DNA from: a virus
Taxonomy: Duplodnaviria; Caudoviricetes
Virus record (IMG/VR): IMGVR_UViG_2908764845_000006
Location: 1 to 64,000 of that record
Length of the DNA: 64,000 bases
Strand: one strand, 5' to 3'
The notes under the pieces are model-generated. The model worked only from the letters and a program-made list of their open reading frames with translations, ran no database searches and was not told the DNA's origin. The position numbers and the translations under genes are program-made. Below are positions 1 to 64,000 of the stretch, piece after piece. Position 1 is the first letter of the stretch. The number at the start of each line of letters is the position of its first letter.

Positions 1-189
1 TCATTTCGCATAACCCTGCGATCTTAGCCAAGATATCTTGCGGTTCCCATCTATCCACGCGCGGGCGTCCTCGTTGCTTGTGAGGCCGTCGATGATCCTG
101 ATTTCCGCCCCCGGGACACTGGCTTCAATTTGCCAATTGCCCTCGGCGATCCGCTTGGGAGTGAAGGTGACACGAGGAGATTTGCTCAT
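1..189 (-). CDS. small hypothetical protein
   Basis: 62-aa ORF with GGAG upstream and protein-like composition. Confidence 0.55.
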   Translation of the reverse strand: MSKSPRVTFTPKRIAEGNWQIEASVPGAEIRIIDGLTSNEDARAWIDGNRKISWLRSQGYAK

Positions 190-256
190 CCTCCGAATAT
201 GCGCCGTTGACTGTCAATATTCCAGCCCGGCCGGCCGCCACAATCAAACTGACCCA

Positions 257-1886
257 CTACCGTATTCGTGAGAGTGCTTTTTTTAGTCCGCTTGATGTGG
301 CCGCACATCTGCTCTGACGAGGCGCGCGGGATTGCCTTCGGCTTTTCACCGCCTGACGACCGGTACTTTGCAACGCGCTTGAGGTGTAGGTTGGGCGAAC
401 GGGGGGCGGACGCCCCGCCGGTCAAGGACCGAGCGGCAGCCGCGCGCCTGGCAAGCCGCGGATCAGGTCGGCTTCGGGACATGCCGCGGCAAACGCAAGG
501 CGAATGCGGCTCGTGGTCTCGACGACACGGGCAGCGAGTTTCAAGAGACGAAGACGCAGCGTCGCGAACTCGGCTGTGGCCAATTCCCGGGCTTTGGGAA
601 TCGCGTCGCGCACGGTCAGCATCAGCCAATAAGCGGCGGTGTGGAGAACGAGGCGGACTTGATTGGCGAGCGCCGAACGGCAGTTGGTGCGATCGGAGGC
701 GAGCTATGTCTTATGCAGCTTGATCAGATTCTCGGCTTGGCCGCGCGCGCAATACAGGCTGTCGTAGATCCACTCGGCCGAGCCGACATCGAGGCTGGTG
801 ACGACGAAGCGGATGTCGAGGCCGAGCATTGTCGCCTCAATACGGGCGACGGTGCGCCGTTCGCGATCCCAGGACTTTGCCTTGTGGCGCGTCTCGGTAT
901 AGCCACGCAGAACCGGCAGGTTCTCGATGGCGCGTCGCGTGCGGATGTCGTCGGCGGCCTCGTCGACTTTTCTGGCGAGCGGCTTGGTGCCGGACAGACC
1001 GAAGATGTAGTCGATGCCGTTGGTCTCGCACCACGTCATGGCCTCCGGCCGAGCATAGCGCCCGTCGCCACGGAACGTAATTCGCGTGTTGTGCCACCGC
1101 GTCCGGATATGCCGTATCAGGCGGCGCAGATGGGCCCGCACCTCGACGCCGCCCGGCGTCTTGCCGGGCCGCAGCACGACCGCCACGGGCCGGCTCTTCT
1201 CCGTGTCGTAGACGTGGATCGGCAGGAAGCAGCGTTCGTCATAATGAGCGTTGAACAGCGAGAGCTGCTGATGGCCGTGGACGACATCGCAGGTATCATC
1301 GATGTCGAGCGTGACGGATGCCGGCTCGCGCGGGTAGCTATCCATCCATGCGTCGACCAAAGTGTAGGTCAGTCGGATCACGTCGCGCAGGCGCGGAGCA
1401 TTCTCCAGCCGCGACAGCGTCGGTTGGGAACACAGATCGCGACCCGTGTCCGGCAGCCGTCCGCAGGCCAGCTTGAATGCGGGATCGGACCGCAGATGAT
1501 CGAGGTCGTCGGCGTCCTCGTAGCCGCAGCAGATCGCGAACATGCGCGCGCGGAACATATCGACAAGGCTGTGCACGACCCGCGTCGGATCGCGCCGATC
1601 CGGGAACACCCGGGCCAAATTGTCGGCCAAGCCGAGACGCCGCCCGGCCATCGCCAGAAGCATCACGCCCCCGTTCGAGGTCAGCCGACCGCCATCGAAG
1701 GCAGCTGTGACTTTCTTGGCGTGAACGGCTGGAAACGAGAAGGGCAGAATCGTATCGTCGGTCATGGCGGGCCTGGCGTTCGCGGTTGAGGTGATGGGGT
1801 TGGCTTTGCAACCGAATCCTACGCCGCATCAGCGCTTTACACCACGCTCGCCAGCCTCTCAGGCGCACTCTGACGAATAAGACGGG
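257..1886 (-). mobile_element. IS1380-family insertion sequence (inactivated transposase)
   Basis: Transposase motifs (FDGGRLTSNGG, LDIDDT, RGD, YCARGQAENLIK). Imperfect terminal IRs share TATTCGT(C/G)AGAGTGC (263-277 and rc of 1865-1879). The end near 257 is approximate. Confidence 0.85.
422..1765 (-). pseudogene. IS1380 transposase with premature stop
   Basis: In-frame TAG at 704-706 (..KLHKT*LASDRT..); the same frame continues to the stop at 422. Confidence 0.85.
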
Positions 1887-1944
1887 CTAGTGCCTACCGC
1901 GATGCTTGGGGAAATCTCAATAAGCACCGCCCTAAACTCGTCGC

Positions 1945-1972
1945 TTGACATGTTCTTGTTTTGTTCTATGAT
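1945..1972 (+). promoter_or_regulatory. sigma70-type promoter overlapped by alphaproteobacterial LexA box
   Basis: TTGACA (1945-1950), 16-bp spacer, TATGAT (1967-1972); GTTC-N7-GTTC at 1952-1966. Confidence 0.75.
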
Positions 1973-2005
1973 ACAAGTCTGCTGTCGATGAGGTGATTCG
2001 CACGA

Positions 2006-3415
2006 ATGCCCAAGCAGCAACGGATTCGCGACCCCCTGCACGATCTAATCCAGTTTGATGTTGAGAGATCGCAGCTAGAGGGCGTCCTCTGGCGCGTCCT
2101 GCAGACCCGTCCGTTCCAGCGCCTCCGGCGGATCAAGCAGCTCGGCTTTTCGGACTTCGTTTATCCGGGCGCTACTCATTCGAGGCTCCTCCACAGCGTG
2201 GGGGTTTTCCACACCGCGCGAAGGCTCATGAGAGTGATCGAAAAGTACCTTCCCGCCAAAGATGCTCGCGTGGATCAGGCGCTCGCCGCAGCACTTGTGC
2301 ACGATCTTGGACATGGACCATTCAGCCATGCGTTCGAGAAAATCGGCGAGCGGTTCGATCTCAAGATGGCAAATCACGAGGCCGTCAGCGACATGCTCAT
2401 TCGAAACGGAGAGGTTTCCGATGTGCTGCGTGACATGGGCAGCGGCTTTGCAAACGACGTGGCGGACATGGTTAGCGGCAGTGGCACGCCAACGATCTAC
2501 TCGGCAGTCGTGTCAAGCCAGTTCGATGCTGACCGCCTCGATTACATGAGACGCGATCGCCTCATGGTTGGCAGTCAGCACGCGGGGATCGACTTTGAGT
2601 GGTTGGTTGAGAACCTCGAGGTTGGCGAGGTGCAGCATGGCGTCGACGAAACCTCGCTCAAGCCCGTTCAAACCTTTGTCCTTGGGCGCAAGGCCATCTT
2701 CGCCGCCGAAGCCTACGTGCTTGGGCTTTTCCAACTCTATCCAACCGTTTATTTTCACAAGGCAACGCGGGGCGCGGAGAAGATCTACACCGAGCTGCTG
2801 ACCCGCACCATAACCCTGATTAAGGACGGCTCGATCGAAAAAACTGGTCTTCCGAAAACGCATCCGCTCGTCAAGTTTGCTCAAACGCCCGATAATATCG
2901 ATTGCGCGCTATCGCTCGACGATACGGTTATTTGGGGTGGGCTTTCCCTTATGGCTGACAGCAACGACAAATGGATCGGCAGTCTCGCTGAGCGCTTGCG
3001 AGATCGCAAACTCTACAAGTGCATCGATGTGCGGGCTAAGATTGCGCATGATAAGGACGATGGTGCGGCCTCGTCTTCAGAGGCCGACGAGGTGTGCGCT
3101 GGCGTCCGAGACGAGATTGTGAAGTGCTTGGATGAATGGTCCGCCAAATCCCCCGATGAACCTCCGCGGATTTTGATCGATGAGGTCGAACGGTCCCCTT
3201 ACAAAGAGTTGACCGAGGGCGCGAAAGGTCCGCTCAGCCAGATTAATATCCGTACTGAGGGTAACCACTTGGCCGATCTTTCAAAGCGGTCAAACGTTGT
3301 GGCGGCACTTAAGACCTACAAGGCCTTCCGTCTTTACCACGCCGATGGTGATGAAGAGGCTCGAAGGAAGGTGATGGAAATCGTAGACGCGGGGATATCA
3401 AAATGGCCGGCATAG
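2006..3415 (+). CDS. HD-domain phosphohydrolase (YwfO/SAMHD1-like dNTP triphosphohydrolase family)
   Basis: RDPLH, FQRLRRIKQLG, ATHSRLLHSVG, HDLGHGPFSH and DADRLDY motifs. Confidence 0.9.
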   Translation: MPKQQRIRDPLHDLIQFDVERSQLEGVLWRVLQTRPFQRLRRIKQLGFSDFVYPGATHSRLLHSVGVFHTARRLMRVIEKYLPAKDARVDQALAAALVHDLGHGPFSHAFEKIGERFDLKMANHEAVSDMLIRNGEVSDVLRDMGSGFANDVADMVSGSGTPTIYSAVVSSQFDADRLDYMRRDRLMVGSQHAGIDFEWLVENLEVGEVQHGVDETSLKPVQTFVLGRKAIFAAEAYVLGLFQLYPTVYFHKATRGAEKIYTELLTRTITLIKDGSIEKTGLPKTHPLVKFAQTPDNIDCALSLDDTVIWGGLSLMADSNDKWIGSLAERLRDRKLYKCIDVRAKIAHDKDDGAASSSEADEVCAGVRDEIVKCLDEWSAKSPDEPPRILIDEVERSPYKELTEGAKGPLSQINIRTEGNHLADLSKRSNVVAALKTYKAFRLYHADGDEEARRKVMEIVDAGISKWPA

Positions 3416-3918
3416 ATTACGCACATGGAGCAGCAGCTATCGTTCGCGATGCAGGGGGCCACATCGTAGGGCGTACCAAGTTTCAGAAGATCGCCTTCTT
3501 TCTGGAAGCGGCAGGCGTCGGATCAGGTTTTCCTTTCCGGTACAAGCACTATGGACCCTACTCCGAGTTGCTCGCCGCTGCAGCTCAGCATGCAGCGGCC
3601 TTGCGGCTGATCGTCGAAAACGAATCCGTTGCAGCTTGGGGTGGGCAGTATTCGACCTTCTACACTCAAATGCCTGCCGATCCTTCGATGCACCCCGCTC
3701 GCGCGCGACTCGCGCAAGAGATGGCAAATGCCGATGCCGTGGAACTTGAACTGGCTGCCACCGCCGCTTTCCTAGCGTACGAGAGATTTCCTGACCCTTG
3801 GGCTGAAACAGCTCGCCGAAAACCGGAAAAGGCAGAGGGCGGACGGCTTGAGCGAGCGAAGCAGCTGTACCTACGCCTTCAACAAATACCGGCACCTCAT
3901 CAACTACCAGCGATTTGA
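3403..3918 (+). CDS. YwgA-like protein (SocA/Panacea-like fold inferred)
   Basis: GRTKFQKIAFFL and YKHYGPYS motifs; overlaps the HD gene end. Confidence 0.7.
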   Translation: MAGIDYAHGAAAIVRDAGGHIVGRTKFQKIAFFLEAAGVGSGFPFRYKHYGPYSELLAAAAQHAAALRLIVENESVAAWGGQYSTFYTQMPADPSMHPARARLAQEMANADAVELELAATAAFLAYERFPDPWAETARRKPEKAEGGRLERAKQLYLRLQQIPAPHQLPAI

Positions 3919-4653
3919 CGGCAGGTTGCAACTAGCCCAACCGCCTCGGCCGCCAGCGGGCACCCGGGTCGAGTTCGACAAGAAAGGCTGGAGGCATTAG
4001 ATCATCGCCGCCTACCAACACTTAGTCTAGCTGGTGTTAGAAGTAGCGTCCCGACAGATTGGCCGACAGAAATGGGCTGCCGGCGTAGTGGCCGAAGGGC
4101 TACCGTACCGACGAAGTCAACCACGGGCGGTCTGGCACAATCTTTGGGGGCTCGCCCCCCATTACTCGCCTTTCTACCCGGTTGCGGCGGGTAATTGGTG
4201 TGGTTGCTACATGACATGAGGCTGGGGCCGCGCGCCAAACGTCATTCTGGCGGGCGCTCCAATCGGACGACCAAGCCCCGGATGCCGAACCCGACGGCTG
4301 CTGCGCCGCATCGCCAGATCGGCCAACGTTAATCGCCGGACCCCATCTTCACCATTTAGCTTGTGGCGTTTGCGCCATAATACCGCAGCGGCGAACAATA
4401 CTTGCTCCGAGAGACCGCACAACCCTTGCATTTTCTTAGTTCGCACCACAGCTTGCGGGTGATCGCGCTTCTCGAAAAGGGTAATCGGATGAACGACAAA
4501 ATCCCGGCGGAGCCGCCAGTTGGGCAAGGCATCAGCATGATCTCGCTTAAGAAGGAGATCGACGAACTGCGGGAGGAAATCCAGCAACTTAAGAAATTCA
4601 TAAATGACAATATCTGGGATCCAGGGCGTGTAGGCAAACAGCCGCACCCCTAA

Positions 4654-4748
4654 CCCGTCTTATTCGTCAGAGTGCGCCTGAGGGGCTGGCGAGCGTGGTG
4701 TAAAGCGCTGATGCGGCGTAGGATTCGGTTGCAAAGCCAACCCCATCA
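4654..4748 (+). mobile_element. 95-bp fragment of the IS1380 left end
   Basis: Near-identical to the reverse complement of 1792-1886. Confidence 0.9.
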
Positions 4749-4768
4749 TCCGGAGCGGGTTCGGACCG

Positions 4769-4960
4769 ATGAGCGTCGCCCAATATCAAAGGCTGGACGA
4801 AGCATGCCGGTTGCCCGATACGGCTTTTCATCTCCGGAGACGAGAGCAGCTTCTACATCGGGACCGACGAGCAGCACGAGCTGCGCATCGAGATCCCGCC
4901 GACGTTCTGGCGGACCTTTGGCGAGCTGCCGACGATCTTGACCGTCGCAAACTGGAATGA
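4769..4960 (+). CDS. hypothetical protein
   Basis: 63-aa ORF directly upstream of the TIR gene. Confidence 0.35.
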   Translation: MSVAQYQRLDEACRLPDTAFHLRRREQLLHRDRRAARAAHRDPADVLADLWRAADDLDRRKLE

Positions 4961-4973
4961 GGACTGAGCTGGA

Positions 4974-5642
4974 ATGTTAGCGTTTATGAGTTACCAGACT
5001 GCCGACCGCGAAATCGCCGCGGGCGTCGCTCAACTTCTCGACACTCTCGGCGTTCAGTCCTTTATGGCCCACGAGCATATCGAAGTCTCCGTCGAGTGGC
5101 GCGACGAGATCCTCCGCCAGCTCGGCTTGGCCGATCTTTTCGTGCCGATCTTGAGCCAGCGGTACTACGCGTCGATTTGGTGCAAACAGGAGTCCGGGAT
5201 CGCAGCCTTTAGGCGTATGACGTTGATCCCGCTCTCCTTGGACAGCTCAATCCCCCAAGGCTTTATCAGTCACGTCCAGTCATCGCTCCTTCAGGGCGGC
5301 CAGGCCACGTACCATCAGCTTATGCGCGGCGTAGCTTCTCGGGACATCCGTTTTGCGATTGACGCTGGAATCAGGCTTGTGGCTGATGCGCGCAGCTTCA
5401 GGCAAGCCGAATATCATTTCGAAGCCGTTCGCCCCTATCTCCACGGCGCGAGCGACCAGCAGGTCACTCACTTGCTAACGGTCTCAGCCCAGAACGGGCA
5501 AGTGTGCCACGCCAGCCTATGCGCCCGTGACTACCTGCCGCCACTCATGCAATCGCACGGACACTTATTGCCACTAGATGTGCGCGAAGGGCTTTCGCAG
5601 GTATTAGCCCAATATGCACCCCCTCCGCCGACCGTGCGTTAA
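4974..5642 (+). CDS. TIR-domain protein
   Basis: AFMSY, FVPILSQRYYASIWCKQE (catalytic Glu position); helical C-terminal region. Confidence 0.85.
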   Translation: MLAFMSYQTADREIAAGVAQLLDTLGVQSFMAHEHIEVSVEWRDEILRQLGLADLFVPILSQRYYASIWCKQESGIAAFRRMTLIPLSLDSSIPQGFISHVQSSLLQGGQATYHQLMRGVASRDIRFAIDAGIRLVADARSFRQAEYHFEAVRPYLHGASDQQVTHLLTVSAQNGQVCHASLCARDYLPPLMQSHGHLLPLDVREGLSQVLAQYAPPPPTVR

Positions 5643-5993
5643 TAGGTGCACATGAACGATTTTTTGGACCTCGATCCATACGAGGATTTGCCGGATGATC
5701 CGGAAGAGGCCTTCCTTAATCTAACTAGCTTTGGCGTCTGGTGCTTTGGTGGCAAGCCGCTCAAGCAAGATTTTGGCGTGATCGAGCCTCGTGTTCATGG
5801 TGAGAGCTATTGGCACGGTGAGTATTCCTCGCTGGTGATTCGAAACGCTCTCAGCTTGGTAGAGAAACCGGGCAATACTACTGGCGGTTGGCGGCTATCC
5901 ACGATCCCCACAGGCATGCTCAGCTTTAAAGCAGCCAGTTTTTCAGAGGAATTTTGTTGGCCGGTGTGTATTAATGTATCGCCCCTCCAAAAA

Positions 5994-6011
5994 GTGTGTA
6001 TTAATACACAC
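5994..6011. promoter_or_regulatory. probable HicB operator palindrome
   Basis: Perfect palindrome GTGTGTATTAATACACAC abutting the hicA ATG; partial copy GTGTGTATTAAT at 5964-5975. Confidence 0.7.
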
Positions 6012-6200
6012 ATGAGGTCAGCAGATGTCATCAGGGTCCTGAAGGACGATGGGTGGAAGCCGGTGGCCCAGAAGGGCAGCCACATCCAGTTCAAGCACCC
6101 GACAAAGAGCGGCCGCGTGACGGTACCGCATCCGAAGCGTGACATCCCTATCGGCACTTTGAGGAGCATCGAAAAGCAAGCCGACCTGAAACTAAGATGA
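6012..6200 (+). CDS. hicA: HicA mRNA interferase toxin
   Basis: DGW..KGSHIQFKHP..GRVTVPHP..DIPIGTLRSI; real start at 6012 rather than 5646. Confidence 0.92.
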   Translation: MRSADVIRVLKDDGWKPVAQKGSHIQFKHPTKSGRVTVPHPKRDIPIGTLRSIEKQADLKLR

Positions 6201-6248
6201 GATCGCAGACGGGGCATGGCGCCCTGATCCCAAGGAGGGGAGAATAAC

Positions 6249-6641
6249 ATGCGACACTACATTGCACTGATCCATAAGGATGCAGACAGCGACTACGGCG
6301 TGTCATTTCCGGATCTTCCTGGCGTTGTAACTGCTGGAACGAATTTAGATGATGCGCGCGCCATGGCAACGGAAGCTCTGGCTCTTCATCTAGAGGGTAT
6401 GGTTGAAGACGGCGAAGCCGTCCCAGAACCCTCCTCCCTTGAGGAGATCATGGCAGATGCCGAGAACAGGGACGGCGTTGCCGTTCTAATTCCTGTACCA
6501 GCGACGGAAGTGAAGACGGTACGCGTCAACGTCACTCTTCCCGCCGATGTCTTGAACGAGATTGACCACTACGCTGAACAGCATGGTTTCACGCGTTCTG
6601 GTTTTCTCGTTCAAGCCGCAAAGAAAGCGATCGCGGCGTAG
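6249..6641 (+). CDS. hicB: HicB antitoxin
   Basis: YGVSFPDLPG..G...DDARAMATEAL; C-terminal ribbon-helix-helix (RVNVTLP..RSGFL). Confidence 0.92.
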   Translation: MRHYIALIHKDADSDYGVSFPDLPGVVTAGTNLDDARAMATEALALHLEGMVEDGEAVPEPSSLEEIMADAENRDGVAVLIPVPATEVKTVRVNVTLPADVLNEIDHYAEQHGFTRSGFLVQAAKKAIAA

Positions 6642-6678
6642 CCTGATCAACAGGCCACGGCGCCAGCCGTAGACACAC

Positions 6679-6998
6679 ATGCACCTCTTCCTCCGCCCCA
6701 CCCGTCATAGCCGGCGACAAGCTTGAGAACGATTTCGCGGTGATCCACGAGGGCCGGAAGGTTGGCCGGATCAGGTTGGCTACTGAGCCCGCCAGCCTCC
6801 AGCCCGGCTGGGACTGGCACATCACCGTCCCGCTTCCGGTGCACCCGTGGTGCAACGGCACGGCAACCGATCTGGACGGCGCCAAGGCGGCGTTCCGGGA
6901 AGCGTGGGAGCGGTTCTTCGCGACCCTCTCGCCTTCCCGACATCGAATACTGGCACCACGATCAGGACGCCGCGGAAGCACGCACGCGGCACAAATAA
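6679..6998 (+). pseudogene. frameshifted hypothetical gene
   Basis: A coherent protein (LFLRPT/VIAGDKLENDFAVIHEGRKVGRI...FFATLSPS/DIEYWHH) needs two single-base corrections in C runs near 6702 and 6937. Confidence 0.45.
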
Positions 6999-7336
6999 GG
7001 AGTCGAATGTTTGAGGCGCTTGCCGAATGGTATCTCAGCCGACGCGGCCGCATGGTCCTGCTGTCAATCGGCGTTTGACTGGCCCCCCCCGATTGGATGC
7101 CTGATCACCCCGAAAACGGGGTCCTTATTCCATGCCGAAACACAGTCCTGCCGCGCCGCTTCGTCGGCTTAGCGGTCGGCGGCTACGGAGCGGCCGTAGT
7201 CCGAGAGAACGAGGTCGTGATGGCCCGTGCCGGCGAACAACGTTCCGTTCATTGCGGTGAACCATAGCTTGGTGATGTTTGATCCGCCGCGAACGTAGGA
7301 TTCACGGTCCCCACCCCGGATACCTATATCCGGGAC

Positions 7337-7959
7337 ATGCTCAAATCGCCCTATGCACCCTGCCTGCCGACCCGGGGAACCGCCGTTCCCGCGCGCGACG
7401 AATGGCTGCACGAAGTCAAGCACGACGGGTACCGGCTGATCGTCCAGCGCGCCGGCAAGGCTGTGCGCCTGTTCACCCGCAACGGCCACGACTGGACCAC
7501 GCGCTACCCGCTGATCGTCGAGGCGGCGCTGCGCCACCGCGCGCAGCGGTTTGTGCTGGATGGCGAGGCGGCCCTGCTGGGCGTCGACGGCCGCTCCGAC
7601 TTCGACGGCCTGCACTCGCGCCAGCACGACGACGAGGTCCAGCTCTATGCCTTCGACATGATCGAGCTCGACGGCGAGGATCTCCGCAAGCTGCCGCTGT
7701 CGATGCGAAAGACCAATCTGGAACGGATGCTGGCCCGCCGGGTCGACGGCATCCATCTGGCCCCGTTCGAGACCGGCGAGATCGGGCCCGAGCTGTTCCG
7801 CCACGCCTGCCTGATGGGCCTCGAAGGCATCGTCTCCAATTCTCCAAGCGCGTGGACCGCCCCTACCGGGCCGGCCCCTCGAAGGACTGGGTCAAGGTGA
7901 AGAACCGCGAGCACCCGGCAATGTACCGCGTCAGGGACGCGCGATCGCGCAGGCCTTGA
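7337..7959 (+). pseudogene. small ATP-dependent DNA ligase (LigD ligase-domain-like), frameshifted
   Basis: EVKHDGYR, LDGE, YAFD and EGIVS motifs; KR..PY..G.SKDWVKVK lies in another frame after the duplication TCTCCAA-T-TCTCCAA. Confidence 0.85.
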
Positions 7960-7964
7960 AACGC

Positions 7965-8006
7965 AAAAAAGGCCCCCGAGCGCCCTGTGAGGGGCGCCCG
8001 GGGGCC
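7965..8006 (-). terminator. intrinsic terminator of the phage late transcript
   Basis: GC-rich hairpin followed by T6 on the minus strand. Confidence 0.75.
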
Positions 8007-8022
8007 AATTGATGTTCCAGTC

Positions 8023-8676
8023 TTAGAGCGCGTTCAGCGCGACCTTGTCATAGGCCGCGTAGACCTTCTTGAGCCACGCGCGCGCGTAGCCCTGCAGCAC
8101 CTCCGACTGCGACTTGTCGGCGATGTAGGCCTCGAAGCCCACGCCGAGCCGGTCGATCGTGTCGTTCGCCATCGTGTTGAGCTGCGGGATCACGATGGCG
8201 TCCTTGGCGGACGCCGGCAGGCCGGCGAACTTGGTGCCGTTGGTGTGGTTGAGCAGCACGTGATGGGTGGCGCCCTCCACCGCCTTGGCGGTCGCGTCGA
8301 TCTCGTCGAATGACGCCTGGCTGGAGCCGATGACGTGGACGACTGAGATCCGCAGCCGGCCTTCCTTGACGCCGTCGAGGAAGCCGATCTCCGACAGGGT
8401 CGCCAGCGTGGTCGAGAGCAGCGTCGCGCGGATGTCGATCAGCGTGACCTGCGCCTCGCGCAGCTTGTCGAACACCTTCATCTGGTCGTCGGACTGGGTG
8501 AGGTCCACGACCTCGACGTCCCAGTGGAAGCGCTTGAACACGCCGTTCGGCGCCTCGGTGTCGAACGCGCGAACCGAGATGCCGTGGGCGTGGAAGTAGT
8601 CGCGCAGGGTGCGGGAGACGGTCGTCTTGCCGACGCCGCCCTTGTCGGCGCCGACGATAAGGACGTGGGGGCCCAT
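8023..8676 (-). CDS. MinD/ParA-superfamily P-loop ATPase
   Basis: Deviant Walker A motif KGGVGKTT. Confidence 0.8.
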   Translation of the reverse strand: MGPHVLIVGADKGGVGKTTVSRTLRDYFHAHGISVRAFDTEAPNGVFKRFHWDVEVVDLTQSDDQMKVFDKLREAQVTLIDIRATLLSTTLATLSEIGFLDGVKEGRLRISVVHVIGSSQASFDEIDATAKAVEGATHHVLLNHTNGTKFAGLPASAKDAIVIPQLNTMANDTIDRLGVGFEAYIADKSQSEVLQGYARAWLKKVYAAYDKVALNAL

Positions 8677-8706
8677 GTAGGGTACCTTTCTTTCTGTGGT
8701 GGAGGA

Positions 8707-9210
8707 CTATTTCGCGACCACGCTCGACGGCAGGCCGCGGAGGCCGTCGTTCTGCCGTTCGAGCCGGTCGATCAGTTTCTGCATCTCGTCGTAGCGACGA
8801 TTGACGAGAAGCATTTCGAGGCCTTCGAGCCGCTCCATCCGTTTCTCGTCGGTGGCGGCTCGATAGTTGATCTCCTCTCGCGGAACGAGGTGTTCCTTGA
8901 GGGTCTTGATGTCGGCCTGAATCGGGGAGAGCGCTTGACTGCCGACGAATGCCAGCGTGGTGGTGATGAGGCCCGCCGCCGAGATCAGGATGCCCCACGG
9001 CGTGCGATTGCGTTCGCCGAGCTGGGTGCCGAGGGACGACAGGGCCGAGCGAAACTCGGTCCCCAGCGCCGACCCCATCTTCTCGATCTTGCCGTCCAGC
9101 CCAAGGATGCGGTCATTGATCTGGCTGATGTCAGCATCAATGCCGCCTACCTTGACCTGCAGCGCCCTGACATCGGTCGCGAGCGTCGCTCCGTCAACTG
9201 CCGTCGTCAT
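8707..9210 (-). CDS. membrane/coiled-coil protein of the lysis region (possible holin-like)
   Basis: One TM segment (WGILISAAGLITTTLAFV); located after the spanins. Confidence 0.5.
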   Translation of the reverse strand: MTTAVDGATLATDVRALQVKVGGIDADISQINDRILGLDGKIEKMGSALGTEFRSALSSLGTQLGERNRTPWGILISAAGLITTTLAFVGSQALSPIQADIKTLKEHLVPREEINYRAATDEKRMERLEGLEMLLVNRRYDEMQKLIDRLERQNDGLRGLPSSVVAK

Positions 9211-9464
9211 TACTCGCTCCCCGCTGCGCGAGCGCGCACGTTGTCGTACCACTCACCGCTCTCCTTGAGCCGGCCATTCGCCTCGTCCAGCGCATCGCGC
9301 GTCTGTGCGAGGCGTGCCTTGCCGCTATCGTTTAGCTTTAAAGAAGGGACCGAGACGGGGGACATGAAGCCGGGGCGCCCGGGCAGGTCGCGGGACTGGG
9401 CCGCAAACTGCGGGGAGGTGTGCCCGCATGCCGCGCAAATCGTCGCAAGTGAGAGCATCACCAT
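9210..9464 (-). CDS. o-spanin (Rz1-like lipoprotein)
   Basis: Lipobox-like LATICAAC, Pro-rich, overlaps the i-spanin 3' end in another frame; start uncertain. Confidence 0.65.
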   Translation of the reverse strand: MVMLSLATICAACGHTSPQFAAQSRDLPGRPGFMSPVSVPSLKLNDSGKARLAQTRDALDEANGRLKESGEWYDNVRARAAGSE

Positions 9465-9849
9465 TGACCGGAGGAGGAAGGTGAGCGGCCGCCGCATCAG
9501 CTTCGGCCTTCGCAGCACGCTGCTCGAGCTCCTTGACATAGTCTGCAGTCCTTTCCTTTTCATCGGCAGCGCGGCTCGCGATCCCCGCAGCCTTGAGCTT
9601 GGCTTCGGCCGCGGCTTTCTGCGCGTTTTCCTTGTCGGCATTCGCCGCGTCGATCTGCGACTGCAGCGCGGCGGTCTGGCACTCGGCTTCGGCAGCCGAG
9701 CGGCCCATTTCGTAGAGCTTGAAGCCGGAAGCCCCGAGGGCTGCGGCGATCAGGCCGGCGACGATCACGCCGGCCGCAAAGCCCGAGATCTTCAGTCCGA
9801 AGAGGCCCGCAACACGGGCGAGGAAGGTGGCGACTGCGCCGGTAAGCAT
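9325..9849 (-). CDS. i-spanin (Rz-like)
   Basis: N-terminal TM plus Ala-rich coiled coil, immediately after the endolysin. Confidence 0.7.
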   Translation of the reverse strand: MLTGAVATFLARVAGLFGLKISGFAAGVIVAGLIAAALGASGFKLYEMGRSAAEAECQTAALQSQIDAANADKENAQKAAAEAKLKAAGIASRAADEKERTADYVKELEQRAAKAEADAAAAHLPPPVNGDALTCDDLRGMRAHLPAVCGPVPRPARAPRLHVPRLGPFFKAKR

Positions 9850-11063
9850 CAGGCCCTCCCCGCGCGGTAATCATCGACATGGCGTCGCTCGATCTTGTCG
9901 GCGACGAACCAGACGGCCAGGCCAGCGGCCGCCAGCACGACCAGCACCACGACCGCCGCGCCGATGACGACCCAGCCGGTCTCGGAAATCCCGAGCCCGC
10001 CGACCGCCTCCTTGGCGCTGGAGATCGCGGTCGCCTTCTCGGTGACGAGGCCGAGCGCGCCAGTGACACCCAGACCGGTGCCGCCGCCGAACAGCCGCCC
10101 GCCCCACCCCTTCACCTTGTCGGTGAAGGAGATCGTGTCGGACCCCTGCTCGCGCAGATCGGAGGCCGAGGCGTTCGCCCGCTCCTCGGACACTTCCGGC
10201 GGCGTCGCCTTGGCGAGCGCCGTCAGGAAGTCGTCGTCGATGGTCGGCGTCAGCGGCAGGCCGTTCTTGTTGCGGAAGGCCAGGATCGCGTCCTCGGTCT
10301 TGCCGTGCGGCGTCAGGTTGCCGTCGACGGCACCGACCTGCGGATAACCAAGCTCCCGGAGCTTCTGCTGCACATGGGCCACCGTGTCCGGATCGACGTG
10401 ATCCGGCACGGAGGCCAGCGCGGCGAAGGCCTGCGGATGCGCCGTCTCGAGCCCCCTCTCGAACAGCGCGGCTTCCGCGTCGCGGCGGTCGCGCAGACCG
10501 CGCGAATCCGGCCACAGCCGCTTCATGGAGCGGATCAGCCCCGGGATGCGTTCCAGATTGCCGGACTTCACGCATGAGCGGATGTCCCGCATCTCGGCAA
10601 AGCGCGGGCCCGCGTTGGAGAACGAGGCGCCGCGGTTGAACACGACAGACAGGAGAACGCCCTTGCAGTCGGGCGCGAGCTCGTCGACGCCCGGACAGCC
10701 ATGGCGGAGCATCGCCATGTAGCGCGGCACGTCGTGATTGGAGAACACGTCCTCGGCGACATCCCACGGGATGTCGACCACGGCGCGGAGCTTCTGGGCA
10801 AGTGCCCGGGCAGGAACACCGGTGACGCCGCAGGTCTTGGCGAGCGCCTTGACCATGGCGTCGGGGATCTTGCCGGACCAGTCGGCGATGAACTGAGCGC
10901 GGCTCGTCTGTCCGACATCGTATCCAATGCCGATGGTGACGCCGGACTGCTCGCCCGGCCACTCGGGATGACGATAGCGGTGCTCATAGACCTCGCGGCT
11001 CGAGACTTCCGACTCGACAATAAGGTCGAATGCGGCCTGCGAAATGCCGTGCAAATCGAACAT
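9849..11063 (-). CDS. endolysin: lysozyme-like muramidase + peptidoglycan-binding domain + C-terminal TM
   Basis: SGVTIGIGYD, GLRDRRDAEA, and VQQKLRELGY..G.VDG..T..AI.AF motifs. Confidence 0.85.
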   Translation of the reverse strand: MFDLHGISQAAFDLIVESEVSSREVYEHRYRHPEWPGEQSGVTIGIGYDVGQTSRAQFIADWSGKIPDAMVKALAKTCGVTGVPARALAQKLRAVVDIPWDVAEDVFSNHDVPRYMAMLRHGCPGVDELAPDCKGVLLSVVFNRGASFSNAGPRFAEMRDIRSCVKSGNLERIPGLIRSMKRLWPDSRGLRDRRDAEAALFERGLETAHPQAFAALASVPDHVDPDTVAHVQQKLRELGYPQVGAVDGNLTPHGKTEDAILAFRNKNGLPLTPTIDDDFLTALAKATPPEVSEERANASASDLREQGSDTISFTDKVKGWGGRLFGGGTGLGVTGALGLVTEKATAISSAKEAVGGLGISETGWVVIGAAVVVLVVLAAAGLAVWFVADKIERRHVDDYRAGRA

Positions 11064-11152
11064 GGTTTCTCCGGATTTAAGATTGCGGGAGCCAGAAACG
11101 CGAAGGCCGCCCGAAGGCGGCCCCGCTGGATCGTGGTTGGCGGTAAAGGCCG

Positions 11153-11581
11153 TCAGGCCGTGATGGTGATTCCGAGCGCGGTCGCGATCGCGCTCATGCG
11201 ATCGGCGCCGAGGACTGAGACCAGAGTGGTCCAGCCGGCCTTGAAGCGGTCGTTGGTGGTGTCCATCGGGTCACGCTGCGCGAGCAGCGAGAACCAGAGC
11301 AGCGCAGCCTGCGGGTTGGACGAGATCGCAGTCTGGATCGCTGCGATGTCGGCAGCCGTGAGCTGCGCCAGCAGGTCCTGCGGCGCGACGAGGTAGTTCG
11401 ACGCGAGCTTCGCCTGCTGGTTGGCGTATTCGGCGTTGAAGGCGTCCTCGGTCGGGATCGTCTGGACGGTGTCCATCCAGACGATGTTGGCGTAGCCGTC
11501 GCCCGTGGTGTACCACTGGGCGAACGGCGTGAGCTGCTGCAGCGCGGCGGCGAGGATTTTCTGAGGAGAGATGTTCGTCAT
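11153..11581 (-). CDS. tail fibre assembly/chaperone-like protein
   Basis: Position after the fibre gene; W.D...PT motif. Confidence 0.5.
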   Translation of the reverse strand: MTNISPQKILAAALQQLTPFAQWYTTGDGYANIVWMDTVQTIPTEDAFNAEYANQQAKLASNYLVAPQDLLAQLTAADIAAIQTAISSNPQAALLWFSLLAQRDPMDTTNDRFKAGWTTLVSVLGADRMSAIATALGITITA

Positions 11582-12618
11582 TGCATCACCACTCCCCAGA
11601 TTTGGCCGTTACCCGAGCCGGTGTTTGTCGTGGTGAAGCCGGCTGTCGCGCTCATCCACGCGATCTCTGCGTGGTGCAGCACGAGCTCGGACAGGTCCGT
11701 CGCAATCTGCTGCGAGATCGTCGTGAAAACTTGGCCGACCGTGCCGCTGAAGGCTCCGTTCTCGCCCCACGTCTCGAGACCGCTGTTGTTTGATCCATCA
11801 ACCCACAGCTCAAGCCATGACGTGGTAGCGGTCGTCCCGTTGTCGGCGAGGTCGATCGTCTGGCTGAATCCGAGCTGCACGGCGGTGGCGGCCCAGGTGA
11901 TGAACTGGACGCGCTCCACGCCGCCCCCCATCTCGGTGAATGAGGCAGTCGTCGTGGTGTATTGGCCGCCGGTGAGCTTGAGCAGCGGTCGCGGCCGCTG
12001 ATTGAACCACGACGCGCAGAAGCGCTGGGTTGGCGTGTCAAAAATGGTATTGCCGTTGAGAAGAAAGACCATTCCGACCAAGGAGCGGCTCTCGTCAGCG
12101 ATTTTGACCTCGATACCCAGATTTCCCGGCGCGGCGCTCGAGGTGTGCCCACTCTGCGAGAACTCCAGCGCGATCGCGCCAGTCCCATTGACGAAGGCGT
12201 AGATGTAATAGCATCCCTGCGTCAGACCGGCGGGGACAATGGCAAGCACCCCATTGGCCGGGATCGTGTAGAGCTTGCCGTTGATTTGCAGCGCGTTGCC
12301 CCGGTAGGGGATGAGCTGAACGGTGAACGTATTCGGAGCGATCAGCCGACCGCAGTGAACCGGCTGGGGCCCGACATTGATGTTGAGCAGCGCAGAACCG
12401 TCGACCGCCGGCAGCTTGCCGGAATTGTCGAGCTGAACGACATTGCCCGGCTGGGCGCCGACATCCTCTGCCGCCGCGGTGCCCAGCGTGGGCAGTCCGG
12501 CCAGCGACGAATACTGCGTCGGCGCGGTGGTCACAGGAACGACAATCTGCAGCGCGGGATTGTCCTGACTGACGACGACCGAGGGATCGGCAGTGACGAC
12601 AATCGGAGCTGAACTCAT
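11578..12618 (-). CDS. tail fibre/receptor-binding protein
   Basis: LGTAA..DVG...GNVVQLD..GKLPAVDGS fibre motif. Confidence 0.7.
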   Translation of the reverse strand: MSSAPIVVTADPSVVVSQDNPALQIVVPVTTAPTQYSSLAGLPTLGTAAAEDVGAQPGNVVQLDNSGKLPAVDGSALLNINVGPQPVHCGRLIAPNTFTVQLIPYRGNALQINGKLYTIPANGVLAIVPAGLTQGCYYIYAFVNGTGAIALEFSQSGHTSSAAPGNLGIEVKIADESRSLVGMVFLLNGNTIFDTPTQRFCASWFNQRPRPLLKLTGGQYTTTTASFTEMGGGVERVQFITWAATAVQLGFSQTIDLADNGTTATTSWLELWVDGSNNSGLETWGENGAFSGTVGQVFTTISQQIATDLSELVLHHAEIAWMSATAGFTTTNTGSGNGQIWGVVMQ

Positions 12619-12992
12619 CGGGAGGCACCCATGTTGTTCTGCAGCGTCCCGCTCCAGATCGGGAGCGTGAGCGCTGGCCGGCCGTTCGAGGCCGGCAGAT
12701 TGCAGACGAGCGACTGCTGGAAAAGCCCGACGGGGCTCTTCTGCAGTCGCTCTTTCTTGATAAGGACGGCGAAGATCCCGTTCGGGCCGTCCCAGATCGA
12801 GATCACCCCGGCGTCCGAGGACGTCGAGGTGAGCATGAACAGCGCGGCAGGGTCCTGCATCGTGCGGCGCACGCCCATGATGAACGTGGCGCCGACGATG
12901 GAGATCGGCGTGATGCCGTCTGCTTCAGTGAACTGAAACAGCACATAGAAATCGGCATCGTTGCTGATCGTGATGTTGACGGTTGCGGGCAT
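12615..12992 (-). CDS. fibre adaptor-like virion protein
   Basis: Beta-rich 125-aa ORF between fibre genes. Confidence 0.5.
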   Translation of the reverse strand: MPATVNITISNDADFYVLFQFTEADGITPISIVGATFIMGVRRTMQDPAALFMLTSTSSDAGVISIWDGPNGIFAVLIKKERLQKSPVGLFQQSLVCNLPASNGRPALTLPIWSGTLQNNMGASR

Positions 12993-13006
12993 GTCGCCAC
13001 CTTCCG

Positions 13007-15280
13007 TTAGCTGTACTGGCCGCCAGTGCTCTGAGACCCGGCGATCGAGCCCGGGAAGTAGTTCACGCCCTGGCCCTGCGTGGTGATGGTGCCGTTCATT
13101 GACGCCAGCCACCGCGCGCCCGTGACGTTGCCCGGGTTCAGGTAAGTCGGGACACCGACCCCCGGCACCGAGATGCTGCCGCCGCTGGCTGCAGCGGCCC
13201 AGGCCGTGCACGTCAGCGCGACCGAGGCTGAGAACTGCGCGAATTGCGCAAGGCTAACGAAACCGCCGAACACGGCGTTGAGGGCCTGCGAGAAGTTGCC
13301 CGCATAGGTGTGGCTGCCAACCGAGACGAAGCACGGACCGAAGGCTTCGTGGACGGAGAATTGGACGAAGCCGGAGATCGTGTTCTGCGTAATCAGCTGA
13401 GCGCCGGAGCCCTCCGCGATGAACAGGCTCGGCGGGCCGTTGCCGGTGCCAGTGGTGCCCTTGAGGTTCTGCACCGTCATCTGATTGGGACCATTGACGG
13501 CGAAGGTGTGGGCGTTGTTGGCGCCGGTCACCAGCACGTTGGCCGGGTTGGCCGCGTTGCCGTTGATGATGATCCCCGGCCCGGGGAACGACGGCGTCGA
13601 GACGGCCTCGTTGTAGGTTCCGTCCGCGAGCTGGATCGCGATGCTGAACACGCTGGGCGGGAAGCTCCACGCCTTGTTGACCGCGGTCTGGATCTTCTGC
13701 AGCGGCCCCTTGGTGCCCGAGATGGTCGGCTGCGAGCCGTCGAAGTTGTCGTTGCCGATCGACGAATTGACGAAGATCGTCAGGCTCTGCTGCAGCGGCA
13801 GCAGCTGGTTCACGATCTGCCAATTGGTGCCGTCGTAGAGCATCCACAACATCTCGCCGATGCGAGCCGCGCCGAAGCCGAGCGGTTGACCGGCAAGGCT
13901 TAGAACCGGGATGATGCTGCCGCCGCTGATCTGCAGGGTGGTCGGACCGGTGATCGGGTTCGCCAGCTTGACGATGATCGCAGCCCCCGCCGAGAGCGAG
14001 GCGATCGCCGGCGACGGCGTGACGGTGATGACGTTCGAGCTGGTCGAGGTGTCGGTGCCGTAGGGAATGTTGACGTTGTTGATCGTCGTCGTCCCGCCGC
14101 CACCGCCGGTGCCCTGATAGTTCTGGATCTGCCAGTGCGCGCCGTCATAGACGAGCCCCATCACCCCGGCGAACGCAATGTCGCCGAGTGAAGGCGTGAG
14201 ACCATTGGCGCGCACGATCGTGACCGCGCCTAGCCCATTCAAATTCAGGGTGCAGGCGCCGGTGTTGATGGTGTTCGCCATAATGCGAACTTCCATGCCC
14301 GGGACCAGAGCCGTGGGCGCGGGAGATACGGAAGCCACCATCGCGTTGTTCGAGAACACGATCTGGTCGCTGATATTGACGGTCGCGTTGACGTTGGCGG
14401 AGATCGTGACGGTGGTCGAGGTCTTGGACAGCACCGTCTGGCCGCCGTTGATGGAGGCCGGATTGGTCTGGTTGGCGACCTTCATGCCGGGCGCGACCCA
14501 GGACGGCACGTTGGTGAAGGTCAGCACCGCGCTCGAGGTCGCGGTGGTCGCGAATGCGGCCAACGACGGGCCGCCCGGCGCAGTGTCGACGCCGTAGAGC
14601 CACTTGCCGGACTGCACGCCCGCCGGAACGTCGGGCAGCTTGGTCGAGATGAACGGCGCCGAGGCCAGCGTCACGATGTTGGCCGAGGTGATCTGCGTCG
14701 CACCGTTGGCAACCGTGATCGCGTAGAGGGCCGTAAAGCCGACATCCGGTGCCGGCGCGACCTGCGTGCCCGTGGTGGCGGGCACGCCGGCCTTCAGCGC
14801 GACCGCGCACTTCACCTGACGGATGGTGAAGTTGCTGGTGCCAGCGTTAGCGGGGCCCGAACACGGCGCCGAGGGGGTCGCGGCGTTGAAGTAGCTCAGA
14901 ACCTGCGCGCCGGCGTCGACGTCCTGTAGGACCGCCTGCACGAGATAGACCTGGCTGAAGCCGGAGGTCGACGGCGGCGTGATCGTCAGCTCCTGCGCCG
15001 ACTGCAGGATGCCCTGCTTGTAGATCGTGGTGTTGTCCACGCCGAGGTCGCCATAGGCGCTGGCGTCGGTCAGGTCCTGCGCATAGATCGAGCCGACGCC
15101 GACCGAGACGTGGAGGTCCGGAGTGGGCGACGTCGGCAGGCAGACCAGTCCATCGACATAGGTGTTGGTGCCGAGGATGGCTCGCATGCCATAGGCCAGC
15201 GCCTGCATCATGAACTTGTTGGTGTTCAGAATGTCGACGGTCTGCGGCAGAGCGCCGGTGTAGACGAGAGCTCGATCCAT
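13007..15280 (-). CDS. baseplate-attached tail fibre protein
   Basis: Follows the wedge genes; two internal repeats ending YDG..WQI. Confidence 0.75.
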   Translation of the reverse strand: MDRALVYTGALPQTVDILNTNKFMMQALAYGMRAILGTNTYVDGLVCLPTSPTPDLHVSVGVGSIYAQDLTDASAYGDLGVDNTTIYKQGILQSAQELTITPPSTSGFSQVYLVQAVLQDVDAGAQVLSYFNAATPSAPCSGPANAGTSNFTIRQVKCAVALKAGVPATTGTQVAPAPDVGFTALYAITVANGATQITSANIVTLASAPFISTKLPDVPAGVQSGKWLYGVDTAPGGPSLAAFATTATSSAVLTFTNVPSWVAPGMKVANQTNPASINGGQTVLSKTSTTVTISANVNATVNISDQIVFSNNAMVASVSPAPTALVPGMEVRIMANTINTGACTLNLNGLGAVTIVRANGLTPSLGDIAFAGVMGLVYDGAHWQIQNYQGTGGGGGTTTINNVNIPYGTDTSTSSNVITVTPSPAIASLSAGAAIIVKLANPITGPTTLQISGGSIIPVLSLAGQPLGFGAARIGEMLWMLYDGTNWQIVNQLLPLQQSLTIFVNSSIGNDNFDGSQPTISGTKGPLQKIQTAVNKAWSFPPSVFSIAIQLADGTYNEAVSTPSFPGPGIIINGNAANPANVLVTGANNAHTFAVNGPNQMTVQNLKGTTGTGNGPPSLFIAEGSGAQLITQNTISGFVQFSVHEAFGPCFVSVGSHTYAGNFSQALNAVFGGFVSLAQFAQFSASVALTCTAWAAAASGGSISVPGVGVPTYLNPGNVTGARWLASMNGTITTQGQGVNYFPGSIAGSQSTGGQYS

Positions 15281-15376
15281 GTGCGCAAAGGTCCTTGGTT
15301 GCGCCCGCGCTGCTCGCGCTGGCGACATTCGGAAATGTCTGGGGTGTGGTGGGGTGAAGCCGCGCTGAGCGCGGCG

Positions 15377-16051
15377 TCAGAGAATCTGCAGCCAGACCGT
15401 CACGCCGGTCGGCTTGGTGAAGGTGATGAGCTTCTCGATCTGCTGATCGGTCACGCCCATGAGCCGGGTTGCATTGCCGACGAGCTCGACTGAGCCGAAG
15501 CCGTAGCCGCCGGTGTATCCGCCGTAGCCGTCAGCGTTCGGGACGCCGGAGTTGGCGCCGCGCAGCACCTTCATGAACAGCTGCCCCGGCAGGTTCATGT
15601 TGCCGTAGCCGCCCTGCCCGACGCCGTATCCCATCTGGCCGTAGGCCTGCGCCGAGCTGGAATAGGCGCCGGTGTCGAAGGTGTTCCACGGCTCGAAAAT
15701 CCACGGCCTGGACCCGGTTAGGATCACGACCGAGTCCGACATGCCCTTGCGCGTGACGCGCTCCGTGAAGATCGTGGCGTCGATCAGCGCGCGGAACACC
15801 TCGTCGGACGCTGATCCGCGCGTCAGGTGCCGCTGCAGGAAGTCGTAGCAGAGCACGTCGAGCCAGATGCCGGTCGCCGTCGCGAGCCGCGTCTGCTTCC
15901 GCGCATACGTGGTCCAGTCGAAGCACCACGCCGCGAGATCGGAAAGGCCGCCGAGAATGGTGTCGCGCAGCGGTGCGCCCCACTGCCACCACCTGCGCGG
16001 CAGCAGCCTCCGGACGCGCCGGAGGATGTCGTCACTGTCACCGGTTGCCAT
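15377..16051 (-). CDS. baseplate wedge protein (gpI-like)
   Basis: ATGIWLD motif and KPTGV C-terminus; follows gpJ. Confidence 0.75.
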   Translation of the reverse strand: MATGDSDDILRRVRRLLPRRWWQWGAPLRDTILGGLSDLAAWCFDWTTYARKQTRLATATGIWLDVLCYDFLQRHLTRGSASDEVFRALIDATIFTERVTRKGMSDSVVILTGSRPWIFEPWNTFDTGAYSSSAQAYGQMGYGVGQGGYGNMNLPGQLFMKVLRGANSGVPNADGYGGYTGGYGFGSVELVGNATRLMGVTDQQIEKLITFTKPTGVTVWLQIL

Positions 16052-16058
16052 CTTCTGG

Positions 16059-17258
16059 TCAGCTCACAATCACTTCGTTGGCCTTGATCGTTCCGATCAC
16101 ATAGGTGAGCGTCAGGTCGTCGGTGACGGCAGTCGGCGAGAGCGAGGCGCCGTCGCCGTAGAGACCGTTCAGCAGAACGTCGGCAACCGACGTCACGCCG
16201 GGCACCGAGTAGGCCCACGATGCGATGATCGACCACGGCAACGGATTTCCGAGGCCAAGCTGGTTGATGTTGGTGCCGACTACGGCGGCGACCTGGGCGG
16301 CAACGGTGTTGTGGTCGAAACCGTCGGCGGTGCCGATCTGCATCGAGACGGTGGCGAGGGTGATCTGCGGGCCGAACACGCCGCACATGATGCCGAGCGG
16401 CCGCACCGCCTGCGCCGCCAGCGTCACCGTGGTCAGGAAGGCGTTGGTCGGGTTGCCGCTACCATCGTCGGCGACGACGAAGAAGTACCCGGGGTGGTAG
16501 CTGCCATCGAGGTTATAGCCCTCGGTGACTGCGTACTGGACATTGACGCCAGAGCCCTCGATCGAGGCGTTGAGGCCAAAGAGGTCGCCGCGCGCGAGGC
16601 CCAAGATGAAGTCCGAGAACCGCTTCTTGAGCTGGCTGTCGAGCTCCTGATCGACGCCGTTGATGAAGTCGGCGACGTTGATCACCGTGTCGATGCCGGT
16701 GATCGGCGACGTCATGACGGTGATGCTGCCCGCCTTCACGTTGCCCGACGCCCCCGCCACGACGGCCTGCACCGGCACGATCATGGAGGCGAGATTGGCC
16801 GGCAGCGTGTAGCCGTTGAGCACCGGGTCGAAATACGCGAACATCACGTCCGCGGTGACCGTGAACTGCGTCTGCGCGCTGTCGTTGGTCCGTACGGTCG
16901 CGCCGACCGGAACAAAGCAGGTCGATGGCGCGGCCGTGAAGCGCGCGAAGGTCACCTGCCCGGACGCCGCCTGCGCCCCGAGGCGCGGCGACGGCACGCC
17001 GTTCGAGATGCCCACCGTCGGCATGTAGTCGGCCGTGAAGGTGTCGACGTCGACGTTGCTCGAAGTCGACAGGCGCGAAGCCTTCAGGACCTCCAGCGCC
17101 AGCGCCTGAAACCACAGGAAGGTGCCCGCGAAGCCCTCGGCGACGGCGCGGAACGTCGAGCCCTGCGAGAAGTTGAGCAGCTTGCTGGCCCGACCCTGGA
17201 TGCCGGAGACCGTGTCGGTGACGATCTGGTTGAAGCTCTTGGTAGGAAGCGTAGCCAT
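16059..17258 (-). CDS. baseplate J-like protein
   Basis: A.GQVTF, G.SGNV.AG.IT and G.DQE.D..L..RF motifs. Confidence 0.88.
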   Translation of the reverse strand: MATLPTKSFNQIVTDTVSGIQGRASKLLNFSQGSTFRAVAEGFAGTFLWFQALALEVLKASRLSTSSNVDVDTFTADYMPTVGISNGVPSPRLGAQAASGQVTFARFTAAPSTCFVPVGATVRTNDSAQTQFTVTADVMFAYFDPVLNGYTLPANLASMIVPVQAVVAGASGNVKAGSITVMTSPITGIDTVINVADFINGVDQELDSQLKKRFSDFILGLARGDLFGLNASIEGSGVNVQYAVTEGYNLDGSYHPGYFFVVADDGSGNPTNAFLTTVTLAAQAVRPLGIMCGVFGPQITLATVSMQIGTADGFDHNTVAAQVAAVVGTNINQLGLGNPLPWSIIASWAYSVPGVTSVADVLLNGLYGDGASLSPTAVTDDLTLTYVIGTIKANEVIVS

Positions 17259-17265
17259 TCAGACC

Positions 17266-17634
17266 TCACGCCGTGATCGTGAAAGAGACGGAGGCGCCGG
17301 TCCTGGCGTCCGTGAATTGGATGTCGATCGAGATGAGCCCCGGATCGGTGAGCGACCGGGTCACGTTCAGCCGTGCGGGCGGGTTCGGAGCGACGGACGC
17401 TTCGAGCGCGAGCTGTGCTGCGCACACCGCCTTGATTTGCGGGACCGAGAGCGTCGAGCCGATCTTCTGCGGCAGGCCCGCGCCATAGTCGGGGTGCCAG
17501 ACGTAGCCCTTCACGGCCGTGAACAGCCGACGCTCCAGCCGCTGGCGGACCTCGTCGTCGCCGTCCACGACCAGCAGGTCGCCCGTAGCATCGAGCGTGA
17601 AATCCTCGTGCCACTCCAGCGAGACGTCTGCCAT
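17266..17634 (-). CDS. baseplate protein (gp25/gpW-like)
   Basis: GDL..V.G...RQRL..RL.T..G..WHPDYG motif. Confidence 0.8.
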   Translation of the reverse strand: MADVSLEWHEDFTLDATGDLLVVDGDDEVRQRLERRLFTAVKGYVWHPDYGAGLPQKIGSTLSVPQIKAVCAAQLALEASVAPNPPARLNVTRSLTDPGLISIDIQFTDARTGASVSFTITA

Positions 17635-17635
17635 G

Positions 17636-18238
17636 TCACCATCCAATTGTTGCGTCATAGGCGATGAGCGCGGTCATCGTGGTGAGCGCGTTCAGGTCCG
17701 CCTTCTTCTGTGCGTAAATCTGCAGGACCTTGAGGTCGTGCCCGTTGAACGCGCTCGCGACGTTCTGCAGATCGGACGACGTCAGCGTGATCGGAGCGGT
17801 CAAACCCATCGGGATGAGCTGGACTGACGATAGGCCGGTGACCGACGCGAAATAGCGCGACACGGCGAGATCGGAGGGGTCGAACGCGAAGGCCCCGCTC
17901 GAGATCGACACTGTGAACGGCATCTGGCGGTTGATGCCGTAGAACACGTCGAGCACGGCGAGCTTGATCGCGAGGGCCTGCGTCATGGTCAGCGCCGGCG
18001 TTGCTGCCGCGCTCGCCGCCATCCACTGGTTGAGGTACCCCAGATAAGGCGTCGGATCGTCGAACCGCTCGGGGATCGCGAGGCGGTCGTTGTAGTGGAC
18101 CTCGCCGCCCTTCGTCACGTCATACGACACGAAGTCGATATTGGACGGCAGGCGATTGATGATCGTGGCCGGCACGGTGAATACGCGCATCACCGAGTCG
18201 GCCGTGTTGATCGTGAACTTGAGATTGAGGCTCGACAT
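17636..18238 (-). CDS. hypothetical virion-associated protein
   Basis: Coupled ORF (MSSLNLKF...) between the spike and gp25-like genes. Confidence 0.6.
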   Translation of the reverse strand: MSSLNLKFTINTADSVMRVFTVPATIINRLPSNIDFVSYDVTKGGEVHYNDRLAIPERFDDPTPYLGYLNQWMAASAAATPALTMTQALAIKLAVLDVFYGINRQMPFTVSISSGAFAFDPSDLAVSRYFASVTGLSSVQLIPMGLTAPITLTSSDLQNVASAFNGHDLKVLQIYAQKKADLNALTTMTALIAYDATIGW

Positions 18239-18999
18239 CAGGCAGGCACCGTGAAGGGCGGGATGGTGGGCTGGCTGCTCGGCGGGGAGACCGAGCTGTC
18301 GCTGACGCTGCCGCCGCCCTGCGCGGTGACGCCCCCGGGGGCATCGAGACCGACGGAGCCGGAGGCCTGCACTTCGATGTTGCCGCCAGCGCCGACGCCG
18401 GCGTCGCCGCCCGCCTTGGCGATGAAGTTCTTCTGCGGCAGCAGCTTCACGTTGGCGCTCGCATCGACCTCGAGGTCCTTGCAGGCGATCTTGATGTTGC
18501 CGTTGCCGTCGAGCGTGATGGTTGCCCCGTTGCCATCGGTCAGGACGGCCGAGCCGTCCTTCTTGAAGTAGATCATCTGGCCTTTGCCGGCCTGCGCCCC
18601 GTCGGCGCTCTCGGCGCCGCCGTCCGACTTCTGGAAGCGGGTCCAGATCACCATCTCGCCGGATTGAACCTCCGGCGGCTTCTGGTCGTCGGAGTGCACG
18701 CGCTGGACGATCTTGCCGCCTTCGAAGTCGCCTTCCTGATAGCGGACGACGACCTGATCGCCGGTGGTCTTGCCGTCCCCGGGCTGGAGACCGACGGCGA
18801 TGCCGTAGCCGTCGCCGATGTGGCCGGTCTCGATCGGCAGCCAGCCACTCTCCTGCCCTTCGGGCATGAACGTGACTTTGGCGAGGTGCTTCTTCGGGTC
18901 GTAGCTGGTGACGAGGCCGTGCCGCTCGGTGTAGCGGCTCGCGCTCCAACGTTCGACGACGCCGAGAATGACGCGCTCGAGGTCGCCGTCTCCCATCAT
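18238..18999 (-). CDS. baseplate central spike (gpV-like)
   Basis: G.VTSYDP, ESGWLP and GDQV OB-fold motifs plus beta-helix. Confidence 0.85.
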   Translation of the reverse strand: MMGDGDLERVILGVVERWSASRYTERHGLVTSYDPKKHLAKVTFMPEGQESGWLPIETGHIGDGYGIAVGLQPGDGKTTGDQVVVRYQEGDFEGGKIVQRVHSDDQKPPEVQSGEMVIWTRFQKSDGGAESADGAQAGKGQMIYFKKDGSAVLTDGNGATITLDGNGNIKIACKDLEVDASANVKLLPQKNFIAKAGGDAGVGAGGNIEVQASGSVGLDAPGGVTAQGGGSVSDSSVSPPSSQPTIPPFTVPA

Positions 19000-20021
19000 G
19001 TTGCTGATCGTCCTGATTTGGCGGAGCGCGCCGTGATGTGGCTGGTGTGACCCGACATGCCGAACTCATGGACGACGGTGTCGATGTCGAAGGTCTGGTC
19101 GTAGTAGCGGGTGCCCTGAAGCGAGAGACCCATGCCGGCGGCGACCGATGGGTCGCCGACCACGGTGGCCCGCACCTTGAGTTCGTGGCGCGCCTTCTCG
19201 TTGGCTTGCGCCTTGGCGTGCGCCTCGACCTGATCCTGCTTTAGCGTCGGCGCGTGGTATCCGTAGCGCTTGGTCCCGCCGAAGCCGGGGATGACAGTGG
19301 TGTGCTGGTGGACCTTCTTGTCCCTTGGGTGCCAGGCCTTGAAGTCAACCTCGATGGTCTTGCCGGCTTGCTTGTTGTGGGTCACGCGCAGATGCAGGCA
19401 GTCTGACCTCACCGGCATCGAGCTCTGATCGACGTAGATCGAATAGGTGCCGGTCGGGCTGTTGAACTTCGCGTAGTGAAACACGCCCTGCGCGTCGACC
19501 CACCACCGCGCGCCGTCGCGCTCGGCGAGCTTGTGGATGACATAGGCGTAGCTGACGTTGTCGGAGAGCTTGACGAAGTCCTGCTCGAGGATCTTGCCCG
19601 CCATGTTCTGCATGTCGTCGAACTTGCCGACCATGCCGATGCGGCCGATCAAGTCCCTCACGACATCAGTGGTCGATTTGTTGACCCACTTCTCGCTCGA
19701 CTTGTTTTCGTGCAGTCCGGCCGACTTGTCGCGACCGGTGACGGTGATCTTCCGGCCGATGTAGTCGAAGTCGACGTCGTTGATGGTTCCGGTAATCAGC
19801 GTGCTGGTCGCGCCCCGCGTCATCACCTCGATGGTGACCTCGTCGTCTCCTCCGATCTGGGCCAGCGCGTCATAGGCGCCCTTCTCGCTGATCGGGATCG
19901 TGCAGTGGAAGGTGGAGCTCTTGCGCTGCGCGCTCTGCTGCACCTGCCCGCGCTCGATGAGAAAGCGGCCACCGGCATTCAGCCATGCCGAATGCTTTCC
20001 GACGCCAGACGTGATCGCCAT
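18996..20021 (-). CDS. baseplate hub (gpD/late control D-like)
   Basis: TGRD motif and typical C-terminal segment; synteny. Confidence 0.78.
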   Translation of the reverse strand: MAITSGVGKHSAWLNAGGRFLIERGQVQQSAQRKSSTFHCTIPISEKGAYDALAQIGGDDEVTIEVMTRGATSTLITGTINDVDFDYIGRKITVTGRDKSAGLHENKSSEKWVNKSTTDVVRDLIGRIGMVGKFDDMQNMAGKILEQDFVKLSDNVSYAYVIHKLAERDGARWWVDAQGVFHYAKFNSPTGTYSIYVDQSSMPVRSDCLHLRVTHNKQAGKTIEVDFKAWHPRDKKVHQHTTVIPGFGGTKRYGYHAPTLKQDQVEAHAKAQANEKARHELKVRATVVGDPSVAAGMGLSLQGTRYYDQTFDIDTVVHEFGMSGHTSHITARSAKSGRSAT

Positions 20022-20027
20022 GAATGA

Positions 20028-20249
20028 TTACAGCCCGAGGATGCCGGTCTGGACGCCTTGCGGCAGCACCGGAGGAATTTTGAGGTCGACCTGGCCGTCG
20101 ATCCACGGATCGGTCAGCCCGTTGAGGGCTGCGATGGCGACCCACTGCAGCGGGTCGCCGGTCTCCTGCATGGCGACCTCGAACAGGGTCGTGCCGGAGA
20201 TGCGGACGATCTTGGCCGGGATCGTCGCCGCGATGTAGCCGGTGCTCAT
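20028..20249 (-). CDS. LysM/gpX-like tail protein
   Basis: TLFEVA...GD..QW..IA.LN.L.DP motif. Confidence 0.8.
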   Translation of the reverse strand: MSTGYIAATIPAKIVRISGTTLFEVAMQETGDPLQWVAIAALNGLTDPWIDGQVDLKIPPVLPQGVQTGILGL

Positions 20250-20560
20250 GATGGGACCTGATTGAGGTTGGCGGCCGCGCGCCCGGTCAGGCCCCGCATC
20301 AGCGAGAGCCTGTTCTGGTCGATCGCAGCCTGCGAGACGGTGAGGATGCCTTGCACGATCGAGGTGCCGTCGACCGGCGCCACGAACGTGTCGAGGATCG
20401 AGGGTGCGACCAGCGCATCCTGAATGTCGGAGACGAGCTGGGCGGCGTTGAGCTTGATCGCGGTGAGCGTGGCGCGACTGGCGGACGCCAGCGGGTTCGC
20501 CGCGTCGACCTGCGCCTGAAGGAAGGCAAGCTCGGCGAGGATGTTGGGGGAGATTGCCAT
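20246..20560 (-). CDS. hypothetical tail protein
   Basis: Coupled ORF in the tail operon. Confidence 0.6.
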   Translation of the reverse strand: MAISPNILAELAFLQAQVDAANPLASASRATLTAIKLNAAQLVSDIQDALVAPSILDTFVAPVDGTSIVQGILTVSQAAIDQNRLSLMRGLTGRAAANLNQVPS

Positions 20561-20567
20561 ATTGCCC

Positions 20568-21056
20568 TCAGATCGGCGGTGTGCCGGCCGGAACGGTTGC
20601 GCCGCCGAATGGATCGGTCGCCGCGCTCGATGCCGAACTCAGATCGCTTGAGACGTTGCTGTCGACGGAGGAGTCGACCGCGGTCAGGTCGCCCTGCGTG
20701 GGGTCCTGCGCGACCACGCAGGAAATGTCGTAGGTCACCCAGTTCGGGAAGCGCTTCACCTTGAAGGTGAACTTCTCGATCACGACCTGCTTGGTCTGGC
20801 CTCCCCAGATCAGCGGGATGACCTCACCGGCAACGCGCATGGCGTCCAGCGCCAGCGCCTGATCGAACGCATTGTCGGCGAACATCTGTCCGGTGAACGC
20901 AACCGGAGCGTCGTCCGGCCCGAGCGTGTCGATGACGCGCGAACCGCCCGGCAGCTTGTGCACGACCATGGCTTGATTGCCGCCGCCGGGCATCTCGTTC
21001 GGAACGGAGAAATCCTCGAAGGCAAAGCCTCCGAGGATCAGGACGTCGGTTGCCAT
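20568..21056 (-). CDS. tail tube initiator (gpU-like)
   Basis: GG.Q...VH.LPGG.RVID.LG motif; follows the tape measure gene. Confidence 0.7.
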   Translation of the reverse strand: MATDVLILGGFAFEDFSVPNEMPGGGNQAMVVHKLPGGSRVIDTLGPDDAPVAFTGQMFADNAFDQALALDAMRVAGEVIPLIWGGQTKQVVIEKFTFKVKRFPNWVTYDISCVVAQDPTQGDLTAVDSSVDSNVSSDLSSASSAATDPFGGATVPAGTPPI

Positions 21057-21064
21057 GGAGCGCC

Positions 21065-23053
21065 TTACGTTGTGACGGTGTTGTGATCGCCGTCGAACCA
21101 GCGGCCCACGCCATCAGGCGACGGGGCCCCGGTCGGGAAACCGAGCAAGGCCTCGAGCTCGTCGGAGATGGCCTGCGCCAGCGTCCGACCGTCGATCTGC
21201 AGCGAGAGCGAAATCTGGCTCGGCTTGTTGCGCTCGATGCCCGGGTTCCAGCTCTGCAGCTGGATACCGGGTCTGAGGTTCGGGTGATAACCCGAGCGCG
21301 GATTGTAGGAAGGCGTCCCAGATGGGGCCGCCTGCGTCGTCGGAGGCACGCCGCCCGGCGTGATGCCGCCCGGCGCAACTTCCGTGCCCAGCACCATGCC
21401 TGCCGGCGGTGACCACGCCGGTGACGGTGGAGCGGCCCCATCGGACTTCGCGTCGCCGCGCGGCCCGCCTCCGACCCTCGGGTTGTGGTTCGGCGCGCTG
21501 CTGAACCAACCACCAATCGAGTGGTAGAGCGCGACGAGTTTGTCGATGAAGCCCGTGATCGCACCGTAGATGCCGTTGAACGCGGCCTTGATGTCATCCC
21601 AGTGGAAGGCCGCGAAGGTCGCGGCCGCTGCGACGACAGCCGCGACGGCGCCGCCGATCAGCGTCGCGCTGCCGACCAGCGCCCCGATGGTCACCGTGCC
21701 GAGAGCGACCAGCAGCACGGCGCCGATGGTCACGAGGCCCGCCGCGAGGCCCGCCGTCACCTGGAAGATGGTGTCGATGGTCTTGGGATCGAGGCCGTTC
21801 ACCTTGTCGGTGACCCACTTGATGCCGTCGGCGATCTTGTTGAGGAAGGTTGCGAAGCGCTCCCCCTGCGAGCCGCCGATGGCGATCATCAGGTTGTGCC
21901 ACGCTGTGCTCATGTTCTGCTGCGCGGCGTGGATGTTCTTGTCGTATCCGGCGAGACCCTGATCGACAGTCGCGCCCTGCTCGAGGCCGGCGGTTTCCCG
22001 CTTGATCTGCTCGCGCGCCAGCAGCATGTCGGCGACCATGCGCTGCGTGGTCTGGCGACCGAGGATGCGCTGCAACGCCAGCATCTGATCGTCGGAACCG
22101 TGGATGCCCTTGGCCTCGAGGCGCTTGAGCAGTTCTTCGACGAACGCCATCGGGTCTTTGTTGACGAGGCTCAGCATCCGATGTGCCGCCTCGTCCGTCA
22201 TTTCGACGTGACCGCCGGCGTGGGTCCACTCGCCCTCCTTCAGAAGGCCGTACTCCTGCATCGCCTCGGCGCTGCGCTTCATCATCGTGCCAGTCATCTG
22301 GCTACGAAGAGAGAGCAGCGCGGTACCGGCGCGCTGGCCGCCCATCATCTGGGCCATGATCGCCATATGCTCGTAGCCCTCTTGACTGAGGCTTCGGAGC
22401 GCGACGCCGCCGCCCTGCTGGGCGAGACCGAGCAGCTGTTCCGGGTTGACCTGGCCGTGGGTCGCAGCTTCCAGCCGCGCAGCCATGTCGAACCAGTCCT
22501 GCACCTTCTTGGGGTCGATGCGGCCGTGCTCGTCGGTCAGACGGCCGGACAATTCGCCCGCGCGCATCAGCGTGTTGATGCTGTCCTCCGGGTGACTGCC
22601 CGGGTGCCGCGCCTGCATCAGGCGGGCGTAGCGCGCCGCCATCGGCGTGATCTTCTCAGCCTCTTCCGGGTCCTGCAGGACGCCGTAGATGCCGCCGTAG
22701 ACCTTGGTGACGTCCTCGACCTTCATGCCGAGGTCGGAGCCGATCTTGAACGACATCCTCTGGATCTCGCCCGACTTGACGAGCTCGGCGACCTTCGGGT
22801 TCAGCTGCGAGACCTTGGTCATCGCGTCCTGAAAGTCGGCCGACTTCTCGACGATCTTCGTCATCGCGCCGAGGATCGTGGCCCCGGTCAGGATCGCGCC
22901 AACGCCCAGCAGCGCGGTGCTCCAGCCGGCAAAATTCTGGTTGATCTGGCCGGTCGAGGTATGGAGCTTGAGGAGATCACTCCCTATGATTGCAAGGACC
23001 GGCGAGACGCCGTTGGCGAGAACAATGGAGACGCCAATCTGGTATGCGTTCAC
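21065..23053 (-). CDS. tape measure protein
   Basis: Long helical Ala/Gly-rich protein with hydrophobic segments; synteny. Confidence 0.8.
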   Translation of the reverse strand: MNAYQIGVSIVLANGVSPVLAIIGSDLLKLHTSTGQINQNFAGWSTALLGVGAILTGATILGAMTKIVEKSADFQDAMTKVSQLNPKVAELVKSGEIQRMSFKIGSDLGMKVEDVTKVYGGIYGVLQDPEEAEKITPMAARYARLMQARHPGSHPEDSINTLMRAGELSGRLTDEHGRIDPKKVQDWFDMAARLEAATHGQVNPEQLLGLAQQGGGVALRSLSQEGYEHMAIMAQMMGGQRAGTALLSLRSQMTGTMMKRSAEAMQEYGLLKEGEWTHAGGHVEMTDEAAHRMLSLVNKDPMAFVEELLKRLEAKGIHGSDDQMLALQRILGRQTTQRMVADMLLAREQIKRETAGLEQGATVDQGLAGYDKNIHAAQQNMSTAWHNLMIAIGGSQGERFATFLNKIADGIKWVTDKVNGLDPKTIDTIFQVTAGLAAGLVTIGAVLLVALGTVTIGALVGSATLIGGAVAAVVAAAATFAAFHWDDIKAAFNGIYGAITGFIDKLVALYHSIGGWFSSAPNHNPRVGGGPRGDAKSDGAAPPSPAWSPPAGMVLGTEVAPGGITPGGVPPTTQAAPSGTPSYNPRSGYHPNLRPGIQLQSWNPGIERNKPSQISLSLQIDGRTLAQAISDELEALLGFPTGAPSPDGVGRWFDGDHNTVTT

Positions 23054-23081
23054 GTCGACACCTTGATTTTAGAGGCTTTTG

Positions 23082-23642
23082 ATGCGTTTTTTCTTGATGG
23101 GCCCCCGAATGATGGGCCTTCGCCCCGGCATCAGCTTCGGGGAAAACGATTTCCGTCGCGCGGTGTCCCGGCAGGGCGCCGCCGACAACCACATGACCGG
23201 TACTTTCGTCTATGTGATCCGCGGCGCCGGTAACCATCACAAGATCGGCGTCTCCACCGACCCCATCGCGCGGATTGCGACGCTGCAGACCGGCTCCCAT
23301 GAGCCGCTCGACTTCGCCTATATCGGCGTGACGCCCGGAACGGGCTTCAACGTTGAGCAACTCGCCCACGAAATCCTGAAGGATTACCGCGCCACCGGCG
23401 AGTGGTTCTCGGTGCCCGCCTCGATCGCCATCGGCGCCGTGCTGGAGGCTGCAAATCGGCTCACCGAGCCAATGCAGCAGGTTCAGCCTGCGATGGTCCC
23501 GCAGATCATCCAGCTTGCGAAGCTGCCCGACCCGGCGACGGGCAAGAAGCCCGCGCCACGCTGGATGCATTGGATGCTATGGACCAGCATCGCGATCTTC
23601 GCGCTGCTGGTGCTGCTCGTCGCGACCGCGCCAAAGCACTAA
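23082..23642 (+). CDS. GIY-YIG/T5orf172-domain protein with C-terminal TM helix (antisense moron)
   Basis: FVYVI..KIGVS.DP..R...LQTG..E...H..L...R..GEWF motif. Confidence 0.8.
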   Translation: MRFFLMGPRMMGLRPGISFGENDFRRAVSRQGAADNHMTGTFVYVIRGAGNHHKIGVSTDPIARIATLQTGSHEPLDFAYIGVTPGTGFNVEQLAHEILKDYRATGEWFSVPASIAIGAVLEAANRLTEPMQQVQPAMVPQIIQLAKLPDPATGKKPAPRWMHWMLWTSIAIFALLVLLVATAPKH

Positions 23643-24100
23643 TCTTCGGTGATCCGGGCGGTGCCCGACAACTTGCCGTGAACGGCCTTGCCGAGGCGCT
23701 CAAGCACCTCCGGCGTCTTTTCCTTCAGCGCGGGCTCGAGGAATGGCCGCGGCACCATGCGACTGGTGCCGAGCTCCTGCCAGACGGCGATCTTGCTGTC
23801 CGTGCCGATGGTCGCCTCGTTGTGTCCGACCGTGTGATGGATCGAGTCGCGCAGCTCGCCGGTGCGCAGCAACGGCTTATCGGCAGCGAAGCCCTTGTTG
23901 ACGCGGTCCCGTTTGGTGCGCTCCGAGAGCGGCAGCCAGGTCGTCGGCCATTTGGCGTCGTAGGTGCCGATGTAGTCCTTGGCCTGCTTCTCGACGACCT
24001 TGGCCGCGCCCTCAAGGGCGCGATGGGTCTCGTGCTCGATCTCGAGGCCGACCGTTCCGAAGAACTTGGCCGCCTCGAACAGCGACATGGTCTTGGTCAT
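23639..24100 (-). CDS. virion morphogenesis / HK97-gp10-like protein
   Basis: PLLRTGELRDSI and QELGTSRMVPRPFL motifs. Confidence 0.8.
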   Translation of the reverse strand: MTKTMSLFEAAKFFGTVGLEIEHETHRALEGAAKVVEKQAKDYIGTYDAKWPTTWLPLSERTKRDRVNKGFAADKPLLRTGELRDSIHHTVGHNEATIGTDSKIAVWQELGTSRMVPRPFLEPALKEKTPEVLERLGKAVHGKLSGTARITED

Positions 24101-25455
24101 CAGAGCTTCCCGTCCTCGTCCTTGGTGGCCTGTTGCTCGGGCGCCGGTGAGCGCTCCGGCGAGGCCTGCTTGCCGTAGGTGAAGCCCGGGACCGACCCCA
24201 TATTGCGGAGCTGGTACTGCTCGTAGCGACCGCGCTCGCCGTTGATGTCGAAGTGCATCAGGTCGCGCTCGCCGCCGCCGCCGAGCGCAGTGCCGAAGGC
24301 GCCTCCCCATGCGAACTGGCCGTTGAGCTCGGGATGGCGAGCCTGCTGCTCGCCGTGCGCGTGACGGGCGAGCAGCTGATACATCCCGCCCGGGTCCTCG
24401 CCGCGATTGCGCAGCGTGTTGCCGTCGGGGTCGATGATGTGGAAGTCCGCGGCGCGGCCATTGTGGTTGGCCTGCCCCGCGCCGCGAAAGCCCGATGTCA
24501 TCTCGACCTTGTAGCCGGGCGGAAGGTGCGTGGCGGCCGCGCCAACGATCTCGGGGATGCGAGGATCGACGCGGCTGTCGACATTTCCGACCAACCGGCC
24601 GCCGCCCGTCGAGGGGCCCGTATAGGCCGGCGAGCTGGTCGCAGCCGAGGGGATGCTCATCGGGTTCGAGAGCTGCTCCTTGCGGCGCTCGATCTCCCTG
24701 CCCCAGCCCTGCTCGAAGCTGTCATGGGTCTGTGGGCCGCGCATCCCGGGGTACGGGTTGCCACCGACATTGGTCATGGTGCCTTGCGTGTAGAAGCCGA
24801 GGCCCTGCTGATGCATCAGGTACATCTCGGTGTCGGTCGGGTCGCGACCGAAGTTCTTCCGGAAGGACGTGCGATTGGCGTCGAACATGCGGGCCGCCGC
24901 CATCGCGTTGTCGTGCGCGGAGTAAGGATCGCCGCCCTGGCCGAAGCGCTCCCACTCGTTTTTCTCGCCGCGCGTGCCGACCTGATAGAGCCCCTTGTAC
25001 TTCGTGTCCTTGTTTCGATTGGACTCGGGATCGTTGTTGCTCTCGATCGAGGCGACCGAGCGCATGAAATTCGGATCGAGGTGGTACGCCTTGGCGGCGC
25101 CGACGATCTCCTTGTCGACCTCCGGCGAGCCGCGATGAACGATGCGCCCGGTGGGGCGCGTCGGGCCCGGCGCCAGCGGATCGAGGTCGCCCTCGCCGCC
25201 GAAGCGCTGCCTGACAGGCTGCGGCGCAGCATCGTGGCGCCCTGCCGGGTGACCCGGATAATGGTGGTTGTTGCTCACGCGGGGGCTCGCGCCCCCGCCC
25301 GGGACCGAATAGTCGGAAGGGCCCCGCCCCTCGGCGCGGCCTTCCGGGACATAGTCGGCACTGCCAGCGGTCGGCGTGACGCGCTCGGGCTCACCCTCGG
25401 TGAGCATGACGAGCCCGATGTCGCGGCCGCCCACCGTGATCTTGCCGATTTGCAC
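24100..25455 (-). CDS. virion-associated peptidoglycan hydrolase: transglycosylase-like + M15/LAS-type peptidase
   Basis: ASIES..YKGLYQ; SGFR...HNGRAADF...WGG...DLMHF. Confidence 0.7.
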   Translation of the reverse strand: MQIGKITVGGRDIGLVMLTEGEPERVTPTAGSADYVPEGRAEGRGPSDYSVPGGGASPRVSNNHHYPGHPAGRHDAAPQPVRQRFGGEGDLDPLAPGPTRPTGRIVHRGSPEVDKEIVGAAKAYHLDPNFMRSVASIESNNDPESNRNKDTKYKGLYQVGTRGEKNEWERFGQGGDPYSAHDNAMAAARMFDANRTSFRKNFGRDPTDTEMYLMHQQGLGFYTQGTMTNVGGNPYPGMRGPQTHDSFEQGWGREIERRKEQLSNPMSIPSAATSSPAYTGPSTGGGRLVGNVDSRVDPRIPEIVGAAATHLPPGYKVEMTSGFRGAGQANHNGRAADFHIIDPDGNTLRNRGEDPGGMYQLLARHAHGEQQARHPELNGQFAWGGAFGTALGGGGERDLMHFDINGERGRYEQYQLRNMGSVPGFTYGKQASPERSPAPEQQATKDEDGKL

Positions 25456-25458
25456 TTG

Positions 25459-25641
25459 CTATGTCCCGATGAAAGTCATGCGGTCCCAGTCGAACTGCTT
25501 GTTGCCGTTCTCGTACTGGGCAAAGGTGATCGCGTAGGAGACGAGCTCCCACTCTTCCATCGCGTGCGCGACATCGAACGGGACGCCGTTTTTGATGCAC
25601 CAAAGGGTGAGCTTAAAAACGACGTCCTCGGTTAGTTTTTT
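25459..25641 (-). CDS. tail assembly chaperone -1 frameshift extension (gpT-like)
   Basis: The -1 frame after A AAA AAC reads KLTEDVVFKLTLWCIKNGVPFDVA...QFDWDRMTFIGT*. Confidence 0.75.
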   Translation of the reverse strand, partial: KKLTEDVVFKLTLWCIKNGVPFDVAHAMEEWELVSYAITFAQYENGNKQFDWDRMTFIGT

Positions 25642-26030
25642 GCCGTCTCTTTCGAGTCGACCTGGGTTTCTCCGGTCTGCAGCTTGGCGAGTGCGCGGCT
25701 GGCGGCGGCAAGACCCTCGGCATCGAGCATATCGAACACGGCATCGAGCTCGCCGCGCGTCCGGGGGAACGGGATCGGCGCGCTGTTGATCTCGCAGACA
25801 GCGGCCGCGATCGCGAGTGGCAGGCGATCCGAGACGAGGTGCTTGTTGCCGTCCGGGCCGAGGTACTCACCGGAGCCTGACAGGTCCGGCGTCATGCCGG
25901 TGAGCTTGGTCTGCTCGGAGGGGCGCAGCTTGCGCACACCGATCACGCGGCCGAGTTCGTCGGCCTCGCGCTCGATGCGCTTGTAGCGCGCCAGGATCAT
26001 CTCGCTCTGGGTCGGGTTCATTGCGTTCAT
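25632..26030 (-). CDS. tail assembly chaperone (gpG-like)
   Basis: Follows the tube gene; ends GCA AAA AAC TAA. Confidence 0.8.
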   Translation of the reverse strand: MNAMNPTQSEMILARYKRIEREADELGRVIGVRKLRPSEQTKLTGMTPDLSGSGEYLGPDGNKHLVSDRLPLAIAAAVCEINSAPIPFPRTRGELDAVFDMLDAEGLAAASRALAKLQTGETQVDSKETAKN

Positions 26031-26071
26031 CGAAATTCCTGTGGGGGCTTGGAGAGAGGACGCGATCCGGA

Positions 26072-26509
26072 TCAGGCGATCTGGATCTTGGTGGACGCCA
26101 TGCCGGTCAGCGTCAGCGTCGTCGCCTTGTCGCGGCTGATGTTGCCGTGATTGTCGAGGAAGATGACGAAGTTGCTGTACTGGTAGCGCGACACGGAGCC
26201 ATCGGGATTGGTGATGCTCTCGTTGAGGAAGCCGGGCTTCTGAACGGCGCCAGCGTTGAAGTTCGCCTCGGACTTCACCATGAAGTCCTCCAGCGTCGGG
26301 CCGCTGCGGGTGATCGTGAAGTCGACCTTGTAGCCATCCGGCACGAAGCCGTAGCGCGGGAAGTCGTTGTACGGCATCGTCTTGATGTCGTGCTTGAGCG
26401 CCTGAATCTTGACGTCCTGCACGTCGCCCATGTCCACGATGGTGCCGGTGGCGCCATCGTAGAACGCAAGGCTGTAGTCCGTGCCGACGTTCATCCCATT
26501 GACGGGCAT
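26072..26509 (-). CDS. tail tube protein
   Basis: 145-aa beta-rich ORF directly after the sheath gene. Confidence 0.8.
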   Translation of the reverse strand: MPVNGMNVGTDYSLAFYDGATGTIVDMGDVQDVKIQALKHDIKTMPYNDFPRYGFVPDGYKVDFTITRSGPTLEDFMVKSEANFNAGAVQKPGFLNESITNPDGSVSRYQYSNFVIFLDNHGNISRDKATTLTLTGMASTKIQIA

Positions 26510-26521
26510 TGGCAGTTCTCC

Positions 26522-26552
26522 AAAGAAAAAGCCCGCTCACAAAGGAGCGGGC
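26522..26552 (-). terminator. intrinsic terminator-like hairpin between sheath and tube
   Basis: GCCCGCTC/GAGCGGGC stem followed by TTTTTCTTT. Confidence 0.6.
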
Positions 26553-26574
26553 CGGGTTACGTGATGGGTTGGGA

Positions 26575-28527
26575 TCAGACGCCGGAGTTGACCTGCGTCT
26601 GGAACTGCTGCGCGGTCGGCTGCGTCGACTGCACGGTGACGCTGACGTTGCCACCACCCTGGAACTTGACCACGAAGTAGCGGACCACGTTCAGGTAGCG
26701 GACCGTCCAGTACAGGAACAGGTAACCGCGGGCCTGAAGGTCCGGCGGGTTGTTCGAGAGATCGCAGACCACCGACCAAGGCGTGTCGATCATGCCCTGC
26801 CCGTTGATGCCGAGACCGACCTGCGGCGAGGCGAGCTGCGCCGAGAAGCCGTCGAACAGCGCCTTCGCCTTCGCGCGGGTCTGGTCGTTGGGCTGAATGG
26901 ACTGCAGCTGACCGATGATGCTGCCTGCCGCCTTGCTCTGCGCAGCGCGGATCAGGAAGTTCGTCATGCGGGTGTATTCGACACCGTTCGCTGCCGTGTT
27001 GCTCGAGGCGTTACGGCCGGTGGCGAACGAGAAGTAGAACCCGCCGGGCGAGGAGCTCGGCGGCAGGATGGTGTCGATGCCGCCGAGGTTGATCTGCGAC
27101 AACTCGGTGTCCGAGTAGGTCTGTCCGAGCTGGCTGCGCTGCGTGGAAGTGACACCCCCCAGCGGCTTGTTCAGCGGCGACTGCTGCGGCGAGAGATTGC
27201 CGACGATGCCGATGCCGAACGCAGCCGGGTTGATGAGCCGCGTGTAGCCGTTGAAGCTGTCGAAGAACGACGGCCAGTCGCCCATGAGGAGCCACAGCCA
27301 CGGCGTGTCGACGCCGGAATTGATCCGGGTCGCCAGCGCGTTGGCGATGCTGTCGCCCTTCACGGTGCCCATGATGGGCATCATGGTCTCGGAGAGGCCG
27401 AAGGACGTGATCGCGGCGTAGAAGGCCGGCGTCGACAGATCGCACAGCGTGAAGCAGTCGCAGCTCGAGTTGCGCAGCACATACATTCCCTTGCGCGGCA
27501 CGACGTCCTGACCCATCAGCGTGGCGTCGGTGACACCGGTGGCGCCGTCGGTGCCGCCGGAGAACGTGTAGGTCTGGCCCACCACCGGCATCAGGGTCGA
27601 GACGCCCGCGGTCGCAACCACGAACTGGCTCTGGCCGCGCACCGCGTTGCCGTTGTTGATGACGTTGGCGAGGTTGGTCCAGAAGGTCTGCCACGTGCCG
27701 ACGCCGCCGGTGAGCGTCGCGCCAGAGACCGTGATGTTGGTCGAGACCTTGGCAAGCGTCAGCGCGTTACCGCCGGTGCCCGCGTTGGTGCCCGTCCCAG
27801 AGAACTGGTTCGCCGTGATCGAGAGCGTCGAGCCCGACAGGCCGTAGGTGCACTTGACGAGGCCGGTATCCTGTGAGGCCAGCAGGAAGGTCAGCAGGTT
27901 CGACAGCGTGACCGGCAGCGACGTGCCGATGTTGACCTGCATCCCGGTCGCGCCGGACGCCACGAAAGTGATCGCGGAGCCCGCGATGGTCAGCGTGTCG
28001 TTCGGGGCGGGTTGGCCCGAGAAGGTGGCCGTACCGGTCGCCGCCGTCGGACCTGCCACGTTGTTGAACTGCTCGGGCACCAGCCCGGGGAACGCCACGA
28101 TCGCCATCAGCGACTGCGCGGCCGTGCCGAACTGCAGCGATGCCGTGATCTGGTTGCCGAGCGACCCGGTGCACGCCCCGGTCAGCGTCAGCGCACCGGA
28201 CTGGACCGACGCGGTCGCGGCCAGGTCGGTGCCGTCGGTGACGCGCACGCAATAGAAGCCGATCGAGCCGCCGACCTGCGTGGCCGCCGACACATAGGAC
28301 GAGATGTCGTAGGGCCGCACCTGCGGCGGGCCGATGTAGATCGCCGCGTCAGCGGGCTTGGACACCGGGATCAGCGCGTTGGTCTTGCCCCACGAGGCAA
28401 CGCCGACCAGACCTTCGATGTTGGTCGGCGTGCCCGCGATGAACGGGGTCGGAAGGATGATGTCGCCATAGACGCCCGGAACGCTGAGCGCGGCGAGGTT
28501 CTGCTGGCCGTCGAGGAAAACGGGCAT
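26575..28527 (-). CDS. tail sheath protein
   Basis: VPGVY, G.ASWG and FSGGTDG motifs; about 650 aa. Confidence 0.88.
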   Translation of the reverse strand: MPVFLDGQQNLAALSVPGVYGDIILPTPFIAGTPTNIEGLVGVASWGKTNALIPVSKPADAAIYIGPPQVRPYDISSYVSAATQVGGSIGFYCVRVTDGTDLAATASVQSGALTLTGACTGSLGNQITASLQFGTAAQSLMAIVAFPGLVPEQFNNVAGPTAATGTATFSGQPAPNDTLTIAGSAITFVASGATGMQVNIGTSLPVTLSNLLTFLLASQDTGLVKCTYGLSGSTLSITANQFSGTGTNAGTGGNALTLAKVSTNITVSGATLTGGVGTWQTFWTNLANVINNGNAVRGQSQFVVATAGVSTLMPVVGQTYTFSGGTDGATGVTDATLMGQDVVPRKGMYVLRNSSCDCFTLCDLSTPAFYAAITSFGLSETMMPIMGTVKGDSIANALATRINSGVDTPWLWLLMGDWPSFFDSFNGYTRLINPAAFGIGIVGNLSPQQSPLNKPLGGVTSTQRSQLGQTYSDTELSQINLGGIDTILPPSSSPGGFYFSFATGRNASSNTAANGVEYTRMTNFLIRAAQSKAAGSIIGQLQSIQPNDQTRAKAKALFDGFSAQLASPQVGLGINGQGMIDTPWSVVCDLSNNPPDLQARGYLFLYWTVRYLNVVRYFVVKFQGGGNVSVTVQSTQPTAQQFQTQVNSGV

Positions 28528-28540
28528 CGAGTGCTTCTCC

Positions 28541-28567
28541 AATAAAAAACCCGCCTTGCGGCGGGTT
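28541..28567 (-). terminator. intrinsic terminator-like hairpin
   Basis: AACCCGCC/GGCGGGTT stem followed by a T-run. Confidence 0.65.
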
Positions 28568-28603
28568 CACATCGAGGGATGGACGGAAGGGTGTGCGGTG
28601 GGA

Positions 28604-28855
28604 TCAGGTCGTCGGCGCCACGTACGGAGTGGCGGCCGGAGCCGGAGCCTGAACCGAAGCGGGCGTCTGGGCTGCGGGAGCAGGCGCAGCCGGGGTCGCG
28701 GGAGCAGCTGCGGCGTTGGTCGGCGTGCCAGCCACCTTGTTGACATGGACGTGGTTGTGGCTGGCGAGGATCTGCTCGATCTCGGACACTTCCGTGACGA
28801 GCTGACCCTTCAGGTAGTTGGCGAACTCATGGACGATGACGAGGACGTGGTTCAC
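28604..28855 (-). CDS. small virion-associated protein
   Basis: Short domain plus Ala/Pro tail, before the sheath gene. Confidence 0.6.
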   Translation of the reverse strand: MNHVLVIVHEFANYLKGQLVTEVSEIEQILASHNHVHVNKVAGTPTNAAAAPATPAAPAPAAQTPASVQAPAPAATPYVAPTT

Positions 28856-28866
28856 GTTGGTGCCCT

Positions 28867-29739
28867 TCAGCTGATGGCGTTGGTGACGAGAGGATTGTCG
28901 GGGTGGGTGATCGAGACCTGCGTCGAGGTGATCTCGTAGCCGTCGAACAGCTCGACGGTGGCGTATTCGACATCGAACACGAGGTCGCGCCGGTAGATCG
29001 CCTGCGTCTGCATCTCGTCGATGTTGGTGGTTCGGTTGTAGATCACGAGCGCCTGCGACGAGTCGGGCATCGTGATCTTGTTGGCCTTCTTCAGCGCAAC
29101 GTCGATTGCCTTGGCGAGCGTGCCGCGGATGGCGCTCGACGGCGCCCAGACGGTGGTCATGATCGACTGGCGCTGGCGATGCAGCACCTTGCCGAGCACG
29201 CCCTTGCCGCCTTGCCGGACGACGATGGCGTGGGTGCCCGGGATCGTCAGCGTCGTCGCCGTGCTCGCGACTTGCGGATAATCAGTCTGAGCCTGAGACG
29301 CCAGCGCGGCCAGGAGCTCCGCAGTCGTGCTGCCAGATGCAGAATAGACATGAGCATCATCGGCGATCACCGTGAGGTATTCGGCCGCGACCGGCTGTCC
29401 CGACACCGTGATTACGTTGTCGACGAGCGTGAACGTCAGCCCGTAGGTCGGCCGGCTCACCACATAGGTCTCGTCGAAGATCTGATAGGTGTTGGAGCCC
29501 TGCCCCTGCATCGGGAAGATCGAAACGTTGGCAACCGGGCCACCGGGCCGGACGACGACCTGCTTGGCGTCGTTGAGCATCTTGCCGACCATGTCGAGGT
29601 CGAGCTGGTCTGGCGTCGGCCAGCCCTCAAAGACGCGGACATCCATGGCGGCGACCGACGGCTGCGTGGTGCCGCTCGGATAGACCGCGCCGAACGCGGT
29701 CTGGGCGAAGTAGGCCGTGATGTCGGTAATATCGGCCAC
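28867..29739 (-). CDS. tail terminator/completion-like protein
   Basis: GWP and YRRDL.F.VEYAT motifs; synteny. Confidence 0.6.
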   Translation of the reverse strand: MADITDITAYFAQTAFGAVYPSGTTQPSVAAMDVRVFEGWPTPDQLDLDMVGKMLNDAKQVVVRPGGPVANVSIFPMQGQGSNTYQIFDETYVVSRPTYGLTFTLVDNVITVSGQPVAAEYLTVIADDAHVYSASGSTTAELLAALASQAQTDYPQVASTATTLTIPGTHAIVVRQGGKGVLGKVLHRQRQSIMTTVWAPSSAIRGTLAKAIDVALKKANKITMPDSSQALVIYNRTTNIDEMQTQAIYRRDLVFDVEYATVELFDGYEITSTQVSITHPDNPLVTNAIS

Positions 29740-30123
29740 TCACGCCTCCAGTCGGATGCACGGCAGCTTGTAGCCGAGGATGTTCCAGTAGGCCTGGCCG
29801 ACCTCGTAGCGGTACTGCTCGTCGTCGATGATGATGTCGCGATCGCGCACCGCACCCTTCGCGAGCGCGGTCACGGGGACGTAGATGTCCCACGTCGGGT
29901 TCGAGACGATGTCCTGCGGCAGGCCGCTGTCGCGCTTGCGGCCGCCGGTCCCCGCCTGAATGCTGGCGGGAATGTTGGTGAACAGCACGACCTCACCGCG
30001 CGGGTTGCTCGGGTCGGCCGTGACCTCGGCGCCGGAATACCCGGTCAGGCCGATGGTGTCGTTGGCGCCGGCGACGGTGCGGATGCGGCGGATCTCGATC
30101 CTGCGGACGTAGATCACGGCCAC
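29740..30123 (-). CDS. head closure-like protein
   Basis: Synteny; DRDIIID...RY.V. Confidence 0.6.
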   Translation of the reverse strand: MAVIYVRRIEIRRIRTVAGANDTIGLTGYSGAEVTADPSNPRGEVVLFTNIPASIQAGTGGRKRDSGLPQDIVSNPTWDIYVPVTALAKGAVRDRDIIIDDEQYRYEVGQAYWNILGYKLPCIRLEA

Positions 30124-31013
30124 ACCCCCTGCGCAGGCGTGGTGCGCTTGTAGCTGGAGAGCGTGCCCAGCACGGTGACCGGGATTTGCGGGTCGTCCTG
30201 CGCCATCTTGCTCGTCGTGCTCAAGCCGGGATTGGCGAACTCATACTGAGTGTCGCCCGCGCGAACCGAGGTGACGTTGGTCGGGATCGCGGTCATCTGC
30301 TTCTGCAGATAGAGGTCCTTGATCCAGTTGAGGCAGGCCTGCACGATGTCGTCAGGGACCGTCGCGTAGCCCGAATTGTAGGCCAGCGTGACGTTCTGGA
30401 AGCCGCGCGTGAAGCGATAGCCCTTCACCGCCACCGCGTAGGCGTTGGCGCTATAGCCCGGATTGAACGAGCCGTTGGCGCTGACGGGGATCACATGGCC
30501 GTCGATGGTGACCGCCGACACGGAGTTCAGCGGCAGGTCCGGCACGAACAGCAGCCGCGTCCCCTCGCCGTCGAAGGTCCGGGTGTAATCGGCCTTCGCC
30601 AGCGAGTAGCCGAGGTAGTTGGTGACCTGTCCGGAGATGCCGGAGATGATCCGCTGCACGGCGCAGTCGGGGTCGGAGGTCAATCCGAGCCAGTCGAGCG
30701 CGCGCGACAGCGGTACGAGGTCACCGGCCTTGGGACCAGTCCCCATCGGCAGCACCACGCGCTCGGAGAGCGTGTTGCCCGCAGCCGTCGTGACGATGTT
30801 CTGGAGGATGTAGTTGGCATCCTCCGTGCCGCCAGCGAGCGTGATCTGGGTGCGCGTGGTCGTGAACGTGTTGCCGACGATCTGCAGCTGGCTGTCGCCG
30901 CTGAGGATCGACCACGCCGATCCCACGACCGTGTCGGTCCCGAGTTGCCCCGACCAGTCGATGTCGAACGGCTCCTGATCGACCGGCCATTTCGCGCCGC
31001 CCCACACCAGCAT
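30114..31013 (-). CDS. head-tail adaptor with extra N-terminal domain
   Basis: Y.SGY.TVPDDIVQAC motif. Confidence 0.7.
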   Translation of the reverse strand: MLVWGGAKWPVDQEPFDIDWSGQLGTDTVVGSAWSILSGDSQLQIVGNTFTTTRTQITLAGGTEDANYILQNIVTTAAGNTLSERVVLPMGTGPKAGDLVPLSRALDWLGLTSDPDCAVQRIISGISGQVTNYLGYSLAKADYTRTFDGEGTRLLFVPDLPLNSVSAVTIDGHVIPVSANGSFNPGYSANAYAVAVKGYRFTRGFQNVTLAYNSGYATVPDDIVQACLNWIKDLYLQKQMTAIPTNVTSVRAGDTQYEFANPGLSTTSKMAQDDPQIPVTVLGTLSSYKRTTPAQGVWP

Positions 31014-31031
31014 GTCGGATCGTCCTCTGTC

Positions 31032-32489
31032 TTAGGTTTTGGGTGGAACGGACACCGTGCGGCTGGGCGCAGCCACGGTGGCAACTTGCGAGCCGGCGAC
31101 TGCCGTCGCGACGCGATTGCTTGTGCCGACGGAGACGGCGCTTGTTGCGGGAGGAGCGACTGCAGCGCCCGGACCAGCGGGCGCGACAGCAGGCCCCGGC
31201 CCGGTGGGCGCAATCGCGGGGCTCGGCCCGGCGGCGGTGGCCGCCGAGGTGGATTGCGTTGGGCTGTGCGCCACCCTCGTCGATGGTATGAACAGGCTGG
31301 GCAAAGCGCGCCCGAACGACTTGACGAAGCTCGCGGCGGCCAGAAGGTGCAGCGTGCGGAACGCGATGCCACCGGCCGCGCGACTGACGCCGCTCGCAAG
31401 GAGCGACACAGATCCGCGGATCGCGGCTGAGCCCGCGCCCGACGCAAGGCCGCGCGCATGCAGCGCGGCGCTGCCGACTGGCTTGGCGATGCCGTGAGCG
31501 ACGGCCTGGCCGCGTGCAGCGAGCCGCATGCCGAGCCCGAAGGTCGCCTTGCCGGTCGCCTTGATGGCGCCGCGCACCGAGAGCGGCAGCGTAGCGGTGA
31601 GGCCGGCGCGCCCGATCGAGCGCGCGACGCCAACCGCCTGCATGAACAGGCTGAGCTTGATGGTGGACTGCCCGGAGGCTGCAGCGCGGCCGGAGGCGGT
31701 CAGCGAAGTGGTGCCCACCATGGAGCCCCGGCCCATCGCCTTGGCGATGCCCCGGGCGAACAGCGCGACCGCCTCGGATGACGACAATCGACCGAATGAC
31801 CGTGCGGCACCCTGCGCGAACAGAAGCGCCCTGCCGGTGAACCCGACGCTGCCCTTGGCAACGGAAAGTCCCCTGCCCGTGAGCTGCGCGCTGAACGAAG
31901 CAGCCGCCACGCTGAGCAACGCCGACTTGGTCGCAGCGCCGAGATTGGCGACCGCTCCAAGCGCGCTAAACCCGTGCGCAGCCGCCTTGCCGCTGGCCGT
32001 GATGCGCGCGACAAAACCGGCGGCAGTTCGACCGCTCGATTTTGCCGCGCTCCTGCCTGACAGGCTGGCGGCGCCTGCGACGCCGCCGGCGCCGAACGAT
32101 GCCGCCTTGGTCGCGCCACGCAGTTGCGTGGTCCCTGCCGGGGCCGCGTGACCGGATGACACTGCCCGGGTCGCGCCTCGCAGCGGCGTGGAGCCGGCGA
32201 AGGTGATGCGGCCGAACGACGACGCCTTCGACAAGGCCCCCATCTGGGTACTTCCGCCAGAGTTGGCCTTGCCGAATGCCCTGCCCGCAGTCGCAACCGC
32301 GAGCGAGGCGCGCCCCGAAGGCGCGGCCTTGCCGAACGAGACCGAGATCGACGTCGCTCGAAGCGAGGTGCGGCCCGTGAATGCGCCACGCCCGAAGGTC
32401 CTTGCGGTGCCCTTCGCCTGCAGCGCGCGCGGGGTGGACCACCCGCCGAGAGCCTGCCGGCCGATTGCGTCAAAGCCGAGTAGAGACAT
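31032..32489 (-). CDS. low-complexity Ala/Gly/Ser repeat virion protein
   Basis: MSLLGFDAIG start; imperfect repeats of about 22 aa. Confidence 0.6.
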   Translation of the reverse strand: MSLLGFDAIGRQALGGWSTPRALQAKGTARTFGRGAFTGRTSLRATSISVSFGKAAPSGRASLAVATAGRAFGKANSGGSTQMGALSKASSFGRITFAGSTPLRGATRAVSSGHAAPAGTTQLRGATKAASFGAGGVAGAASLSGRSAAKSSGRTAAGFVARITASGKAAAHGFSALGAVANLGAATKSALLSVAAASFSAQLTGRGLSVAKGSVGFTGRALLFAQGAARSFGRLSSSEAVALFARGIAKAMGRGSMVGTTSLTASGRAAASGQSTIKLSLFMQAVGVARSIGRAGLTATLPLSVRGAIKATGKATFGLGMRLAARGQAVAHGIAKPVGSAALHARGLASGAGSAAIRGSVSLLASGVSRAAGGIAFRTLHLLAAASFVKSFGRALPSLFIPSTRVAHSPTQSTSAATAAGPSPAIAPTGPGPAVAPAGPGAAVAPPATSAVSVGTSNRVATAVAGSQVATVAAPSRTVSVPPKT

Positions 32490-32511
32490 GCCTCTGACGC
32501 TTCCTCGCCGG

Positions 32512-33840
32512 CTATAGCTCCGCGGTTAGCAGGAGGTTGACGTTCGGCGATACGAACAGGTTGCCGTTGTCGCCTTGGCTACCGCTGTAGGCGGCAGTGC
32601 TGGAGAACCGCAGCAGGCCGCCGCGCGCAGACCCGCCAGAGAGCGATACCGAGATCGTGCCGGCGTTGGTCAGGAACCCGGGAACGTTGTTGTCGAAGAA
32701 CGCCACGACATTGCCGGAGGTCGGGTTCGATGCCTGCCACGTCGGCGTCGTTCCGACAAAGCCAAACGGCGGTATCCGCATCGGCAGCGGCAGCCATACC
32801 GGGATGTCGATGGTTGTGGATGACGTCTTTGCGCCAAGAGAAGGAAGGACGATCGAGGTTCCCAGCCCCACCTGTCCCTGCAAAACCGGGTACAGGTAGC
32901 GATAGGCGAGCATCAACTCGTCGGACGGATCGCGAAAGAAGATCGGTGGCGGGAAGCTCGTCAAGCCAGCAGGAAACGACGGGGTCGGTTGGAGATCGAC
33001 CTCGGTGATGGCGATGGTCTTGGTGTTGGCGTTAAGCGCGCCGAAATCGAACCAGACCTCATAACCGTTCTTGGCATTCGGGGAGACCAAGAAGGTGAGC
33101 GCCACACGGACTACACCGTTGTTCGGGATGCTCTGAAACGAGACCGCGTTGAGATCGTTGGTCGCAGTCGTCCAGTTGTCGACGGCGTTGGGGAACGCGG
33201 CGCCGGCGGTCGGCGTGATCGTGGCGCCGCTGTTGTTGGTGATGAGCGCCTGCAGGGTGCAGCGTCGACCGGCGAGCTTGGCGGCCTTGTTCGACTCGAT
33301 GCGCTGCATGAGCTGCACATCGGTGTTGCTGGTCGCGCCGGTGATCTGCGCGGCCCATTGCGAGTTTCCAGTAGCGAAAACCTGGGCAATCGTGCAGGCG
33401 GCACCGACCGAATCCAGCATCCAGCCGTCCGGACCATACTGGAAGGTTCCGGTCCCGGTGTTGGTGAACGACGTGCCGCGCTGCCAGATGTCGAAGCAGC
33501 CGTTGCGCAGCGCGTTGGTGTCGCCCCTCAGCGTATTGAGGTCTGCCGACAGTGCGCCGATGCCGACGATCGGGGTGGTCGAGAAGCTGATCTTCGCCGT
33601 CGTACCGAGCGAGTTAGCCAGCACAATCTGGCGGCCGAGCGTCGTGCCCGACCACGTTCCGATGCCGATCTCCCACTGGGTGAGATCGGCGCTTTCGGCG
33701 CGGTAGCTGTAGCTCGCGCTGGTGATGGCGCCAGCGGTGCTCGGGGTCTGGTAGCCGGCAAGCGCGCTTCCGACGGTGAAGTCCGCGGTTCCGGCCACGC
33801 CGGAGATGAACCGGCAGACGTCGAGGAAGGAACTTGCCAT
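32512..33840 (-). CDS. fibre/carbohydrate-binding virion protein
   Basis: WEIGIGT; NGCFDIWQRGTS..DGW; QRIE; C-terminal AEL. Confidence 0.65.
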   Translation of the reverse strand: MASSFLDVCRFISGVAGTADFTVGSALAGYQTPSTAGAITSASYSYRAESADLTQWEIGIGTWSGTTLGRQIVLANSLGTTAKISFSTTPIVGIGALSADLNTLRGDTNALRNGCFDIWQRGTSFTNTGTGTFQYGPDGWMLDSVGAACTIAQVFATGNSQWAAQITGATSNTDVQLMQRIESNKAAKLAGRRCTLQALITNNSGATITPTAGAAFPNAVDNWTTATNDLNAVSFQSIPNNGVVRVALTFLVSPNAKNGYEVWFDFGALNANTKTIAITEVDLQPTPSFPAGLTSFPPPIFFRDPSDELMLAYRYLYPVLQGQVGLGTSIVLPSLGAKTSSTTIDIPVWLPLPMRIPPFGFVGTTPTWQASNPTSGNVVAFFDNNVPGFLTNAGTISVSLSGGSARGGLLRFSSTAAYSGSQGDNGNLFVSPNVNLLLTAEL

Positions 33841-33859
33841 CGGGTGAGCCTGTGCGGGC

Positions 33860-34714
33860 TCAGGCCAGGCTGAGCGTCATGCTGGATGCGGAGAACTGCG
33901 CCGTGATGCCGCCCGGCATCGACTGCGATGCGACCTTGCGCACCGAGCCCGAGCCCGACGCCGAGGTGTTGACGCCGGTGACGTTGAAGGTGTCCGCGGT
34001 GACGCCGGCGACCGTCTGCAGGCCGGTGTAGCTGCCGGCCGAGAAGGTCGGCGCGGTGCCGCCGTACTCGGTCGAGAAGATGAAGCTGTCGCCGTTGGCG
34101 TAGCCGTGCGCCTTCGCGGTGATGACGCCGGGAGATGCAGCCGTGACGGTCGCGGGCAGCCAGCTGAACTGGCCCATGTAATCCCAGAACGTCAGGTTGC
34201 CCGCGCTCGATGCGTCGAAGAGGCCCCACGCAATCAGCGTGCCCCAGCCGGTGGACGTCGAGGCCGCAAACGTGACCTGCGCACCGTTCGAGGCCGACAC
34301 CGGCGCAGATCCAGTGGCGTCCGGGAAGGCGCTGTACGTGATGCTGTCGCCGGACGAGATGGCGAAGGCTGCGTTTGCGGTCAGGGTGACCGTGGTGGCG
34401 CCGACCAACTGCACCGTCCCGACGACATTGCCGGTCGTGGCGTCGCGCGCCTGCATTCCGACGGTGACCCAGGAGGGCACCGCCGAATGCGTGATGGTCG
34501 GGCTCGCGGTGGTGGTGGCTGCCGTCGTTGCAACGGAGCCAGCCACCTGCACGCGCGCGTAGCCGTTGCCCGCGACCTCGGTGAAGCCGGTGCCTGCGTC
34601 GGTACCGACCGCCGTGAACAGCGCGAGCCAGACACCGGTCAGGGCCGGCATGGCCTTCGCGCCGGTCAGATAGTTCAGCGCGTTCTTGGCGGAATAGTCG
34701 GTAAAGCCGGTCAT
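33860..34714 (-). CDS. virion structural protein (head/neck fibre-like)
   Basis: LALFTA...EV.G.GYAR and WGT..WGLFDA..GN motifs. Confidence 0.65.
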   Translation of the reverse strand: MTGFTDYSAKNALNYLTGAKAMPALTGVWLALFTAVGTDAGTGFTEVAGNGYARVQVAGSVATTAATTTASPTITHSAVPSWVTVGMQARDATTGNVVGTVQLVGATTVTLTANAAFAISSGDSITYSAFPDATGSAPVSASNGAQVTFAASTSTGWGTLIAWGLFDASSAGNLTFWDYMGQFSWLPATVTAASPGVITAKAHGYANGDSFIFSTEYGGTAPTFSAGSYTGLQTVAGVTADTFNVTGVNTSASGSGSVRKVASQSMPGGITAQFSASSMTLSLA

Positions 34715-34765
34715 GCGATCGGTGTCCCCTACGAGGTGATGCGGGTGCGCGGAGCGATCCGCGCG

Positions 34766-35104
34766 TTACTTGCCGGCGCCGTCGCCAGCGGCGCCAGTCG
34801 CGCCGGTCGCGGCCTTGGCGGGCTTCTTCTTGACCGCGGCCAGCAGCGCAGCGACGAGCTTGTCGGCGCGCATGGCCGGGTTCGCGGCGACGCCGAGCGC
34901 CTCGAGCACCGCGATCATGTCGTCGCGGCCGATCGTGATCTTCTCGGAGGGCGCGGGCGGTGCCTCGCCGGAGACGAAACCGTGCGGGATCAGATGCTCG
35001 ACGACGTGCTCGGCGACCTCGACGGTGCCGTCCTCGGCAACAGTGAACTCGTGACCGGCGTGCGAGAACGAGTTGACGCCTTCCGGCGCAAACAGCTTGG
35101 GCAT
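34766..35104 (-). CDS. small protein after the major capsid gene
   Basis: ORF MPKLFAPEG... with GGAG RBS. Confidence 0.6.
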   Translation of the reverse strand: MPKLFAPEGVNSFSHAGHEFTVAEDGTVEVAEHVVEHLIPHGFVSGEAPPAPSEKITIGRDDMIAVLEALGVAANPAMRADKLVAALLAAVKKKPAKAATGATGAAGDGAGK

Positions 35105-35187
35105 TGGTAGCTCCAGTGGTGGGGGTGCAAAGGCGAGAGAGGCAGAGGCGCGCGTACGCGCCCCTGCCGACGCTGCGAGAGCGTCAA

Positions 35188-36789
35188 TTAGCCGTTGGCG
35201 ATGTTCGAGATCATCGCGAAGGCGGGCGGGAAGTAGCACTGCAGCACTTCGTCGGCGTAGACGCCCGACTCGTACTTGCGGGTCCGCAGCGGCCACTCGA
35301 TCTGGTAGTAGTCCTGACGGCAGCGGACCTGCAGGACGTTGGCGATACCCGAGACCGGGTACGGCAGCGACTTCGACGTCATCACGATCGTGCCCGCGGG
35401 CATGTTCGGATGGATGCGGATGTCGAGGGTCTTGGCGCCGCCCATGCTGAAACGGTTCAGATAGGTGCGGACCATGATGCCGCCGCCGAGGCTGTCGCGC
35501 TCGGAGTTGAACACGAACCGCTGGGCCGCGTTGGACGAGCCCTGCAGGATCTTCTTGGAGATGTTCAACGCCTCCTGCGAGTTCACCCAGATGGTGTCGG
35601 GCGACAGGCGGAAGTTGTCCCAGCGATCCTTCAGCGCGGCGTCGATCTCGACGATGCCGCCGGAGCCGTCCGAGGTCAGCGGCGTACCGACGCCGGCAGC
35701 GCCGGTGGCGAGACGGCCGACATAGGCATTCGACCCGGCCTTGAGCAGCTGGGTCATGATGCCGTCGAACACGAGGCTGTTGGTCGACTGGTCGCTCGAC
35801 GGCAGCGAGGCTGCGGTCTGCGTGCCGGTCGCGGCCGCCACGATGGCAACCGAGTTGATCGAGGTGATCGCACCGAGCACCTCGGAGCCAGCCGCGCCCC
35901 AGAACCAAGCGTAGCCGCAGGCGCCGTTGACCGCCGCAACGGTCGCCGTCAGCGAGCCGGTGGTGCCGCTCGCGACGGTGCCGGTGGCAGCCACCGACTT
36001 CTGCGCGGAGCCGCCGCCGAACGTGTCGGACGAGCCGTCAGCGTTGGCGCGGGTGATCGAGGCCTGGATACCGCCGGCGATCGAGCCGTTGACCATGGCG
36101 TCGAACGCGAGCGCGACGCAGATCACCGAGTAGGTCGCGGCAGCCAGAACGCCGCCGGTGATCGAGGCCGCGACCGTCGGGGTCGGGGTGATGCCGAGCT
36201 GCAGCGAGGTGTTGCCGCCGAGCAGCAGCGCCTCTTCGCCGATCATGGTGGCCTCGAGGCCGACCTTGGCCGCGATCGCCCGGATGTCGTCGAAGCCGCG
36301 GCCAGCGTACTCGGCCTCGAAGTCGACGTTGGTTTCCAGACCGATGCCGCGGTAAGCCGCCGCGTAGTCCTGCGTGGAGACCGCCTGCACGCCGCCGCGG
36401 TTACCGGCCGAGACGCCGATCCGCATGTTGGCGGTGTTCACGCTGGTCACGGCGCGCCAAGCGGCCTGAATGCCGCCCTTGCCGGTCACGCGCGGAATTT
36501 CGTTCCGCAGCGGAGTGAGAACCGGGTACACGAACTTCGCGCCCAGCTCGAGATCGTAGTAGGTCAGGCCCGTGGTGGGCGAGCCGGCCTGCTGGAACGT
36601 CGCCGACTTGGCGAACATCTCCGGGACGAAGTTGCGCGCCTCGTGCGACTTCGACATCGACGCGAGGAAGGACTGCACTTCGGCGGCGATCGCAGCGCGA
36701 TCGAGGTTGCCGTTGACGGTGTAGATCGGCGCCCACGACTTCTGCAGCTCGTGCGGCAGGAAGTCGGTATACTTGACGAGAGCGTTCAT
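35188..36789 (-). CDS. major capsid protein
   Basis: YDLE..AK...P..TPLRN.IPR start and Y.DEVL..Y.P end; follows the protease gene. Confidence 0.88.
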   Translation of the reverse strand: MNALVKYTDFLPHELQKSWAPIYTVNGNLDRAAIAAEVQSFLASMSKSHEARNFVPEMFAKSATFQQAGSPTTGLTYYDLELGAKFVYPVLTPLRNEIPRVTGKGGIQAAWRAVTSVNTANMRIGVSAGNRGGVQAVSTQDYAAAYRGIGLETNVDFEAEYAGRGFDDIRAIAAKVGLEATMIGEEALLLGGNTSLQLGITPTPTVAASITGGVLAAATYSVICVALAFDAMVNGSIAGGIQASITRANADGSSDTFGGGSAQKSVAATGTVASGTTGSLTATVAAVNGACGYAWFWGAAGSEVLGAITSINSVAIVAAATGTQTAASLPSSDQSTNSLVFDGIMTQLLKAGSNAYVGRLATGAAGVGTPLTSDGSGGIVEIDAALKDRWDNFRLSPDTIWVNSQEALNISKKILQGSSNAAQRFVFNSERDSLGGGIMVRTYLNRFSMGGAKTLDIRIHPNMPAGTIVMTSKSLPYPVSGIANVLQVRCRQDYYQIEWPLRTRKYESGVYADEVLQCYFPPAFAMISNIANG

Positions 36790-36842
36790 CGCTCAAGACT
36801 CCAAAACTGGTGATTGCGGGGTGTGGTGGGTGCGCCGTGGTG

Positions 36843-36948
36843 CCGTCCCCGGCAGGCGCGAGCAGACGCGCGACGTCGTTCCCGCAGTGACCGTCCCCGG
36901 CCCGGGTTCTCGTCGCGATGAAGGCTGCGGCGCCCTACCCGTCCCCGG
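36843..36948 (-). repeat. three CCGGGGACGG hairpin repeats in the capsid gene leader
   Basis: CCGTCCCCGG on the + strand at 36843, 36891 and 36939 (48-nt period). Confidence 0.85.
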
Positions 36949-36978
36949 GTGGGCGCCTAGCCGAATTTCAGGAAGTGA

Positions 36979-39942
36979 TCAGACCTGGCCGCGCGTCGGC
37001 ATCTGCCGACGCATGGACGCCTCGGTGGCTCGGGTGTTGAGCTCCTCGGACGTGATCTTCGCCAGATCACTGGTCACCATGTCGATGGCCTTCTCCGCGA
37101 CGCGGTAGGGACCGTTCGGCACGGCGGCCGGATAGAGCGAGACCTCGGCGACACGCTTGGTGAGGTCGCCGTTCTGGGTGGTCAGGGTCGCGATCTCCTC
37201 GCGGAGCGGACCCGTAGCCTTGGCGACCTCGTCGCTGATCTTCAGCGCGATGCCGGCCTCGATGTCCTTGAACAGCTGGGCCTGCGCGGCCGAAGCGGCA
37301 GCGACCTGCGCCTTGAGCAGATCGTTCGCCTCGATCGCCTTGCCGAGATCGTCGCCGGCGGCCTTCTCCGCAGCACCGCAGCAGCCCTTGTCGAGCTTGA
37401 CCATGGTGTCGTGGATTTCCTTGATCGCGGCGCGATCCTTGGCGCTGTGCCGCGCGCCGCGCTTGAGGAGATCGGCCAGCGGAGCTGCGCGCGTCAGCGC
37501 CTCGCTCTGCTCTTCGGCCTTGATGTGGGTCAGCACGGTGTCGAGCACGGCCGCGACGATGTCGCCGAGGTCGACCAGCGCGGCGCCGAAGCGGTCGCGC
37601 AGCTCCTTCGGCACCTCGATGCCCCACTCGCCCTCGGTCATGTTCTCGCACGCCTGAACGCACGCGAGCATGTTGGTGAGGTCGCCCATCATGTAGAGGC
37701 CGGCGCCCTTGGCGAGCTCGTCGCCCTCGATCGCCTCGCCCTTGAACACGAGGCCCTCGGGCAGCTTGTCGACGAGCGACAGCGCGCGGGCGGCCTTGAC
37801 CAGCTCGCGGGTCTCCACGTGGGAGGCGTTCAATGCGTCGAACAGCGTGATCGCCTTCTCGACGCCCTCGGCGGTGGTGAGGTCAGCCTTCTCGACGGTT
37901 GCGGTCTCGCCTTCGGGCTTCGCATCGCCATCAGCGCCCTTGGCGACCTCGGCGGGCTTCTCGCCGGTCTTGAGCGCATCGAGCACCGGAGCTGCCGCCT
38001 TGGCGACCGCGTCCTTGGCTTCGAGCTCGGCGAGCGCCTTCAGCAGGTCGCCCTTCTTGGCGAAGGTCTGGTTCGGCAGGCGCGGCGACGCCCAGACCTG
38101 GGCGACGTCGTCGGGAGTGGTCTTGGTCAAATCGACGCCCTCGGTTGCGGTGTTTTCGATCGTGCCACCGGCTTCGACGGTGGCGGTGGCGCCCTTGGCG
38201 ACCTCGGCAGCGGCCGCCTCAGCGGCGACCGGCTCAGCAGCGGCCTGCTCGACGGGAGCGGCCTTCTTGGCGGCGGCCTCGTCCTCGAGCGCCTTGCGGG
38301 CGTCGGCGATGTGCACCAGCCAGTCACCACCCTTCTCGGTCGCGATCTCGGTGGCGCGCTTGGCGACCATGTCGTTGGTGATGACGATCTCCTCGGTGGT
38401 CTCCGGCTTGGAGGCCTCGCCGCCAGCGAACTTGCGCATCTCCTCGGTGCCGTCCGCCTTGATCATGGAGAACGTGGCGGAGGGCCCGCACGGCAGGTCG
38501 ACCAGCGAAATCTCGGAGGGCGCGGCGGTATAGCGCTTTGCGTCGCCATCCTGCCAGCGCTTGAGGTAGCGGCCGCCGATGGAGAAGCCGGTGTAGACGC
38601 CCTCCTCGACCTTCTTCCACTCGTTGTCGTCGACGACCTTGGCGGCGATGTCGATCGCCTTGCGCGCATCGTCGAAGCCGATGTCGGTCAGCTTGCCGGC
38701 CGCGATCGCCGAGTGCATCGAACGCACGTTGCCGAGGCTCTTGCCGTCGGTCACCTTCGCGATGTCGCCCGACCACTTCTCGAAGTGCGGCTTCGAGGTC
38801 GCGTAGTCGAAGATCTCGTTGGCGCGATCGACTTCCTCGACCACTGCGGTGCCGTAAACGATGCGCTTGGCGGCATCGACCTTCGCGATTTGCACGAAGA
38901 GCGAAAGATTATCCATGTCCAGTTCTCCTGCGTCGCGTTTTTCGACGACGGTTGACATCCAGTTTTCTTTGATCTCGGCCCACTGCTCGGGTCCGAACTC
39001 AAGCACGCCGTCGAACGGCGCCATCTCGTCGATGACGATGTCCGCTCCCTGATAGGTGAGCGTGACGTGCGATTTGAAGTCAGGCCACCGCCAGACGGCG
39101 CCTGCGTCGTGGATCTCGCGATGACGCGAGGCGAGCTCGTCGGAGTGGAAGCGAAGCACGAGGGCTTCACCTTCCTTGCCGAGGCGCTCGAGGTGACGCT
39201 CACCGCCTTCGACCCGGAAGATCGGCACGGTGGAGCGCGGCACGCCGGACCATTCGACCGGCTCTTTCGAGTAGGCGATGGTGACGTGGAAATCGTCGAT
39301 GGGCAGCGTGACCGGGAAGCCGTTGGCTGCGGCCCAGCTCTTGAGTGCCTCGCCGTTGCGAAGGCTGCGCTTGATGTAGAGCGTGCGCTTGTCGCCCTTG
39401 GCGAAGCGCATCGGGCCGCCCTCGACGACGGAAATGACGAGCGGCAGCGAAGCGCGGACGCCGGGATGCAGCGGCTCGGGCGGCGCGCGCAGATATTCCC
39501 AGCGCGCCTCGGTGTGCTCGTCGTTCAGCTTGACGGCGAGCTTCTCCTCGACGCGCTGAACGAAGGTGGTGAAGTCGACCCGGCCGGTTGCGATCTGGCA
39601 GACCTGGCCGCGGATGCCTGCAGGGTCGAGCGTGATGCCGGCCTCTTCGAGCGTCTCGCGGATTGCTGCCTCTTCGGCCGTCTCGCCCGCGTCGATGCCC
39701 CCGCCCGGGAAATTCCACTCGCCGCCGTGGTCCCCACCCGGGGCCCGCTTCATGAACAGCGCGCGTCCATCCGGGGTCACGATGGCGATGCCGGCCGCCT
39801 GATGGCGGCCCGCGTCCGGATCGACGGCCGCCTTGGTGGCGTCCTTCTTCTTTTTCTTCTTCTGGCCCTCGAGGTCGTAGCCCTGAAGGCCGGACGTTGC
39901 CGACGCCGGCGCGGCGAAGGTCGATTTCTCCGCCGCGGTCAT
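36979..39942 (-). CDS. NUDIX hydrolase + Acb1-like 2H phosphoesterase + prohead protease + scaffold polyprotein
   Basis: Nudix box GGGIDAGETAEEAAIRETLEEAG; two HxT motifs (FHVTIAY, SHVTLTY); RSMH..GFSIGG..EISLVD.P protease; Ala/Glu/Lys-rich tail. Confidence 0.85.
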   Translation of the reverse strand: MTAAEKSTFAAPASATSGLQGYDLEGQKKKKKKDATKAAVDPDAGRHQAAGIAIVTPDGRALFMKRAPGGDHGGEWNFPGGGIDAGETAEEAAIRETLEEAGITLDPAGIRGQVCQIATGRVDFTTFVQRVEEKLAVKLNDEHTEARWEYLRAPPEPLHPGVRASLPLVISVVEGGPMRFAKGDKRTLYIKRSLRNGEALKSWAAANGFPVTLPIDDFHVTIAYSKEPVEWSGVPRSTVPIFRVEGGERHLERLGKEGEALVLRFHSDELASRHREIHDAGAVWRWPDFKSHVTLTYQGADIVIDEMAPFDGVLEFGPEQWAEIKENWMSTVVEKRDAGELDMDNLSLFVQIAKVDAAKRIVYGTAVVEEVDRANEIFDYATSKPHFEKWSGDIAKVTDGKSLGNVRSMHSAIAAGKLTDIGFDDARKAIDIAAKVVDDNEWKKVEEGVYTGFSIGGRYLKRWQDGDAKRYTAAPSEISLVDLPCGPSATFSMIKADGTEEMRKFAGGEASKPETTEEIVITNDMVAKRATEIATEKGGDWLVHIADARKALEDEAAAKKAAPVEQAAAEPVAAEAAAAEVAKGATATVEAGGTIENTATEGVDLTKTTPDDVAQVWASPRLPNQTFAKKGDLLKALAELEAKDAVAKAAAPVLDALKTGEKPAEVAKGADGDAKPEGETATVEKADLTTAEGVEKAITLFDALNASHVETRELVKAARALSLVDKLPEGLVFKGEAIEGDELAKGAGLYMMGDLTNMLACVQACENMTEGEWGIEVPKELRDRFGAALVDLGDIVAAVLDTVLTHIKAEEQSEALTRAAPLADLLKRGARHSAKDRAAIKEIHDTMVKLDKGCCGAAEKAAGDDLGKAIEANDLLKAQVAAASAAQAQLFKDIEAGIALKISDEVAKATGPLREEIATLTTQNGDLTKRVAEVSLYPAAVPNGPYRVAEKAIDMVTSDLAKITSEELNTRATEASMRRQMPTRGQV

Positions 39943-39964
39943 GGCGTCTCCGGGAGCTGGGGGA

Positions 39965-41173
39965 TCAGGTGAGCGTGTTGGCCCACGCCGTGATGGTCGG
40001 CGCGATGTTTGCGTTGCCAAGCGCGTTCGGGTGGATGCCGTCGGCGGTGAGAACGCCGCCCGAGACCTTCCACTTGCCGGGGTTGGCCGGATCTTCGACC
40101 ACCGCGGCGACGTCGATGACGCCGTCGATGGTCACGCCGACCTGCGTCAGCAGCCATGCGTTGAACAGGCCGCGGATGCCGGTGCTTTCGTAGTTGGCAA
40201 CGACGGTCTGGCCGCCCGTCGTGGTGAAGCCGTCCGACGAGGTGCAGCGCGGCAGCAGCGTGCACTGGTAGACCTTGAGGCCCCGCGCCTTCGCCGACTT
40301 CCAGTTCGCGAGGGCCAACGTCTGCATGCTGGCGAGCGAGACGCCGCCGGCAGGATCGTTGTTGCCCATGTCGGTGACGTAGTGGGTGGCGTACTCCATC
40401 AGGCTGTCGCGCCGCCAGCCGTGCCCGATTGCACCCTCGCCCTGCAGGCTGTCGCCCGCGCGCGCCAAGTTCATATACGGGATGGCGCCGCCCGAGGCGC
40501 CGACCAACCCGCGCTCGAGGAAGCCGTTTGCGCCGACGTTGTTGTTCACGTCAGCCACGCCGACCGCGATGCTGTCACCGCGGATCACGACGGCGGGCGT
40601 CGGGGTCAGCGGATAGCCGAGCACTGCGAGCGGACCATAGCCCTTTGAGACCAGCACGCCGCCGTTCGCCACCATAGCGCCGGTGAAGCCGAGAACCTGG
40701 CTGCTGCCGGAGGTGTTCTCGACGAAGGTGTCGGCGGTGGTCAGCGTCAGCACGCCGTACTGCACGAACTGACCGGCGGAGGCGACCGTGACGCCGGTAC
40801 GGATGGCAAAATCGGTGCTCGGCGCCAGATCGGCGCCGATCTTGTCGGAGATGAAGTAGTGGGCGCCGGCGGCGAGCAGCCGGTTGACCTGCGCGCCGAA
40901 GAACGCCCGGCGGGTGAACACGCCGGTCAGCGACTCGAGCGCCGCCTCCACCGTGATGTCGTTCGGCGCGTCGGCGTCCGAGCTGGTCGCGTTGGCGAGG
41001 AAGTTGCCGTACAGGAGGCGGATGTCGCGCACATAGACCGGCGCCGAGCGCATCTTGATGCGGCTCTCGAACCGGGTCGCGGTGCCGCCGCCCTGCGTGT
41101 AGTCGCCCATGACGCGGCCGCGCGTGGCGACGACCTGCAGCTTGCGCGGGGAGATGCGTTGGAAGTCGGTCAT
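39965..41173 (-). CDS. SGNH/GDSL hydrolase (esterase)
   Basis: GDSI, GNND and DGIHP blocks. Confidence 0.85.
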   Translation of the reverse strand: MTDFQRISPRKLQVVATRGRVMGDYTQGGGTATRFESRIKMRSAPVYVRDIRLLYGNFLANATSSDADAPNDITVEAALESLTGVFTRRAFFGAQVNRLLAAGAHYFISDKIGADLAPSTDFAIRTGVTVASAGQFVQYGVLTLTTADTFVENTSGSSQVLGFTGAMVANGGVLVSKGYGPLAVLGYPLTPTPAVVIRGDSIAVGVADVNNNVGANGFLERGLVGASGGAIPYMNLARAGDSLQGEGAIGHGWRRDSLMEYATHYVTDMGNNDPAGGVSLASMQTLALANWKSAKARGLKVYQCTLLPRCTSSDGFTTTGGQTVVANYESTGIRGLFNAWLLTQVGVTIDGVIDVAAVVEDPANPGKWKVSGGVLTADGIHPNALGNANIAPTITAWANTLT

Positions 41174-41177
41174 CGGT

Positions 41178-41405
41178 TCACATCCTTACGAGCGTGACGA
41201 CGGGCTCGGCTGCGGAGCGCGAGGTCGCAGCGGTCACGCGCTGCCCGTTGAAGGTGACGAAATCCCAGCGAGTGCCGGCCGGTGCGGCCACGCCACCGGC
41301 GTAGGAGGCGGCGACCGGCGCCGACGAGGCGGTGCGGTCGAGTGTCGCCCGGCGCGCGATCGACGCGCGGCGAGCCAGCTGCAGCCGGCTCACGCCGCGA
41401 TCCAC
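41178..41405 (-). CDS. small hypothetical protein
   Basis: ORF coupled to neighbours. Confidence 0.45.
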   Translation of the reverse strand: MDRGVSRLQLARRASIARRATLDRTASSAPVAASYAGGVAAPAGTRWDFVTFNGQRVTAATSRSAAEPVVTLVRM

Positions 41406-41722
41406 GCAATCTTGTCGCCGGCGTCGACCAGAATATCGACGGCGCCGAAGCTCGGATCGAAGTAGCGCAGCGGACCCACGTTGGTGTCCGCGTTCGGGCC
41501 GACGGTGTAGAAGATCGCGGCCGAGGCGTTGATCGTCAGCATCGGCAGCAGCAGCTCCGCGTTCGGCAGAACGCTGCCGGCCTGCGCCGCGATGGAGGAC
41601 TGCCCGGGGTTCGCCATCAGCTGCGCCCCGGTCGCGCCGTAAGGCAGCGCGACATGGGGCACGCCACCGGCAAAGCCGACGTTGCAGTATCCGAAAGTGA
41701 TGTGAACGCCAGACAGAGCCAT
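41390..41722 (-). CDS. hypothetical virion protein
   Basis: ORF with AGGA upstream; ends GDKIAWIAA. Confidence 0.6.
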   Translation of the reverse strand: MALSGVHITFGYCNVGFAGGVPHVALPYGATGAQLMANPGQSSIAAQAGSVLPNAELLLPMLTINASAAIFYTVGPNADTNVGPLRYFDPSFGAVDILVDAGDKIAWIAA

Positions 41723-41762
41723 GGAGGTGTCCTACCGGTTGAGCGCGGTTGAGGGCGTGAGA

Positions 41763-42083
41763 TCAGGCGGTGGCGCCCGTCTCGTTCTTCCAGTTCTTGC
41801 CGTCCCAGATCACCAGGTGGTTGATCGTGGTGTCGTAGAAGCGGAAGCCGATGAGCAGCGGATGAGTGCCGAGCGCCGAGGTCGGCCGCGCAGTGGTCGG
41901 ACCGGACGGCGCCAGCAGCATCCAGCCGTTGGCCTGCAGTCCCGCCGAGTCGAACTCGGGCACGTCCTGCACTCCGCCCGCCGGATCGAAGGTGCGACCG
42001 TTGACGGTGACCTTGCGGCCGTTCGCGGGCGGGATCAGACGGTGGGTGGTGATGGTGGAGTTGATGGTCACGGCGTTACCCAT
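41763..42083 (-). CDS. hypothetical virion protein
   Basis: GPTTARP...YDTT...IWDG.NW motif. Confidence 0.6.
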   Translation of the reverse strand: MGNAVTINSTITTHRLIPPANGRKVTVNGRTFDPAGGVQDVPEFDSAGLQANGWMLLAPSGPTTARPTSALGTHPLLIGFRFYDTTINHLVIWDGKNWKNETGATA

Positions 42084-42279
42084 TGAACTTGTCCCCCAAG
42101 GGTTCGAGCTCGCCGACCGAGACATACTTGTCCGGTCGCGCGAGCTGAGCGGCCGCCGCGTTGCGGTGAGCCATCTCGTTGATCCGGCGAAGCTCGGCGA
42201 GCGTCAGCATCTGCTGGCCGCTCTCCTTCGCCTCGTTCCGGCGAGCGCCGCGGTATGATCCGGCTGGTCGGGCCATCAC
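42076..42279 (-). CDS. small hypothetical protein
   Basis: Coupled to the portal stop. Confidence 0.45.
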   Translation of the reverse strand: MMARPAGSYRGARRNEAKESGQQMLTLAELRRINEMAHRNAAAAQLARPDKYVSVGELEPLGDKFNG

Positions 42280-43958
42280 TTGTCCTTCTTGGGCGGCGCC
42301 TTGGCGCCGACCTTGGTTGAGGGGGGCGATGTGGAGGGGGTCTTGGTGGAGCCCGGCTCGGGCGCCGTGGGCTGCGGGACGGCTTGCGCCATCGCCTTCG
42401 CCTCGGTGACCTTCTGGTCGAGCTGACCGTTGTCGATGTTGACGTAGCCGGTTGCGGTCTTGACCATCAGCTGGCTTGCCGCAGGGTTCGGATCAGGCTC
42501 CTCGCCGATCTTCTCCCGGACCTGATTGATGGTCAGGATGCCGTCCTCGGCGTAGCCGCGCAGGATGGTCGACTGCTTCTCCGGGTCGATCTCCTGCTCT
42601 TCCGCCCACGCGAACTCGAGGTCGTCGTCGGAGAACTCGCGCATCAGCACGTCGTTGAGGGTCTCGGTGACCCACTGCTTCATGGGCTCGATGCCCTCCT
42701 CCTCGGCCTGCTTCTCGTGCTGCTCGGCGATCGAGCGGTTCGAGAGCGAGACGAAGGCGGCCGGCGGATAGGAGAACGCGAAGCAGACGATGCGGACCAG
42801 CCACTCGTCGAACTCGTTCTTGAGCGGCGGCTCCTTGAGCGGCGTGTAGGCGTTGCCGGAGCCGGTCGGGATGAACTTCATCCGGCGACGGTTGGCGAGG
42901 TTGCCCGAGAACAGATCGTCCCAATACTGCTGGAAGCGTGCAGTCTGGTCCGGCGTCCACTCGGCCGGCAGCGAATACACCGCGTCCGGCTGGTTGCCTT
43001 CGCGGAAGTATTCGAGCTGCGCCAGCGAGCGGCGCAGCGCGATCGAGACGGTCATCACGACCTGCTCGACCGGCGAATAGCCATAGACCCGGTTAGGACG
43101 CAGATTGAGCGGCCGATAGATCAGGTCCGCCGTGGTGTAGTTCACTGCCGGGAGACCTTTCAGCACCTGCTGATAGGCCGGAGGCAGCATCGCGAACTTC
43201 GGCGGCTTCATGCCGATCGGCGTCTGATGCGCGATCATGGAGCCGGGCACCAGCCGGAAGCCGAAGGTCCGGTGGTTCTCCAGCGTGATGGTGTCGCCGT
43301 TCCACGTGAAGTCCTGCCCGGTGAACGGGATGGGCTCCGGGGTGCGGCCCCAATCGTCGATCACCCGCTTGATGGTGCCGCCGTCGACGTAGCGCAGGCC
43401 GATCAGCCCGCCGCCACGGTTGCGCTCGCAGAAGATCGACGGGGCGTCGATCACGAGCAGATCCTCGAGGATCGCGCGCAGCCAGGATCGGAAGGTCATC
43501 TCCCGGTCGGGCCGCTTGAAGAAGCGCGTGATCTCCTTGATGCGGTTCTGCTGAGCCGCAGGCAGCTCGGAGATCGGCGGCCGCTTCTTCTTGCTGCTGT
43601 CCTCGTGCTTGACGCGGATGGTCCACGGCAGGCGGCACATCTGATCCTTGCGCCGCTCGATGACGAGCCGCATCGGGTCGTAGCTGTCGGCGAGGTTGCG
43701 CAGCGCCGGGAACGAGATTTCCTCGTAGGTGCGCGGCGTGGTGGCGAGGTTGTAGCCCGGGATGAAATCCCAGACGCGGCCTGCGACCTCGGGCGGGGCA
43801 ATCGGCTGGATCGGGTTGAGAGGTCCGAACCAGTCGGCGCCCTGCGCGGTGCCGTAGCCCGCGCCCGGCGTGACCGGGCGCCCTTGCGACGACACGTTGA
43901 CGTCGTAGGGAGAGAGCGACCGCATCGAGCGGCCTTCTCCGCGAGGGGTGGACACCAT
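42276..43958 (-). CDS. portal protein
   Basis: YGYSPVEQ, YF.EGN.P and GILTINQVR..G..P motifs. Confidence 0.9.
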   Translation of the reverse strand: MVSTPRGEGRSMRSLSPYDVNVSSQGRPVTPGAGYGTAQGADWFGPLNPIQPIAPPEVAGRVWDFIPGYNLATTPRTYEEISFPALRNLADSYDPMRLVIERRKDQMCRLPWTIRVKHEDSSKKKRPPISELPAAQQNRIKEITRFFKRPDREMTFRSWLRAILEDLLVIDAPSIFCERNRGGGLIGLRYVDGGTIKRVIDDWGRTPEPIPFTGQDFTWNGDTITLENHRTFGFRLVPGSMIAHQTPIGMKPPKFAMLPPAYQQVLKGLPAVNYTTADLIYRPLNLRPNRVYGYSPVEQVVMTVSIALRRSLAQLEYFREGNQPDAVYSLPAEWTPDQTARFQQYWDDLFSGNLANRRRMKFIPTGSGNAYTPLKEPPLKNEFDEWLVRIVCFAFSYPPAAFVSLSNRSIAEQHEKQAEEEGIEPMKQWVTETLNDVLMREFSDDDLEFAWAEEQEIDPEKQSTILRGYAEDGILTINQVREKIGEEPDPNPAASQLMVKTATGYVNIDNGQLDQKVTEAKAMAQAVPQPTAPEPGSTKTPSTSPPSTKVGAKAPPKKDK

Positions 43959-43974
43959 CCTGCAGCTTCCGTTT

Positions 43975-45684
43975 TTACGTTGTGGGCCCCGCTTGAGGCG
44001 TTGGCGCGGGCAGCGGGACGCGCTCCCAGCCCCGTTGCATGAAGGCTGAGGCGTCGTCCTTGCTGACGGCGATGATGCGGTTGGCCGGCGGGTATGCTGC
44101 CGTGCCGTCCATCAGGTAGACGGTCGATACGTCGTCCGGCACGCGGATCAGCACCTTGTCGCGCGGAGGCGTGGCCGGTGTGATCTCGAAGCCGAACTGG
44201 GGACCTTCCGGAGGCGGGGCGCTTGCGGCCCCGCCCTGCTGCTGCGCGCCCTCGGCGAGCCGCTTGTAATACTCGATCCAGCTGTTGGCGCCGGAAGCGA
44301 GAGCCAGGTCGTTCACCGCCCAGATCCATGCGTCGGCACGGTCAGGCGACTTCGGTCCGCCGTAACCGAGCGTGGTGAAGGCGGTGAGCTGGTCCTCCAG
44401 CTCGTTGAAGCGTCCGACGTGGCGCACGCCGTTGCGGGTATACAGCGTGGAGATCGGCTCGGCGCGGACGTGCTTGCCCTTGCTTGCATGCACCACGCGC
44501 ACCGGGACGTTACCGTCCAGCGAGCGGATGACGTAGGCGACCATGTCGCCGCCGTAGTTGGTCTCGGCGATGATGTGGTCGGCGCCGTAGGCGTGGTAGG
44601 CGGCGATTGCCGCCTTGCCCCAGTTCTCCGGACCGCCGACGATCGACAGGTCGGCGCGCAGATAGACACGGTTGTCCTTGCCGAGCGAGGCGACAATGAT
44701 GCCGATCTCGTCGTTGAGCGGCTTCTGCTCGACGTCGGTCTTGTCGCCGGGCTCGGATGCGCCGGACGGGTCGATCGAGACCACGGTCTGCACATATTCC
44801 GGCTCGTCGCCGACGACGACGCGGCAGCTCTCGATCATCTCGGTGGTCCAGAGCGCGCCGACGTTCTCGTCGATGTAGGCGCCTTCCCAGAACCGCTTGC
44901 GATAGTTGCCGGTCGAGTTTTCGAGTTCCTTGATGTAGCCCGCGTCAAGGTTCGCGATGTTGTCAGCGGGATTGATGAACATCCGCTGGTAGTTCTCGGG
45001 GTCGTTGATCGCGACCTTGGTCTCTGGGTCCTTGAGCTCGCCGAACAGGACGTTGGTCCAGTGCGACTTGCCGACCGGGTTGATGTCGTAGAACATCCGC
45101 TGCCGGCAGCCGGCGACGACCTGGGCGAGACGCGAGCGGACCAGCTTGGCGGTGTACCAGCTGATCTGCGAGCACTCGTTGAGGAAGATCGTGGCGTATT
45201 CGGCGCCGAGGATCTTGTCGGCGCGCGAGGCGTCGTCGAGACCGCCGATCCAGATTTCCGATCCGTTCGGAAACCGCACCACGTTGTGGGGGTGGCGCGA
45301 ATGCCTGTATGTCGTCCCCGGGAAGAAGAGCTTCATCACCTTCGGCAGGGTGTCGAGACCCACCGAGGCGTCGGCATGGACCGCGCGGTTGCGCAGGATC
45401 ACATGGCGGGAGCCCGGGAAGCGCAACGCGCGCAGCACGATGGTGCGGACGAGCGTCGTGGTCTTGCCGGAGCGGGCGCCGCCGACCAGACAGGTGTGGC
45501 GCTGATCGCCACCGAGCAGGATGGTGGCCTTCTCCTGCGCCGGCGTTGCGCCCTTCTCGCCCCATGACGAGAGCGCGGGGCCGCCATTGTGCCCGACCTT
45601 GGTCGGGCCCTCGGCGCCGACGATGACGAACTGAGGGCCCCTGCTGGGGGCTTTTTTCTGCCGCGCGGCCTTAGAGCTTGGCAT
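43975..45684 (-). CDS. terL: terminase large subunit
   Basis: GGARSGKT Walker A, IFLNE Walker B, SIDP and SPDRADA nuclease motifs. Confidence 0.92.
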   Translation of the reverse strand: MPSSKAARQKKAPSRGPQFVIVGAEGPTKVGHNGGPALSSWGEKGATPAQEKATILLGGDQRHTCLVGGARSGKTTTLVRTIVLRALRFPGSRHVILRNRAVHADASVGLDTLPKVMKLFFPGTTYRHSRHPHNVVRFPNGSEIWIGGLDDASRADKILGAEYATIFLNECSQISWYTAKLVRSRLAQVVAGCRQRMFYDINPVGKSHWTNVLFGELKDPETKVAINDPENYQRMFINPADNIANLDAGYIKELENSTGNYRKRFWEGAYIDENVGALWTTEMIESCRVVVGDEPEYVQTVVSIDPSGASEPGDKTDVEQKPLNDEIGIIVASLGKDNRVYLRADLSIVGGPENWGKAAIAAYHAYGADHIIAETNYGGDMVAYVIRSLDGNVPVRVVHASKGKHVRAEPISTLYTRNGVRHVGRFNELEDQLTAFTTLGYGGPKSPDRADAWIWAVNDLALASGANSWIEYYKRLAEGAQQQGGAASAPPPEGPQFGFEITPATPPRDKVLIRVPDDVSTVYLMDGTAAYPPANRIIAVSKDDASAFMQRGWERVPLPAPTPQAGPTT

Positions 45685-46159
45685 CAGCCGCCGAGATCAC
45701 GAACACGGGCTGGGCCCCGCCCGCGACCTCGCCGGAGTGCTCGACCTTCTGCGGCGCATAGAGCCCGAGCAGCTTGGCCTGAAACTCCATGGTGCGACGT
45801 GCCTGATCCATGCTCTCGCCGACCCCCTCGAAGGCGTCGGCCAGGGTTGCGGTGAGCATCATCTCGAGGCGCGCGGCCATAAGGCTGCGCAGCTCTTCGA
45901 CGCCCTCGATCGGCTGGCTCTCCATCGCATAGCGGACGAGCTTGTAGGCGTAGGTGCGATTGACCTTCAGCTCCTCGCCGATCTGCTGGAACGTGTAGCC
46001 CTGCAGGCGATACTGAACGGCCTCCTCGGCCTTGCGCTTGAACGCCGCGGTGACAGCGATCTCGCGGGGCGAGGTCGATGAGTTCTTGACGGTTTTCTTG
46101 CCCTTCTTCCTCCGACGGTCCTTGCCGTCCGACTGGGCTGCGACTGCTTTGTTGGGCAT
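45671..46159 (-). CDS. terS: terminase small subunit
   Basis: HTH (G.TFQQIGEEL), AKLLGL.AP.KVEHSG; overlaps terL. Confidence 0.8.
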   Translation of the reverse strand: MPNKAVAAQSDGKDRRRKKGKKTVKNSSTSPREIAVTAAFKRKAEEAVQYRLQGYTFQQIGEELKVNRTYAYKLVRYAMESQPIEGVEELRSLMAARLEMMLTATLADAFEGVGESMDQARRTMEFQAKLLGLYAPQKVEHSGEVAGGAQPVFVISAADAKL

Positions 46160-46282
46160 GGGGACACTGAATTTCGTTGGTCTCGTGGGTCTCGATGGTC
46201 GGGTGGCGGGCGCCACAAAGAGAAAGGGGCCGCCCTGCGAAGGCGACCCCTTTCCCTAAGCTCGGTGACGAGCTTGGCAGGC

Positions 46283-46414
46283 TTACTTGCTCTTCGGCGA
46301 CTTACCGCCCGACGTCTTGCTCTTGCGGCTCGACTTCTTCGCGCTCTTCTTCTTCGTGCGGGACTTCGCGGCCTTGTTGGCGCGCTTGACCGCCTTCTTC
46401 GCCTTCTTCGCCAT
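46283..46414 (-). CDS. 43-aa Lys/Arg/Ser-rich basic peptide (not in ORF track)
   Basis: MAKKAKKAVKRANKAAKSRTKKKSAKKSSRKSKTSGGKSPKSK; GGAG RBS; GC3 codon bias; followed by a hairpin at 46222-46254. Confidence 0.7.
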   Translation of the reverse strand: MAKKAKKAVKRANKAAKSRTKKKSAKKSSRKSKTSGGKSPKSK

Positions 46415-46458
46415 GATCGGCTACTCTCCGTGATGTGCGTCAGAGGTAGGCGCTGACA

Positions 46459-47025
46459 CTACGCCTTGTCTCCCTTGTCGGGAAACGCCGTCACCAGCCG
46501 AGCGAGTGTTCGCTGCGGTGGACGAATCTTCTGTAGCCGAATTTTCGGCTTTGGCAACTCGAAGCCGAGCGCCGATGCGAGCAGGTGCCCGTCGATGAAG
46601 GACGAGTCTGGAACGGGATAGTTGGTGCGCTTGATGAACTCTGTGGCGCTCGCGCCGTCCGCGAACACCACGCAGATGTAATAGTCGGCGGTGTCCTGCT
46701 GGGCGTTGGCGTTCTGCTGACGCGCGAGGTCGGCCTTCATGCCCTTGCCCTTGGCGTCGAGCTCCTTGGACTCTTCGTCAGCGGGCGAAGCGTCCCCTGC
46801 GGGGATGTCGCCGAAGGCATCGCCGAGCCTGCGCATGCGCTCGAGGTGCTCGTCCTCCGGGGAGAGCCCCTCGGGCATGTCGGCGAGCACGTCGGCCTCG
46901 TTCGGCACGAAATCGAGTGCCTTGGCGGCCTCGCGACGCTTCTTCATCGCGTCGGGGTCGAGCTTGCGCAGACCGCCGCCGCCCTCTTTCTTCTTGATGC
47001 TGAGGTTGAGCTTCTTCAGCGCCAT
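46459..47025 (-). CDS. hypothetical protein (likely partner of the PAPS-reductase-like enzyme)
   Basis: D.ADYYICVVF....EF....FIDG..LA..LG motif. Confidence 0.6.
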   Translation of the reverse strand: MALKKLNLSIKKKEGGGGLRKLDPDAMKKRREAAKALDFVPNEADVLADMPEGLSPEDEHLERMRRLGDAFGDIPAGDASPADEESKELDAKGKGMKADLARQQNANAQQDTADYYICVVFADGASATEFIKRTNYPVPDSSFIDGHLLASALGFELPKPKIRLQKIRPPQRTLARLVTAFPDKGDKA

Positions 47026-47031
47026 GGCGCG

Positions 47032-47700
47032 TCACCTCTCGACCGGCTGTCCCGCGGGCGTCGCGAAATACGGCGTCCGGTACAGCCCGAAGCGATCGAG
47101 CTTGATCTTCTTGTCGTTGTAGAGCGCGATGAAGCGATCCTGGCCGGCAGCATCGAGGTGCTGGAAGTAGAACTTCAGGTGCGCGATGCCCGAGCGCGGC
47201 TGGAATTTGACGTATTTGCCGATGTACTCGGTGCGCTCGTACGACGACAGGCCGTGTTGATCGCACAGCGCCTCGGTGAGCTCCTCGCCGCCGTCATACG
47301 GGTGCGAGGAGATCGACGTGACGTGCACCTGGCCGGCGACCGGCGACGGCACGTCGCAGTAGATCTTGTAGTTCTTGTCGGTGCCGATCACGAGCGCGCC
47401 GGCCTCGATCTGGGCGAACAGGTCGTCGGGGTGCATCGAGCCGCAATGCGAGCAGGCGCGGTGCCCATCCGGGGTCATCCACCAGTCATTGGACTTGTCC
47501 TGCGGGAGGAACGGCACTTCGAGGCGCCGCGGACAGCGGTGCCCCTCCGTGGGGTGCTTCTCGTCGACGTGCCCACGCAGTTTCCAGTAGGCGTTCGAGC
47601 CGCACTTCTCGTTCCCTGCACGGACGCCGAGGGGACTGTCAGCGTCCTCGCCCCACTTGAACACCGCGGGGCAGTACGGACATGCGTGATCGCTCGACAT
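47032..47700 (-). CDS. Cys/His-rich hypothetical protein
   Basis: CPYC, CPRR and CSHCGSMHP motifs. Confidence 0.65.
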   Translation of the reverse strand: MSSDHACPYCPAVFKWGEDADSPLGVRAGNEKCGSNAYWKLRGHVDEKHPTEGHRCPRRLEVPFLPQDKSNDWWMTPDGHRACSHCGSMHPDDLFAQIEAGALVIGTDKNYKIYCDVPSPVAGQVHVTSISSHPYDGGEELTEALCDQHGLSSYERTEYIGKYVKFQPRSGIAHLKFYFQHLDAAGQDRFIALYNDKKIKLDRFGLYRTPYFATPAGQPVER

Positions 47701-47709
47701 GAGTGCTCC

Positions 47710-48213
47710 TTAGTCGTCGCCGCCGAAGTCGATGTCGATGCCGTCACCGCCGAAGAAGCCGCCGTCGTCGACGATGTCGATACCGCTACCCACGATGACC
47801 GGGTCGACGTAGAGCGGGTCCACGATCATCGGCGCGGCGTAGACGTGAGGACCTGCCAGTGCGCTGCCGATCATCGCACCGGCCATGCCGGCGACCAGCA
47901 CGTCGCCGGCGGAGGCGCCGTGGTCGACGTGATGCACAACGGTCTGGGTAGGAGCGGCTGCGTAGACGGGCTGCGGAGCTGCGGCAGGAGCCGGGCCGGG
48001 TGACGGCGGCGTCGGGCGCGGCGCGTAGGCCGCGCCGCTCCACGGGTCGCCCCACGGGCCGCGCTGGGCCGTCGGACGCGCCTCGCTCCAGCGACGGCGC
48101 TCGCTGTTCTGCTCGCGCAGGGCCAGGATGAACCAGCCGAGGCCGAACAGCAGCGCCATGATGGCGAAAACGATCAGGAGCACGGCAAAGCCGGAGATGT
48201 GCAGGTGGTGCAT
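47710..48213 (-). CDS. membrane protein with Pro-rich linker and acidic Gly-rich tail
   Basis: N-terminal TM segment. Confidence 0.6.
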   Translation of the reverse strand: MHHLHISGFAVLLIVFAIMALLFGLGWFILALREQNSERRRWSEARPTAQRGPWGDPWSGAAYAPRPTPPSPGPAPAAAPQPVYAAAPTQTVVHHVDHGASAGDVLVAGMAGAMIGSALAGPHVYAAPMIVDPLYVDPVIVGSGIDIVDDGGFFGGDGIDIDFGGDD

Positions 48214-48350
48214 GGCGTGGGGAGCCTATGGTTGGGGGACGGAGGTGGTTGGTCAGAGCCGCGATGCGAGCAGCAGCACCAGCAGCAGGATCAGGACGGC
48301 GTTCACCGCGTGGTCGAGCGCGAGAAGCCAGAAGATGGAGCGGCGCCGCA

Positions 48351-48542
48351 TCAGAGCATCGCCTGCACTGCGGTCACCAGCGTGTGGACCGAGGAGATCA
48401 GCATCGCGACCAGGCCGACGAGCAGCGAGGTCTCCATGATGGGGTCCTTCGAGAAAGCCTTGTCATGCCACCATGCCGAGATCAGGCACACCAGCAGGCA
48501 GCCCGAAGCAAGGGTCGCTACAACGCCGACGAAGATCATCAC
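48351..48542 (-). CDS. small two-TM protein
   Basis: Hydrophobic coupled ORF. Confidence 0.5.
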   Translation of the reverse strand: MMIFVGVVATLASGCLLVCLISAWWHDKAFSKDPIMETSLLVGLVAMLISSVHTLVTAVQAML

Positions 48543-48724
48543 TGCCTCTGGAACATCCGGAATACATCGAGCCGGGTCACGCCGATCTCGTCGGCGACTT
48601 CCTGCATTGTCTTGCCACGGGCGCGCAGCTGCAGCGCCTTCTTGATGAGTGCATCTTGGACGGCGTGGCTGACAGTCTGCATGGACACCTTCGGTTCAAG
48701 GTCGCGGGGGATGGGGCGGCTCAT
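48539..48724 (-). CDS. small HTH protein
   Basis: GKTMQEVADEIGVTR. Confidence 0.6.
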   Translation of the reverse strand: MSRPIPRDLEPKVSMQTVSHAVQDALIKKALQLRARGKTMQEVADEIGVTRLDVFRMFQRQ

Positions 48725-49461
48725 GCCGGAGCGTCCGGGCTGGTGAGCCGCTGGTTGATCTCGCAACGGAGCAGCTCCGCGCGAGCGAGCGGGAGCCAGT
48801 CGCAGATGCGCTCGAAGTCGCGCGGGAAACGCTCCTTGAGCGGGATCAGGTAGAGGTAGGAGAAGCCGTCCAGCGAGCGCGGCAGGAAGGTGTAATCGGG
48901 AGGCAGCGAGACGCCGCTCTTCTCGATCTCGTCCATCAGGCGGCCCTTGGTCCAGTCCCATATGGGCGCCCAGTTGCCGACGGTCGGGCGGATCGCGCCA
49001 TGCTTTCGGATCGACATGAAGCGGATCGCGTTGTCGAGCGCGCGGATGCCGGTGGCCGAGAGGATCGTGCCCTCGATGCCCTCCTGCTGCTTGACCATCT
49101 CGACCACGTCCTTGTGGTCGAGGCGCGGGATGGAGGCCGCGGCCAGGATCTGCGCGCGGCGCATCGGCTGGAACAGGCCGTTGGAGAAGTGCTTGTAGAA
49201 CACCGGGTGCGGCAGGCGCAGGATTTTGCGGCCGAACAGCTTGCGCTCGTAGTAGTCGAGGCTCTCGTCGATAAACTCGAGCCCGGGGATGTCGTCGTAG
49301 TAGAACGGGATCATCTCGATCTTGTCGCGCAGGCCCAAGGCCACCGCGATCGAGTCCTTGCCACGCGAGAAAGCGATCAAGGTCTTGTCGCCGTATCGCT
49401 CCTTGTATTCGGCGATCAGCGCGTCACCGCGGGAGTGAGGGATCTTGTCGAGGCCGCTCAC
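48721..49461 (-). CDS. PAPS-reductase-like (PP-loop/HUP) enzyme
   Basis: AFSRGKDS, TGIRA.D and PIWDW motifs. Confidence 0.8.
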   Translation of the reverse strand: MSGLDKIPHSRGDALIAEYKERYGDKTLIAFSRGKDSIAVALGLRDKIEMIPFYYDDIPGLEFIDESLDYYERKLFGRKILRLPHPVFYKHFSNGLFQPMRRAQILAAASIPRLDHKDVVEMVKQQEGIEGTILSATGIRALDNAIRFMSIRKHGAIRPTVGNWAPIWDWTKGRLMDEIEKSGVSLPPDYTFLPRSLDGFSYLYLIPLKERFPRDFERICDWLPLARAELLRCEINQRLTSPDAPA

Positions 49462-49919
49462 TGCCGGGGCCTCCGAAGTGTCAGCTTGGCGTGCATCCGG
49501 TTCGGATCATCGGGGTCGCGCCAGCACTCGATCTCCGGCTTGGGCATCAGGATGTCCATGAACGGCCGAATGACCTCGGAGAGCTGGGCGCGGGTGAGGA
49601 CGCCGTCCCCTGCCCGTTCCATGATCTCGGCGTGGATGATCTCGCCGACGAGGTCGAGCTTCGGAAGCTGCGCTGTCACTTCTTGCGACCCCCTCAGTTC
49701 ACGATAGGCGAAGGCGATGTCCCTGACCTCGATGTCGAGCTTCTTGATGTGCGCGTCGCGCAACTCGAGCTCGCGCGTGGCGGAGCGGCGAAGGTCCGCC
49801 AGCGCCGATTTGAGGAAATCGTTCTCGTCCTTCAGCGCGCGGACCTGCCGGCGCAGCTTGACGAACGAGTTGTCCGGGGCGGAGCCCGTGCTGACCTTGA
49901 CGATGTAGGGCTGCTTCAC
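49458..49919 (-). CDS. coiled-coil hypothetical protein
   Basis: Coupled ORF with GTG start. Confidence 0.55.
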   Translation of the reverse strand: MKQPYIVKVSTGSAPDNSFVKLRRQVRALKDENDFLKSALADLRRSATRELELRDAHIKKLDIEVRDIAFAYRELRGSQEVTAQLPKLDLVGEIIHAEIMERAGDGVLTRAQLSEVIRPFMDILMPKPEIECWRDPDDPNRMHAKLTLRRPRQ

Positions 49920-50350
49920 GAGGCGAGCGCCCGCAGATACTCGAGCACCTGGCTCGACGTGCCTTGGAAGTGGCCCATTGCGGTGGCGCGCTCCTGATAG
50001 GTGCGCTGCCGGGTGAGGTGCCCGGCAGGGAGCTCCCTCCCCTCGCGCGCCCAGTAGCGCTGGCGGATCACCTCGGGGTGCTCCTGAATGAACACCGGCG
50101 TGACGTGGAAGCCGACATGCTCCAGCGGCGCGACGATCTGCGACATCGAGAACGGCGTCTCGATCAGCAGCGGCCGTTTCGCGGTGTGCGACTGCCGGCA
50201 AATCTCGGCGGTGTAGGAGGCGCCCGGCGCTGCCTTGAACTGATCGTGCGGCACGTAGTGGTAGAGGCCGGCGAGCTGGCCGCAGACCCACGACTTGCCC
50301 GAGCCCGGGCAGCCGACGACCAAGAAGGCGGTGAGGTTCGCCGGGATCAT
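49916..50350 (-). CDS. small P-loop kinase-like protein
   Basis: VVGCPGSGKS. Confidence 0.7.
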   Translation of the reverse strand: MIPANLTAFLVVGCPGSGKSWVCGQLAGLYHYVPHDQFKAAPGASYTAEICRQSHTAKRPLLIETPFSMSQIVAPLEHVGFHVTPVFIQEHPEVIRQRYWAREGRELPAGHLTRQRTYQERATAMGHFQGTSSQVLEYLRALAS

Positions 50351-50697
50351 CAGGCGACCCCGCTCAGCAGCGCGCAGAACCAGATCAGCTTGCATACGAC
50401 GTGGAGCGACTGGTCGGTGTTGTAGCCGATGCGGTTGCGGCACTTGGTGAAGTCGATCACCGCGTGGGCGACGAGCTCGGCGACTGCGAGGAGCCACGAA
50501 CCGGTGGCGAGCTTGACGGCTCCGGCGTGGATCGCGGCGTGCGCGAGCAGCGCGCCCGGCCAGATCGTCTCGGCCGGAACGAGGACGGGTGACCAGCCCG
50601 GGTTCTTGGCCTTCGACAGCCAGTCGCCCTGCAGCGGATAGTCCGCTACCGCGTGGCCGATCAGCATCCAGAACAGGGGGCCGAGAGCATCCAGCAT
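50350..50697 (-). CDS. DUF3307-like membrane protein
   Basis: H..ADYPLQ, H..IH, H..ID..K and DQ.LH motifs. Confidence 0.8.
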   Translation of the reverse strand: MLDALGPLFWMLIGHAVADYPLQGDWLSKAKNPGWSPVLVPAETIWPGALLAHAAIHAGAVKLATGSWLLAVAELVAHAVIDFTKCRNRIGYNTDQSLHVVCKLIWFCALLSGVA

Positions 50698-50698
50698 G

Positions 50699-50908
50699 TC
50701 AGGCGGCCTTCTGCTCGCGCGTGCCGAGCTGGCACTTCCAGCCGGCGAGGCGCTCGGCGGGATGCTGCTTCATCCACTCGGCGATCGCCGGCAGACCGAC
50801 CATGCACTGGGTCATGGTCATCGGCTGGAAGTCGGAGTTGGTCACGGTGACCTCGTGGCAGTCCGCGGGGGCCGCGAGGCTGCACAGGGTCGCGATGATC
50901 TTGATCAT
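50699..50908 (-). CDS. small Cys-containing protein
   Basis: Coupled ORF. Confidence 0.55.
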   Translation of the reverse strand: MIKIIATLCSLAAPADCHEVTVTNSDFQPMTMTQCMVGLPAIAEWMKQHPAERLAGWKCQLGTREQKAA

Positions 50909-51135
50909 TGGGGGCGGCCTTCCGGAAATTCCCAGCGATCGCAGGTCCTGTGATGGTCCTCGATCGGGATGTGCGTGTAGATCGGCATGGTGCAGCCATT
51001 GCCGCACGAGATGCTGCCGGTCTGGACCGGCATCATCCACGTGGACGTCTCCTCGTGATCGGCGAGGCACTGGCCGCGGTCGATGCCGCAGCCGGCGAGC
51101 AGCAGCGCGCCGAGCAGCATGAAGGTCCGTGTCAT
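50905..51135 (-). CDS. small lipoprotein
   Basis: LLAGC lipobox. Confidence 0.6.
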   Translation of the reverse strand: MTRTFMLLGALLLAGCGIDRGQCLADHEETSTWMMPVQTGSISCGNGCTMPIYTHIPIEDHHRTCDRWEFPEGRPQ

Positions 51136-51314
51136 CGGGGGTCCTTGCGGTGCGCCGCGAGTAGCGCGTCGATGAATGGTCTCGACTTCGCCGCCATCTC
51201 GGCGGAGAGCTTCTTCTTCCAGTCGGGGCCGTACTTGGCCTTCTGGATCGCGACGAACTCGCGGAGGATCGCCTTCACCTCGTCGGAGGGCTCCGGACGG
51301 GGAGCCTCACTCAT
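51132..51314 (-). CDS. small hypothetical protein
   Basis: Coupled ORF. Confidence 0.5.
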   Translation of the reverse strand: MSEAPRPEPSDEVKAILREFVAIQKAKYGPDWKKKLSAEMAAKSRPFIDALLAAHRKDPR

Positions 51315-51678
51315 CGGCGTGGCCGTGGCAGACGATGTGCCCACACCGGGGACACGTCGAGCGCAGCTCCGGCTGACCTTGGTCGATCACCGGAAACTCG
51401 ATGCCGTGAAGCTCCGCGGCGCGCAGCTCGAACTTGATGAGCGCGACCCGCAACGCGGAGAGGATCAGGCTGTTGTGGCGGCTCGGGACCTGGCCGTTGA
51501 GATACTTCACCCGGTCGATCAGGACGCGCAGCACCTCCTGACTGTTGGTACCGCCGTGAGGCCGGCCCTCGTTGCCGGGATAGCCCTCGCCGACCCGCTT
51601 CATGAACTGGATCAGGGACTGGGGCGCGCCGTCGTAGCCGTCGACGGCGTAGAGGTGGCCCTTCTCGACGACTTCCAT
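51307..51678 (-). CDS. Tad1/Acb2-like signalling-nucleotide sponge (putative)
   Basis: GHLY..IQF..G..G...QEVL..LIDR..YL....SR.N.L....L..AL pattern resembles Tad1. Confidence 0.55.
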   Translation of the reverse strand: MEVVEKGHLYAVDGYDGAPQSLIQFMKRVGEGYPGNEGRPHGGTNSQEVLRVLIDRVKYLNGQVPSRHNSLILSALRVALIKFELRAAELHGIEFPVIDQGQPELRSTCPRCGHIVCHGHADE

Positions 51679-51872
51679 CACGGCGCCTCGCCGAACTTGG
51701 TCACGCGCGCCTTGGCGATGTACCAGCCGTCGAAGGTGCCGACGAGCACGGCGACGTAGCCCGTGATCCAGGCTAGGTAGTAGTAGCCGTGCTCCGCCAG
51801 CGCGACGCAGATGCAGATCAGGATCTCGGCGACCGTCAGGAGGCCGACGATGATGTTGGTCTCGTTGATCAT
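51678..51872 (-). CDS. small membrane protein
   Basis: Two hydrophobic helices. Confidence 0.5.
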   Translation of the reverse strand: MINETNIIVGLLTVAEILICICVALAEHGYYYLAWITGYVAVLVGTFDGWYIAKARVTKFGEAP

Positions 51873-52198
51873 CACGCCACCGGCGCCGCGAGGCGAGCCA
51901 TGTGGGTGCGACCGACCTTGGTCGGGCCCCGGTAGGGCTCCGGGTTCTCGACGGGCTCGCAGAGTGCCGGGCACTTGCCGTGGCGCCCGAGCGGGGCACT
52001 GCAGTTCGAGCAGCGCCCGGCCGCCTTGAGGTCGGCCGGGCCAGCCTCGACGAACCGCGTGATGCTGAAGGGCCGCTCGAAACCGGTCAGGTGATAGTTG
52101 CCGTCGCGGTGGTTGGCGATCCAGACCTCGTAGAGGCGACCAACGGTGAGTTCGTCACGCACAAGCGTGTTGTCGATGCACTTCACGAAGAGGGGCAT
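51872..52198 (-). CDS. hypothetical protein with C-terminal CxxC..CxxxC
   Basis: ORF with GGAG upstream. Confidence 0.55.
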   Translation of the reverse strand: MPLFVKCIDNTLVRDELTVGRLYEVWIANHRDGNYHLTGFERPFSITRFVEAGPADLKAAGRCSNCSAPLGRHGKCPALCEPVENPEPYRGPTKVGRTHMARLAAPVA

Positions 52199-52259
52199 GG
52201 TGGATGGTCTCCGGGGTGTGACCCGCGTCGATGGTCAGTCGGTGCGGGAGGTCAGGCGA

Positions 52260-52637
52260 TCAGAGCAGCGGCACCAGCACGTTCACCTCGTCGACCTGCA
52301 ACAGACCGGCGCGTGATGGATGCGGGTCATGGGCGAGCTTGCCGCCGCGATAGACCACTGCGTGGAGCACGCCCCGCTCGGCGGGGCCGTAGGCGAGATA
52401 GTGGACGCCCGAGGTGCGCAGCCAGTAGTCGAAGTCGCCGTTGCGCAGGGCCAGGATCGCCATGCCGCGCGAACGCACGAAGTTGTTGAAGCCGGCCCAG
52501 AAGCCCTCTTCGCAATCGTGGAAGTTTGGTACCTGATGGAGCGGCAGCTCCAAGATCGAGGCGACGGCGGCCTGCTGGCAGTTGCCGCGAGCGCCGGTCT
52601 CCCTGTCGTGGAATTTGTCTTGGTCGACGGGCTTCAT
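52260..52637 (-). CDS. phage hypothetical protein (papain-like Cys/His/Asp pattern)
   Basis: GNC...AVASIL; HAVV; HDP. Confidence 0.6.
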   Translation of the reverse strand: MKPVDQDKFHDRETGARGNCQQAAVASILELPLHQVPNFHDCEEGFWAGFNNFVRSRGMAILALRNGDFDYWLRTSGVHYLAYGPAERGVLHAVVYRGGKLAHDPHPSRAGLLQVDEVNVLVPLL

Positions 52638-52715
52638 CGCGATCCTGATCTGTGGTTAACGCGCGTCCGTCGCCATGTGGGTCGACGCGACACGACCGCC
52701 CCCTGAACTAGCAGT

Positions 52716-52937
52716 GTGAAGATGGACCACCTGAAAACGATACACGCCAAGGCTGGCGAGGACGCGCGACCGACCGGCATGGTCCGCTTCAAACACATCA
52801 CGCGAACGTCGGGCCGCCTCCAATACCAATTCCGCGGATCGAAGGGCCTGATCTGGATCGACGTTCCCCACGTGGACGCCAAGGGCCGCGAGATCGGGGC
52901 GTTCGACCTCATGCCCGTCTCGGGCCGGGCGAACTGA
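52716..52937 (+). CDS. small antisense hypothetical protein
   Basis: ORF fills an intergenic gap. Confidence 0.45.
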   Translation: MKMDHLKTIHAKAGEDARPTGMVRFKHITRTSGRLQYQFRGSKGLIWIDVPHVDAKGREIGAFDLMPVSGRAN

Positions 52938-53301
52938 AGCTCAGCGCGTCACGGCTCCGACGACGCGCTCGCATGCGTCGCACATGAAGTACGGCTCATC
53001 GAAGCGACAGAGCTTGCCGCAGGTCGTGCATTCGACCGCCGGCAGGAACGTGATGTGCGTCGGCTTGACCGTGATCGGCCGGTTGATCTGCTTGAGGAGC
53101 TGCAGCAGGCTCTCCTCGGTGAGCGGCTTGGCCTCGTCGGCCGGATTGCGCAGCGGCCCGATGTCGATCTTCACAGCTCGACGCCTCGCCGTTCGAGCTC
53201 GTCCTCGACCGCGGTGAAGGCGCCCTCGAGGGGCGCGAGCATCATCGCCATCGTCGCGATCATGGCGTTGCGCCATGCGAGCAGGAACAGGGTCGGGATC
53301 A

Positions 53302-53700
53302 TCACAGCTCCTGCAATGCGGGCTTGGATCGCGGCGGGATGACCGAGAGGTCGATCTCGCCGATGAAGCCGCCATGCACCAGCGTGTAGGCGACGCGGCC
53401 GTGGGGCTTCCTGCCGAAGTTCTCGTCCGAGCTGGCCTTGCCGAGGATGTGGCAGCGGCCGAGCAGGCCGTCTGCCGAGAGCGCCTCGCAGATCGCCATG
53501 ACGAGATCGCCGTGCGAGGACGCCTCCTCGGTCCACGCCACCGCGATCAGGTCGATGTCGCGGGCGAGGCTGCCGTGCACGGCGACCGCGTAACCGCGGT
53601 CGCGCGCCACCGTCCGGATCGTCGGCAGCATGCTGTCGAGCAGCGACTGGCAGAACGCGCCGGTCGCGAAGCGGACGGCTACGGGCTGGGTGTCTTTCAC
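53302..53700 (-). CDS. minimal nucleotidyltransferase-like protein
   Basis: HGSLARDIDL (GS..DxD) plus later IDLS. Confidence 0.55.
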   Translation of the reverse strand: MKDTQPVAVRFATGAFCQSLLDSMLPTIRTVARDRGYAVAVHGSLARDIDLIAVAWTEEASSHGDLVMAICEALSADGLLGRCHILGKASSDENFGRKPHGRVAYTLVHGGFIGEIDLSVIPPRSKPALQEL

Positions 53701-53847
53701 AGGATCAGCACTCGATGAGGAAGATCAGGAACAGACACCAGCCCCAGCCGTCATGACCGGAATAGCCGATGGCGCCTGCGGCGATGGCAAGCGCCACCGA
53801 CACCCAGTGCACGTTGACGGGCGCGAACCGGCGGATCAGTTGCTCTT

Positions 53848-54264
53848 TCACTTGCTCTTGCCCGGCGCCGGCGGGAACAGCGACGCTGCCACCTTGATCT
53901 CGAAGGTGCTGTCGTCGATCTTGCGGACCACGCCGCGCTCGTCGTCGAACATATCGTCACCCAGCCGGGGGACGTAGCCGAACGAGAACACGAAGGCGTG
54001 CATCAGCTCGCGCGGCTTGATCGCGGCCTCCGACGTGGAGCCGGTGATGCGGATCTTGCCGAGGTCGTCGCCGGTCCCGAGCTGGAGCACGTATCGCTCC
54101 GCCTTGGCGGCGCCGCAGACCGTGGTCGGGATCGAGACCATCAGCTGGGGCTCGGTGCCCGGCTTGGACTGCCCGGTGCCGCGCACCTTGGGACGCATGT
54201 AGGTCAGCTTCGCCATCGGCGGCTGATTGGTCTTGGTGACCGTCTCGATCTCTTCAAAGGCCAT
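53848..54264 (-). CDS. hypothetical protein
   Basis: ORF with AGGA RBS. Confidence 0.6.
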   Translation of the reverse strand: MAFEEIETVTKTNQPPMAKLTYMRPKVRGTGQSKPGTEPQLMVSIPTTVCGAAKAERYVLQLGTGDDLGKIRITGSTSEAAIKPRELMHAFVFSFGYVPRLGDDMFDDERGVVRKIDDSTFEIKVAASLFPPAPGKSK

Positions 54265-54533
54265 TGGTCTGGTCCTTGGGGTGATGCAGTGGGGGACTGC
54301 GTGGAGCACCCAGCCATATGCGCGTCAGTGAGAGGCGGGCCGGGTCAATGAGGCGCCGCGTTAGCGGCTGAAGTCGAAGGTCTCGTCGCGTACCGGCTGG
54401 GGGCGCGAGAGCATCCACGACCATTCGGTGAACGACATCGAGAGCAGCAGCTTGCCGTCCTTCTCGATGTAGATCCGCTCGTGCTTGGCGGACTGGTAGA
54501 TCTGGTGCGGGTTGGAGGGCACTGCCGGGGCGC

Positions 54534-54740
54534 TCATGCTAACGAGGTCACCTTGTGCAGCGTCTTGAAGTGCAGCTCGGCGCGCTGGATTTGCCGCTTG
54601 AGGTCGAGCCACATCACCTTGATGTGGTTGTCGCCAGCGCCGATGACTGTCATCGGCGTGTACGGCTGACCCTTCATGGCGACAACGTCGCCAATCGCGA
54701 CGTCGCTCGCGCTCTCGATGTCAACGCGAACCTCGGCCAT
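54534..54740 (-). CDS. DUF2158/YodC-like small protein
   Basis: IGDVV.MKG..PMTV....W.D. Confidence 0.6.
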   Translation of the reverse strand: MAEVRVDIESASDVAIGDVVAMKGQPYTPMTVIGAGDNHIKVMWLDLKRQIQRAELHFKTLHKVTSLA

Positions 54741-55269
54741 CAGCGCGACGCCTTCGCTCGTCGGCGAACTCGGCGGTGGTGATCGAGCCGGCGCTGTGCG
54801 CCGACCCGACGTACATCAGTGCGATCAGGATGTAGGCAGGCATGGGGGACCGTGGGGATTGTTGTGGAGGCTTGCAGACCCCCGACGATGTTTCGCCCCA
54901 TCGCCTTACAGCGGGCTGGTTTGGTCGCCGATTTCTTTGCCTTCAGTCGGGACGCGCCTTTCTCCGACATCCGCTGTGGAGGGCATCTCTCCCCCGCTCC
55001 GGGCACGTGGCTCCCCGGTCAGCGCGGCTTGCATGGCGGGGTCCGTTGACCGAGCCGTTGCCACGGCAGTCTCGGGCGGATACCCCTGGGTGTGTGAAGT
55101 GAAACGCGACAGCCCGCCCTATACGGCGTCCCGACCGCGCACGGGCGCGGCGGGCGAGCTATGTGGGCGAGAGAGCCAGGCGGTGTCGCTTGGCGTCAAC
55201 GAAGCGAAACGGGCCGGGACGCCCGGCTCTCTCGTGAGGTCGGGGCTACGCGATACAAGCGCCCCTATC

Positions 55270-55346
<77 letters not shown>

Positions 55347-55353
55347 GAAAACT

Positions 55354-55620
55354 CTAGCAGTTGAAGTGCTCGATCGTTGCGATCAGCAGGTTCGAGCGGC
55401 AGATGTCTTGGTTCATGTTGAACCAAACGACCGCCGCGATGTGACCCTCGATGTGCTCGATGGTGACCGGCACGTCGTCGCCCTTGGTCGTGACGACGTC
55501 GCCGACGTTGAAGTCGTGCTCGGGCACCGTCCGCGGATCGGCTTCGACGCGCTTGCTGGTGTTGGTGCCGGACTCGATGATGGTCTCGACGACATCGTCG
55601 CCGGTGGCCTGATGGGTCAC
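55354..55620 (-). CDS. DUF2158/YodC-like small protein
   Basis: FNVGDVV..KG..PVTI....WF. Confidence 0.6.
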   Translation of the reverse strand: MTHQATGDDVVETIIESGTNTSKRVEADPRTVPEHDFNVGDVVTTKGDDVPVTIEHIEGHIAAVVWFNMNQDICRSNLLIATIEHFNC

Positions 55621-55855
55621 TGGTGGGGTCTCTTTCTACTGTGGGGGAAAGGTGTCCAACGAGGGCCGCTTGCGGTACCTGAAACGCTGACTTGACCAGC
55701 GGCCCGTAGCGCCCACCCTCGTTGAACTGCGCCAGTCCGCGAACAGGGCTGCTGGCGAATTGATGCGGCGGTGTTTTTCGGCCGAAGCCTCTGCCTACCA
55801 TTAAGCGCCCCGCAAACGGCGCACCGCGAGAGGGCCCATCGTGGGGCCCTTTGAA

Positions 55856-56161
55856 CTAGATGACCTTGAAGTACTCGCGCCCGAAGAACACCGGGTGGCG
55901 ACCGCGCCATGTCGAGCCGCGGCGAAGCCATCGCCTCAGATGCTGCGGGCTGCGGAAGCGGTAGACGATCCTGGCCGTCCAGTTGCCGTATCCGTAAATG
56001 CGCTTGATGCCATCGAGCAGCGCGAGCCGGCTGGCCTCAGCCTCTTCGCCGCCGCGCGCGATATGCGGCGTGGTCTGGTCGACCACGATGTCACCGTACT
56101 CCGCGTCCTCGTCGACGTTGAAGCACTCGATCACGACCAGCTCGTTGCGGCGGCGCTTCAT
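55856..56161 (-). CDS. hypothetical protein
   Basis: 101-aa ORF followed by a hairpin. Confidence 0.5.
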   Translation of the reverse strand: MKRRRNELVVIECFNVDEDAEYGDIVVDQTTPHIARGGEEAEASRLALLDGIKRIYGYGNWTARIVYRFRSPQHLRRWLRRGSTWRGRHPVFFGREYFKVI

Positions 56162-56169
56162 GAGGACCT

Positions 56170-56670
56170 TCAGAATGGGAGCGCGGCTGCCGGGCAGATG
56201 CCGGCCAAGTAGCGCAGCGCCCGGACAGCCAGGTCGAGCTCGGTCGGCGCCTGCGCGTCGACGAACAGCGTCATCGCGAGCTGGTCGGAGCAGCGCTTGG
56301 TCGAGCCCCTGATCTCGCACACGGCGCCGGCGCGACCCGGGACGGTGAGAGCGGCGTACTTGGCGCCGCGCGAGGCGCGATACTCGTCGGACAGCTTGTC
56401 GAACGAGATCGTCTCGACGATGGGCCCGTCCCGGTGCCGCAGCGTGAACGTGCACTTCTCGCCGGGAGCGTGGTTCACCTCGAACTTCTCGCCGATGTGC
56501 CCCTCGTCCTCGTCGTGGACGCCGATCTGGTCCTGCAGGTTGTTCTCGAGGGCGAAGATCCGCGCAGCGGCTGCGATCGGCTTCATGGCCTCGGGGATGT
56601 CGTCGGCCGCGGCCGGCACAAGGGCGGCGGCGAAAGCGATGGCGGTGATGGCGATCCTGGGCACGGTCAT
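56170..56670 (-). CDS. secreted protein
   Basis: Signal peptide AITAIAFAAALVPAAA. Confidence 0.65.
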   Translation of the reverse strand: MTVPRIAITAIAFAAALVPAAADDIPEAMKPIAAAARIFALENNLQDQIGVHDEDEGHIGEKFEVNHAPGEKCTFTLRHRDGPIVETISFDKLSDEYRASRGAKYAALTVPGRAGAVCEIRGSTKRCSDQLAMTLFVDAQAPTELDLAVRALRYLAGICPAAALPF

Positions 56671-56696
56671 GGCCCGAGAACTATCACCGGCGGAAC

Positions 56697-56853
56697 TGGC
56701 TGGGAAGGGTGGGCTCGAACCACAACCCACCGAGGAATTGGAGATCCGTTAGCCGAAGGCGCGATGGTATGACCGCGGAGACTTCGACCTTTCGGCGAGG
56801 AGCTGGGGACGGATCGAGCCCCTGACGTCGCGAAAGCTCCAGATACCATCCCA
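56697..56853 (-). ncRNA. putative structured RNA with tRNA-like ends
   Basis: TGGGATG/CTTCCCA-G-CCA termini, GGTTCGAG loop, nested helices, possible pseudoknot. Confidence 0.5.
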
Positions 56854-56878
56854 GAACACCGCCAAGCCTGCCTATCTT

Positions 56879-56954
56879 TGGTGCCAAGGGATGGGTTTGA
56901 ACCACCGACGCCCGCGCCTTCAACGCGGCGCTCTACCGGCTGAGCTACCTTGGC
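56879..56954 (-). tRNA. tRNA-Phe(GAA)
   Basis: GCCAAGG..AGCTCAGCCGGTAGAGC..CCGCG TTGAAGG CGCGG..TTCAAAC..CCTTGGCACCA. Confidence 0.9.
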
Positions 56955-57442
56955 GAATGAGCAGCCCTGCCCCCGGCGCGACCGGGTTCAATCGAACCGC
57001 CGCTGCGTATTGCCATGGTGCGCAGCGGCGACAAGATCGGGAGGCGTCCTGAGACGCGCAGGGCATGAAACTGACTGAGGGACCGCCTCCGACAGAGACG
57101 GCCCCTCGATAGTCGGTCACGACGAACTGACAAACAATGCGCGAAGGAGCGGTACGAGCACCTCGTTGCATCGGGGGCGCGTATAGCGCGCCCCGCCAGC
57201 ACGATGGAAGAAAAATCTTGGTCTCGCGATCAGCAATTCGTGAGTGCCCGGCGTGGAGCCTCAGCGATCGAGCTCGTGCAGGAAGGCGAGGCATTCGACG
57301 CCGCAGTCGGTGCGGACCTTGGCATAGTCGACGCCGATGCGCGAGCTGTGGATCGACAGGACGGTGGCGCGCCGCGCGTCTGGGCGCGGATCGCCAAGCC
57401 GCAGGAACTTGAGCGTCACGCGGTCGCCGACCTTGACGTCGT

Positions 57443-57739
57443 TCACCACCAAGCATCCACGATCTGGTCGTGCGGTACGAAGGCCTTGCCGCCGTCGAGT
57501 ACGTAGACGCGGGCGCCCAGCTCGGGGACGATCACCTTGGTGATCACCCGCGGCGTGTTCGGGAAGCACTTGGTGCGGACCGTCATACCCTGCCGGTAAC
57601 CGCGCACGCGATCGAAGGCGCGCTCAGTGACGCTGCCGAACTCGCGGTGGAAGTGGAAGCGGCCGCGGAACGTGACGCTGCCGACGAGCTTCGGCTCGTC
57701 AGAGGGCTGCGGCTGGACGGCGACCTCCACCTTGCTCAC
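57443..57739 (-). CDS. hypothetical protein
   Basis: Coupled ORF. Confidence 0.5.
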   Translation of the reverse strand: MSKVEVAVQPQPSDEPKLVGSVTFRGRFHFHREFGSVTERAFDRVRGYRQGMTVRTKCFPNTPRVITKVIVPELGARVYVLDGGKAFVPHDQIVDAWW

Positions 57740-57951
57740 GCGCGCACCAGACCGTTGGCCTCGGTGAGCGAGCCCGCCTCGATCTGGCGGAGCCGCCGCG
57801 CCACTGCGCGGGGACCGTTGAGACCGTTCTTGTAGTAGGCGGCGGTGCGCTGACCGCGCGTGATCCAGCGGATGTAGCGGCGCGAGCCGGTGCCGGACAT
57901 GGCGAGAGCGGCCGCTTGAGCGGCGACGTGATCGAAAGCGCGTTTGAACAT
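57736..57951 (-). CDS. small basic hypothetical protein
   Basis: NG.RAVARR.RQIEAG.L motif. Confidence 0.5.
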   Translation of the reverse strand: MFKRAFDHVAAQAAALAMSGTGSRRYIRWITRGQRTAAYYKNGLNGPRAVARRLRQIEAGSLTEANGLVRA

Positions 57952-58170
57952 GGCGGGGGACCTGCGTGGGTGCTTGACATGGAAATGCCCGGGCTGGGCC
58001 CGGGCATCAGGATAGTTGCCGCTGTTCTCAAAGCCGGATGCGCCCCCACGGACATCACAGCGAGGGCCCGACGGGAGACCAATCTCGTCGGCTAGGCACG
58101 CGGCTCTCCCCATGGCCTAGAGGTGGCCCCGCCCCTGTTGGTCCAGAGGCGAGGCCGTTGTCGTGGTCGG

Positions 58171-58689
58171 TTACTGCGCGGCGGGAGCCGCAGGAGCAGC
58201 AGCGGCGGCAGGGTCAGCAGCAGGAGCAGCGGGAGCCGCAGCCGGATCGGTCGGAGCCGGAGCCGCCGCCGGCGCCTGAGTGGCGTCGGCCGGAGCAGCA
58301 GCCGGGGCCGCAGCGGCGGCAGCAGCGGGAGCCGGCTGACCAGCCAGCGCGGTCTGCGCGGCGTTGACCGCATCGCCGAGCGCCTTCACCACGCCGTCGA
58401 TGGCGTTGGCCGAGGACTCGACCACGGCCGGGTCGACACCGGGCACCTGGCTGGCGATGGCGACGATCTTGGCGGTCTCGGTCTGCATGATCGAGACGGC
58501 GGCGGGGATCGCGGCAAGCAATGCGGCGACGGCGGTGGTGAGATGATCCTGTTCAGCGGACATATGCTGCAGCTCCAGTTCAAGGTGAGCCATCCGCTGC
58601 TCCATCGAGAGATGCGGAGGACGAGATGCGCGGCGCTGATTGCGCTTGGCGCGGTGGATGTTGATGAGGTCGAGTAGTTCAGCGAACAT
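58171..58689 (-). CDS. Ala/Pro-rich hypothetical protein
   Basis: Helical region plus low-complexity tail. Confidence 0.55.
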   Translation of the reverse strand: MFAELLDLINIHRAKRNQRRASRPPHLSMEQRMAHLELELQHMSAEQDHLTTAVAALLAAIPAAVSIMQTETAKIVAIASQVPGVDPAVVESSANAIDGVVKALGDAVNAAQTALAGQPAPAAAAAAAPAAAPADATQAPAAAPAPTDPAAAPAAPAADPAAAAAPAAPAAQ

Positions 58690-58873
58690 CAGGCGATCTC
58701 CGGTGGGGCGCCTTCTTTGGCGAAACCGATCAGGTCGATGAGCGCGTCGCGCTCGCGCTGCTGGCGCGAGCCGATCAGCGGCGCGGCTGGCGGGAGAGAG
58801 CGCGTGAAGCGCTCGATCTCGTGCTGCAGCCGCAGATACTGAAACGTGGTGAAGGGAACGACGTTGGACACCG

Positions 58874-59290
58874 TCAGCGCCCCGTCTGGATCGCCGGGAA
58901 GTCGGGGTGCCCCGGATGGGGACGCGACTGGGTGGGAAGCCCGAGCTTGGCGCGAACCTTGATCTTGTTCGCGGTGTCCATCGCGTACCCGCCGTCGACC
59001 ACGGTGCGGAAGGTGATGCCGTGACCCTTCAGCGTCTTGCGCAGCTTGCTGAGGTGGACGTCCACCGTCTTGTCGCACGGCAGATCGCAGTCCGGCCGGT
59101 GGCCGTACAGCATCGCGTAGAGCGCGTCGTGGGTGACGAAGGAGCGGTTGAGCAGCATGCCGAGGATCTTCGGCTGCGTGGCGCCGGTGAGGCCGAAGGC
59201 CAGGCGCAGCTGCACGAGGAACGGCTCGTCGACGCCGAGGATCGCCTCCAGCTGGGCAACGCGATCGCGCAGCGCTTCGAGCTCAGTCAT
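58874..59290 (-). CDS. winged-helix (OmpR C-terminal-like) regulator
   Basis: KTVDVHLSKLRK.L....F.TV...GY. Confidence 0.8.
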   Translation of the reverse strand: MTELEALRDRVAQLEAILGVDEPFLVQLRLAFGLTGATQPKILGMLLNRSFVTHDALYAMLYGHRPDCDLPCDKTVDVHLSKLRKTLKGHGITFRTVVDGGYAMDTANKIKVRAKLGLPTQSRPHPGHPDFPAIQTGR

Positions 59291-59636
59291 GCGTCCCCGC
59301 TTCGGCGCCGTTGAAATGCACGCATAGCGGATCGGAGCCGGCCTCGAAGGATCGGCACACGTCCGGACGGTCCTCGTAAATCGTGCAGCGGCCGTCGGCG
59401 CCGAGCTTCGGGCACGTCCACTCGAAGGTGGCGTAAGGCCGCCCGCTCTCCGGATCGACGTAGCTCGACAGCGGCGCGATGGGCTCGAACGGCAGACCGT
59501 GCGCGCGCGCCTGCGCGCTCACGTCCTCGTCGGTCCAGACCGTCAGCGGCTCGCCGTTCTGCGACAGATGCATCACCCGGCAGCACTGACCGGGCGCGTA
59601 GCAGCGATCACAGAGGCTCACCGCGACTTTTCCCAC
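59283..59636 (-). CDS. YkgJ-family cysteine-cluster protein
   Basis: CDRC....CC; CPKL...RCTIYEDRPDVCR.F. Confidence 0.8.
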   Translation of the reverse strand: MGKVAVSLCDRCYAPGQCCRVMHLSQNGEPLTVWTDEDVSAQARAHGLPFEPIAPLSSYVDPESGRPYATFEWTCPKLGADGRCTIYEDRPDVCRSFEAGSDPLCVHFNGAEAGTHD

Positions 59637-60037
59637 TCTCGCTCGCGATACTCGCGCAGCTCGATGCGATAGCTGTCGGCTTCCTCATAGACCCGGACCG
59701 GGATCACCCGGCTCTCGGTATCCTTGTGAGTGTCCTTCAGCAGTTCGACCGCCTCGGCCTTGGTCCACCGGATGGTGTCGCCCCAGATGCCTTGGCAGCC
59801 GTTGGCGAGGGCCCACGCCTCGGTGCCGCCGTGCAACTGGATGGCACAGGCCGGGCACTTCGGACCGAACTCGTCGGTGTTGAGGATGGACGCGCGCGGG
59901 TCAGCCGCGTCGAAGAAGTACTCGCACTCCTCGCACACCAGCCGGAGGTCCGGCTGCACGGGCGCCTTGCAGCCATCCTTGATGCAGGCTGCGAGCGTGA
60001 GACAGTTTTCGGAGCAGTGCCGCGGGAAGCTCTTCAT
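59618..60037 (-). CDS. Zn-ribbon hypothetical protein
   Basis: CEEC...CPAC. Confidence 0.55.
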   Translation of the reverse strand: MKSFPRHCSENCLTLAACIKDGCKAPVQPDLRLVCEECEYFFDAADPRASILNTDEFGPKCPACAIQLHGGTEAWALANGCQGIWGDTIRWTKAEAVELLKDTHKDTESRVIPVRVYEEADSYRIELREYREREWEKSR

Positions 60038-60252
60038 CAGATCGGCCTGTAGTTCGCCGGGTGCGCGAAGTAGAGCTCGAGGTCGGCGACCTTGAAGTGC
60101 GCGACGACGAGATACTCGGGCACGCCCAGCTGATGCTTCGTAAGCGCGCATTTTACTGCACAGGCTGCGCGCGCGGCTGGCCGCGGCGTCGCGTGGCGCC
60201 GGGGCCCAGCGGGATCATCGGAACGGCTTGATTGATCCTGAGCGTTTGACGG

Positions 60253-61854
60253 TCAGCCGCTGTCGTTGTCAGCTGGCAGGTTTTTTTGAGCGGTGCAATT
60301 GAACGGCAACAGATCTTCGATATCGGCGTCTGGCGCGCGTTGGGGCAATTCGGTGAGCGCGTGACGTAGCCATGCATAGGGATCGACGCCGCATGCCCGG
60401 CATGTCAGCACCAAACTGTAGATCACGGCGCTTGCCTTGGCGCCGGCAACGGTGTCGCTGAACAGCCAACTTTTTCGTCCGGTGCAAAACGGCCTGATGT
60501 CGCGCTCCAGAACATTGTTATCGATCGGGGCGAGACCGTCACTGGTGTAACGGGTCAGATAATCCCATTGGTTGCGTGCATAGGCGATCGCCTTGCCGGT
60601 CAAGCTTTCGGGTAGCACCTTCGGCGCCTGGTCGTCGAGCCAGGTCCGGAAGGCGGCCAATACCGGCAGGCTATGCTGCTGGCGCAGCCGCAAGGTGTAT
60701 GCGGCGCGCGTTTCGCCGTCGGGCGGCGTCTGGCGCGCCACCCTCTCGACCTCGTACAACGCCTCGAAGAACTTGAGCGCCTGCAATGGCGGACCGCCAG
60801 GCTTTGTCCTGGCCTTGAGCGCATCGGTAAATTTCCTGCGCGCATGCGCCATACAGCCGAGATGGGTCGCGCCTGTCAGCGTGCGCCAGGCGTCATAGCC
60901 GTCGCTCATCAACAAGCCGCGATAGCCGGCCAGGAAGGCCTGAGGATGTTGCTGGCCGCGACCGGGCTGGTAATCGAACAGCACGACCGGCTGCGCGCAG
61001 TCCTGGCCGCTGCGATAGGCCCACATGAAGGATTTGGCCTGCGCATCACGGCCGTCCTCTTTAAGAACCTGGACCCAGGTTTCGTCGCCGTGGACCAGGG
61101 GCTGCGACATGAGCTTTTGCTGTAGCGCGTCATAGACCCGATGCAGATGCAACTCGCTCGCCCGGATCACCCAGTTGCCCAGCGTCCCGCGGCTGATGCT
61201 GACGTCGGCGCGCCCCAGCGCGTCCGCCACACGGTACAGCGGCGTGCCGTCGACGTATTTGTTGGCGAGCACCAGCGCCAGCGTCGATGGCGTGGCGACG
61301 CTACCCGGCAGCGGCTGCGCCGGCATCGGCGCGGTCACAATCGGGGTGTTCAGCGCGGTGCGCTCGCAGTGACGGCAGGCATATTTGAACCGCACATGTT
61401 GCAGCACCGACGCCTTGACCTCGACGTGCAACTGCTCGGTGACGGTCTCGCCCATCCGATGCATCCGATTATGGCAGCACGGACAGTCCTTTTGATCCTC
61501 ACCCAGATCGTGTTCGACGCGTTGGCGCGGCAGATCGTCAGGCAGCGGCTTGCGGCCGCGTGCCTTCGGCGCCGGCTTTGGAGCCTCCGGCAATCCCGTG
61601 TCCGGCACGGCGACCGCCTCGACATCGTCGTCGTCCCGGCTTTCAGCGGCGGCCTGCTCGGCTTCGTTGAAGATGCGCTCCTTGAGCTTTTCGCTCTTCG
61701 GCGCATACCGGTGCAGGCGCTCCAGGCGCAACTGCTCCTCTAGATGCAGCACGCGTTGTGCGAGTTTCTCGTTTTCGGCCTTCAGCGCCGCGATCTCGGC
61801 CGCGTGCGCCGCGATCAAGGCTTCCAGTTCGTGCGTCGTGGGCTTGCGACTCAT
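60253..61854 (-). CDS. tnpC: IS66 transposase TnpC
   Basis: HGDET, SDGY, C.AHARRKF and IDNN..ER motifs. Confidence 0.95.
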   Translation of the reverse strand: MSRKPTTHELEALIAAHAAEIAALKAENEKLAQRVLHLEEQLRLERLHRYAPKSEKLKERIFNEAEQAAAESRDDDDVEAVAVPDTGLPEAPKPAPKARGRKPLPDDLPRQRVEHDLGEDQKDCPCCHNRMHRMGETVTEQLHVEVKASVLQHVRFKYACRHCERTALNTPIVTAPMPAQPLPGSVATPSTLALVLANKYVDGTPLYRVADALGRADVSISRGTLGNWVIRASELHLHRVYDALQQKLMSQPLVHGDETWVQVLKEDGRDAQAKSFMWAYRSGQDCAQPVVLFDYQPGRGQQHPQAFLAGYRGLLMSDGYDAWRTLTGATHLGCMAHARRKFTDALKARTKPGGPPLQALKFFEALYEVERVARQTPPDGETRAAYTLRLRQQHSLPVLAAFRTWLDDQAPKVLPESLTGKAIAYARNQWDYLTRYTSDGLAPIDNNVLERDIRPFCTGRKSWLFSDTVAGAKASAVIYSLVLTCRACGVDPYAWLRHALTELPQRAPDADIEDLLPFNCTAQKNLPADNDSG

Positions 61855-61979
61855 CGGAGTCTTGAATCGAAGTCATGCCGCCGCGTCAACCGGGCTCCCA
61901 TGTCTTCGTCATGTCTTCGGCCGCGTCATCTGAGAACGGCCATGCCGAAGCCCGATGACGCCGCCCGCATCGAACACGC

Positions 61980-62333
61980 TCAGCCCACGCTCTGATATTG
62001 CCGCACCGGATGACGACGCACCGCCGCGATGTTGATGCCGTCAAGCAGCCAGTGCAGCTCCTCCGTCGTCAGCGTCAGCACCGCCTCCTGACTTCGGGGC
62101 CAGTGGAATCTGTCGGCCTCCAGCCGCTTCAGCAGCATCCAAAATCCTGACCGATCATAAATCAGCAGCTTGATCCGGTCGCGGCGACGATTGCAGAACG
62201 CGAACACCGCGCGCTGGAACGGATCCAGCCCCATCGACTGCTCGACCACGATCGCCAGGCTGTTGATGCCCGCCCGGAAGTCAATCGGTTCGCGGTGAAG
62301 GTAGACCCGAAGATCAGACGCCAGTCGGAACAT
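61980..62333 (-). CDS. tnpB: IS66 accessory protein TnpB
   Basis: PIDFRAGINSL..F.NRRRDRIK...KRLE. Confidence 0.93.
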   Translation of the reverse strand: MFRLASDLRVYLHREPIDFRAGINSLAIVVEQSMGLDPFQRAVFAFCNRRRDRIKLLIYDRSGFWMLLKRLEADRFHWPRSQEAVLTLTTEELHWLLDGINIAAVRRHPVRQYQSVG

Positions 62334-62760
62334 CGCAACGCCCCAGCGCTTCAATCACCGCCGACAGCAACTGCGCGTCGCCGCCTTCCAGCGAAAGCGT
62401 CACGCCGTTGGGCATCGATGCCGTCAGCCGCCCTGCACAGGATCGCTCCGTCGCGCAAACCGCAATCGCGCCAGCAGATCGAGTTGGCGACGGCGACGGC
62501 GCGCGAACCGGAATAAAGGCTGGCGCAATCGGCGCCCGCGCCTCCGGCTGGCCATCCCCGTTCTGAAGTTGTCGCTTGGCCACCCACTTGCGCAGCAGGT
62601 TCGCGTTCACGCCGTGTTGCAGCGCAAGCCCCGCCAGCGACACGCCAGACTGCAGACAGGCCTCGACCAGCCGCTGTTTGCTGGCCGGATCATAGCGACG
62701 CCGGCCATTGCGCAACACGCCGACCGTCTCAAGTCTCAAAGGTTCTTCTGGAGTGATCAT
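62314..62760 (-). CDS. tnpA: IS66 TnpA (HTH)
   Basis: GRRRY...K..LV......S...LA..HGVNANLLRKW. Confidence 0.9.
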   Translation of the reverse strand: MITPEEPLRLETVGVLRNGRRRYDPASKQRLVEACLQSGVSLAGLALQHGVNANLLRKWVAKRQLQNGDGQPEARAPIAPAFIPVRAPSPSPTRSAGAIAVCATERSCAGRLTASMPNGVTLSLEGGDAQLLSAVIEALGRCDVPTGV

Positions 62761-62989
62761 CGATCGTGTCCACCTCGCTCATGGTGGACACCTCATCCCA
62801 TCCCCGCGCTCAACTGCATAGGTGCGTAGAAAGGAGCGCTTACGATGCTTCAGCTCGTGCACCTTGGCGACCGCCTTCTCCCGGGTGGAGGCCGCGACGA
62901 ACCAGCAGGACCGGTTGTCGTCGCAGTAGGCGACCGCCATGAACGGATTGAGCCTGATCTCGTCGAGCGTGAGGTAGCCGCTGCCGCCG

Positions 62990-63607
62990 TTACCCACGTC
63001 GGGCACGTTCCGCCAGCATCAGCGCGGCGACGTCGTAGGCGGTCGAGGCCAGGTCGCGATGGTCGACGACGCAGGAGGCCAACAGCCCGGACATCGCATG
63101 AGCCGCGAACACGTCGCGCATGTAGGCGACGGCTTCGGGGTCCAGCTCGGGAGCTTTGGTGGTGGACCCGGGAGGGGCGACCAGAAGGTCGCTGAGGTCA
63201 GCGCCCGTGCCGGGGCCCGGCTCCGCTTGAGCTGCGCCGGTCCCGACCAGCGTCTCCACCCCGGAGGCCACGGTCTGACCGAGCACCGCCGGGTCGAGGA
63301 CCTTGAACACATCCTCGGAGCGGTACCGCGAGAGCGGGTCGGGCGCCTGCCGGCCGGCGATGATGTCGGGCGGAGCGATGCCATCCAGCGGACGGTTGAA
63401 GTTGCCGAAGGGCGGAGTGTGAAAGACGACCCCGGACGGGACCTCGATGGTCGGCGTGTCCCCGAACAGGACGCGCGACAGCTCCTCGACCGTGCGAGGC
63501 GCGTTGTTGCGAGCCGGCTCGAACACGATCGAGCCGACGGTGAGGTCTTTCGACATCGGGCGGGGTCCAACGATGGGGGCTGGGCGGAACTGGACGTGGA
63601 CGTCCAA
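62990..63607 (-). CDS. phage hypothetical protein
   Basis: C-terminal MRDVFAAHAM.G......AY..A..ML.ER motif; start uncertain. Confidence 0.6.
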   Translation of the reverse strand: MDVHVQFRPAPIVGPRPMSKDLTVGSIVFEPARNNAPRTVEELSRVLFGDTPTIEVPSGVVFHTPPFGNFNRPLDGIAPPDIIAGRQAPDPLSRYRSEDVFKVLDPAVLGQTVASGVETLVGTGAAQAEPGPGTGADLSDLLVAPPGSTTKAPELDPEAVAYMRDVFAAHAMSGLLASCVVDHRDLASTAYDVAALMLAERARRG

Positions 63608-64000
63608 TGGTGTTTCCCCGCCTCCCCCTACCCGGCCAGGATGGGCGGTGTCGGGACGGAAGCGGGGGCGGAAAGCGACGGAGGCCAGCGTCAGCCGTGC
63701 CTAGGAGGGCTGGCGCTGACCTCACGTGACCGGCTATCGGAGGGCCGGATCGGGGGAAACTGGTTGGGGACTACGAGGGACGTCGTCTCGGGTGACGCGG
63801 GACCATCGGGACCGCGCGGTCTCCGGTCTGGGTGACCGGGCGCAGCTTCCCGTTAGGAAGTACCCTCATGGATACCTTCCCCCACAATCAATCTGACGAT
63901 GTTCCTGAGTGAACGGCACACCCTCGCTTGATGCTCGGGGTGCCTCATGACGCAGTGGTGGCCGCGCCCGGGCGTGTGTAGGCCACGGTTTTGACAGCAA

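Follow-up and report, generated by a model that had tools for sequence, protein, structure and literature searches.

A prophage protease-scaffold polyprotein with NUDIX and Acb1-type domains as candidate head cargo

Organisation of the polyprotein locus

The window (the whole stretch analysed, 64,000 nucleotides, positions 1 to 64,000 of IMG/VR record IMGVR_UViG_2908764845_000006) contains the head genes of a contractile-tailed prophage, in what looks like a complete myovirus-like element. All features of the window described here are encoded on the minus strand. Pfam and PHROG profiles identify a large terminase (43975-45684) and a portal (42276-43958), the part of the head module (42276..45684) that frames the polyprotein gene. 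Between the portal and capsid genes lies a single open frame (36979..40020), in which an ATG at 39942, preceded by GGAGA-N5 and located 22 nt past the stop codon of the upstream gene, begins a protein of 987 aa followed by a stop (ORF 36979-39942). Reading of the ORF together with Pfam and PHROG profiles describes the product as a cargo-protease-scaffold polyprotein, comprising in order a motif resembling the capsid N-arm, a lysine tract, a NUDIX domain, an Acb1 domain, a protease of the T4 gp21 fold, and a helical scaffold tail. The collection holds an identical protein (P0002) and full-length relatives at 82% (P0003) and 53% (P0004) identity. Profile searches (Pfam, PHROG) and AlphaFold2 (AF2) models compared with Foldseek bore out all four domain identities proposed in the preliminary description of this locus.

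The major capsid protein (35188..36789; 533 aa) matches phrog_13692 from residue 57 (2.8e-138) and begins with a 61-residue leader. The leader ends in the junction ...F-A-K61/S62-A-T-F (36595-36615), recognised from the sequence, with the cut placed between K61 and S62. The polyprotein gene had been described as lying directly before the capsid gene; the capsid gene is indeed the next gene, but a gap of 189 nt means that the two are not directly adjacent.

The NUDIX and Acb1-type domains

Residues 46-160 (39463..39807) form a NUDIX hydrolase domain, with matches to Pfam PF00293 (67.8 bits against a cut-off of 21.1; 1.3e-18) and phrog_1198 (9.6e-20). By sequence pattern, the Nudix box GX5EX7REUXEEXGU reported earlier is complete at residues 81-103 (39634-39702), with every Glu, Arg, and Gly position present. 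The full pattern is found in 17 of 41 relatives with N-terminal extensions. The closest PDB match is RenU (6uuf, 1e-11), and AF2 modelled this part of the protein poorly (pLDDT 35-59). All equivalog NUDIX models score far under their cut-offs, NCBIfam NudE for example reaching 19.2 bits against 169.

The NUDIX domain is followed by an Acb1-type 2H phosphoesterase (residues 186-330; 38953..39387), which covers profile positions 1-143 of 144 in Pfam PF23474 (2.7e-33; 115.1 bits against a cut-off of 27) and is the sole match to this family in the 10.4-Mb genome. The two HxT motifs noted previously, at H219 (H-V-T; 39268-39288) and H292 (H-V-T; 39052-39069), both align with those of the Acb1 crystal chain 7t26 (E 7e-8), and the two histidines are invariant in 70 and 77 relatives in two alignments. 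The Acb1 part of the AF2 model has pLDDT 74-91. Among solved structures, the closest to this domain is the C-terminal part of the Pam3 portal (8hds, 3.9e-18), also a domain. T4 Acb1 (gene 57B; 7t26/7t27; PF23474) is likewise a 2H phosphoesterase with two HxT motifs, and its H44A/H113A variant is inactive (Hobbs et al. 2022, PMC9117128). T4 Acb1 is, however, a free protein of about 150 aa, whereas the domain here sits inside a head protein of 987 aa.

In a quite unlikely alternative, both enzymes are RNA-directed effectors, delivered or made in the cell. The 2H domain would then be an RNase or process RNA ends, NUDIX would decap RNA or serve as a pyrophosphohydrolase of RNA 5' ends, and the target would be host or phage RNA, to be remodelled, instead of immune signals. 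RNase action is one of the two readings given for head-fused 2H domains in passages of PMC5512222. The best PHROG for the 2H part, phrog_755 (2.3e-21), is labelled 'RNA ligase', LigT_PEase or 2_5_RNA_ligase2 match as well, in 20 and 12 of 147 scanned Acb1 relatives, and the weak NUDIX matches include models of RNA pyrophosphohydrolases. Against this, the 115 bits on the Acb1 model contrast with weak LigT-type matches, the domain aligns directly to the Acb1 crystal chain, and RppH-type NCBIfam models reach 27-34 bits against cut-offs of 116-259. Furthermore, Pfam and PHROG searches found no RNA ligase partner in the head block.

The protease domain and scaffold tail

Residues 343-505 (38428..38916) encode a prohead serine protease with the T4 gp21/HK97/assemblin fold, assigned from PHROG, AF2, and Foldseek. 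PHROG 'head maturation protease' families match at 2.5e-9 and 2e-6, and the AF2 model of residues 335-560 (pLDDT 88) matches T4 gp21 (5jbl) in Foldseek with E 1.2e-4 and probability 1.0. VIA-align superposes the model on T4 gp21 with Z 13.7 and an rmsd of 2.9 over 137 residues, herpesvirus assemblins coming next at Z about 7. There are 186 BFVD matches at E <= 0.001, many of them named prohead protease or XkdF. The domain had been called an XkdF/HK97-type protease; the gp21/HK97 fold stands, but Pfam Peptidase_S78_2 (XkdF) matches residues 432-458 only, at 18.2 bits, and the protein is not filed as a Pfam XkdF member because this is under the cut-off of 24. The candidate catalytic residues H410 (38713-38715) and S454 (38581-38583, within GFSIGG) do not vary in any of three alignments (13, 49, and 60 sequences) and likely form the catalytic pair.

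The tail (residues 506-987; 36982..38427) is scaffold-like in secondary structure, as previously suggested, being mostly alpha-helical with disordered linkers rich in Ala, Glu, and Lys. Helices occupy residues 523-561, 630-658, 691-850, and 866-934, the last a single long helix. phrog_21715 matches residues 348-683.

Motifs shared with the capsid and candidate cleavage sites

Comparison with the capsid sequence revealed that residues 7-26 of the polyprotein (39865..39924; STF...SATSGLQGYDLEG) repeat a stretch of ~20 residues from the start of the N-arm of the mature capsid protein. Immediately before this copy stands E-K, with K6 followed by S7. The copy is nearly invariant across relatives in alignment A2. 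It is followed by a tract of six lysines (residues 28-33; 39844..39861), a position occupied by poly-Arg/Lys in relatives.

A capsid maturation junction, L-(E/A)-K/S-T-F with the cut after K, was derived from 58 unique capsid sites, which have Leu at P3 in 53, Lys at P1 in 55, and Ser, Ala, or Thr at P1' in 57. The polyprotein contains nine matches to this motif against 2.35 +/- 1.5 in shuffled sequences (none of 2000 shuffles reached nine). One lies in the NUDIX-Acb1 linker, eight in the scaffold, and none in the three folds. When the scaffold alone was shuffled, 1.39 +/- 1.13 sites were found against the eight observed, and none of 5000 shuffles reached eight. Residues 46-505 hold one site where 0.74 are expected, and avoidance of the enzyme folds is not significant taken alone.

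The lysine sites in the cargo linkers resemble the capsid maturation junction. The candidate cut between NUDIX and Acb1, F-A-K182/G183 (39394..39405), equals the capsid's own F-A-K before S. A Lys with A, S, G, or V after it occurs 12-27 residues past the LHP anchor in 17/17 of the NUDIX-bearing relatives listed. The candidate cut between Acb1 and the protease, V-V-E-K335/R336 (38938..38949), falls within a disordered segment (residues 330-345). Among the relatives listed, 13/14 have an xxEK end after Acb1; in P0022 and P0024, where Acb1 lies upstream, EK is followed directly by STF, so that the N-arm copy is joined straight onto Acb1, and in P0023 three residues (FKK) intervene. Two of the candidate sites are off consensus, which weighs against the cleavage scheme proposed below: K335 is followed by Arg, found at P1' in 0/58 capsid junctions, and K6 has Ala at P3. 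The preliminary description had named several sites with Lys before a small residue. TK/AA (37-38), AK/GD (182-183), and the capsid AK/S (61-62) were confirmed, while IK/AD (495-496), also present, looks like a structural element more than a border, being located within the fold of the protease and having a K495 that never varies in the family.

In HK97-type capsid maturation, a cut after Lys takes off an N-terminal leader. Judged from sequence, the element appears to be similar, having a conserved L-x-K/S junction in the capsid leader and a predicted gp21/HK97-fold protease, and differs from HK97 in that the leader is short (61 aa) and the scaffold function would lie on the protease protein instead. 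The T4 head protease cuts at Glu sites, whereas cuts here would follow Lys.

A probable nested start at the protease domain

An internal AGGAG-N8-ATG (38914..38929), detected by sequence and conservation, places a potential start codon, M343, at the beginning of the protease domain. The equivalent Met is kept in 40/41 relatives with an N-terminal extension longer than 25 aa. An SD-like motif precedes the protease-start Met at 4/4 fused loci, compared with 66 of 878 other in-frame ATGs (7.5%), the test covering the four fused loci with DNA, two of which have a 4-mer at 11 nt spacing. This conservation and the recurrent SD motif make M343 a probable nested start, from which a protease-scaffold isoform without cargo would be translated. 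Most copies made from the polyprotein gene are probably cargo-free through this internal start. The preliminary description did not include the conserved internal start.

Nested protease and scaffold genes that give a long and a short product from one frame include lambda C/Nu3, P2 gpO, and Mu I/Z. In these systems too, a protease is joined to a scaffold just before the capsid gene and an internal start is used. The layout here appears to be of the same type, with a helical C-terminal scaffold, the capsid gene next, and an in-frame start deduced from conservation. The extra N-terminal part differs, consisting of two unrelated enzymes rather than a protease.

Relatives and other carriers of the cargo domains

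The best 120 of 372 relatives carry NUDIX and Acb1 (12), NUDIX only (6), Acb1 only (7), or neither (95). Cargo order is permuted, with NUDIX-Acb1 in five relatives and Acb1-NUDIX in seven. A tree of 103 protease domains requires at least eight gains or losses of cargo and includes an 18-member clade in which all members are cargo-bearing.

Fusions of the NUDIX and Acb1 lineages to proteins of the head interior recur, the carriers being portals of three families, MuF, DUF2213, and S78 and S78_2 proteases. The NUDIX lineage is found on DUF2213 'head maturation protease', phrog_6216, and portal, and the Acb1 lineage on portal, Portal_Mu, Phage_portal_3, MuF, DUF2213, S78, and S78_2, with the NUDIX and Acb1 pair recurring on DUF2213 in P0125 and P0126. 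Many of the 147 scanned Acb1 relatives carry portal, MuF, or protease/scaffold families, and tail, lysis, and replication families are absent from their listed Pfam partners. Acb1 proteins of 260 aa or less number 17 among the best 150 Acb1-domain relatives.

These distributions bear on the idea that the fusion is an evolutionary scar, in which an upstream NUDIX-Acb1 gene lost its stop and became joined to the protease. Head assembly would then depend on the M343 product alone, the long form being scarce, left out of the head, or degraded. The old SD and ATG are intact within the ORF and 95 of the 120 listed relatives have no cargo, as such a history would predict. However, the other 25 hold cargo in frame at 40-82% identity, with intact catalytic motifs, permuted orders, and conserved linkers. 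The uniformly cargo-bearing clade of 18 and the independent fusions on other carriers also argue against a scar, and we regard it as very improbable.

Proposed function in the phage head

We propose that the polyprotein is a prophage head-maturation protease fused to a scaffold, with two enzyme modules as N-terminal cargo. Two products would be made: a minority of full-length cargo-protease-scaffold, and a remainder of protease-scaffold from M343, the ratio setting the cargo dose. Both would co-assemble within the procapsid via the C-terminal scaffold part. The activated protease would then cut the capsid leader at FAK/S, the scaffold at V/L-x-K/small sites, and the cargo linkers at K6/S, K182/G, and K335/R. 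The freed, folded NUDIX (about 16-19 kDa) and Acb1 (about 17 kDa) would remain in the head and exit with the DNA. In the next cell, Acb1 would hydrolyse cyclic oligonucleotide signals (CBASS and similar), and NUDIX would hydrolyse a pyrophosphate-containing nucleotide, ADP-ribose-derived signals being the leading guess. Taken as a whole, from the two products through co-assembly, cutting after K, retention in the head, and injection to signal hydrolysis, we give this explanation roughly an even chance of being right.

Carriage of cargo in the head is the best fit to the comparative data and is partly supported, and the steps of loading, cleavage, retention in the mature head, injection, and activity on immune nucleotides are inferences. 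Both enzymes are probably loaded into the capsid as counter-defence cargo. The host genome encodes two CBASS operons, one with a CD-NTase and a phospholipase and the other with a CD-NTase, an E2, and a phospholipase, as well as two ThsB_TIR genes.

A point against the packaging scheme is that CBASS usually fires at a late stage of infection, which leaves no obvious need for early delivery. Under a rather unlikely alternative, the fusion simply ties production of the hydrolases to that of capsid, scaffold, and protease. Their site of action would be the cytoplasm of the cell in which the phage is made, where, as a proenzyme or once self-cleaved, they would silence the CBASS or TIR signals that late proteins provoke, and any head content would be incidental. 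The two CBASS operons of the host are compatible with this, and a preprint abstract (10.1101/2023.05.21.541620) connects escape from Type I CBASS with mutated proteins of virion assembly. PMC9117128 contains none of the words fused, portal, virion, or packaged ('fusion' there refers to expression tags only), and the single Acb1 characterised so far is therefore not known to occur in virions. Nor does attachment to a head protein imply injection in itself, since a portal-fused Acb1 would stay on the portal unless cut. Late timing would, on the other hand, be achieved equally by a separate late gene without burdening the scaffold. In addition, the carriers are specifically head-internal (portal, MuF, protease, scaffold), and the capsid-junction-like Lys sites that flank the cargo are sensible only if the prohead protease meets them.

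A broader version of the packaging proposal, possible but on balance doubtful, is that the N-arm copy, Lys junctions, and nested start make up a portable 'load, dose and release' cassette. Any domain inserted between the N-arm copy and the protease would enter the procapsid on a fixed minority of the scaffold molecules, be freed by the K/S rule that also governs capsid maturation, and be injected. The present cassette would hold a two-enzyme kit that destroys both CBASS (cyclic-oligonucleotide) and TIR/Thoeris (ADP-ribose-derived) signals, acting before phage expression.

Relation to known systems

Passages of Iyer et al. 2017 (PMC5512222) and 2022 (PMC9503650) predict that 2H and Nudix domains are packaged in heads as fusions with MuF, portal, and capsid-processing peptidase. 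As the packaging idea is already present there, its novelty was overstated in the preliminary description. The head-fused and 'polyvalent' phage effectors of these passages likewise ride on head proteins from the terminase-portal block, with packaging and injection as the prediction, and at the present locus effector domains are found on a head-internal protein in a terminase-portal late block. The passages name 2H domains on MuF and portal, give nucleotide-signal degradation as one reading, and are prediction throughout, containing no experiment. They do not describe 2H on a prohead protease-scaffold, the NUDIX and Acb1 pair, junction-like release sites, an N-arm copy, or a nested start, although the figures and supplements of these papers may show more. 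New here are the recurrence of the junction at linkers and scaffold, the nested start, the permuted cargo order, and the host CBASS/ThsB context.

If confirmed, the scheme would provide direct evidence that phages pre-load signal-degrading enzymes into heads, which has been predicted since 2017 and for which no demonstration was found in the literature searched. It would also change the view of when CBASS and Thoeris are evaded. The prophage offers a practical test case, being a complete-looking element in a CBASS- and ThsB-bearing host with cargo borders predicted to the residue, and the nested start provides a clean genetic handle (M343, its SD, and the upstream start). The modular layout suggests a natural route for loading foreign proteins into capsids.

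Two other systems deliver proteins with the virion. According to a preprint abstract (10.1101/2025.07.23.666291), the ICP3 ejectosome protein Gp15 inhibits the CBASS effector CapV; like the proposed cargo, it travels in the virion, enters the cell at infection, and works against CBASS. Gp15 is described there as an essential ejection protein that blocks its effector stoichiometrically; it is not a fused enzyme and does not degrade the signal. The T4 internal proteins and Alt are targeted to the capsid, cut by gp21, and injected, and IPI* counters a restriction enzyme, according to passages of PMC5512222 and PMC9503650. The polyprotein would work by analogy, through loading into the prohead core, trimming by a gp21-fold protease, and delivery with the DNA before phage expression. 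T4 cargo is encoded by separate genes with a short targeting leader, whereas here it forms one covalent chain with the protease-scaffold.

Organisation of the late gene block

The window is a chromosomal segment of a 10.4-Mb genome, and the surroundings of the polyprotein gene are the late block of a contractile-tailed prophage in which every gene lies on the minus strand. Its head module includes the large terminase (43975-45684) and the portal (42276-43958). Next come a gene for a 402-residue GDSL/SGNH-esterase-like protein (39965-41173), the 987-residue polyprotein (36979-39942) and the major capsid gene (35188-36789), beyond which lie the head-tail adaptor, sheath and tape-measure genes. 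The polyprotein ATG, at 39942, is preceded by GGAGA at a spacing of 5 nt and lies 22 nt beyond the stop of the preceding gene. The polyprotein gene is real and intact, and the preliminary description had named its parts correctly.

The GDSL/SGNH match covers the C-terminal half of the 39965-41173 product (Pfam 1.4e-5, below cut-off; phrog_8480, 1.7e-53). Minor head (MuF-like) proteins usually lie at this position, between the portal and the protease-scaffold gene, so the product may be a further enzyme associated with the head. A small terminase would be expected immediately upstream of the large terminase; the gene at that position, 45671-46216 (-), matches phrog_645 (6.1e-23), and the label of that family, 'Rnase E', is probably misleading. 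The 189 nt that separate the polyprotein gene from the capsid gene (36790-36978) make an unusually long gap for a late operon.

Domains of the polyprotein

The open reading frame before the capsid gene had been read as a Nudix enzyme, an Acb1-like domain with two HxT motifs, a prohead protease and a scaffold-like tail, and each part was recovered here. HMM comparison by domain gave Pfam matches for NUDIX and Acb1 and left XkdF below its cut-off; structural comparison was made for the protease only. The NUDIX domain occupies residues 46-160 (Pfam 1.3e-18) and contains a complete Nudix box at residues 81-103. Residues 186-330 give a full-length Pfam match to Acb1 (2.7e-33; 115 bits, cut-off 27), and the HxT motifs beginning at H219 and H292 both pair with HxT motifs of the crystal chain 7t26 (7e-8). 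The T4 Acb1 double mutant H44A/H113A is inactive (PMC9117128). Among solved structures the domain comes closest to the C-terminal domain of the Pam3 portal (8hds, 3.9e-18), and no discussion of this Acb1-like domain was found in the accessible part of the Pam3 structure paper.

The prohead protease spans residues 343-505 and matches PHROG head-maturation-protease families; the Pfam XkdF model gives a weak match. An AF2 model of residues 335-560 (pLDDT 88) superposes on T4 gp21 (Z 13.7, rmsd 2.9 Å over 137 residues), with the herpesvirus assemblins next (Z about 7), and it matches 186 BFVD entries at E <= 0.001, many of them labelled prohead protease or XkdF. H410 and S454, the latter within GFSIGG, are invariant across all alignments made. 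Two of the BFVD matches, A0A6J5N5R9 and A0A6J5RFH1, are uncultured-phage proteins of 620-680 aa named ferritin/Dps, which suggests that they are prohead proteases with ferritin/Dps-like cargo. The tail (residues 506-987) consists of helices, including one long helix at 866-934, and disordered Ala/Glu/Lys-rich linkers, and therefore looks like a scaffold. The NUDIX region is poor in the full-length AF2 model, so the identities of the cargo domains rest on sequence evidence.

Cargo exchange on a family of carrier proteins

Used as a query, the whole protein had 372 matches, and cargo was counted in the best 120 of these. NUDIX and Acb1 occur together in 12 (the window protein included), NUDIX without Acb1 in 6 and Acb1 without NUDIX in 7; the other 95, plain protease-scaffold proteins 540-900 aa long, lack both. 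NUDIX precedes Acb1 in five proteins (the window protein and relatives P0003-P0006) and follows it in seven (P0007-P0012 and P0014), and in P0022-P0024 the Acb1 domain lies upstream of the N-terminal motif. In P0015, P0020 and P0068 the middle of the scaffold, rather than the N-terminus, holds a ChaB domain, indicating that the scaffold itself can carry modules.

A quick tree of 103 protease domains requires at least eight changes between cargo and no cargo. The window protein falls within a clade of 18 rows (SH-aLRT 95), all 18 of which carry cargo. The cargo sub-labels on this tree are regex-based and wrong in some rows (P0004, whose Nudix box ends in Ser, was scored as Acb1-only), and only the division into any cargo and none was used. 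Given this pattern, it is very improbable that the polyprotein is a fusion scar. Protease relatives in species-representative genomes comprise 320 candidate stretches, mostly in Hyphomicrobiales prophages, with cargo in only 2 of the best 80 loci. Among isolated phages, none of the 131 matching records in the phage collection covers at least 80% of the query, as the whole fusion would.

Two further features vary within the family. A small Cys-rich module (C-x2-C ... C ... H-C), absent from the window protein, follows the STF motif in P0005-P0007, P0011, P0014-P0017, P0020, P0025 and P0032, and an additional N-terminal domain of about 180 aa is present in P0017, P0025 and P0068.

The same cargo on other head-internal carriers

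In IMG/VR, NUDIX domains of the same subtype are N-terminal fusions to DUF2213 'head maturation protease' proteins and to phrog_6216 proteins, and a related NUDIX lies within the annotated portal gene of the cultured Burkholderia phages Bcep781, Bcep43, Bcep1 and BcepNY3. A profile-free scan of 1.84 billion representatives with the Acb1 domain gave 1928 matches at E <= 0.001. Only 17 of the best 150 are 260 aa or shorter, 24 are of 261-400 aa and 109 are longer. The Pfam scan took in 147 of these 150, leaving out three, and found Acb1 in 146. The partner families, which may co-occur in one protein so that their counts are not exclusive, are DUF2213 (17 members), Phage_portal_3 (14), Peptidase_S78_2 (14), Phage_portal (12), NUDIX (12), ADP-ribosyltransferase exoenzyme (11), Portal_Mu (10), Phage_Mu_F (7), ChaB (7), Peptidase_S78 (5) and ART-PolyVal (5). 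The Pfam partners listed for the 147 proteins include no family of tail, lysis or replication proteins. The NUDIX and Acb1 pair itself recurs on a DUF2213 carrier in P0125 and P0126.

Our main argument is drawn from this recurrence: independent fusion, again and again, to proteins of the head interior argues that both enzymes are wanted there. Both enzymes might instead act late inside the producing cell, without delivery, which we consider possible if somewhat unlikely.

Acb1 also shares a polypeptide with ADP-ribosyltransferases (11 + 5 + 2 members), with Zeta-toxin kinases (3 members), and with an inorganic pyrophosphatase-like domain, topoisomerase IB and inteins. All of these are typical 'polyvalent' architectures. 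Many of the IMG/VR NUDIX-carrier fusions (loci L081, L082, L098, L100 and L102-L104) share a conserved N-terminal peptide (phrog_2423, about 45 aa), which starts MPLE/MPLK...GSS and may be another head-targeting tag.

Candidate release sites and the N-terminal motif

Capsid genes adjoining the protease in the fetched loci provided 58 unique junctions, at which a variable leader gives way to a sharp conservation boundary. Leu occupies P3 in 53 of the 58, Glu, Ala or Gly occupies P2 in 44, and Lys occupies P1 in 55; at P1' there are 43 Ser, 10 Ala and four Thr, followed by T-F. The junction in the window reads F-A-K61/S62-A-T-F (slash, candidate cut after Lys). From these junctions we derived the motif [LIVMF][EAGQS]K[SATG], which occurs nine times in the polyprotein against 2.35 +/- 1.5 in shuffled sequences, none of 2000 shuffles reaching nine. 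The NUDIX-Acb1 linker has one copy (F-A-K182/G) and the scaffold the other eight, leaving the three folded domains free of the motif. The preliminary description had likened the Lys-Gly site near the NUDIX/Acb1 border to the capsid site, and F-A-K182/G does mirror F-A-K61/S. Its proposal of Lys-small sites throughout the scaffold also stands: scaffold-only shuffles give 1.39 +/- 1.13 copies against the eight observed, and none of 5000 reaches eight. Depletion of Lys sites in the enzyme folds was rejected as evidence, the one observed against 0.74 expected not being significant.

Relatives show similar sites at the domain borders. Lys followed by a small residue occurs 12-27 residues after the NUDIX domain in 17 of 17 listed relatives, and x-x-E-K lies just beyond the Pfam Acb1 domain in 13 of 14 listed; in P0022 and P0024 this E-K runs straight into S-T-F, reproducing the capsid junction. 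The Acb1-protease linker of the window protein reads V-V-E-K335/R, within a disordered stretch (residues 330-345), and its P1' Arg is found in 0 of 58 capsid junctions.

Residues 7-26 (STF...SATSGLQGYDLEG) are a copy of the first residues of the mature capsid. This motif is nearly invariant across the family, with Lys or the initiator Met before it and a poly-Lys/Arg tract after it, and may serve in docking, in recognition by the protease or in both. The possibility of a frameshift at the Lys6 tract was weighed as well; the ORF list shows no other frame opening at that point.

A probable nested start at the protease domain

In unfused relatives the protease domain starts with Met. A Met at the protease start, at most 9 residues from the first strand, is kept in 40 of the 41 listed relatives with an extension of more than 25 residues; in the window protein (M343) it is preceded by AGGAG at 8 nt. 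An SD-like motif is present at the putative nested start in all four fused loci with DNA that made up the test (AGGAG at 8 nt in two, a 4-mer at 11 nt in two); one of the four, L111, came from the matches listed in the metagenome scan. Such motifs precede 103 of 114 unfused starts and, within the same genes, 66 of the 878 remaining in-frame ATGs (7.5%). The conserved Met and the SD-like motifs make a second, cargo-free product likely, which would remove the objection that hundreds of 330-residue cargo copies crowd the head.

Proposed mechanism and its precedents

The mechanism we consider most likely, with confidence about evenly balanced, is that a cargo-bearing isoform of the protease-scaffold would bring NUDIX and Acb1 into the procapsid, where both would be cut free at Lys junctions. 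The kind of fusion, a head-packaged effector, has already been predicted in print. Iyer et al. (2017; PMC5512222) described 2H domains fused to MuF or portal proteins and proposed packaging and injection for head-fused effectors in general. For the head-fused 2H domains they put forward two roles, as RNases or in degrading nucleotides from nucleotide-activated defence systems. The first would correspond here to RNA-directed effectors, which we regard as unlikely. Iyer et al. (2022; PMC9503650) also stated that 2H domains on MuF or portal proteins may counter SMODS, cyclic-mononucleotide and CRISPR signalling. Free Acb1 was characterised by Hobbs et al. (2022; PMC9117128), in a paper that uses none of the words fused, portal, virion and packaged. 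In the running text of the literature searched, no experimental test of a head-borne or head-fused Acb1 or Nudix was found. What is new here is a cargo of two enzymes on this carrier, together with capsid-like candidate release sites, a copy of the capsid N-arm and a probable nested start. The prophage would be well suited to a first experimental test of the old prediction.

Host defence context

The host genome encodes two CBASS operons, one with a CD-NTase and a patatin-type phospholipase and the other with a CD-NTase, an E2 and a phospholipase, as well as two ThsB_TIR genes and several further TIR genes. The host itself would thus make signals that are potential substrates of Acb1-type, and possibly of NUDIX-type, enzymes, which we take as context and not as proof. 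The CBASS operons lie at L191 (contig 3) and L192 (contig 1), and both effectors are patatin-type phospholipases; one operon has the E2-like gene, the other a 162-aa ORF between cyclase and effector. Within the window, a 222-aa ORF at 4974-5642 (+) contains a TIR_2 domain (E 7.7e-14; match at 4983-5294). It lies inside a low-GC stretch (2001-6000, GC 0.57) and may be a defence gene at the prophage edge or one carried by the prophage.

Follow-up and report, generated by a model that had tools for sequence, protein, structure and literature searches.

A peptide resembling the capsid N-arm motif on a likely prophage head polyprotein that carries two putative anti-defence enzymes

Introduction

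In phage T4, the capsid targeting sequence (CTS) of the internal proteins IPII and IPIII is described as a short, portable N-terminal peptide that draws these head-interior proteins into the prohead before being trimmed off by the protease gp21; the same enzyme trims the N-terminal peptides of IPI–III and of the ADP-ribosyltransferase Alt, which is itself packaged (PMC9958956). The phage peptide described here, hereafter the tag, likewise marks head-interior proteins, and in one related lineage (L269) it lies beside an Alt-like domain. Whereas the CTS spans ∼10 residues, the tag has 20 and is paralogous to the arm of the phage's capsid protein; unlike the CTS, it is often internal, occurs also on scaffold and protease, and evolves in step with the capsid. 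We know of no report that the CTS is a copy of a segment of gp23.

A single prohead protease in phiKZ and in SPN3US is reported to cut the capsid protein as well as many head-interior and ejected proteins (PMC7411985, PMC10052503). In phage 80α, according to the published account, an N-terminal motif that Prp cuts is common to the capsid and scaffold proteins, the scaffold copy is needed for assembly, and the motif is also found on non-homologous proteins of other phages (PMC5744158). In that account Prp is a host protease, the motif is a mimic of ribosomal protein L27, and 13–14 residues are removed from the extreme N-terminus. By contrast, the phage studied here encodes an S78-like protease, the capsid copy lies 35–60 residues into the protein, and further copies are found at internal junctions as well as on enzyme cargo.

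Encapsulin loading works through short disordered terminal peptides. Enzymes are described as entering these HK97-fold shells by dedicated cargo loading (PMC8346489). Unlike an encapsulin, the present system is a DNA-packaging phage, and its tag, located mostly at the N-terminus or internally, is paralogous to the arm of the shell protein itself. Toxins fused to MuF are head-borne and delivered with DNA. The P1 proteins DarA and Hdf are likewise reported as anti-defence proteins that are incorporated into the head and delivered alongside the DNA (PMC12810830). Unlike in the P1 Dar and MuF systems, the enzymes considered here are fused to a protease-scaffold and a capsid-arm tag, and their delivery is something that we infer.

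Results

The polyprotein was found in a 64-kb stretch of phage DNA (the window), where ORF P0001 (36979–39942, minus strand) encodes 987 residues beginning MTAAEKSTFAAPASATSGLQGYDLEGQKKKKKKD. The start proposed in the initial annotation, at 39942, was borne out: a Shine–Dalgarno-like GGAGA (39947–39951) sits four bases ahead of the ATG (39940–39942; together 39940–39951, minus strand), the stop codon of the upstream gene lies at 39965–39967, and the homologues P0007 and P0008 have the identical start point. The tag comprises residues 5–25, EKSTFAAPASATSGLQGYDLE, encoded at 39868–39930 on the minus strand as originally placed. It is followed, two residues past its E–G, by the previously noted tract of six lysines (residues 28–33; 39844–39861, minus strand).

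Downstream of the tag, profile searches identified two enzyme domains. A NUDIX hydrolase domain (residues 46–160; 39463–39807, minus strand) matched PF00293 with an E-value of 1.3e-18 (67.8 bits against a cut-off of 21.1), was modelled confidently by AlphaFold2, and had Nudix hydrolases as its best Foldseek matches. The second domain (residues 186–330; 38953–39387, minus strand) matched Acb1, the anti-CBASS 2H phosphodiesterase family (PF23474; E-value 2.7e-33; 115.1 bits against a cut-off of 27). Its translation contains FHVTIAYS and SHVTLTY, corresponding to the two H-x-T/S motifs by which 2H phosphoesterases are defined. The profile and motifs together mark it as a putative anti-CBASS phosphodiesterase.

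The remainder of the polyprotein resembles head-maturation proteins. A prohead serine protease domain (about residues 342–505; 38428–38919, minus strand) matched phrog_9427 (E-value 2.5e-9) and phrog_34096. It scored under the Pfam cut-off for S78_2 (PF14550; 18.2 bits against 24), and the homologue L163 attained both Peptidase_S78 (PF04586) and PF14550; we treated the domain as a divergent S78/S78_2 member. A sequence search of solved structures yielded no match to it. His410 and Ser454, which we take from the protease family to be the catalytic pair, were unchanged across an alignment of 36 homologues. The C-terminal part (36979–38427 including the stop codon, minus strand) is scaffold-like and mostly helical, with long helices in the AlphaFold2 model, and shows homology to the corresponding part of the Polewnik protease-scaffold and its relatives. 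The polyprotein is a prophage head protein that fuses two likely anti-defence enzymes to a head protease and a scaffold part. In the AlphaFold2 monomer, residues 1–14 and 16–41 had pLDDT values below 50, leaving the tag disordered, and the tag made no contact with its own polyprotein in cis, a monomer being silent on binding in trans. The model was built from a shallow alignment of 36 rows with shuffled domain order, and its Acb1 part was poorly modelled; a Foldseek search with the whole model returned Nudix matches and nothing else.

The major capsid protein is encoded by ORF P0002 (35188–36789, minus strand; 533 residues; phrog_13692, E-value 2.8e-138). Its sequence matched no solved structure in a sequence search. 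The AlphaFold2 model (pLDDT 87.1) matched phage capsids in Foldseek with E-values down to 6.5e-12, including that of HK97 (1ohg_A, E-value 5.9e-7), and predicts an HK97 fold with a large insertion. Also encoded on the minus strand are a portal protein (42276–43958; phrog_2662, E-value 1.6e-76), the terminase large subunit (43975–45684; phrog_979, E-value 1.3e-58) and, between the portal and polyprotein genes, an SGNH/GDSL esterase-like protein (39965–41173; phrog_8480, E-value 1.7e-53), which fell under the Pfam cut-off for Lipase_GDSL_2. Because terminase and portal genes adjoin the capsid gene, the locus encodes a phage head, and an encapsulin system was ruled out. A second ORF of 533 residues (60253–61854) proved to be an IS66 transposase, its equal length being coincidental.

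The capsid counterpart of the tag comprises residues 60–81, AKSATFQQAGSPTTGLTYYDLE, encoded at 36547–36612 on the minus strand; the earlier coordinates had the correct end and a start one base off (36548). This stretch lies directly ahead of the confidently folded core, which begins at about residue 85, and its pLDDT was below 50 at residues 58–69 and 73–77. Upstream of the motif is a predicted N-terminal helix (residues 29–51; 36637–36705, minus strand; AlphaFold2 block means 45–74), and capsid relatives have a helix-like leader of variable length in the same position. The family is large, with 1,115 representative clusters at E-values up to 0.001, and the motif is nearly universal in it: Gly74 and Leu80 were kept in at least 90% of 102 sequences. 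In capsid alignments the motif continues unbroken into the conserved core. The residue that would occupy P1 in the 102 capsids was Glu in 59, Gln in 23, Arg in 7, Asp in 4, Ala in 4, Ser in 2, and Lys, Thr and Trp in 1 each. In attempts to reach deeper capsid lineages, alignment A3 contained no conserved stretch, a query with P0238 gave no matches, and the THSA capsid matched just its own phage and one 97% relative.

The resemblance between the tag and the capsid stretch is real. By BLASTP, the two share 11 of 22 residues in an ungapped alignment (E-value 3e-4 for a single comparison); the count of 12 given initially is obtained with one gap. When the 22-mer was shuffled with its composition preserved, the tag's BLOSUM62 score of 51 was reached somewhere in the capsid by 1 of 20,000 shuffles, and 11 identities by 4 of 20,000. 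Six-frame translation of the window contained YDLE exactly twice, in the tag and in the capsid copy, and the back-translated pattern GL..YDLE occurred at these same two sites and nowhere else in the 10.4-Mb genome, where the reversed control pattern occurred once. At the DNA level, the stretches are identical at 38 of 66 positions (58%), and the identical codon is used at just 6 of the 11 shared residues. Recent duplication or gene conversion within the window is ruled out by this low identity, which also indicates that the likeness has been maintained at the protein level.

Comparison with homologues established the tag as a portable, disordered and conserved module, K-STF..P.SATSGLQ.YDLE-G, usually followed by a Lys/Arg tract. 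A strict pattern found it in 38 of 126 polyprotein relatives, all 38 with the E–G ending, so the motif is kept in homologous fusions, as the initial annotation would have it. The likeness to the capsid has K and E/D as its two edges, and G follows in all 38 tags as well as in the copies of L099, L163, L179, L183, L241, L269, THSA and MMB025. The tag begins within 7 residues of the N-terminus in 23 of the 38 proteins, at residues 15 and 37 in two, and internally in 13. It stands 23–43 residues ahead of the protease domain in 12 proteins, five of which carry no cargo and consist of tag, basic tract and protease-scaffold. Among the homologues, the 20 residues after the tag contain 2–11 Lys/Arg, forming a Lys/Arg-rich tract in most; the count is 7–10 in each of these 12 proteins.

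The tag lies between protease and scaffold in P0280, L183 and L163, and is N-terminal on separate scaffolds in L099 and L241. It also occurs on proteins that are encoded in head modules but unfused to protease or scaffold: a 251-residue ORF of L179, P0278, and a 1716-residue ORF of L269, in which it separates an Alt-like ADP-ribosyltransferase domain from a NUDIX domain. THSA-485A and MMB025, distant phages of Firmicutes hosts, each have their own tag variant both in the capsid and inside the protease-scaffold, where it is followed by G and a K-rich stretch. The same motif in the capsid and scaffold of one phage was thus seen in the window pair, THSA-485A, MMB025 and L099, and lineage-specific variants occurred both in IMG/VR lineages and in the phages with Firmicutes hosts. 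A role confined to cargo did not hold up, because the tag is present inside the plain protease-scaffolds of the distant phages; the five cargo-less proteins carry it too. Conversely, P0024 and P0045 are cargo fusions without a tag.

Most relatives lack the tag: only 2 of the 80 genome loci had it, as did 2 of the 37 IMG/VR loci. A scan with the capsid core pattern gave 40 usable loci and two copies, and the protease was encoded in 49 of 50 capsid-selected loci having at least 3.5 kb upstream. A search for weaker, hidden copies in plain protease-scaffolds revealed none, background scores being 10–29 compared with 42–61 for true copies. In a metagenome scan, the tag pattern matched 79 stretches, 50 of them in no ORF of the size examined; the 29 matches within ORFs comprised four true non-capsid tags and one capsid, and the rest look like chance. 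Among 21 candidates for short tag-bearing proteins, there were six matches.

The tag tracks the resident capsid motif across 11 lineages, which were picked because they bear a copy. Cognate tag–capsid pairs had a mean score of 49.4, versus 33.2 for non-cognate pairs, and the observed cognate sum was attained by 1 of 200,000 permuted pairings. The phage's own capsid motif was the best scorer in 8 of the 11 loci; the window's own pair is among the three in which the capsid closest to the tag is another lineage's.

Discussion

Because this portable peptide is also borne by other head-interior proteins of related phages, the tag is probably a processing or address signal. The reading that we favour, with slightly less than even confidence, is that the tag causes the head-maturation machinery to treat its carrier as it does the capsid arm, most likely by being bound and cut by the prohead protease. 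Its likeliest partner would be the substrate groove of that serine protease, and the cut would fall at one edge of the motif, either after YDLE and before G or after K and before STF. The positions of the copies at junctions, together with the invariant E/D–G, suggest such cleavage. In polyproteins, cutting at the tag would free the pieces; for unfused carriers, the same binding could also draw them into the prohead, as does the T4 CTS. In the window, the NUDIX and Acb1 domains would enter the prohead as part of the protease-scaffold, and the tag would then be trimmed, with the K-rich N-terminus staying on the cargo. The capsid stretch would itself be removed if the capsid were cut after YDLE.

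The occurrence of tags at the termini and domain junctions of head-module proteins is consistent with recognition by the protease, and the disorder of the motif in both AlphaFold2 monomers is expected for a linear motif read in trans. The sharp edges of the likeness, its change in concert with the resident capsid copy and the near-constant company of the protease also speak for this reading. Other observations argue against it. The conserved stretch of 16–20 residues exceeds the cleavage motifs of the T4 gp21 and phiKZ proteases, which have 3 residues; sites of the phiKZ/SPN3US type end in Glu, as compared with the 20-residue capsid-arm copy here. The would-be P1 residue is variable in capsids, and the unbroken run into the core suits a structural arm. 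Cutting alone fails to explain the 23 N-terminal tags, because cleavage at the extreme N-terminus frees nothing. Moreover, most relatives are tagless, the window's tag is nearer to another lineage's capsid than to its own, and the 11 lineages were selected for bearing a copy; self-processing of the protease would need no tag, since most relatives and plain protease-scaffolds have no copy. The initial analogy with the T4 CTS is reasonable insofar as the tag is conserved, portable and present on unfused proteins, and the start at 39942 is real. It fits less well for the polyprotein of the window, whose cargo needs no address because it is covalently joined to the protease-scaffold.

The main rival to the protease-signal reading is docking to the shell, which was the chief interpretation of the initial annotation. 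Here, the tag would mimic the capsid arm, bind the arm site on the capsid core or lattice and, with the basic tract behind it, anchor scaffold, protease or cargo to the inner surface, perhaps to be displaced later in a manner resembling donor-strand exchange. We consider this possible, if somewhat unlikely. An extended interface would fit the 16–20 conserved residues with their F, GL and Y.L anchors, and the capsid copy is nearly universal and continuous with the conserved core. Docking would also supply the binding function needed by N-terminal tags on stand-alone proteins and separate scaffolds, and concerted change with the capsid would be expected if both peptides bind one capsid groove. 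A dedicated mechanism for filling HK97-fold shells is described for encapsulins (PMC8346489). However, the AlphaFold2 monomer leaves the capsid's own motif off the core (pLDDT below 50), lattice contacts being invisible in a monomer, and the arm-acceptor sites of a complete lattice would be filled by capsid arms. Docking likewise leaves unexplained the sharp edges of the likeness and the invariant G after E/D, and the tag is missing from most relatives.

Two further alternatives account for parts of the distribution. The scaffold domain might grip the capsid arm motif, such that copies let scaffolds or cargo bind the scaffold domains of other molecules, with self-assembly of the core and a T4-like targeting directed at the core instead of the shell. 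The T4 CTS is described as localising proteins to the scaffolding core (PMC9958956), the N-terminal sequence of the 80α scaffold is reported to be required for assembly even when uncleaved (PMC5744158), and the tag is found N-terminally on separate scaffolds (L099, L241) and at protease/scaffold junctions. We nonetheless judge this improbable: capsid binding would face competition from a scaffold-borne copy, the tag is missing from most scaffolds of the family, and the full polyprotein model contains no contact in cis. Alternatively, a tag before the protease might act as a pseudo-substrate propeptide that fills the active site, keeps the enzyme silent until assembly and is then cut off. This arrangement has a parallel in T4 gp21, whose N-terminal region is described as blocking the catalytic centre before being removed by self-cleavage (PMC9958956), and would suit the 12 proteins with a tag 23–43 residues ahead of the protease, five of them cargo-less. 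We give it little credence, because it leaves unexplained the tags that follow the protease and those carried by separate scaffolds or stand-alone proteins, 320 cargo residues separate tag and protease in the window, and the AlphaFold2 model contains no cis docking.

It is very improbable that the tag has no function, whether as a chance or compositional resemblance or as what is left of a capsid 5′ end that was duplicated and is decaying: although the window pair shares just 11 of 22 residues and Ala/Ser/Thr/Gly-rich stretches are common in proteins from G+C-rich genomes, the comparative data already oppose this explanation, given the rarity of equal scores among shuffles (1/20,000) and permuted pairings (1/200,000), a pattern unique to two sites in 10.4 Mb, strong conservation in 38 homologues with lineage-specific variants, and a match held at the protein level, as the 58% DNA identity shows.

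If the tag is an address or processing signal, it provides a sequence handle for listing head-packaged effectors in this capsid family and a candidate means of loading such capsids with proteins of choice. It would also be a case in which part of the shell protein was copied to make a targeting or cleavage signal, the copy thereafter changing in concert with its source. A broader and rather speculative proposal, which we hold to be unlikely as a whole, is that the tag serves as a general pass for entry throughout a large family of HK97-fold phage heads. A capsid-arm copy would occupy the arm-acceptor site or the protease groove of the assembling capsid, so that its carriers, whether scaffold, protease or enzymes, are incorporated into the prohead, from which strand exchange or cleavage would later free them. 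New tags would be derived by each phage from its resident capsid gene, accounting for the variants that match by lineage, and would serve to load anti-defence enzymes (Acb1, NUDIX and Alt-like ADP-ribosyltransferase) for delivery with the DNA; the Acb1–protease fusion would put the antidote on the molecule that triggers CBASS.

The apparent fusion of a putative anti-CBASS enzyme to a prohead protease is notable in its own right. Since prohead proteases are reported to trigger CBASS (PMC12991175, a 2026 preprint), natural Acb1–protease fusions would join a trigger and its countermeasure in one polypeptide. In the text covered by our literature search, including that of PMC12991175, we found no mention of such a fusion; the supplementary files of PMC12991175 might list protease families or fusions. 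The cargo types found so far are Acb1, NUDIX, Alt-like ADP-ribosyltransferase, ChaB and zinc-ribbon modules, the enzymes among them being of the kind whose activity would be useful to a phage when its DNA enters or earlier.

The polyprotein gene of the head module

The window carries a prophage head module on its minus strand; the genome containing the window contig measures 10.4 Mb. On this strand, the terminase large subunit (43975-45684) and the portal (42276-43958) are followed by P0001, a 987-aa polyprotein (36979-39942), and P0002, the 533-aa major capsid protein (35188-36789). An SGNH/GDSL-esterase-like gene (39965-41173, minus; phrog_8480, E 1.7e-53) sits between the portal and the polyprotein, an unusual position for such an enzyme. 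P0001 comprises an N-terminal tag (residues 5-25), a K6 tract (residues 28-33), a NUDIX domain (residues 46-160), an anti-CBASS Acb1 domain (residues 186-330; 38953-39387, minus), a prohead-protease domain (about residues 342-505; 38428-38919, minus) and a helical, scaffold-like C-terminal tail. Translation from 39942, as assumed in the initial annotation, is well supported: there is an upstream stop at 39965-39967, GGAGA lies 4 bases before the ATG and close homologues have the same start. Elsewhere in the window, an IS66-family transposase (60253-61854, minus) is also 533 aa long, its equality with the capsid protein being a coincidence, and in a 469-aa protein (2006-3415, plus) Pfam identifies an HD domain together with an HD-associated region.

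The tag resembles the N-terminal arm of the capsid protein

The initial annotation held that the N-terminus of P0001 resembles an N-terminal motif of the capsid protein, and this resemblance is real. In BLASTP, residues 4-25 of P0001 aligned without gaps to residues 60-81 of P0002 with 11 of 22 positions identical (E 3e-4 for the single comparison). Only 1 in 20,000 shuffles of the 22-mer matched the real score anywhere in the capsid protein. Moreover, the pattern GL..YDLE occurs at only two sites in the whole genome, the tag and the capsid motif; a reversed control pattern occurs at one. For practical purposes, a meaningless resemblance is excluded. The corresponding DNA stretches are 58% identical and the same codon is used at only 6 of the 11 identical residues, indicating that the likeness is maintained at the protein level and does not reflect a fresh duplication.

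The capsid family comprises 1,115 representative clusters at E values up to 0.001. The predicted structure of P0002 has an HK97 fold (pLDDT 87.1) in which the first 80 residues were not confidently placed: a predicted helix (residues 29-51) is followed by the motif, whose pLDDT is under 50, and ordered structure begins at about residue 85. The motif is among the best-conserved parts of the family, G74 and L80 being kept in at least 90% of 102 sequences. The strict pattern fits 84 of 128 full-length capsid representatives, and capsid ORFs from 80 genome loci and three further loci (L001-L003) hold 61 matches. In the capsid, the motif passes without a break into a conserved ..AK.LYPVLTPLRN stretch. 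By eye, a Lys lies 10-13 residues ahead of GL. Y-D-L is followed by E in 59 of the 102 sequences, by Q in 23 and by other residues in 20.

Distribution and domain context of the tag

We surveyed 126 polyprotein-type proteins, comprising P0001, 119 relatives and 6 further proteins. The strict motif was present in 38, ending in E-G in every case, and P0014, P0035 and P0047 carry one-residue variants in addition. Among the 38, the tag starts no more than 7 residues from the N-terminus in 23, at residues 15 and 37 in two, and internally in 13. Across the whole set, 59 proteins have a plain N-terminus and 23 were not classifiable by the patterns used. Twelve proteins have the tag 23-43 residues ahead of the protease, with 7-10 Lys/Arg among the 20 residues after the tag. 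In five of them, the region ahead of the protease holds nothing more, and hence no cargo. In others, NUDIX and Acb1, in either order, and a Cys-rich module lie between the tag and the protease. In still others, Acb1 or a domain of about 190 residues lacking a family assignment precedes the tag. ChaB, when present, follows the protease (P0018), and the tag itself does so in P0280. Cargo fusions without the tag also occur (P0024 and P0045).

The tag is a minority feature, found at 2 of 80 genome loci and, among the 37 IMG/VR loci in which the start of the protease is complete, at 2. A best-match scan detected it in 15 of 160 loci, with scores of 42-61 against a background of 10-29. The closest named phages, Polewnik and Strzyga of Brevundimonas, have the capsid motif; the Polewnik protease-scaffold, which we examined, has neither tag nor cargo. 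The protease neighbours the capsid gene almost constantly (49 of 50 loci).

Three further elements recurred in these proteins. A small Cys-rich module (C..C ... C ... HC, or CPGC...CKVC), whose sequence, read by eye, suggests a zinc ribbon, often directly follows the tag (P0008-P0010, P0014, P0017-P0021, P0023, P0278 and ORF 1936-7083 of contig L269). The domain of about 190 residues, which starts MRDDERF..., stands ahead of the tag or protease in P0020, P0028, P0032, P0037, P0045, P0047, P0071 and P0278; Pfam scans of two of these, P0278 and P0020, gave no match for it, and it may be another cargo enzyme. Finally, many polyprotein homologues, as well as the protease-scaffolds of the distant phages MMB025 and THSA-485A, share a block between protease and scaffold, K/R..YS..ER......G.A..DGS.PI....DL.NA....GR.KN....KRHI..RAK.LG, which DUF6582 replaces in some proteins.

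The tag also occurs on proteins separate from the protease. Scaffolds without a protease domain start with it at loci L099/L084 and L241. At locus L179, a stand-alone 251-aa ORF (L179:1133-1885), two genes upstream of the protease-scaffold, has an N-terminal tag and a basic tract; it had no match in Pfam or PHROG, and near its C-terminus is a DGHHR stretch that we take to recall ParB/sulfiredoxin-type motifs. Further carriers are P0278, with an unassigned N-domain, the tag, the putative zinc ribbon and a coiled coil, and the small proteins P0275 and P0276. On an IMG/VR contig, a 1716-aa ORF (L269:1936-7083) lies between a portal/MuF-like gene and a separate protease-scaffold. This ORF encodes, in order, Alt-like ADP-ribosyltransferase domains (two matches: Pfam ADPrib_exo_Tox and PHROG Alt-like), the tag, the putative zinc ribbon and NUDIX, with about 780 further residues unassigned. 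Overall, the tag is portable: a linear, disordered motif and a paralogue of the capsid arm, it occurs at the termini and domain junctions of head-module proteins.

The motif varies together with its capsid counterpart

The strongest comparative result is that the motif changes in step with its capsid copy. THSA-485A, a Thermoanaerobacterium phage, and MMB025, an Alicyclobacillus phage, have capsids only 26-27% identical to P0002, and each has its own motif variant both in the capsid and in the middle of the protease-scaffold, with G and then a Lys-rich stretch after the latter copy. Variants common to the capsid and the other copy were likewise found at other loci: G-I-N at L183, F-V-S-P at L099, K.GIST at L269 and T-D-G-L at L089/L091. 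In 11 lineages, picked for having a copy and with motifs read from the DNA, the best score of the capsid motif averaged 49.4 at its own locus versus 33.2 at other loci, and 1 of 200,000 permuted pairings reached the observed sum. The own capsid motif was the best scorer at 8 of the 11 loci, the window being among the three exceptions. A narrower comparison of nine close relatives yielded little excess (13.4 versus 12.7 identities of 21). The capsid-tracking pattern would not arise if the motif had been duplicated once, long ago, and the copies had then drifted independently; it requires gene conversion, repeated copying of the resident capsid gene or co-evolution with a shared partner.

Proposed function of the tag

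The edges of the tag are sharp, with K on one side and E/D-G on the other. We propose that a protein carrying it would be handled like the capsid arm. More specifically, we tentatively favour recognition and cleavage of the tag by the prohead protease, which we judge somewhat short of an even prospect, because of the junction positions, the invariant E/D-G and the precedents, in 80alpha (PMC5744158) and T4 (PMC9958956), for a protease site common to capsid, scaffold and packaged enzymes. If the cut falls between K and STF, the tag would become a new N-terminus, also in the capsid; a cut between YDLE and G would take the tag off. Cutting alone fails to explain tags at the extreme N-terminus and stand-alone carriers, so any model would need some binding role, by analogy with the T4 targeting sequence. 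The main rival, that the tag docks on the capsid itself, draws support from the length of the motif, from its unbroken passage into the capsid core and from the variation of the 'P1' residue among capsids; we consider it rather unlikely. That the tag binds the scaffold core, or is a pseudo-substrate propeptide of the protease, is in either case improbable.

The initial annotation had interpreted the tag as docking cargo on the inner shell or recruiting the protease, by analogy with the T4 capsid targeting sequence. A portable capsid-arm tag is borne out by the stand-alone head-module proteins; a cargo address in P0001 is not, since both enzyme domains, NUDIX and Acb1, are covalently joined to the protease-scaffold and would need no address to enter the prohead. 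We regard the P0001 tag as most plausibly the inherited front part of a module made up of tag, basic tract and cargo. The enzymes may afterwards be released and exit with the DNA, or may act late in the infected cell.

Relation to known systems and to CBASS

We found no prior description of a capsid-arm tag in the open-access literature. Its proposed mode of action resembles that of the T4 targeting sequence and of the shared motif of 80alpha, but four features set it apart: it copies 20 residues of the arm of the shell protein itself, it is common to capsid, scaffold, protease and cargo, the hosts of the phages that have it span two bacterial phyla, and it tracks the capsid.

According to the available part of a 2026 preprint (PMC12991175), prohead proteases cleave the CD-NTase and thereby switch on CBASS; that part contains no mention that we found of Acb1-protease fusions. 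P0001 combines an anti-CBASS Acb1 domain and a prohead protease in one polypeptide. In tblastn searches, its Acb1 part (residues about 163-356) matched stretches covered by portal gene annotations in several phages, including Pseudomonas phage phiPSA1, Rhizobium phage RHph_TM26 and Synechococcus phages. Judging from these matches, Acb1 may also have been built into head proteins in ways other than protease fusion.
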